The notes beneath the pieces were generated by a model. It did not search any database. It was given only the letters and a program-made list of their open reading frames with translations, and was not told the DNA's origin. A DNA stretch of 23,905 nt from Sarea resinae. Its lineage: Eukaryota. The position numbers were made by a program, and so were the translations under genes. Within the stretch, counting starts at the first letter, position 1. Each line of letters opens with the position of its first letter. The stretch lies in assembly GCA_026026165.1 (NCBI GenBank), contig JAPEUD010000011.1, positions 496,001-519,905 on the forward strand. Reading direction: 5' to 3'. Shown here piece after piece: positions 1-23,905 of this stretch.

Positions 1-367
1 AGATAAGTGCTAGACAGTTCTAAAGATATAGGAACCGCTAAATTATAATAGCGCTGCTATACTTAATAGTTGTTAAGTGTGTTACTATCTTAGGCCTTAC
101 TACTAATATATCTTAAAGAACTTAAATAGGTAGCAGAATAAGTGTATCAATTAATATAAGCTATTAGCCTATAGCCTAGTAACTAAGTAATAAGAAGAAG
201 AGAAGAAAACTAACGCGCTAACTGCTTGCTTAACTAAATGCTAGAAAAACTAATAACTCTTTAGAATGTATAAAGAACTAATAAATACTCTCTTTCTAAA
301 CCCCTAAGGAACATAACTCTACTACTAATACCTAATAACTAAGCTGTTACTAGTTTACCCTATTATA
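1..367 (-). repeat. 3' LTR of the gypsy element (truncated by window start)
   Basis: Aligns to 11532-11897 with 16 substitutions (all transitions) and one 1-bp indel by manual count. Ends TATTATA versus TATTACA in the other copy. Confidence 0.95.
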
Positions 368-380
368 TCTATCCTCTCTA
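368..380 (-). promoter_or_regulatory. Polypurine tract (plus-strand primer) of the gypsy element
   Basis: Minus strand reads TAGAGAGGATAGA immediately upstream of the 3' LTR. Confidence 0.7.
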
Positions 381-459
381 TAAGAGGAAGTTAGCCTATA
401 ACTTCTAAAAAGAAAAAGAAGATATTTAACTAAAAGAGAGTGTAGATAGGCATACTATT

Positions 460-3400
460 ATTATAGGTTCTCTCTGCGTTTCTTAGTTAAGTAGTAAAGA
501 GATAGATCTATTGCTTACTTATATAATTATAGTAGTTCACCTATTATAAGATTGTTAGAATCCTCTCTAAAGGGATTTAGCTGCAGTAAGGTTTAATTGC
601 AAGCAGATTGTTATAGCTAGGCTGCTAAATAGTGCGATCTATTGTTAGAACTTAACTCTTAGTAGTAGCTCTCTCCTTTAGGAGTAGCTATTTCTGTTAG
701 CGCTAGCAGATCTTCTATGCTAGGTGCAGGTAGTTCTCTTATGCTTAGAGCAAAGGACTTAGAATAAACAATTGCTAATAGAGCTATAGAGGTATATTGT
801 TTCTTTAGTTAGTAAGGTAGAAACAGGCCTTTAGCTTTACACTTATTAGGCTAGAGAGTGCTAGTCAGGCTAGAAGATATTAGGCTAATTATGCTAAGCC
901 TAAGCTCTAGAATAGTTTGCCTAACTTTAGCCTCTAGTAATAACTTAATATCTAGTTAAGTAGGAAATTTTTATCTAGCTAGGCTAGAAGATATCTTAAA
1001 GAGATTGTTATTATTGTTGTCCTTAAAGAGCTATAGATTGCTGTTATTGTCTTCTACTAACACATTATACTCCTTTAAATACTAATAGGACTTTTCTCTA
1101 TATAATTACTGCTTAGCTCTCTTAAACACTGCAAATACTACCTTATATTTTATAATTGCTTAATATCTCTACTTAGCTATAAAGAGCTTAGTAGTATCTG
1201 TATCTAGTCTAAAGAGAATCGCTTGCTGTTCTATAACCTCTAGATTATTATAGCAACGTTGCCTAACAAGTGCATCTAAAATAGCACTAAGCTCTATAAA
1301 AGAGACTACTACACTAAATTTGCTTAGAACTTAGCTGTGTATATTTAGGTGTCTTAACAGGCTATTTAGTAGAGGAACAAGGTTATAATATAACACTAAG
1401 AGCTGATCCTAGGTGCCTAAGCCTAATATTTCTAGCGTCTAATAGTCCTTTTTAATTGCTACTTTCTAAGAGTAGATAACATTGTACTTAGAGGTTAGTT
1501 TCTTTATCGCATTATAGATAATCTAAGGATCACTAAATCTAAGCCTAAGTTTAGGCATAGGATAGAGTGTCTTAGTGATTCTAAAATTATCTTTGTCCTT
1601 TACTATCAGCTAATTTCTATCTATCTAAGTAACATAACTATTATGTTTATAGAGCTTTAAATTACGCTCTTTTACCTCTACAGCCTAGTCACTAAAGATC
1701 TTATACTATCTAAGATATATATAGATACAGTTGTTATTATCCTTATAACTAAATGCAACTGCGCTTTGCACTATATTAATGCTAGTACTATCCTCTGCTA
1801 TTTTACAGATATTTTAGTCTAAATAGTAAAACCTTGTTTTATCCTCTAGTAATAACAACTTAGTATAGTAAGGGTAAGATATTAGGCGTTTCTTTTAGTT
1901 AGGCTAGAAGTAAATAGTTAACAAGTAGTGAAATAGATCTTAATTTAGTAGCTATTAGATAATAAAGTAGAATATAATACACACCTAGCCTAGATTTTTG
2001 TTGTTGTTTACTTGTTGTTAGTAGTATTTATAGACTGAAAATTCCTTAGCAATAGAACCTTCTATATCTATGTCTTACACAATCTAGCTATATATATCTT
2101 TAATAATTATAGATCTATTCTAGTCCTATTCTGTCTGTATCCTAGCACTAAGGAGTTTGTAAACGTATATAAAGTCTGCCTTAATAGCTTAATCTAGCTC
2201 TTCTACCTTTAATTAATACAATCTCTTAGTATCTGCTAGCCTCTCTAGTTGCGCTTTCTTAATAAACTATTAATAAGTTTCTTTTTAGAATCTAAAATCT
2301 AATAGATCTGCTAGTTAGGCTAGGAGTTGTTAGAAGTAGTCTGCTAACTCTTTATCTACTAGATTATTCTTAAGACCTAGTTGTAAAGCTATAGCTTTAG
2401 TATAGTTCTAGCACAGTGTTTTAACTAGAGAGTTCTCTTATATAAGTCTCTCTTAAGTCTAAAGAATTTGCAATATTACCTTATTAGTAGCTAACTTTTT
2501 ACTTATTATTAAGTTAATAAAATGTTTAGGTATTAGGTTAGAACAGGTGCAGCCTTTTACAACTAGTCTATTAGCTAGCTTAATATCTGTATTATTCTCT
2601 AGTTTCTTATAGCTAGGCTAGAAGATAAGTAGCGCAAGTAGTAAATCTCTAGCTTATCTAAATTCTGCTTTATCTATAGCAGTCTTCTTAGCAACTAGTC
2701 CTTTAATTAGCTCTTTACTATCTCTTATCTATAAACTATAGTTAGATTAGTTATCTGCAGGATTATCTTATACTAGAGCCTCTTTTATAGTGTTCTCTCT
2801 CTTAGTACAGTACTTTAGGATATTACATAGTCTAGTCTATACTAGGTCTACTAGACATAGAATTCTATTAATATTAATTATACCTCTAACCTTAATAAGA
2901 TCTTCTGTTGTAAACTAAAATAGCTTTAGTGTTGTTCTCTTTTAAAGTTGCTTTACTACCTTAGCTAGTCGCTCTTAATCTCTTAAGGTTTGCTTAACAA
3001 CTTTCTTAGAAAAGCCTTATTTACCTGTCTTTAGAAGTCTCTTTATAGCCTCTCTATTTGCTAGTTCTACCGCTTTAGCAAATCTGTACTAGGCTGCAAT
3101 CGCTTTTATTTAATCTATATAATTTCACAATATCTTAGCGTGTAATACATAGACAGCCTAATTATATCTCTATTTGTTTTCTATTTTCTTATGTCCTTTA
3201 GTAATACGCTTATTCTTATCTTAATATTCTTTAGCTAGCGCCTGTATCTGTAAGGATATAGCAGACAAATAGTTATAAACATATATAGTAAGGATAGAGT
3301 CTCTAGCTAATTTAGTCTTGTTCTACTTATAAAGCTATAAATATTAGTTATAGTATTTAGATATTTTGTCTGTAAAGGACTTATAAAAGGTAACCTTTGT

Positions 3401-3937
3401 AGTAGTGTTAGTAATTCCTCTAATATACTAGTGTACTACAGCAATGTTATAGAATCTCTAACTCTAGATTATTAGGAACGCTAATTGTTGCACAACTCTA
3501 GTAGTGTCTATCACCTTATTTATTGTATCTTCTAGCCTAACTAGCTGTTCTTCTAGTTTAGAAGTTTCTTAGGCAGATGCTAATAATAACTAGGCAGTAA
3601 TTTATTCTTATAGGTTGTTAGGTAATTGCTTTACACGCGATTCTTCTGCAAGTAACTCCTTAGCTAGTTTAGTTTAGCTTTATATCTTAGGTGCCTCTCT
3701 AGATTCCTTGCCTTCTATTTCTTTATTAATAATAGAGAGATTAAACTGTGTAGTAAGAGTAATAAAGAGGTCTTAGCTATTGCTTTTAGATAAGATTAAT
3801 AGTAGTGCTAGGGTTCTCTCTTTTATAGAAGATTACTAGCCAGCTATTCTTACTAGTTTAATCTTCTAGATAGTCTAGAAGATAAAGAGGAATAAGATGT
3901 TTCTAGAGTTAATAGATAACGTTCTAATTGTATACAT
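460..3937 (-). pseudogene. Extra ORF3 of the gypsy element: large protein with a Cys motif and a 2OG-Fe(II) dioxygenase-like (PhyH-like) domain, RIP-disrupted; ends approximate
   Basis: The same frame holds in the blocks translated between the ATG at 3937 and ~1000. It reads LISYPYYTK...FYYLD*NI (de-RIP FRHLD, 1817-1825), IVQSAVAF...NCIYIYLR*YK (MVQGAVAF...NCTYMYPGWHK), DP*IIYNA (DPRIVHGA, His at 1514-1516), K-Y(R)-NVIYS* (Arg at 1484-1486), then LSAILDALV and EKSY. GCTCS lies at 2543-2551. Confidence 0.75.
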
Positions 3938-4899
3938 GAATTTTTCTAGTTAGAGTTTCTAGGCGATTTTTCTCTTAGAGAATCTAGGAGATTATTATCT
4001 TATCTAATTAGTTAAGAGAAATAGCTTAGATAGAGTCTTAGTTATTATCTAATAAGGTAACAAACAGCAAGTGCTAATTATAAGCAAGCTAATAAGGTAA
4101 GAGGTATAAGCAAACTACTTAGGAAAGAGATCTATAGTAGGTGAATAATATAAGAAAAACAGATAAGATAGCAGCAGCAGAAATTGCATAAGAAGTAGGA
4201 AAATATTTAGAGAAGATAGAGGTAAGTAGGCAGAAGATATTTTCTTATAGTCTTTGCTTAGAGTGTATATAACTAGATTCCTACTAATAATCGTTAGATA
4301 TTAGCGTTAAAAAAGTGCTATCTTACTTTTCTTTATAGTGAATTTTAGCGTGTTATTAAGTTAAAGTAGTAGCAGTAGCGTTAGTAATACACTTAAGCAA
4401 GGTTCTTTATTACCTGTATTATTTCTTTGTTTACCCTTACTTTTAAGTGTGTTTTGCACTAAAAAGTAAGGTGAAAGTGAGATAAGTTTAAGATAAAGTT
4501 AAGCGAGTAATAAGAACAGTCTCTGCAATGCTAGTCAAGGCGAATAGTAGTAGTAAGGCAGATATATAGTGCTTGTGTAAGTTAGGAATACTTATTATAC
4601 AATTTTACTAACTTATAGCGTGTTGTTAAATTTAGATAGAGGCTGTATACTTTACAGTGTTACTCTTTAAGTCTGTCTAAGAGATTAGGCTAGCAGAGTC
4701 TGTTTCGCCTTAATATAAGCTAAAGAAGTAAAGTAATATAATGTGTAATAAATTAGAAATGTTATTGCAGATTGTTAGGTATATTATGCTATACAATATA
4801 AGCTGCGCCTCTTACACCTCTAGCAAGGTAGACTGTAGTTAAAAAGATCTAGCTAGATAAGGTTATATATATACACACCTCTCTCTAGTTTCTTTTAAA

Positions 4900-7800
4900 A
4901 CTTCTAGCTAGGCTAGAAAGTTTTGTGCTATATAATTAGCTAAGGTAAGATAATAATAGCGAATAATCTTCTGCAAGGCACTAAGGCTTATAAGGCCTTG
5001 TATTCTTCTTAAGTTACTTAATTATTATTATCCTTAAGGTCTTTAGACTAAGTATTATTAGTATTATCTGCTAACTTGTCTTTAATTAGATATTTAGGCA
5101 TAGAGGTAGGCAATTATATATTCCTTGCAGAATTAGGTAGAGAAGGTTAGCATATAAATTTCTTTAGACAATTTCTAGGTGCAGTGCTGTTTAACTTAGC
5201 GCTATTAAGTTTAGTAAGCTAGTAAGTTCCTTAGATAGAGTTAGCCTATATAATATAATAGAGACCTATCTACCTATAGCAGAGTTTGCTTTAGAGCGAA
5301 TAGTCTGTAGCAAGCTTAGTGTTATAGAGTAATACTATATTATTAACGTTAAATTTATCTAGGCAGAGATTATAAACTTTATTAAATGCTTCTTTACTTT
5401 ATTTATATATACAGTGTAGATATAGCTAGGTTTCTTATAGATCTTTATTGCAGCGTTGCATTTGCTAAGCCTATAATGCTAGTAATTCTATAGTAGTTTA
5501 GACTAAATTCTAGTCTAATACATGCTAGGTAGAAAGGTTTAATTTAATAAGTAAGACTATATTGTATCTATATAGCACTTAATAAGGTATCTAGCTAGTA
5601 GAAACTCAAACTATAGTGCAGTTAGCCTATAAGACTATATATAAGTTCTAGACCTAATTTCCTATGCCTCTATCTATTATCTTAGCTAGTGTATTAATAA
5701 TAGAGGTATAACCTCTTTCTACTAGGCTATTTTCTTGCAAGTAGTATACTAAGACTATAATGTGATTAATTCTGTACTTCTTTATAAGAATATATATAGA
5801 CTGCTTATTCTCTAGTCCTTTATTAGTAACTAGCTTCTAAAAGCATCTATAGCAGCAGATAATATCTTTATAAAGGAATTTAGCAATAGTAGTAGAGGTA
5901 GCGTCTTCTATAGCGCGTGCTTCTACCTAGCTAGAAAAGTTATCCTAGGTAACAATAATGTTCTTCCTATTCTAGCAAGCTAGTATATATATTATATTAA
6001 GGCTAACCTTCTTCTAATAAGTAAAAGACTAGGTTAGGTGTAAGGCCTTCTCTTTCTATTTAGAGGCTCTCTTCTAACACTCTTAGCAGCTCTTAATATA
6101 TATTACTACTTCTAGATATAGATCGCTCTACTAGTATCTATCTACAATACGCTAATAGGTGCCTTCTTAGCCTCTGTGTTCTCTTTAATTATAGGCCTTC
6201 TTTAGGATACAGGCTTTGTTAGTGTCTTAGTTAATAACTCTTTAAAGTAGTATATTCTTAAAGGCATACTTAAACAAGTGTTAGTTGCAAACTAAGAATT
6301 TTAGGGCGTGATTCTTAAACTTACAGAACTCTTTTGCGCTTATTTCTGCTAGCTAGACTAGAGAAAGAAGCTATTATACAATCTTCTGCAATTTGTCTAT
6401 ATAACTATTCTTAAGAGGTAATAGAGGTTCTACCTCTATACTATCGCTATTTATAGATATAAGAAAGACTTAAACAAGGTATAACTCTAAGTCTATTACA
6501 TTGTTAATATCTGCCTTGTTTTCTATATTAGCGATATCTTCTATAATAGCTAGCTAATAAGATAATCTATTAGTAGCACTATACTTTTAACTAAGAATAT
6601 ATTAAATAGTAAAGTTAAAAAGGCAGATCTATACAAGCTATTAAGTAATAAGAGCACTAGGAAGGTTAGCTACAAGCATATTAAGTTGTGTAACTAGGGT
6701 ATTAGCATTAAGTTCTACTATAAAGGTCTAACTATATAGGTAGACTTAGACTTTCTTTAGCGCCTTTAGCAGGCCTTAGCATTCTTACTTTCCTGCATTA
6801 TACTTTTTCTCTGCATTGTTCTAGAGTCTACTCTTAAATTAAATAGAGTGCTGTTTTCTAGTCTCTAGATTAACTTATATAAGGTTCGCTCTCTAGCCTT
6901 CTCTACTAGTATTAACTCTAAGTATAATCTCTTCTCTTTCTAGTCTATAGATAATTATCACTAGTGCTAGCGCAGTAGTAAGAGTGTACTTTAGCTTATC
7001 TATAGCTAACACTTAATCTAGTCTCTAGATAAATTTAATATCCTTCTTAAATAAGATAAAGATTAGCCTAGCAATAATAGCAAACCTGTTAATAAAGATC
7101 TTATAGTAGATGCATATGCTAATAAAAGCTCTAGCTTCTATAACATTCTAATAATTAGGCTATTTAATAATCTTTAGCACTTTAGTGCTGTTAGAGTGTT
7201 AGCTGTCTAAGTTGCAGACATAGCTAACAATCTTAATACCTCCTATATAGAATTAAGATTTCTCGCTAGATACTATATAGCTAGACCGCTCTATATCTAC
7301 TAGAACCTTATTAAGTGATTAGATATACTTAGCTATATAGCGCTTGATTCTAAGTAAAATTTCTTTGCCTTTATAGTTAGATTAAGGCCTTTTAACACTA
7401 ATGTTATCTAGAAAAGGTTGAGTAAGATTAGGAATATAGTTGCTAAGAATCTTTGTAATAATACAGACAAATTACACAACTAAGTTTATAGCTTCTTAAG
7501 GTAAAGTCGTCTAGTAAAGCAGGCCTAGAGGTGTTATAAAGGCAGTTATATCTTAGCATTCTTCTACTAGTTTAATCTAATTATATCCTAAGAAGAAATC
7601 AATAAGTGAGGCAACTTATATGCTAGCAAATTCCTTAGAAATTCTTCTACTAAAGGCAAGAGGTTTATGTCTTAAATTGTGACCTTGTTTATTGCTATTA
7701 CTATATTAACTATATAATACTTTCTAGACTTCTTCTTAACTAGAAACTATAGGTTTTAGTACAGTCTATAGTAGTGTTCTAGTAACCTATTCTTTAATTG

Positions 7801-8526
7801 TTCTTATAGCATTTTAATAACTACTTTGTTTAGTGCTTATAGAACTAAAAAACTATTAGCTTACTAAGCAGTATGCAGAATAGTTTGTATCTCTTACGCT
7901 AGCGCCACCTTCTTTTAGACCTTGCTAATTTCTAAGAAGTCCTATATAAAAGCCTTCTTATAATTATAAAGCATTGTAGTAAGTATCTCTTTCTCTTAAT
8001 CTAATATACTATCTTCTACAACTATTGTCTCTAATCTTTTAGGTGTAATGCAAGATCTCTTTTATAACTTTAAAAACTTTAGAATTAGCAACATATTAAA
8101 GTCTTCTTCTAGACAGTCTAGGTCTTTTTCATGTAACGTTCTATAGTTTAACATGTCTTTCTCTTCTAACTCTCTTTTCTAGTCTTTTACTCCTCTAGGC
8201 TTGCTACTATCTAACACTAAAGTGTTAACTAGTCTAACCTTATCTCTCTTTTTCTTATACATTGTATAGATATAGGCTGAGTTAACATTTCCTTTTAAAT
8301 TTAACTCTAGATTAAGTATCCTCTTAGAAAACTAGTAAGTTTTCTCTTAACCTATATATAATGCTTTAAACTCCTTAACTAAATCATTATTCTCCTAGTC
8401 TGTCCTAGAGAAATCTCTAGCCTTATTATCTAGTTTCTACCTATCTTCTTCTTCTAAGCCTTACTATGTTAGTCTTATAGTTATAGTAAACACCTACTTA
8501 GGATAGTGTCTGCTATCTAGTTTAAA
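4900..8526 (-). pseudogene. pol: Gypsy pol (RT, RNase H, integrase), RIP-disrupted; 3' end approximate
   Basis: RT: Y*NL*FLVKKKS, LIDFFLGYN*I, TAFITPLGLL..TTLP*EAIN, and QPFLDNISVK (FLDD motif, 7403-7414). RNase H: VNTSREG*R (VDASGEGWG) at ~6900. Integrase: HHCC at ~6075-6195, DNFSS*VEARA, LVTNKGLENK, NSLVERGY, and a GPY-like motif at ~5260. One 1-bp deletion near 7640. Confidence 0.95.
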
Positions 8527-11400
8527 TAGTTCTAGCTAGAGAATATATTAGCATGCCTTCTATTAGACAAACTTCTTACCTATGCTGCACTAAACATCTT
8601 TAAATAATGTTAGTCCTCTAAGAACACAGTGTATATTGTTATTCTGTTATTCTACACCTTAGTGTGTATATAAGCAGCAATCTAATACAGTTAACTAAGG
8701 ATAAGCAGTTAATCTAGTTAGGTAGTGATAAAAATAGGTACCTTGCTAGTAATACCTCTAATATTAACTTTAATATCTTTAGCGCATCCTATAAATAGTG
8801 CTAGCTTTCCTTTAATACTAATTATTATAGTAGCTAGTTAAGGAGTCTAACTTAGCCTAAGATTCTTTGCTATTAATAGGCTTATTAGATATATCTTAGC
8901 ACTACTATCTAATAATTCTCTTATTCTTCTTTTTCCTTTAATACTTACTTCTGCTATTATACACCTAGCAGCATATAATGTAGAATTTAGCATTTCTTTA
9001 TTAGTATAATTATTGCTTTCTATCTTTCTAACTATTACTAGGCGATCTATATTATGCTGTCTAGCTATAAGATAGCCTTCTAATCTTCTACCTAAAGAGT
9101 ACAACTTATCTCTAAGGTTCTTAAAGAAAAGCTTCTAAACTTTAGGCGCATTTAAAAGAAGATCCTTAACTATAACATAGTTAAGCTGCTAATCTAGTAT
9201 TATATCTATAATAGAAGTAGAGTTAGTGTCTTCTCTAAGGTAATTAGACAATCAGCGTTAATAAGTCTTTTGTTAATGTGTTTCTTCTACCTTATCTATT
9301 AGTTCTAGCTTAGCAAACTCTACTCTCTTCTTAGAACTACTAGCTAGACTAAGATATTACAAAGGCTGTTCTTTATAACAGACTATATCTCTCTTCTTAA
9401 GAACACAACTACTCTAGTACATCCTAAGGCAGATGTTTTTAGCTGCAGGCAACTTTTCTTCCTCTTAAATTCGCCTCTTATAGACTCTAGCATCTAGGTC
9501 TTATATAGGTTTCTATATAGTAGGGTTAGATCCTTACCTAAGGATTCTCTTAGGTTGTCTTACTAAATAGACATTTAATTAGTTATAGTTATTAGCTTCT
9601 ATATCTATATTATCTAGCTTAAGATCTGCTATATAAATAGAACTAACTCTTACTAAGTTAACCTCTAAACTAAGGCTTAGTTGCTCCTTCCTTTTATTAT
9701 ATATTCTTTTCTATTCTTTGTTAGCAAACAAGGCTTAATATTTGCTAGGAGAAATATACAACTCTGCTTTACCTTATCCTTTAAGACCCTAATATATTTA
9801 ATAACGTTTATTAAAATAAATCTTTCTACTTATAAAGAGCTGCTATATTAGCAGGCAATTAGCAAATCTATAGCGCTAGTCACTGTATCTAAAACATCTA
9901 GTCAATTAAGTATAGTTTGTATCGCGAGCTAGATCTACTCTATTATTCTACTAGCTAGTCTAGTAGTTTAGTGCGCTTATAACTTTTAAGGCAAAAGATA
10001 GTATCTAAGTAAAGAGCTTAGCAGTGTTTACAGCACTTGCTATAACTGCCTTAATTAGAATTATTAAGCTAGCTAACTTGTCTGCTAATTTATCTATAAC
10101 CTTATTAACCTTCTTACTTACTATTCCTTCTATATAATCTTATACAACTAGAGGTTAGAGTAGCTCTACTATAGCAGCCTTTAGAGCTAGATGCTGTCCT
10201 TTAATTAAGGTCTTTACTATCTTTATTAGCTCTGTCTTATTTAGCTTCTGCAGTGCCTATATAGATTAACATTGCTTAATAGCAATGTTAAAGATCTTCT
10301 TAAAGTTAATATTAGTAGAGTTGTAATTGTCTAGGTTAATATAGCCTTATGTAATAACTTTAACTTAGATCTCTTAGAGAAGGCCTTAGAGAAACTATAA
10401 CATATAAATATAGGTATTAAGCTTGTTTTTCTAGCATAGAGTTTAAGAGATACTTTAGAACTAACAATAATATTAGTAGATCTTCTCTGCATTTAAATAG
10501 AGTTTCTCTTTAAAGGCTTTAAGGTAAGTTTAGAAGTTGATTTGCTGCTCTACATCCTAATTAGAGTAGTCTTTTAGCAGCGATTTCTTAAACTTATCCT
10601 AATCTATAAGATACTCTAGTATAGTCTTAATACTATAAGATATAATACTCTTATAATAACGTAGGAGTCGCTTAAATATCTTAGTCTAGTTAAGCTAGTA
10701 ATCCTTACATAGTCCTTTATATCTCTTAAGAAACTCTATAGCGTTTACCTTATTAAAATATAGTATGCTATAGGTCCTAGAGGATAGTATAGGAGTAAGA
10801 TAATATATAGTAGGTAGAAATACAGTGCTAGCAGCTATTATAGGTAGTGTTAGTAATTCTAGTAAACTGTCTCTTAAAAAGTGTAGAGAGAAACGTGTTT
10901 GTATAGCAGTAACAATTGCAGCTGCAACAGAGTTTGCTGTTTCTTAAATAATTGCTTAAACAAATTATGTTAACTTATAAAGGCACTTGTCTTATTTGCT
11001 ACTTTTAACTTTCTTATGTTTAGACCTTGTCTTACTCTTACTAATCTACTTATCTCTAGTAGCGCCTTAAACATCTCTTAGCGCACTCTTTAACGTATAA
11101 TAAAGCTGTTCTTTCTATCTATTCTCTTTATATACTACGTGATAAACTGCTTTATTGCTAAATAAACTATAAGCTGTTAAGGATCGCCTCTAACCTCTTT
11201 AGATAAATAGCTGCTGCCTAACTATTTTAACAATAAGATCTAGCTAGTCTAGTAGAATTTTTCGTTGTGTAATCTCTAAACTTTATATCTTTATTTCTAA
11301 ATTCTTTTAAGGTCTTTGCAATTCCTACTTCTTATCTCTCTTATATTGTGCTAACCTTTTAGAGTCCTAATTGTATAGGCTAGGTTTTGTACTAGCCTTG
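8517..11400 (-). pseudogene. gag: Gypsy gag-protease ORF, RIP-disrupted (start approximate)
   Basis: Capsid-like YFNKVNAIEFLKRYKGLCKDY at ~10700-10770. Zinc knuckle CFRYSD*RYRFANC (de-RIP C-x2-C-x4-H-x4-C) at 9855-9896. Aspartic protease LLDSSA (LLDSGA) at ~8900-8915, within ORF-track 8847..9104. All three share one frame, which ends at TAG 8517-8519. Confidence 0.88.
8520..8526 (-). promoter_or_regulatory. -1 programmed ribosomal frameshift slippery heptamer T TTA AAC
   Basis: Minus strand reads TAT TTA AAC TAG in the gag-protease frame. The -1 frame is the frame of the RT N-terminus. Confidence 0.8.
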
Positions 11401-11479
11401 CAGATCTAGCAACCCTTCTATATATTCTTTAAGCAGTGTTTATACTTATCTATAGAGCACTTTCTAGTTAAATCTATAT

Positions 11480-11897
11480 TGTTTAAGCCTTATATAAGTC
11501 ACTAATATAAGGGATCAAACTAGATCGCACTAGATAAGTGCTAGATAGTCCTAAAGATATAGGAACTACTAAATTGTAATAGCGCTGCTATACTTAATAG
11601 TTGTTAAGTGTATTACTATCTTAGGCCTTACTGCTAATATATCTTAGAGAACTTAAATAGGTAGCAGAACAAGCGTATTAATTAATATAAGCTATTAGCC
11701 TATAGCCTAGTAACTAAGCAATAAGAAGAAGAGAAGAAAACTAACGCGCTAACTGCTTGCTTAACTAAATGCTAGAAAAACTAATAACTCTTTAGAATGT
11801 ATAAAGAACTAATAATACTCTCTTTCTAAACCCTTAAGGAATATAACTCTACTACTAATACCTAATAACTAAGCTGTTACTAGTTTACTCTATTACA
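11480..11897 (-). repeat. 5' LTR of the gypsy element (left boundary inferred)
   Basis: 11532-11897 matches 1-367, and the right end gives a minus-strand TGTAA start. The left boundary is a guess at the TGT at 11480, because the partner LTR is cut by the window. Confidence 0.85.
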
Positions 11898-12160
11898 CTA
11901 GTAGTAAAGCGTTATCTAGTAGCAAGACAACCTTTATATACTGCTATACTAGCTAAGTTCTTACGTAGAGATTTGCTACTAGTAATACAATAAGCCTTAG
12001 TAATAGACATTCTCTTACCTTTTCCTTTTCCTTTCCTACTAGTACTAGGGATAGTCTTATAGGTAGTACACTTAGTACAAGCTATTGTCTAGTAAAATAT
12101 TACTATTAAGTGTTACTAGTAGAGGTAGGAAAGAATAACTTACTGTATTAGTAACTATAA
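11898..12160 (-). pseudogene. Histone H3 N-terminal-tail-like gene, RIP-mutated and truncated by the gypsy insertion
   Basis: Minus strand 12055 to 11915 reads TIPSTSRKGKGKGKRMSITKAYCITSSKSLRKNLASIAVYKGCLATR. Reversing transitions only gives TGGKGKGKGKRMSITKARRITGGKSPRKNLASxAARKGRPATG, versus H3 [27 protein letters not shown]. Putative upstream intron 12143 to 12056 (GTAAGT...AAG). Confidence 0.7.
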
Positions 12161-12367
12161 TTATGTTAAGAGAGTAAGAGTGTAGTGTAGAGAGTGCTAA
12201 AGGAGAATCTTTAGTTAGTATTAAAGAAAGAATCTAGAGAGTTGTCTATAGTTAGAAATTATTAGCTAAGTGCCTTTATAGTCTTAAATATTACCTAAAT
12301 GTGTTACTATTAAGTAGTAGTTCTTAAACTTACCTTAACCTTAAAACTTAAAGAGCACTAAGAGAGA

Positions 12368-12820
12368 AATCTTAATAATGCTAATAATAGAAGTAATAAA
12401 GTTTATTAAGTCTTATTAGTTTAATAATAGAAGTGATAAAGTTAATAAGAGAGAGCAATCCTCTTACTATAGAAGAAAGTTGCTAATAATATAGGTAGTA
12501 AAGTTAAATTAAGTAGTAGACCTATATAATATTAAGGTAAACATTCACTATAAGGTATATACCTTAGTTAGTGTTATTAGCTAGTTAATAAGGTATATAC
12601 CTTGTAGTAAATGTTATTAACTAATTAATAAGGTATATACCTTATAGTAAATGTTATTAATTGTTTAATAAGGTATATACCTTTTACTTAAATCTTATGT
12701 GCCTAGTTCTACCACGCAATTTAACTTTACTACCTATATTATTAGTAACTTTCTTCTATATAAAGAGAAATGCTATTTTTTATTAACTCTATTACTTCTA
12801 TTATTAATATCATTAAGATT
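12368..12820. repeat. Inverted repeat (~120 bp arms, 12421-12540 and 12684-12807) enclosing four AAGGTATATACCTT palindromes
   Basis: Perfect 14-bp palindromes start at 12552, 12590, 12630 and 12670. Arm sequence ATAGAAGAAAGTTGCTAATAATATAGGTAGTAAAGTTAAATT is matched by its reverse complement at ~12718-12760. Confidence 0.92.
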
Positions 12821-12899
12821 TTATTAATTTTATTAATCCTATTAACTTTCTAACTGTTTAGGCAGTAGAAAGTTATAAGATAGGTAGCTAATTACTCTC

Positions 12900-14820
12900 T
12901 AAATCACTTATATCACCTATAAGCTCCTCTTAGAATAAGGCAGCTATAGAGAATACTAGTATTATAAAGAAGAGGTGAGTTTTAAACTTCTAAGTAAGAT
13001 AGAGTAAGGTGAAACTAACTTCTTCTTAGAAACTATAGCCTACTAGCAGCTTAGGTCTAAGAGTAATATATTAAGGTAATAATAATACTATAAAAGGCTT
13101 ATATTAGTGTAAGAAACAATAAAAGCTTAAGAAAGCAAAATCTAGCATAACTAAGCTAAATCTAGAGATAGAAGAATATAAAGACAATAATTAACTGCCT
13201 ATAGATCTTAATAATAGGGCTGTAAGCAATTCTCTATATAGTAGCAGCAGTTAGAAAGGAAGTAGTAATAAGAAGATAGATAGTAAGGCTAGGTAATGCA
13301 TTTAGGTAATAATATCTGTAAATATCTGCTAATAGTGCTACTCTAGTAATAGCAGCAGCGATAAAGTTAAGATAGTCTCTATAGTTAAGAAGATAAAGGT
13401 AAAGTTCTTAGATAAGGTTAGAAAAGCAAAGTTCTTAGACAAAGTAAGAAAGGTATATAAGAAGTAGAAGTAGTAACACATTCTAGTAACAATTCTAAAC
13501 ACAAAGCTAATAACATAATAGGACTATATCTAAGAGATAGAAGTAGAAAGAGACTAACCTTAATAATAAGCTAGAGAGCTTAGACTCTTCTACTCTTAGA
13601 AAGAGATATCTAAAGTAACACATTTAGGTAACATTGTTTGCTAGTGACTAATATTAGTGCAACTTATAGTGCAACCCCTATAACATCCTCTTATTCTAAG
13701 AGAACATTTAACCTAGAGATAGCTAGCCTAGTAGAACGTGTAAAAGCCTGCCTATAAAGACGTTATACTAGTAAGATAAGGCCTAGAATAGTTCTCTATA
13801 GCAAACAACAACAGATTGCTAGAGCGTAGCTTAAGGAAGCAAAGTCTAAAGCATTAGAGTTAGAGCTAGATAGTAAACTTAGCGATACTAAGTTTAAGAA
13901 GACACTAAAAAAAGCAGATAAAGCAGATAAGAAAGCAAAATCTACTTTAAGAGGCAAACTCTATCGCGAGAATAATTACACTAGTATAATAACAGCATAA
14001 TAATAAGACTTTAAAGAGACTGTTATAGACTCTAAAATAGACAAATTAATAGAACAACACTTTTTCCTCTACTAGTCTGCTAAGTAGGTTACTATATAGC
14101 AGTAAAAGGCTATTAAAGTAGAGAAAGCAAAGGCTAAAGATAATAAGCAGATAGTTAAGGATGTTGTTAATATCTTACTACTTAAAGACAATAGAGATAG
14201 CTAACCTAATAGTAGTGCTAATCCTAAGGTAACACTTTTAAGTAACGTTTCTTTATAGCATTTGTCTAATTAGTTTAGTAGAGATAAAATTTAGATAAGC
14301 CTAACTTATTATTTAGAGCATAGAGTAAACGCATTAGAAGTTGCTTGCTAAAAGTAGTCTGCTGCTATAAGAGAGATATCTACTGCTATAGCTATAATAA
14401 TCTAGTAGAAGCTAGTGATCTTAATCTAAAAGAGGTAATGTTAGAGTTTATAGAGCAGGTTAAAGACTATACAACTCTCTCTAATAGTAATATAGAGGCT
14501 AGGACTAATTTTGCTAGGTTTAGCAATTTAAAAGCAAAAGTGTTTCTATTATCTAATAAAGATATTAACCTAATCTTAAGTGATAAAGAAGACTTTATAC
14601 TGCTAACTATAGGAGAAAAAACTTAGCTAGAGAATATTCTTAAAAGAGAGGACCTTGCTATTACTAGATCTGCTATAGAGAAGGCTCTACTAATAACAGC
14701 TAAGAATGTTCCTATTAATACAAAGGAGAGTAAGAATAACTCTACTAATAATGCTAAAGAGAAGGACTTTAGTTCTAGTGCTACTAAAGATAGTAATAAG
14801 TAGAGAGGTAGTTATAGCTA
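12900..14820 (+). pseudogene. Multi-intron gene of unknown function (charged, likely helical protein), RIP-disrupted; ends approximate
   Basis: Fungal-type short introns, e.g. 12975-13029 (GTGAGT..CTAAC..TAG), 13293-13346, 13615-13657 and 14229-14278. The last intron joins the long frame 13683-14228 to the frame of ORF-track 14345..14626. No family was recognised. Confidence 0.6.
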
Positions 14821-15189
14821 AGTGGCTTTTCTTTATTAGTTTATATCTGCTTAGAGGTGGATTTTCACTTTTTCTCTAGAATTTAGTTTACTAAAAAGGT
14901 AACACTTACTAGTAACATTGTATATATTAATTACATTAGGAATGCACATTCTCTTAATTAAATTTTAGCTGTATAAACTCTCTCCTAATAACTCTAGTAG
15001 ATAGCTATATTGTATTACTCTCTTTATAGTCTCTTTACTATGTTTGTTTAGTTATACTAAACCTAGCAACCTTTAATATTAATATTTAAGCAAATACTTC
15101 TCTAGTTAAAGGCACTTCCTACCTCTTTACTCTGCTATATATTCTAAGGCCTTCTGCACTTTCTTATCGCTGTAAATTTCTCCTTTACA

Positions 15190-17968
15190 ATGTCTAATTT
15201 GTTTAAAACATTAGACTATAAAGAACTTAGAGATAGTATATAAAGGTCTACAGCTATTAAGTCTAAACCTATAACTATTACTTTAGCTTTAATTCACTAT
15301 GTTCTAAAGGTGTTACAAAGGGATTCTACATAGCGAATAGTTATCTAGCAGCAATTATATTATAATACTTTTATCTTCTAGTAGCAGCAGACTGCTTATA
15401 CAGATATAGGTTAATATAGAAGCCCTTAATAGAATTCTAAGATATAGAAAAGCATAACCTAGTCTCTCTTCTACTAAGTTGCTAATGTTATAACTAGTTG
15501 CTTAGAGGTAATGTATTAATAATACAGATGTTAGTAAGAGTATTCTAGTCTTAAAGAGATAGGCACTTCTGTAATAAAACAGCACTATAGCTCTTTAGAG
15601 TGTGTTTAGTCTCTTATAGCAGGTATAATACACACACTTAAGGCTCTTTAGACTATAGTAAGATATTGCTATATATAATAGATCTCTTAACTAATACCTC
15701 TATCCTTAATACTAGCAACATGCTTTAGCACTAAAGATTCTCTAAACCTTAGAGCTATTCTCTTAGTTAAGCTAGTAACACCTTCTTCTTAAGATAATTC
15801 TATTAGCAAATCTTCTATAGCAGATTATAGAAAACCACTAGTTTAAACAATACTTTCTCCTTTACTAGCTAGGCCTTTAAATTCTAAGGCGATAATAGGT
15901 TTATAATAACATTTATAATCGATATACAAAGATCTTACTAAGGATTCTACAGAGACTAGGCCTAGAAACTAAAATTTCTATTGCACTAGATATATAGCAG
16001 AGTCTAAATAAGATATCTTTTCTTTCTATAATAGAGTATTTTATTAACAAAGACTAGAATTACTAGGAAGTCCTTCTAAGGTTTAAAAAGATAACTAAAG
16101 AGCACTCTAGTTATAACATAGCTATGTTACTACTTAATTAACTTTAGTGTTTTAACATTTAAGTTTGTTTTTAATGTTTATAGTAACGCTTTTAAGTAAC
16201 ATTACATTATAGGATTATATACTAGCTGTAACAACAGATAACGCAGGTAATAATAACATAATACATTAAGAGCTAATAAGTCTACTTACTAATCACTATT
16301 AGATTGTATAGGATTATAAGATTATTTATATACCTTGCCTTACACATGTTATTTAGCTTACAGTTGTAGCTTTTAATAAGTGCCTAAAAATTACTGCTTT
16401 AAACAAGTTTATATAAGATACCTAGTTAGATACAAACTAAGAGCTACTTTAGCAGCTTCTTTTTAAAGACTCTTTTAGCAGCACATTGTAAAAGGTAAGT
16501 GCTAATAACCCTTATCTATTACTACCTCTAAAGTTTCTAGATTTATACACTTGCTATCTATATTACTGCTTTATTACAGCGAACTACACGCTTTTATAAT
16601 CTGCAGCTAACGCTAGTTAATATAATCTAAGATATTAAAACTTAATAGAACTTAATATATAATATGCTAAAGCAGGTCTAGTAGCTGTAAGATACTCTTT
16701 AGATATTTCTTATTAGTAAAACTAGTCCTACTATATATAGAACTTATGTCTCTCCTACTAGTTAGGACTATATTCGCTATCTAATTGTCTTACTAAAGCT
16801 ATTTAATAATTAGATAAGAGCTGTGTCTTAGACTAAAGGTGTAACTATCTATAAGACTTAGTTTATATACTCTTAGATTTTTAAGCACTTAGAGAAGTAT
16901 CTAAATAAGATACAGCCTAAGCAGATACTCTAGAAACAAGAGCTTACTTCTGCTATAGAAGTAGTAAAGACTAAGCTCTCTAAGTACTACTAAGATACTA
17001 AAAGAGTATAAAAGAGAATGTTTAATTTAGCATATATCTTTAATCCTTTAATAAGGCTTAATCTATATAAAGTATATTACCTAAATCTATTACCTTTACC
17101 TTATCCTCTAGAAATGTTTTGCTAATAGCTAAGAAGTCTAATAACTAGGGCTATAAATATTTGCGAAAGTACTAGCGCAAATTTAAGGACTATTATTAGT
17201 TGCATTATATAAGAACTAAAGTTACCTCCTTAGATATTACTACACTCTTTATATTAGCATTAGATATTAATTCACTTATATAGGCTAAGACACTTTAGAA
17301 ACAATATTACTTTGTTATAGATTTAGTTAGTTAGTATCTATCTTTGCTAGCTACAGATTATAAGGATCCTTTATAGGTAACACTTTTAAGTAATATTTCT
17401 ATATATAAGTGCTAACATTCTACTAGTTCTAGCAATCACACTACTAGCCCTTACTTAAACAAATAGTAAAAGACATTCTTACTATACTTAGAGCTGCTAT
17501 TAGTGTTAAATAGACTTTTAATAAGGTATAAAACCTTATTACCTTTTATTAAAGTCGCCTTTTAGTAGAAACAGTTTAGAACACTATAGTTGTAAAGTAC
17601 TTTAATTGTGATAAACTCTGCTTCTATATAGGTAAAGATAAATCTAACAGTATTTCTAAGGACACTAATTATTAACACACGCTATTAGCTGAATTTAATA
17701 ATTATTTACTTGTTATTAGTAATAATAATAAGCTAACCTTAGTTAATAGTAGTCCTATAATATAGGATAACACAGACCTATATAGGTTTTCTAGTAATAA
17801 GCACTCTTTACTACTTCTATCTCTACCTATAGTGCAGCTAGATAAACCTACTTTATAGTAGCAGTCTTTGCTTTAACACTCTAGGTATAACAACGCTTAA
17901 TCTATATTATCTTAAAGAAAGCGCCTGTATTTAACTGTAGATAATTTATTTATTAGGTTAAAGGTATA
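15190..17968 (+). pseudogene. hAT-superfamily transposase with 5 introns, RIP-disrupted
   Basis: ATG at 15190. BED-like finger (GTSVIKQH...C) at ~15450-15605. ISIALDI*QS (D at 15989), AVTTDNAGNN (D at 16237), PCLTHVI (CxxH, 16336-16347), DIKT**NL (DVKTRWNS), and dimerisation domain KDILTI..AAISVK*TFN (VER; E>K at 17508). Introns 15658-15715, 16163-16212, 16495-16540, 17072-17133 and 17377-17426 each restore the frame. Confidence 0.93.
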
Positions 17969-18330
17969 GAGGCTCTCTTTTAGAACTAGTCTATTTCCTT
18001 CTTAATTGTATAAATAGTTACACTTGTAGTAGTTTGCTTTATATATACTATAGCATATATTTATCTCTATTAGAGTAGAATTAGTTCTAGTAAAACATAC
18101 TATATTATAAAGGTTTAGAGGATGATTTAGTGGTTTTTATATAGTGTAGATTATATAGAACACTATAAACTAAATATATAGAGTGTATTATTATACTATA
18201 ATTCTTATTCTATAATTCCTATAGTTTTATTGCATTTACTCTCTAGATATTACCTCTATATATTACCTTTTAATAATCTTATCTTATTAATCTACTCTTT
18301 ATCTTATTAATTAACCTGTATATACCTAAT

Positions 18331-18455
18331 AGGTAGGCTATAGGCTCTACAACTAATTAAGCCTACCTAAACCTAACCTAATTATATAATTAGGCAGGCT
18401 AACCTACCTAAACCTTAATTTAGGCTAAGTACCTAAACCTAAGTAGATAGCCTAT
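18331..18455. repeat. Cluster of short ACCTAA(A)CCT/TAGGC repeats, probable hAT subterminal or terminal region
   Basis: Repeated ACCTAAACCT-like units and a perfect palindrome CCTAATTATATAATTAGG at 18377-18394, ~370 bp after the transposase end. Confidence 0.55.
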
Positions 18456-18456
18456 A

Positions 18457-20200
18457 AAGAAGTATCTAGGTGTAATTGTCTGCTTAGAAAGAATCTAAAT
18501 AAATAAGAGCGTCTTTATATAATAAGAAGATAAATAATAAGCCTTAGGCTAAATTATATTAAAGTGAACTTAGTTAATTATAAAGAGAATACACTAATAG
18601 GCAGACAATATATATCTAATAACACTTAGACTACCTTATACTTAGTAGAACAGCAATAAATAAGCAGTAAGGTAAATTAAACTATAAGAGAATCACCTAT
18701 AAGATTCTAAGATCTTCTAATAAATAGATATCCTATATATAGGTCTACTACTAGTTAGAAGGCAGTAAAACAAACTAACTAAAGAGATATCCTTTAAAAG
18801 CCTAACCTTTTTAACAGATAACTACTAAGAGAGCTTTATATATAAGATCTGTTAATAAACACCTTCTAGAACAAATTATTAATACTACTTCTACTATTAT
18901 TAGTAAGTCTTACTCTTAGAGTACTTGTTTTTAATTTTGCTTATAGATAATAGGTTCTAAGCAATAATAAAGGACTCTTATCCTCTAGTCTCTATTCTAA
19001 AGCAGTTAGTATTAACTTAGACTCTACCTCTATATATGTTTTTAATAAGATAGATACACTAAAAACACTACACTAATTATCTAGCACTCTATAGACATTT
19101 ACAAATAATTAGAGTGCAGGTTTAAGTTAGCTTCTTACACTAGATATAAGAGTATATATAAAGGTTTAAGTGTATTTAAAAGAGTGCTATCTACACTATA
19201 GGTATTAGAATATTTATCTAATAGCTAAGGCAATAATAAAAATATATATTATTACTTAAGACTCTTTCTTAAAAAGCAATAGTATAGCTACTATCTGTGC
19301 TAACATATAGAACTAGGCTTATACAAAGGCAAAGGTAATTAAGATAGAGCATTAATTTCCTTATTCTATTAAGGACTCTAGATAATACAAAATAGAGCTG
19401 CTTATATATATTAAACCTATAGTAAGTAAAACTATTAGGTGATATTTCTACTATCTACCTACTAACTCTAAATAATTAAATCTTATTAGCTATAATTTAG
19501 AATAAGCTAGTAATAAAGATATATTATATTATAATGTTATTAACTAGTAGTAGACCTATATAATCTGCCTCTTACTAAACTAGAACAACTTAAGAGAAAA
19601 GTAAGTTAACTACTAGATTAAGATAGTTTTAACTGTTAAGATATATCTATCTATATACAAATCTCTTTACTTATTTTAGTTAGCTAATAGTTTTTAGAGA
19701 AGGAAAAAGAGATTATTCTACCTAGTAATTATATATATTATACTTAAAGAGTTCTTTAATAAAGTCTAGAAACTAGCAAATATTAGTTATATATTAGATG
19801 CTTTTAAACAGATTACCTATTAGCTAATATATATTGTATCTACTATACTCTATTACACTCTCTTTAAATAAGAAGAAAGAAGCTTTACTTCTTAAGATTT
19901 TACTAGAGATAGTATAAGTAGTAAGTAACTAGCTAGATATAATAGCTAATAAATAATATAATAGCTAATAAACACCTAAAGGTCTACTAGCACTAGGTAG
20001 CTACATAGAATTTTCTAAGCAGTTAGTAGTAAAAAGCTATCCTTCTACTAATAAAGAAAGCTATTAATAATAGTAATACTTTAACTCTTAGAAAAGTCTA
20101 TATTCTAATAGAAGAGTTCTATAATAATAGAGAAGAGAATCTAGAGTATTAAAAAGTATTACTTAAAGAACAAGTTAAATTACAAACCTAATTAGCTAGA
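18457..20200 (+). pseudogene. RIP-degraded coding relic(s) of an unidentified repeat
   Basis: Protein-like stretches such as RLFYLVIIYIILKEFFNKV*KLANISYILDAFKQITY*LIYIVSTILYYTLFK (~19700-19870), and intron-like GTAAGT...AAG at 19601-19640. Family not identified. Confidence 0.3.
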
Positions 20201-20846
20201 GCAGATACTAAGTAGTATATTAATAGTTTATATTATTATTAACTAACTAACCTATTTTCTTAGTTAGTAGATTTGCTATATAATTAACACTATTTTTTGC
20301 ACTATATAGACTCTATATAATAAGTTATCTATACTATATAGTAGCTACTAAAATACATGTGTATTCTATATTTATTAGTAATATAGTAGGTGTCTATATA
20401 TATTTTATCTAATCTCTAGAGATTAGTAAGTATAACTACTAGAATCTACTATAGTCTAGTAGTAGGTAAAAGAATAGTTATATAGTTAATACTAATATAT
20501 TATATAGAAGATATATAAAGTTAGTGTATTCTATATAGTACTATAGTAGCTGCTACTTAAACTACTATATATATAGCGCTACAGTATTAACTGTTTATAA
20601 TGTAAGTAATATAGGTTATATAGCGCACTTATAGTCACTTATAGCACACCTCTCTTTTTACTAATATAGTAGAATCTATACCTACTTAATACTAGATAGT
20701 AGTTAATATAAATAGGTAGTTTATAAAATATTAATTAATAAAGTAGTATAGTAAATAAAAGCAGTTATTAGTTTGTTTAGGCTATATAGATCTACTTTAT
20801 AGGCTTGCTCTATACTATACTATAGATATATATACCTAATAATAAA

Positions 20847-20997
20847 GTAAGTAGAGAAAGGTGCTAAAGAAGTATAGAATATTTGTTTATTATAAAGTTA
20901 GAGATTCTAGCTATAAGAGTGTAATGCAGTTAATATATAGACTTAATTAAACTTAACTAACTTACTAAAAACTTCTAGTAATAACTAATTACATAAC
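20847..20997 (-). repeat. Older copia LTR fragment (opposite orientation), interrupted by the next element
   Basis: Reverse-complement match to ~21367-21510 and direct match to ~23802-23905. It is more TpA-converted than either. Confidence 0.85.
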
Positions 20998-21532
20998 TAT
21001 TAGAATTATAACCTTAATTCTAGTCACTCTTAAGTATCTAGACTATTATAAAATATTATATAATAGGTAGTATAGATATATCTAGAAGCTTTTATAGACC
21101 TATAGAAGCTAATAGAACTCTATAAAAACTCTATAGAATCTTATAGAACATTCTAAAAGATTTTATAGCTATACTAACTAAGTATTACTATATGCTAACT
21201 AAGTATCTAGAACCTTCTAAAACTCTCTAGAATATTCTAGAACTATCTAGAAGTCTATAGAATCCCTTAGATATCTATAGAACTCTATAATATAAGGGTT
21301 ACACAACTATCTCCTAACTTTCTTACAAAGCATATGTTATTATCAGCCTATTACTTACAAATCACTTATGTAATTAGTTATTACTAGAAGTTTCTAGTAA
21401 GTCAGTTAAGTCTATATATTGACTGCCTTACACCTCTATAGCTAGAATCTCTAACTTTACAATATATAATTATTCTACACTATACTTCTTTAGCACCTTC
21501 CTCTACTTATATCTTTGTGCTACCTTCTAACA
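20998..21532 (+). repeat. 5' LTR of a Ty1/copia element (535 bp)
   Basis: Termini TATTAGAA (RIP'd TGTTRGAA) and TTCTAACA form a short inverted repeat. The 3' end matches the LTR end at 23779. Internal TAGAA-rich repeats. Confidence 0.8.
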
Positions 21533-21541
21533 GTTACAAGC

Positions 21542-23778
21542 TCAAATTCCTATAGCTGTCCTAAATCAGTATTAGAATGCACTGTTACAAGCACAGTCCT
21601 AGAAGGTACTGCTGCAAAGCTATAAAAAGGCACTGTTACACCTAAAGCTTCCTATAGCTGTGTAAAATCCAAGTTAAACAGCATTGTTACAGAGTAGATT
21701 CTTAACTCAGGTGCAACAACATATATCTGCTATAGAAAGGAACTCTTTAACAACCTTAGACCCTATAACACTACTGTAAAGTAGGGTAACACTAGTAGTT
21801 CTACTATAGCAACACGCATAGAGGATATCAAGCTAATATTTACCCTAACAAATCAAGTTGTAAATATTAGAGATGTCCTATACATCCCTAACTTTAGTGT
21901 AAACCTGCTATCTCTAGAGGCAATTATAAATAAGGGCTCTAAAGTTAACTTCAGCCCTAAAAATGTCCTTATCCTAGATAATAAGGGTAGTGTCACTGCT
22001 AAAGAGACCTATACTAATAAGCTTAGTGTCTTTTAGACTAAGGCTATACCTATAGTGCTAAATAGCACTATAGAGGATAATAGCCTAGATATATAGCATA
22101 AAATGCTAGGATATATAGAGGAAAGCGCTCTAAAAAGGCTAGAGAACAATGTAGAGCTTAGTGTTAAGTCTAAAGACTTAGATATTAAAGACTGCACTAT
22201 TTGCTTAGAGGCTAAATTTACTAGATATGCTAGTGAAACCCTTGTAGAAAAGCCTAAGGAATACCTTAAAATTGTATCTAGTGATATAGAGAGTCCTATA
22301 AAACCCCTAACACTTAGTAGTAATAAACACTATATAACCTTCTTAGACCTAGCTATAAAATACCTTAATATTTACCTTCTAAAACATTAAAGTTAAACCT
22401 TTAGCAAATTCAAAGAATATATTGCTAAAGAGGAAAATCAAAGCCTAAAAAGGCTAAAAAGATTTTACTTAGATAATGCTAAAGTCTATAATAACACTGT
22501 GTTCAAGGAATTTCATGCTGAAAAAGGCATTATAGACTCTTATAATGCACCTTATACCTCTAAACAAAATAGCCTAGCAGAAAGGATTAATAGGACCTTA
22601 CTTAATAAAGTAAGAGCCCTACTAAATCAGGCTAATATCCCTAAAAGATTCTAGAGAGAAGCTATCCTAGCTGCTATATACCTCTATAATAGGACCCCTA
22701 ATAGCTCTATAGGCTATAAAACACTCTATAAGCTAAGGTTTAATAAAAAGCCTAACCTAGATCACATAAAAATCTAGGGTTCTTTAGCCTATAAGAGAGA
22801 GCCTAAAGAACTAATCAAAAAATTAGATAATAGAGCTAAGCCCTATTACCTAATCAACTATAGCTCAAATCAATACAAGCTGCTAGACTCTAAAACAGCT
22901 GAAACAATCTAGGCTAGAGATGTTAGGATTATAGAGAACACATTCTATCATTCTACAGAAGGCTATACCCCTAACCTAGAGGCCCTAGAGGAGCTAGAAA
23001 AGGATACATCTGATCTAGAGGATAAAAGTCCTATAGGTATTGAAAATTCACCTCCTACACCTGCTGTAACAGTATAGGAAGAACCTGTAACAGTAGAAGA
23101 TTAAAGTTCTATAAGTGATGACAATTCAGTCACACCTGACATAATAGACACTGATAGTGAATCTGATATAGATAAGCTAAGCAGTGAATATTATGCAAAT
23201 ATAGCTAGCACCCCTAAGCAGCAACAGCACTATGCAAACTTCATGCAAAATTTCATAGTTTGTAACAGTCTGCATACAAGGGGGAATCACACTGTTACAG
23301 ACACCTATAGAAGTCCTATAGATGTGTCTGATCCTAAGAGCTATAGGGAAGCTCTAAAGTCACCCTATAAAGAGGAGTGGCTAAAATCAATGCAGAAAGA
23401 GCTTACTAAGCTAAAAGAGCTAGGAGTTCTAAAGCTAGTCCCTAGACCTAAAAATGCCAATATAATCAATAGCAGGTAGGTCTATAAAACAAAGCTAAAC
23501 CCTAATAATACAATTAACAAAAGGAAATCTAGGTGGGTTGCTAGAGGCTTCCTACAAAAGCAAGGGGTTGACTATACAGAGACTTTTGCACACACTAGCA
23601 ATCCTACAGCTATAAAACTACTACTAGTCATAGCTGCTAAACTAGATCTAGAAATATATTAGTAGGATATAGCTTCTGCATTTCCTAATGCTAATCTAGA
23701 TAATCCTATCTATATAGAGCAGCTAGAGGGTTTTATAGAAGAAAAAGGCAAAGTCTATCTTCTAAATAAAGCCTTATA
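21542..23778 (+). pseudogene. pol: Copia pol (protease, GAG-pre-integrase/integrase, RT N-terminal part)
   Basis: *ILNSGATTYIC (WILDSGATTHIC) at 21695. I*HKMLGYI...CTICLEAK (HHCC). SDIESP, LDNAKVY and QNSLAERINRTL (DDE). RT: PKSYREAL, *VYKTK, KSRWVARGFLQKQGVDYTETFA, *DIASAFPNA, KALY. Includes ORF-track 22103..22390 and 23243..23479. Confidence 0.95.
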
Positions 23779-23905
23779 TGTTAGAAGGTAGCACAAAGAT
23801 ATAAGTAGAGGAAGGTGCTAAAGAAGTGTAGTAAGAATGATTGTGTATTGTGAACTTAGAGATTCTAGCTATAGAGGTGTAAGGCAGTCAATATATAGAC
23901 TTGAC
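23779..23905 (-). repeat. LTR end of a younger same-family copia copy inserted antisense into RT
   Basis: Begins TGTTAGAAGGTAGCACAAAGATATAAGTAGAG, the exact reverse complement of the LTR end at 21532. It interrupts the KALY codons. Confidence 0.92.

Follow-up and report, generated by a model that had tools for sequence, protein, structure and literature searches.

Transduplication of histone H3 by a hAT transposon was reportedly described by Manning et al. in 2013, in Pyrenophora tritici-repentis. In the account of Dhillon et al. 2019 (Mob DNA 10:37; PMC6710886), of which sections of the text and of supplement 2 form the basis of the comparisons with published elements made here, a hAT element of about 9.5 kb took up H3 coding sequence in retrocopy form; it has a 20-bp TIR, a target-site duplication (TSD) of 8 bp and one or two H3-like copies. 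The family is recorded in these sections for six Mycosphaerellaceae, with 784 copies in Pseudocercospora fijiensis and 135 to 520 in the five related species P. musae, P. eumusae, Cercospora zeae-maydis, Sphaerulina musiva and S. populicola. In the six species every transposon-borne H3 copy is described as a pseudogene inactivated by RIP and located in AT-rich blocks only, 94% of the copies match exon 3 only, and in Table 1 the repeat copies are separated from the gene by about 100 transversions (PMC6710886). The authors dated the capture event before a split about 100 Mya and, in the same sections, saw no sign of function in the H3-like copies. They also describe, in P. tritici-repentis, an independent H3 capture by a hAT that is unrelated at the nucleotide level, a recent event with little RIP and with putatively functional copies (PMC6710886).

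We report the analysis of a stretch of 23,905 nucleotides from Sarea resinae (GenBank assembly GCA_026026165.1, contig JAPEUD010000011.1, positions 496,001 to 519,905 of the forward strand), which we refer to as the window. It contains a short, RIP-altered and multi-copy sequence derived from histone H3, which neighbours a hAT transposase remnant and is interrupted by a Ty3/gypsy retroelement. This sequence is very probably a non-functional relic of H3 coding sequence that was captured and multiplied by a hAT family, killed by RIP and cut by the gypsy insertion; the resemblances described below suggest both that the hAT captured it and that it belongs to the lineage of Dhillon et al. As one more RIP-killed, transposon-borne H3 fragment it has little weight in itself, the phenomenon having been published in 2019 for certain fungi pathogenic on plants. 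The locus is of use in that a RIP-aware reading recovers gene relics missed by Pfam and phmmer, and in that the arrangement of the cargo is possibly a different one, with the H3-like piece divergent from the transposase.

The H3-like sequence lies on the minus strand. Its downstream piece, at 11912..12012, had been noted in a first-pass annotation, which quoted the 27 codons at 11995-11915 and, by reversing C>T and G>A changes, aligned them with H3 residues 7-33. The codons are exactly as quoted and the reading ARR.TGGKSPRK.LAS.AARKGRPATG is permitted; it matches H3 at 18 (reference gene L016) or 19 (L015) of the 27 positions, compared with 10 of 27 on direct translation. Preceded by MSITK, the piece translates from 12010 to 11912 as MSITKAYCITSSKSLRKNLASIAVYKGCLATR* and ends in TAA (stop codon 11914-11912), after which the last 14 nt of the frame (11898..11911, minus strand, with a CTAGT flank at 11898-11902) lead up to the retroelement insertion. 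The ATG at 12010, to which the annotation drew attention, is indeed present, but the ATA at 12085, which is derivable from ATG via G>A, makes a better H3 start.

That ATA belongs to a second, upstream tail piece (12035..12087, minus strand), which shares frame and strand with the 27-codon stretch and lies 90 nt upstream of it. From 12085 its codons are ATA GCT TGT ACT AAG TGT ACT ACC TAT AAG ACT ATC CCT AGT ACT AGT AGG, which with RIP reversed read M A R T K (R/C) T A R K (T/A)(A/V/I/T) P (S/G) T G G. This corresponds to H3 residues 0-9 fused to roughly 27-34, and looks as though a deletion had removed what separates the two ARKS motifs. The K9-equivalent codon of this piece is AAG (12058). 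At position 12052 a C is found in 12 of 12 other contigs of run X1, giving GTC there in other copies. A (GGAAAA)-like microsatellite on the minus strand at 12013..12034, which reads KGKGKGKR, separates the two tail pieces, and the same stop-free frame runs upstream from the downstream piece through the microsatellite to the piece at 12085. With 58 codons this frame is unremarkable, since the window has 24 such stretches of at least 55 codons. The tail is represented by about 35 codons, and the sequence is derived from an H3 tail that is partly duplicated or rearranged. A possible extra tail fragment at 12837..12866 (minus strand; TA*TVRKLIG against TKQTARKSTG, 9/10) is alone at noise level, with a rough P of about 0.06 for such a match on the same strand within 1.5 kb.

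To score these matches, each codon was assigned the set of residues that it could have encoded before C>T and G>A changes (a mean of 2.25 allowed residues per codon) and 19 real H3 genes with the tail pattern, including L015 and L016, were used as references. The runner-up to the 27-codon match, over about 47,600 window positions, scores 15; because a score of 18 was reached by one of 40 Markov-1 random windows, the 27-codon stretch alone is only moderately significant. The complete 11912..12012 piece has a gapped RIP-aware score of 26.5, where 20 shuffled-protein controls gave a maximum of 22. In the upstream piece, 12085-12056 matches MARTKQTARK at 9 of 10 residues and is the sole window position to reach at least 9, while none of 40 random windows had one; 12067-12035 matches AARKAAPGTGG of L015 at 11 of 11 and is likewise the sole such position in the window. 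All 127 H3 ten-mers taken together gave 7 matches of 9/10, compared with 4-19 in nine shuffled or reversed controls. Single ten-mer matches are therefore at noise level and the weight rests on the in-frame, colinear adjacency of the pieces. Adding up the three in-frame matches gives a chain statistic of 39, whereas 150 Markov-1 windows averaged 27.0 (sd 0.88) and reached 30 at most. The two upstream matches overlap by 4 codons; with the overlap subtracted the chain scores 35, which is still above 30. A phmmer search of PDB with the 32-aa ORF of the H3-like piece gave 0 matches.

The first-pass annotation had further proposed a search for the histone fold beyond the tail. By RIP-aware matching no histone fold was detected above shuffled controls anywhere in the window, and the histone fold domain (Pfam PF00125) is absent from its open frames. 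Where the P. fijiensis layout predicts H3-like copies, at 18455-21400 (+), the scores are 16.5-19.5 against a control maximum of 24. A candidate at 10423 (+), LFF*HRV*EIL*N, which agrees with LPFQRLVREIAQD at 11 of 13 positions, was rejected, as the match goes no further and is on a par with the shuffled controls. The original description of a histone H3 tail-like gene apparently carried by a hAT transposon is correct as to an H3-tail-derived sequence that is associated with a hAT family, altered by RIP and interrupted by an LTR element; with a stop, the gypsy cut that follows it and no histone fold, its reading as a gene is unsupported.

The GC content of the window is 23-36%. RIP is usually taken to be indicated by TpA/ApT above 0.89 and (CpA+TpG)/(ApC+GpT) below 1.03, and the window has 1.78 and 0.55, respectively. 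The H3-like sequence is surrounded by an AT-rich block that carries the CpA>TpA signature of RIP. Start-codon ORFs of more than 95 aa are absent from the window, in which the longest stop-free stretch (124 codons) lies in a copia pol. Other genomic copies were compared by placing contigs of run X1 at 80% likeness or more, runs X2 and X3 containing next to none of the region. The differences among these copies likewise point to RIP, most being transitions: A>G 529, T>C 480, C>T 251 and G>A 222, as against 101 transversions. Summed contig depth is about 14,600-15,000 over 11340-12673 (about 14,600 in the bin 12007-12673), compared with about 400 for single contigs, and 6,800-10,800 over 12674-20000; the H3-like sequence amounts to about 35 contig equivalents in run X1, a figure that expresses summed contig depth and not exact copy number. 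The depth and the predominance of transitions among the differences imply that the H3-like region is part of a repeat family and not a single-copy pseudogene.

A RIP-mutated Ty3/gypsy LTR retrotransposon occupies 1..11897 on the minus strand. Its two LTRs, one at 1-367 and truncated by the window start, the other at 11532-11897, share 97% identity with 1 indel, and the substitutions inspected in their alignment are all transitions. Between the LTRs, at about 7003-6061 of the minus strand, Pfam detects RT-RNaseH and then integrase (RT_RNaseH 4.5e-8, RT_RNaseH_2 5.7e-8, Integrase_H2C2 3e-4). The LTR at 11532-11897, previously labelled a 3' LTR, is the 5' LTR of this minus-oriented element. The insertion cuts the H3-like sequence at 11897/11898, so that the 5' LTR abuts the H3-like frame 17 nt past the G33-equivalent codon. 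CTAGT at 11898-11902 may represent the target-site duplication, the other flank lying outside the window. The gypsy element was itself hit by RIP after its insertion. In one contig of run X1, hAT position 18059 is joined via 11 other letters to gypsy 11513, just inside the LTR, which implies another genomic site where the hAT and gypsy families nest differently.

About 4 kb from the H3-like piece, which sits upstream and on the opposite (minus) strand, the plus strand carries a RIP-degraded remnant of a hAT transposase (16156..17767) that extends from the catalytic core to the C-terminal dimerisation region. The translation shows the motifs TTDNAGNN, *DYK..IPCLTHVI*L and DILTILRAAISVK*TF, which are common to many of 120 fungal-type hAT loci from metagenome contigs with the TTDNA[ST]NN motif. 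We accept the remnant as hAT transposase because the RIP-aware BLOSUM alignment of residues 256-784 of the 805-aa ORF of L060 with 16156-17767 (+) scores 155.5, against 77.5-97.5 for five shuffled controls and 78 for the minus strand. The R/Y pattern of the ITTDNASNN codons has 2 matches, one of them at 16228, where 0.89 are expected, and is not significant alone. Conventional searches were blank for the hAT: Pfam gave 0 families in six frames of 11896-16000 and, in 16000-23905, copia pol only with no hAT family, and a protein homology search with the X-read translation of 16000-17799 yielded 6313 candidates with 0 at E <= 0.01.

The copia-type pol detected by Pfam lies at 21698-23783 (+) and runs off the window end (RVT_2 1.3e-22, SH3_retrovirus, Pol_BBD, rve_3, gag_pre-integrs). 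It is less affected by RIP than the rest of the window, with a GC content of 35% and a CpA index of 0.89, and is flanked by inverted repeats at 21405-21553 and 23758-23905.

At 18331..18454 on the plus strand lies a candidate for the right end of the hAT, comprising subterminal region and terminus (..CCTAAACCTAAGTAGATAGCCTA). The CCTAA(A)CC repeats at 18366-18454 are the sole such cluster in the window, and loose contig ends are found on both sides of 18454 (among the 6 of 179 loose ends listed for run X1). By eye, this end resembles those of Pmu_cons, Smu_cons and Pfi_cons as given in supplement 2 of PMC6710886. The loose ends at 18454 also hint at tandem repetition, in other copies, of a unit of about 146 nt (18455-18600). 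The stretch that begins there, 18455-21400, is the most AT-rich of the window (GC 24.5%) and is repeated as much as the hAT body in run X1. No left terminus of the hAT was found between 11898 and 16000, and this end may be located on the far side of the gypsy insertion, where the window does not reach. Two candidates were rejected: the P. fijiensis TIR, used as a RIP-tolerant pattern, gave 11 matches where 10.4 are expected, and a left end CAGAC.. at 15388 (22/24 in R/Y code) has a flank without an 8-bp duplication. At 13800-14900, stop-free stretches are clustered on both strands, with 100 codons of K/E/D-rich low complexity from 14324 (+), which recalls the K/R/E/D-rich stretch near the left end of the P. 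fijiensis consensus as presented in PMC6710886.

The relic most likely arose as follows. A hAT DNA transposon family would have captured H3 coding sequence by transduplication and multiplied this cargo along with itself, after which RIP converted C to T and G to A throughout the copies. In the window copy the N-terminal tail alone survives, partly duplicated or rearranged and ending in a stop. A later Ty3/gypsy insertion severed the tail from its continuation, before RIP struck the gypsy in turn.

The residence of the H3-like piece and the transposase in one shared element is putative. Given their divergent strands and the absence of a left terminus between 11898 and 16000, either the element extends past the gypsy and arranges its cargo differently, or two copies lie side by side or nested. 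The H3-like piece could accordingly sit in another hAT copy, minus-oriented and with an internal deletion, or in some other repeat, that abuts the plus-strand hAT, and so be no cargo of the transposase-bearing element, a possibility of real though limited plausibility. The strand is opposite to that of the arrangement published for P. fijiensis (PMC6710886), 12007-12673 exceeds 12674-20000 in summed depth by a factor of about 1.5-2, and a foldback with 165-nt arms (12367-12835) stands between the H3-like piece and the transposase. Against it, between 11898 and 16000 there is neither a terminus-like GGTTTAGG cluster nor an inverted match to the 18454 end, and an R/Y self-dotplot of the window reveals no second hAT copy or transposase fragment. 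Such a separate copy would be a variant of the relic explanation preferred here and not an alternative to H3 transduplication. The foldback itself has arms of about 165 nt that are 87% complementary and enclose 3-4 tandem 40-nt units, each with the palindrome AAGGTATATACCTT, and may represent either a MITE-like insert or some subterminal structure.

The H3-like relic is functionless today and its sole effect is bulk in an AT-rich repeat block. A past function is a different matter, and the first-pass annotation had suggested a tail decoy lacking K9 that helped the element to escape silencing. Its observation on the codons holds: TGT, at the K9 position, can derive by transitions from C or R only and ATA, at the K23 position, from A, I, M, T or V only, so that neither comes from Lys in this way. 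An ancestral, un-RIPped element might then have encoded a working H3 variant or tail mimic, for instance one that interfered with H3K9- or K27-based silencing, of which the window would hold the corpse. The retention of H3-like cargo in the hAT of six species, after an event placed before the split about 100 Mya, is in keeping with this, as is the second, independent capture in P. tritici-repentis with its putatively functional copies (PMC6710886). We nevertheless hold a working variant to be very unlikely. The window copy has stops and no histone fold, and substitutions in the tail are expected of a decaying pseudogene, as illustrated by the transversions of Table 1 in PMC6710886. The decoy idea in particular is weakened because the upstream tail piece retains K9 as AAG and because the copies in the six species, as far as the published account consulted extends, are all pseudogenes in which the authors saw no function.

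At least two independent captures of H3 by hAT elements in Dothideomycetes, together with a cargo kept since about 100 Mya (PMC6710886, in the sections cited), may mean that the un-mutated cargo, with its altered K9, S10 and K23 positions and duplicated tail motifs, was once of use. That it worked for the transposon as a variant or mimic of the H3 tail, perturbing heterochromatin or RIP-linked silencing, and that the window preserves a differently arranged member of this lineage with its cargo divergent from the transposase, is a long shot.

A chance resemblance in lysine/arginine-codon-rich, RIP-mutated DNA, for which the latitude of the de-RIP reading, the random window that equalled the 27-codon match and the noise level of single 9/10 ten-mers might speak, is excluded for practical purposes, unless the null model is badly wrong, because the three colinear in-frame matches outscore all 150 random windows, and the known hAT-H3 families furnish a strong prior besides.

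Compared with canonical histone H3, the window copy, once RIP is reversed, has recoverable MARTK.TARK, TGGK.PRK.LA, AARK and P.TGG motifs; unlike H3 proper, it lacks the histone fold, contains stops, has a rearranged tail and lies in a repeat context. The association of a hAT with H3 coding sequence is shared with P. tritici-repentis, where the copies are putatively intact whereas that of the window is degraded (PMC6710886). From the family of the six Mycosphaerellaceae, so far as the sections of PMC6710886 consulted present it, the locus differs in several respects. It retains an H3 tail only, without the histone fold, whereas 94% of the published copies match exon 3 only; TIRs of 18-20 bp and an 8-bp duplication were not found in the window; and in Pfi_cons the transposase shares its strand with both H3-like copies, which are downstream of it, whereas the piece described here lies upstream on the opposite strand. 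Its H3-like sequence differs, by eye, from all six Mycosphaerellaceae consensus sequences, and a 12-mer search of supplement 2 of that paper gave 0 matches.

There are also resemblances to the same family, judged on the same sections of PMC6710886. In both, H3-derived sequence lies near a hAT transposase with the motifs TTDNA[SG]NN and PCL.H..QL; by eye, the published consensus transposase reads ITTDNASNN and FPYLAYIVQI, the latter against IPCLTHVI*L in the window. The published ends are of the form TAGRC.. with CCTAA(A)CC-type subterminal repeats, and the window end is similar by eye. Like the published copies, the window copy is multi-copy, lies in AT-rich RIP DNA, is full of RIP stops and has a rearranged tail. 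Rearranged or duplicated H3 tails are also a feature of the published consensus sequences, Pfi_cons having a GKAPRKTTA-like unit three times by eye, and S-I-A at H3 positions 22-24 is, again by eye, common to Pmu_cons and the window.

Follow-up and report, generated by a model that had tools for sequence, protein, structure and literature searches.

Families of proliferating look-alike introns are known in Pezizomycotina (PMC3609843, PMC9860276, PMC8469720). As described in the relevant parts of PMC3609843 and PMC9860276, introner-like elements (ILEs) are look-alike spliceosomal introns that lie in different genes between dissimilar flanking exons, carry their own splice signals and have no obvious target-site duplications or terminal inverted repeats. 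They are about twice as long as normal introns and similar over the whole intron, classical ILEs have a stable fold, and ILEs are said to decay until they resemble ordinary introns. The same accounts distinguish 'same gene duplications' and 'low-copy introns', which have ordinary length and folding energy and whose look-alikes, near-identical over the full length, lie in the same and the neighbouring gene (PMC3609843). In Hypoxylaceae, sequence-similar sister (stw)introns are found seamlessly at new positions in a filamentous ascomycete, without flanking duplications; they derive from a donor-disrupted twin intron and have terminal inverted repeats of 45-55 nt (PMC8469720). Look-alike introns are known, but the route by which they are copied is not, and how fungi come to gain new spliceosomal introns is unsettled. 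A transposon comparable to the one described here is a histone-H3-carrying hAT element of about 9.5 kb from Pseudocercospora fijiensis and related Mycosphaerellaceae; it is unusually long, exists in many RIP-mutated copies in AT-rich blocks, and its transposase is hard to detect with Pfam (PMC6710886).

We analysed a window of 23,905 nt, the whole stretch of DNA under study, and found that the genes of a single DNA transposon hold introns with the same first 22 nt, no fewer than five of them verified and as many as eight in all. A pattern scan of both strands of the window revealed 12 exact matches to GTAAY-N8-GTAAY, eight on the plus and four on the minus strand. The original prediction had counted eleven; all of these are real, and the copy at 13063-13080 (+) had been overlooked. 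It had also confined the motif to introns and non-coding parts of a hAT region and had not seen it in the retroelements. Both statements hold, as all 12 copies lie within 12099-18266 and a full scan of the two retroelement parts, which have the same mutation bias as the hAT unit, found none. The other ~17.7 kb of the window, equally mutated, contain 0 copies. The mean was 0.37 copies (maximum 3) in 100 dinucleotide-preserving shuffles and 0.5 (maximum 4) in 200 simulations from an order-3 Markov model fitted to the window. The spacing is distinctive too. The window has 153 GTAAY pentamers (89 on plus, 64 on minus), and among same-strand pairs 5-40 nt apart, a distance of 13 occurs 12 times and every other distance at most 3 times. 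With a position weight matrix made from the 12 sites, all 12 score at least 20.0, and the next best sites in the 23.9 kb, both strands included, score 13.7 (19426+) and 13.3 (22307+); with a 26-nt matrix, the 12 sites score at least 21.4 and the next best 15.4. The N8 spacer is also conserved, with nine of 12 sites differing by three or fewer mismatches from GTAACACWTTTARGTAAC. This indicates that the motif represents copies of one ~22-nt sequence rather than two free half-sites; the 18-mer is the core of a module, RGTAAC-RCWTTTAR-GTAAY-ATT. Our literature search found no description of GTAAY-N8-GTAAY, and the motif was absent from four supplementary files of PMC4457414. When a metagenome collection was searched for a 21-nt form of the motif, five single matches came up, as many as chance would give, on ordinary AT-rich contigs whose TGA counts were normal.

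The motif-bearing unit spans 11896 to about 20650, with a further part beyond the window; features in and beside it are as follows.

11532-11895, minus strand: LTR belonging to a retroelement insertion in the unit (95.6% identity to 1-365).
11897-12010, minus strand: start of an ORF, 38 codons by translation, truncated by the retroelement LTR.
12367-12821, no strand assigned: foldback between divergent ORFs, with arms of 104 nt (87% complementary) and 43 nt and three 40-nt tandem repeats in the loop.
13097-14800, plus strand: gene M, an orphan lysine-rich ORF with five exons, defined by frame continuity.
15469-17650, plus strand: hAT transposase pseudogene with a BED-like part, an RNase-H-like core and a dimerisation region.

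The unit is a transposon of the hAT superfamily, as its RNase-H-like core and C-terminal dimerisation region reveal. A phmmer search with the transposase gave 11 matches at E <=0.001, and a profile of 28 homologues matched the transposase domains at i-E 1.7e-21, 2.2e-16 and 4.3e-25. Matches to PF05699 (dimerisation region, E 0.015, below its cut-off) and of the profile to the BED-like part at 15469-15612 (i-E 0.14) were weak. The exons were mapped by tblastn with 13 full-length homologues together with the profile of 28 homologues; 11 of the 13 recovered the three core exons. Apart from the weak PF05699 match, Pfam searches covering the unit gave 0 families, and no RNA-binding domain was found in it. 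Pfam also identified no family in the long frames of the unit and the neighbouring retroelement read through with X, and the copia-like ORF had no homology matches. The ORF starting at 12010 (-) appears to resemble the N-terminal tail of histone H3, which is a lead only; HMMER gave it no match, a histone included.

The unit is multi-copy and carries RIP-type mutation. In the DNA contigs of one sequencing run, positions 11982 to about 20430 are covered evenly at a multi-copy level, and the bin 11485-11981 is covered roughly threefold more deeply. The original prediction that three genes form one unit is compatible with this even depth, although the unit is larger than had been supposed. The retroelement insertion interrupts the left part of the unit, and its LTR ends at 11895, so the left end of the unit lies outside the window. 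With that end outside, searches for terminal inverted repeats (TIRs) gave weak alignments only and no clear TIR, and no 8-bp target duplication was found. Compared with other genomic copies in the same DNA run, 936 of 1021 differing places are transitions, mostly A/T in the window and G/C elsewhere. CCA, CCG, TCA, TCG and ACG occur at 0.02-0.18 of expectation in the window, TGA and TCA are almost absent on both strands, and the mutation bias covers CpG as well as CpA. A ciliate-type code, in which table 6 opens all six frames, was rejected; the near-absence of TGA and TCA is mutation bias. The element of PMC6710886 shares the unusual length, the many RIP-mutated copies, the AT-rich blocks and the difficulty of detection with Pfam, and the tentative H3-like ORF start at 12010 (-) would be a further likeness. 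The unit here differs in that no TIR, 8-bp duplication or HMMER histone match was found and in the additional CpG bias. The part of PMC6710886 that describes the element reports no introns or repeats inside it; as far as that description goes, the motif would be new for that element.

The motif copies and the introns of the unit are as follows.

12099-12116, minus strand: motif copy 27 nt downstream of a minus-strand GTAAGT and upstream of the minus-strand ATG at 12010 (by eye).
12290-12307, minus strand: motif copy 26 nt downstream of a minus-strand GTAAGT.
12975-13029, plus strand: first gene M intron, canonical GTGAGT...AACTAAC...CTTAG, without motif (by eye).
13063-13096, plus strand: putative 34-nt intron in the gene M leader with the motif copy 13063-13080, absent from the earlier list.
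13293-13346, plus strand: 54-nt gene M intron starting with motif 13293-13310 (frame continuity).
13473-13521, plus strand: 49-nt gene M intron starting with motif 13473-13490 (frame continuity).
13615-13669, plus strand: 55-nt gene M intron starting with motif 13615-13632 (frame continuity).
14229-14281, plus strand: 53-nt gene M intron starting with motif 14229-14246 (frame continuity).
14899-14939, plus strand: putative intron of 41 nt, past gene M and ahead of the transposase start, with motif 14899-14916 first.
16163-16212, plus strand: 50-nt transposase intron, GTTTGT...TATAG, with motif 16183-16200 internal (homologue alignment and profile).
16495-16540, plus strand: 46-nt transposase intron with a canonical GTAAGT donor, without scored motif (profile continuous at 377-380).
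17072-17111, plus strand: ~40-nt transposase intron, GTATAT...CTCTAG, with antisense motif 17076-17093 inside (exon ends at 17071, profile position 553).
17377-17426, plus strand: 50-nt transposase intron starting with motif 17377-17394 (frames; profile positions 636-695).
18249-18266, minus strand: motif copy after a minus-strand AAAAG, putative start of a minus-strand intron.

Gene M has no Pfam family and no homologue (best Atlas match 0.76), and its introns are predicted from reading frames. When gene M is spliced at the first GTAAY of the four copies at 13293, 13473, 13615 and 14229, one frame has 25 stops in 529 codons and the other two offsets have 59 and 110; these counts use an exon model extended to 14898, and the first in-frame stop past 14626 lies near 14800. 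Without splicing there are 63-87 stops in 600 codons, and with the second GTAAY as donor 46-86 in 547 codons. The spliced frame is the best frame in each of the five exons, for which the chance is (1/3)^4. In the transposase, the junctions 16162/16213 and 16494/16541 are seamless. At intron 16163-16212, residue 229 of homologue P0029 falls at 16159 and residue 231 at 16213, and profile positions 288-290 join without a gap. The hAT dimerisation region begins directly after the intron end at 17426. The frame change at intron 17072-17111 requires one base more or fewer than 40.

Base 1 of the motif is base 1 of the intron in five of the six sense-strand introns with verified borders (13293, 13473, 13615, 14229 and 17377; lengths 49-55 nt). 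For a motif placed at random within a ~50-nt intron, the chance of starting at base 1 is ~1 in 30 each. The original prediction had placed several copies at intron donors and others inside introns, one of them antisense; the five sites just listed agree with the former, and 16183 and 17076 with the latter. In the 16183 copy, the second GTAAC ends 12 nt before the acceptor of its intron. In the 12099- copy, the second GTAAT ends up 10 nt before CTAG (by eye). Among the 40 fixed differences listed of the 1021 differing places, none lies inside an 18-nt core, and two improve splice sites: other genomic copies have G at 13614, giving AAG/GTAAC at the donor of intron 13615-13669, and C at 14279, giving a CAG acceptor for intron 14229-14281.

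The motif introns are alike at the 5' end only. Mean identity over the first 21 nt is 78% among six motif introns, and beyond ~21 nt they are barely similar. Their 3' remainders score 5.87 versus 4.16 +/- 0.65 for random window segments, an excess no larger than a common branch site and YAG would produce; by eye, each motif intron has CTAAY or TTAAT 9-22 nt ahead of YAG. The exons that flank the motif introns are unrelated among themselves. The donor is non-canonical in every motif copy, with C at +5, a poor match to the usual fungal donor. The module marks a subset of introns, as others in the same genes have canonical GTGAGT or GTAAGT donors without it. All ten introns tested for a stable fold had z between -0.04 and 2.0, so none was detected, and a search for RNA structure and known RNA families found none. 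Splice signals are present and the introns are seamless in the coding sequence by frame continuity and profile junctions, which together predict splicing.

These introns resemble the ILEs of PMC3609843 and PMC9860276, as far as these are described there, in being look-alike spliceosomal introns between dissimilar exons, with motif copies in two genes or more, gene M and the transposase among them, and in leaders, with splice signals of their own and no obvious target-site duplications or terminal inverted repeats. However, they are 41-55 nt rather than about twice the normal length and share the first ~21 nt rather than the whole intron. They have no stable fold, although RIP may have erased structure, their donor is non-canonical, and the known copies lie within one transposon, one of them antisense. 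Ordinary length, ordinary folding energy and look-alikes in the same and neighbouring gene are shared with the 'same gene duplications' and 'low-copy introns', but here the likeness covers the 5' module rather than the full length. With the sister (stw)introns, the locus shares sequence-similar introns in a filamentous ascomycete that lie seamlessly, without flanking duplications, at what would here be new positions; it differs from them in that the window introns have no terminal inverted symmetry and no internal intron splitting a donor.

On balance, we are evenly divided on what we consider the best explanation, that the motif introns are a family of related short introns with a shared conserved 5' splicing module, similar to introners. 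The ~22-nt module would be the 5' end common to spliceosomal introns of only 41-55 nt in genes carried by a hAT element, a multi-copy DNA transposon of roughly 9-10 kb that was destroyed by RIP-type mutation. In most copies the first GT would serve as an unusual splice donor (C at +5), and the U-rich spacer and second GTAAY would lie just inside the intron. If the module falls in an intron's 3' half, as at 16183 and possibly at 12099-, the second GTAAY stands 10-12 nt before the acceptor. Other introns have CTAAY at that position, which suggests that the second GTAAY could replace the branch site. The copies would be related by descent, one intron start having been copied into at least two genes of the element by introner-like multiplication; the side remark in the original prediction that the motif 'gave rise' to introns fits the data. 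The 5' module would have stayed almost constant as the remainder of every intron drifted, a pattern which suggests that it had a role in splicing in the living element. Against copying, only the first ~21 nt are common to the introns, so that copying of whole introns needs long drift and selection on the 5' part. The donor role explains neither the internal copy at 16183 nor the antisense copy at 17076.

Conservation limited to the first ~21 nt, with the rest of the introns differing, would also be expected if the module has a function at the RNA level. The weak GUAAC donor, the U-rich spacer and the second GUAAC would then form a site for U1 snRNP or an RNA-binding protein, with ancestry secondary; this is possible but doubtful. 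It is similarly doubtful that all introns of the element, hence transposase output, were switched on and off together in this way. The non-canonical donor in every copy and the canonical donors of module-free introns in the same genes are consistent with such control, and so are the two donor-like sites 13 nt apart, of which the second would shift the frame and gave a much worse model of gene M. Both UAAY cores are similar to branch sites and to STAR-protein sites, and possible parallels are P-element intron 3, which pseudo-5' splice sites govern, and the Mer1 intronic enhancer of yeast meiotic introns. However, searches turned up neither an RNA-binding domain in the element nor a homologue of gene M, and the antisense 17076 copy cannot act as the same RNA. 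Another alternative is a double-stranded DNA site with half-sites 13 bp apart, to which the BED finger of the transposase, a cargo-encoded protein or some host factor would bind, kept in introns and leaders since those parts may vary freely. Both orientations occur along the unit (8 +, 4 -), one internal and one antisense copy in verified introns show that position and strand are not fully fixed, and a BED-like part is present, as a weak match. hAT elements carry short repeated transposase-binding motifs, as in maize Ac and medaka Tol2, and these subterminal repeats are likewise short, numerous and in both orientations. They are, however, concentrated in the terminal few hundred bp and unrelated to splice sites, whereas the copies here are dispersed over 6.2 kb of the interior and mostly start introns. 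We consider a DNA site quite improbable, because such a site has no reason to start at intron base 1, as five of six verified sense introns do. In addition, a sense reading relative to a nearby ORF is possible for 11 of the 12 copies (verified for plus-strand genes only), and no inverted symmetry between left-hand and right-hand copies was found. The main inference of the original prediction, a 13-bp-period binding site merely hidden in introns, is not supported, and a pure array of transposase-binding sites is disfavoured because motif starts coincide with splice donors; the copies also spread over 6 kb instead of clustering at the element ends.

Chance, or convergence of unrelated intron starts in AT-rich DNA under RIP-type mutation, is barely credible and already close to refuted. 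The strong bias of the window narrows its sequence vocabulary, which would favour such likeness. Yet the null models yield 0.4-0.5 copies and at most 3-4, the equally mutated ~17.7 kb have none, and the metagenome collection yielded single matches only. Moreover, C-to-T and G-to-A changes cannot make C at +5, and RIP does not target the A/T positions that the spacers share. Several special structures were also rejected. A 30-nt mini-intron (GT...YAG) was considered because YAG ends at nt 28-31 in six of 12 copies by eye, but TAG is too common and 30 nt too short. A hAT excision footprint of two 8-bp duplications and filler would need an identical target sequence at 12 sites. For twin introns (stwintrons), the pieces upstream of internal copies are 20-27 nt and the needed G is absent (by eye). 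U12-type (minor) introns have an RTATCCTT donor and a TCCTTAAC branch site, which the motif introns do not fit.

A bolder version of the related-intron family, a hAT-dependent micro-introner with the 22-nt module as its portable core, is unlikely in our judgement. An element protein or element transcripts would recognise GTAAC-N8-GTAAC, and the module would act as a donor in one landing orientation and, at the opposite end of an intron, as a branch site or as acceptor context. It would have seeded introns, in both orientations, in every gene of the element. If this were true, fungal introners, so far without known machinery, would gain an autonomous partner. If the module was copied, it would be a compact system for donor choice, branch-site use and copying; if it is a control element, a fungal transposon would be gating its own expression via splicing. 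In both cases the motif is useful for recognising members of this transposon family. The copies in the window are dead. Two further motif-like places were left uncounted. The antisense stretch 16505-16522 is like the 17076 copy at 14 of 18 positions by eye and has a matrix score <4, and the weak site at 19426+ reads as an ordinary GTAAG in other genomic copies, which have G at 19430.

A pattern scan of the whole window revealed twelve matches to GTAAY-N8-GTAAY, all of which lie within 12099-18266. The original prediction listed eleven of these, all of which are present, and omitted the copy at 13063-13080 (+). The mean number expected by chance was 0.37 (maximum 3) in dinucleotide-preserving shuffles and 0.5 (maximum 4) in 200 simulations of an order-3 Markov model of the window. 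The window contains 153 GTAAY pentamers, and among same-strand pairs 5-40 nt apart, twelve are separated by 13 nt and at most three by any other distance. The N8 spacer is also conserved, with nine of the twelve copies having at most three mismatches from GTAACACWTTTARGTAAC. A weight matrix scored the twelve copies at 20.0 or more and all other sites in the 23.9 kb at 13.7 or less; a second matrix, of 26 nt, set the same twelve apart as well (21.4 or more, next best site 15.4). Alignment of the copies with their flanks revealed a core of about 22 nt, RGTAAC-RCWTTTAR-GTAAY-ATT, which we call the module, and the flanks outside it share little. In the literature searched, including one supplement, the motif was not described.

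The copies were then placed relative to introns of the hAT transposase pseudogene and of gene M, an orphan gene upstream of it, as follows.

13293-13346 (+): gene M intron starting at the first G of the motif and ending at YAG; frame continuity
13473-13521 (+): gene M intron, same start, end and evidence
13615-13669 (+): gene M intron, same start, end and evidence
14229-14281 (+): gene M intron, same start, end and evidence
17377-17426 (+): transposase intron starting with the motif, linking the exon end ...DPL to the dimerisation region
16163-16212 (+): transposase intron with the motif copy 16183 inside it; homologue alignment
17076 (-): antisense motif copy inside the transposase intron that follows the exon end at 17071; homologues and profile
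16495-16540 (+): canonical GTAAGT transposase intron without a scored motif; transposase profile
12975-13029 (+): canonical GTGAGT intron of gene M without a scored motif
13063 and 14899 (+), 12099, 12290 and 18249 (-): motif copies in leaders or in DNA outside assigned genes, putatively intronic

Gene M (13097-14800, +) is lysine-rich and has five exons. When it was spliced at the four motif starts, the five exons fell into one frame with 25 stops in 529 codons. Other offsets gave 59 and 110 stops, the unspliced gene had 63-87 stops in 600 codons, and use of the second GTAAY as donor gave 46-86 stops in 547 codons. Among the 40 of 1021 differences listed, other genomic copies have G at 13614, which makes a better AAG/GT, and C at 14279, which makes a better CAG/ border. 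Thus, the claim that copies coincide with intron donors was borne out at 13293, 13473, 13615 and 14229 by frame continuity and at 17377 by the profile, and homologues and the profile confirmed that the copies at 16183 and, in antisense, 17076 lie inside introns. In homologues, a single residue separates 16159 from 16213 (P0029, a full-length transposase homologue; profile positions 288-290), so the intron is 16163-16212. The copy at 16183 starts 20 nt into this intron, and 12 nt separate the end of its second GTAAC from the acceptor. For the intron after 17071, the frame needs 41 nt, not 40, which means a shifted border or an indel. The exon after the 17377-17426 intron opens with 6 nt (TTCTAG) that nearly repeat the last 9 nt of that intron (TTCTACTAG; 17418-17432, +), and this small tandem duplication at the 17426 acceptor places a second AG 6 nt downstream.

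By its sequence, the transposase is of the hAT type. A phmmer search with one exon as query found 11 proteins at E ≤0.001, all of which have the TTDNA(S/G)NN core. Of 13 full-length relatives, mostly from Penicillium, that were used in tblastn, 11 agreed on three core exons. A profile built from 28 relatives matched 15758-16159 (i-E 1.7e-21), the part up to 16500 (2.2e-16), 16544-17071 (4.3e-25) and the part up to 17597 (6e-4), with a weak BED-like match at 15469-15612. In Pfam, only PF05699 was found on the transposase, at E 0.015, which is below the cut-off.

Six motif-first introns were compared, and their first 21 nt have 78% identity. The remainders of the introns score 5.87 on our own scale; the corresponding values are 3.67 ± 0.38 in shuffles and 4.16 ± 0.65 (maximum 6.6) in segments drawn at random from the window. 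This excess is about what a common branch site and YAG would give. By eye, each motif-first intron contains a CTAAY or TTAAT of its own, 9-22 nt upstream of the acceptor. None of ten introns folds more stably than its shuffles (z -0.04 to 2.0), and Rfam gave no families in the window.

The window has a G+C content of about 30% throughout and shows RIP-type depletion. CCA (0.03), CCG (0.02), TCA (0.13), TCG (0.11) and ACG (0.18) are at 0.02-0.18 of expectation, and GCA (1.46) is not depleted. Over 1-23905, C is lost after a pyrimidine and before a purine, and also in ACG, and is spared in GCA; TpA/ApT is 1.7-1.9. Because of this context-dependent loss, TGA and TCA are nearly absent on both strands and the standard code leaves only five ORFs of at least 90 aa. 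A ciliate code was rejected; all frames are open under it because TGA and TCA are so rare on both strands. We mapped 7093 contigs of the one DNA run that contains this stretch to 9000-23905, which revealed that the region is multi-copy in the genome of that run. Transitions account for 936 of the 1021 differing places, mostly with A or T in the window and G or C in other copies. One contig of this run aligns piecewise (13471-13491, 16622-16979 and 17374-17396), with joints from 13491 to 16622, 16979 to 17374 and 17396 to 17458 that coincide with the ends of two motif copies. The copies may be better preserved than their flanks in a diverged paralogue, as seen in this single contig with sides of 21-23 nt.

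We give about even weight to the reading that these introns would form a related family sharing a 5' module kept for splicing. A single intron start would have spread by copying to several sites in two or more genes, with about 22 nt maintained by selection while the rest of the intron drifted, which suggests that the module acted in splicing. We think that shared descent and a selected splicing role both hold. The internal copy at 16183 shows that the second GTAAY can take the branch-site position, so that the module resembles a donor combined with a branch-like element. Regulated splicing might instead be the main point: U1 or a specific protein would bind the tandem weak donors or the UAAY pairs, with parallels in intron 3 of the P element and the Mer1 regulon of yeast. 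We consider this rather unlikely.

The original prediction took the copies for a protein-binding site that is hidden in introns or gave rise to them. However, the first base of the motif is the first base of the intron in five of six verified sense introns, a placement with a chance of about 1 in 30 per intron by our own arithmetic. The motif is thereby linked to the splice donor, which speaks against a site merely hidden there, and we regard an array of DNA-binding sites as improbable. Chance similarity of the copies is hardly credible. Convergence by RIP is excluded, because C-to-T mutation cannot yield the common A/T-rich spacer or the C at +5.

Multiplying look-alike introns are documented in filamentous ascomycetes (PMC3609843, PMC9860276, PMC8469720). 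Introner-like elements (ILEs) are long and structured and number in the hundreds, and introns of ordinary length that are low-copy or duplicated within one gene are reported beside them (PMC3609843), ascomycete introners are described without target duplications or inverted repeats (PMC9860276), and sister (stw)introns occur in Hypoxylaceae (PMC8469720). Unlike ILEs, the motif introns show no whole-length similarity, extra length or structure, each of which was tested. Therefore, we class them as akin to such proliferating introns and not as members of the ILEs.

The hAT unit, the multi-copy stretch that carries the motif copies, is interrupted by a retroelement. A direct repeat of 365 nt (1-365 and 11532-11895, 95.6% identity) is the LTR pair of this element, which is about 11.5 kb long, lies on the minus strand and occupies the left half of the window. 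By eye, 8700-11000 (-) contains a gag zinc knuckle and a protease-like motif; no Pfam family was found in the retroelement. Since the LTR ends at 11895, the unit begins at 11896 in the window and resumes beyond the retroelement, outside the window. Contig depth is even up to the 19934-20430 bin and then falls (20431-20927 bin), with several contig joints at 20644-20669; from this we infer a right end near 20650. In one contig, 18059 is joined to 11513, so another copy may carry the same LTR at a different site.

For gene M, neither a Pfam family nor a homologue in a large protein collection was found, and it may be cargo or a second gene of the element. Upstream, a foldback of about 455 nt (12367-12821) lies between divergent ORFs. 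Its 104-nt (87% complementary) and 43-nt (86%) arms flank three 40-nt tandem repeats, each with a AAGGTATATACCTT palindrome, and the structure may represent either a small inserted element or a bidirectional promoter region. In Pseudocercospora fijiensis and its relatives, a lineage that also has ILEs (PMC3609843), a heavily RIP-mutated, H3-carrying hAT family of about 9.5 kb is known, for which no features inside the element are reported (PMC6710886). The unit recalls this family as a heavily RIP-mutated hAT, and the link is a lead only. The LTR truncates the minus-strand ORF that starts at 12010 to 38 codons (11897-12010). The arrangement of K, R, L, A and S in this ORF, which we take to resemble the histone H3 N-terminal tail, would fit an H3-carrying family; HMMER gave no histone match for it, and no clear TIR of the unit, whose left end is outside the window, was found.

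At the right end of the window, inverted 128-nt repeats (21405-21532 and 23779-23905, 93%) enclose a far less mutated stretch with copia-type ORFs at 22097-22390 and 23105-23479, identified by eye. A protein search with the 124-aa copia-type ORF gave no matches. Depth in the DNA run over this stretch is 4-10 times that over the hAT unit.
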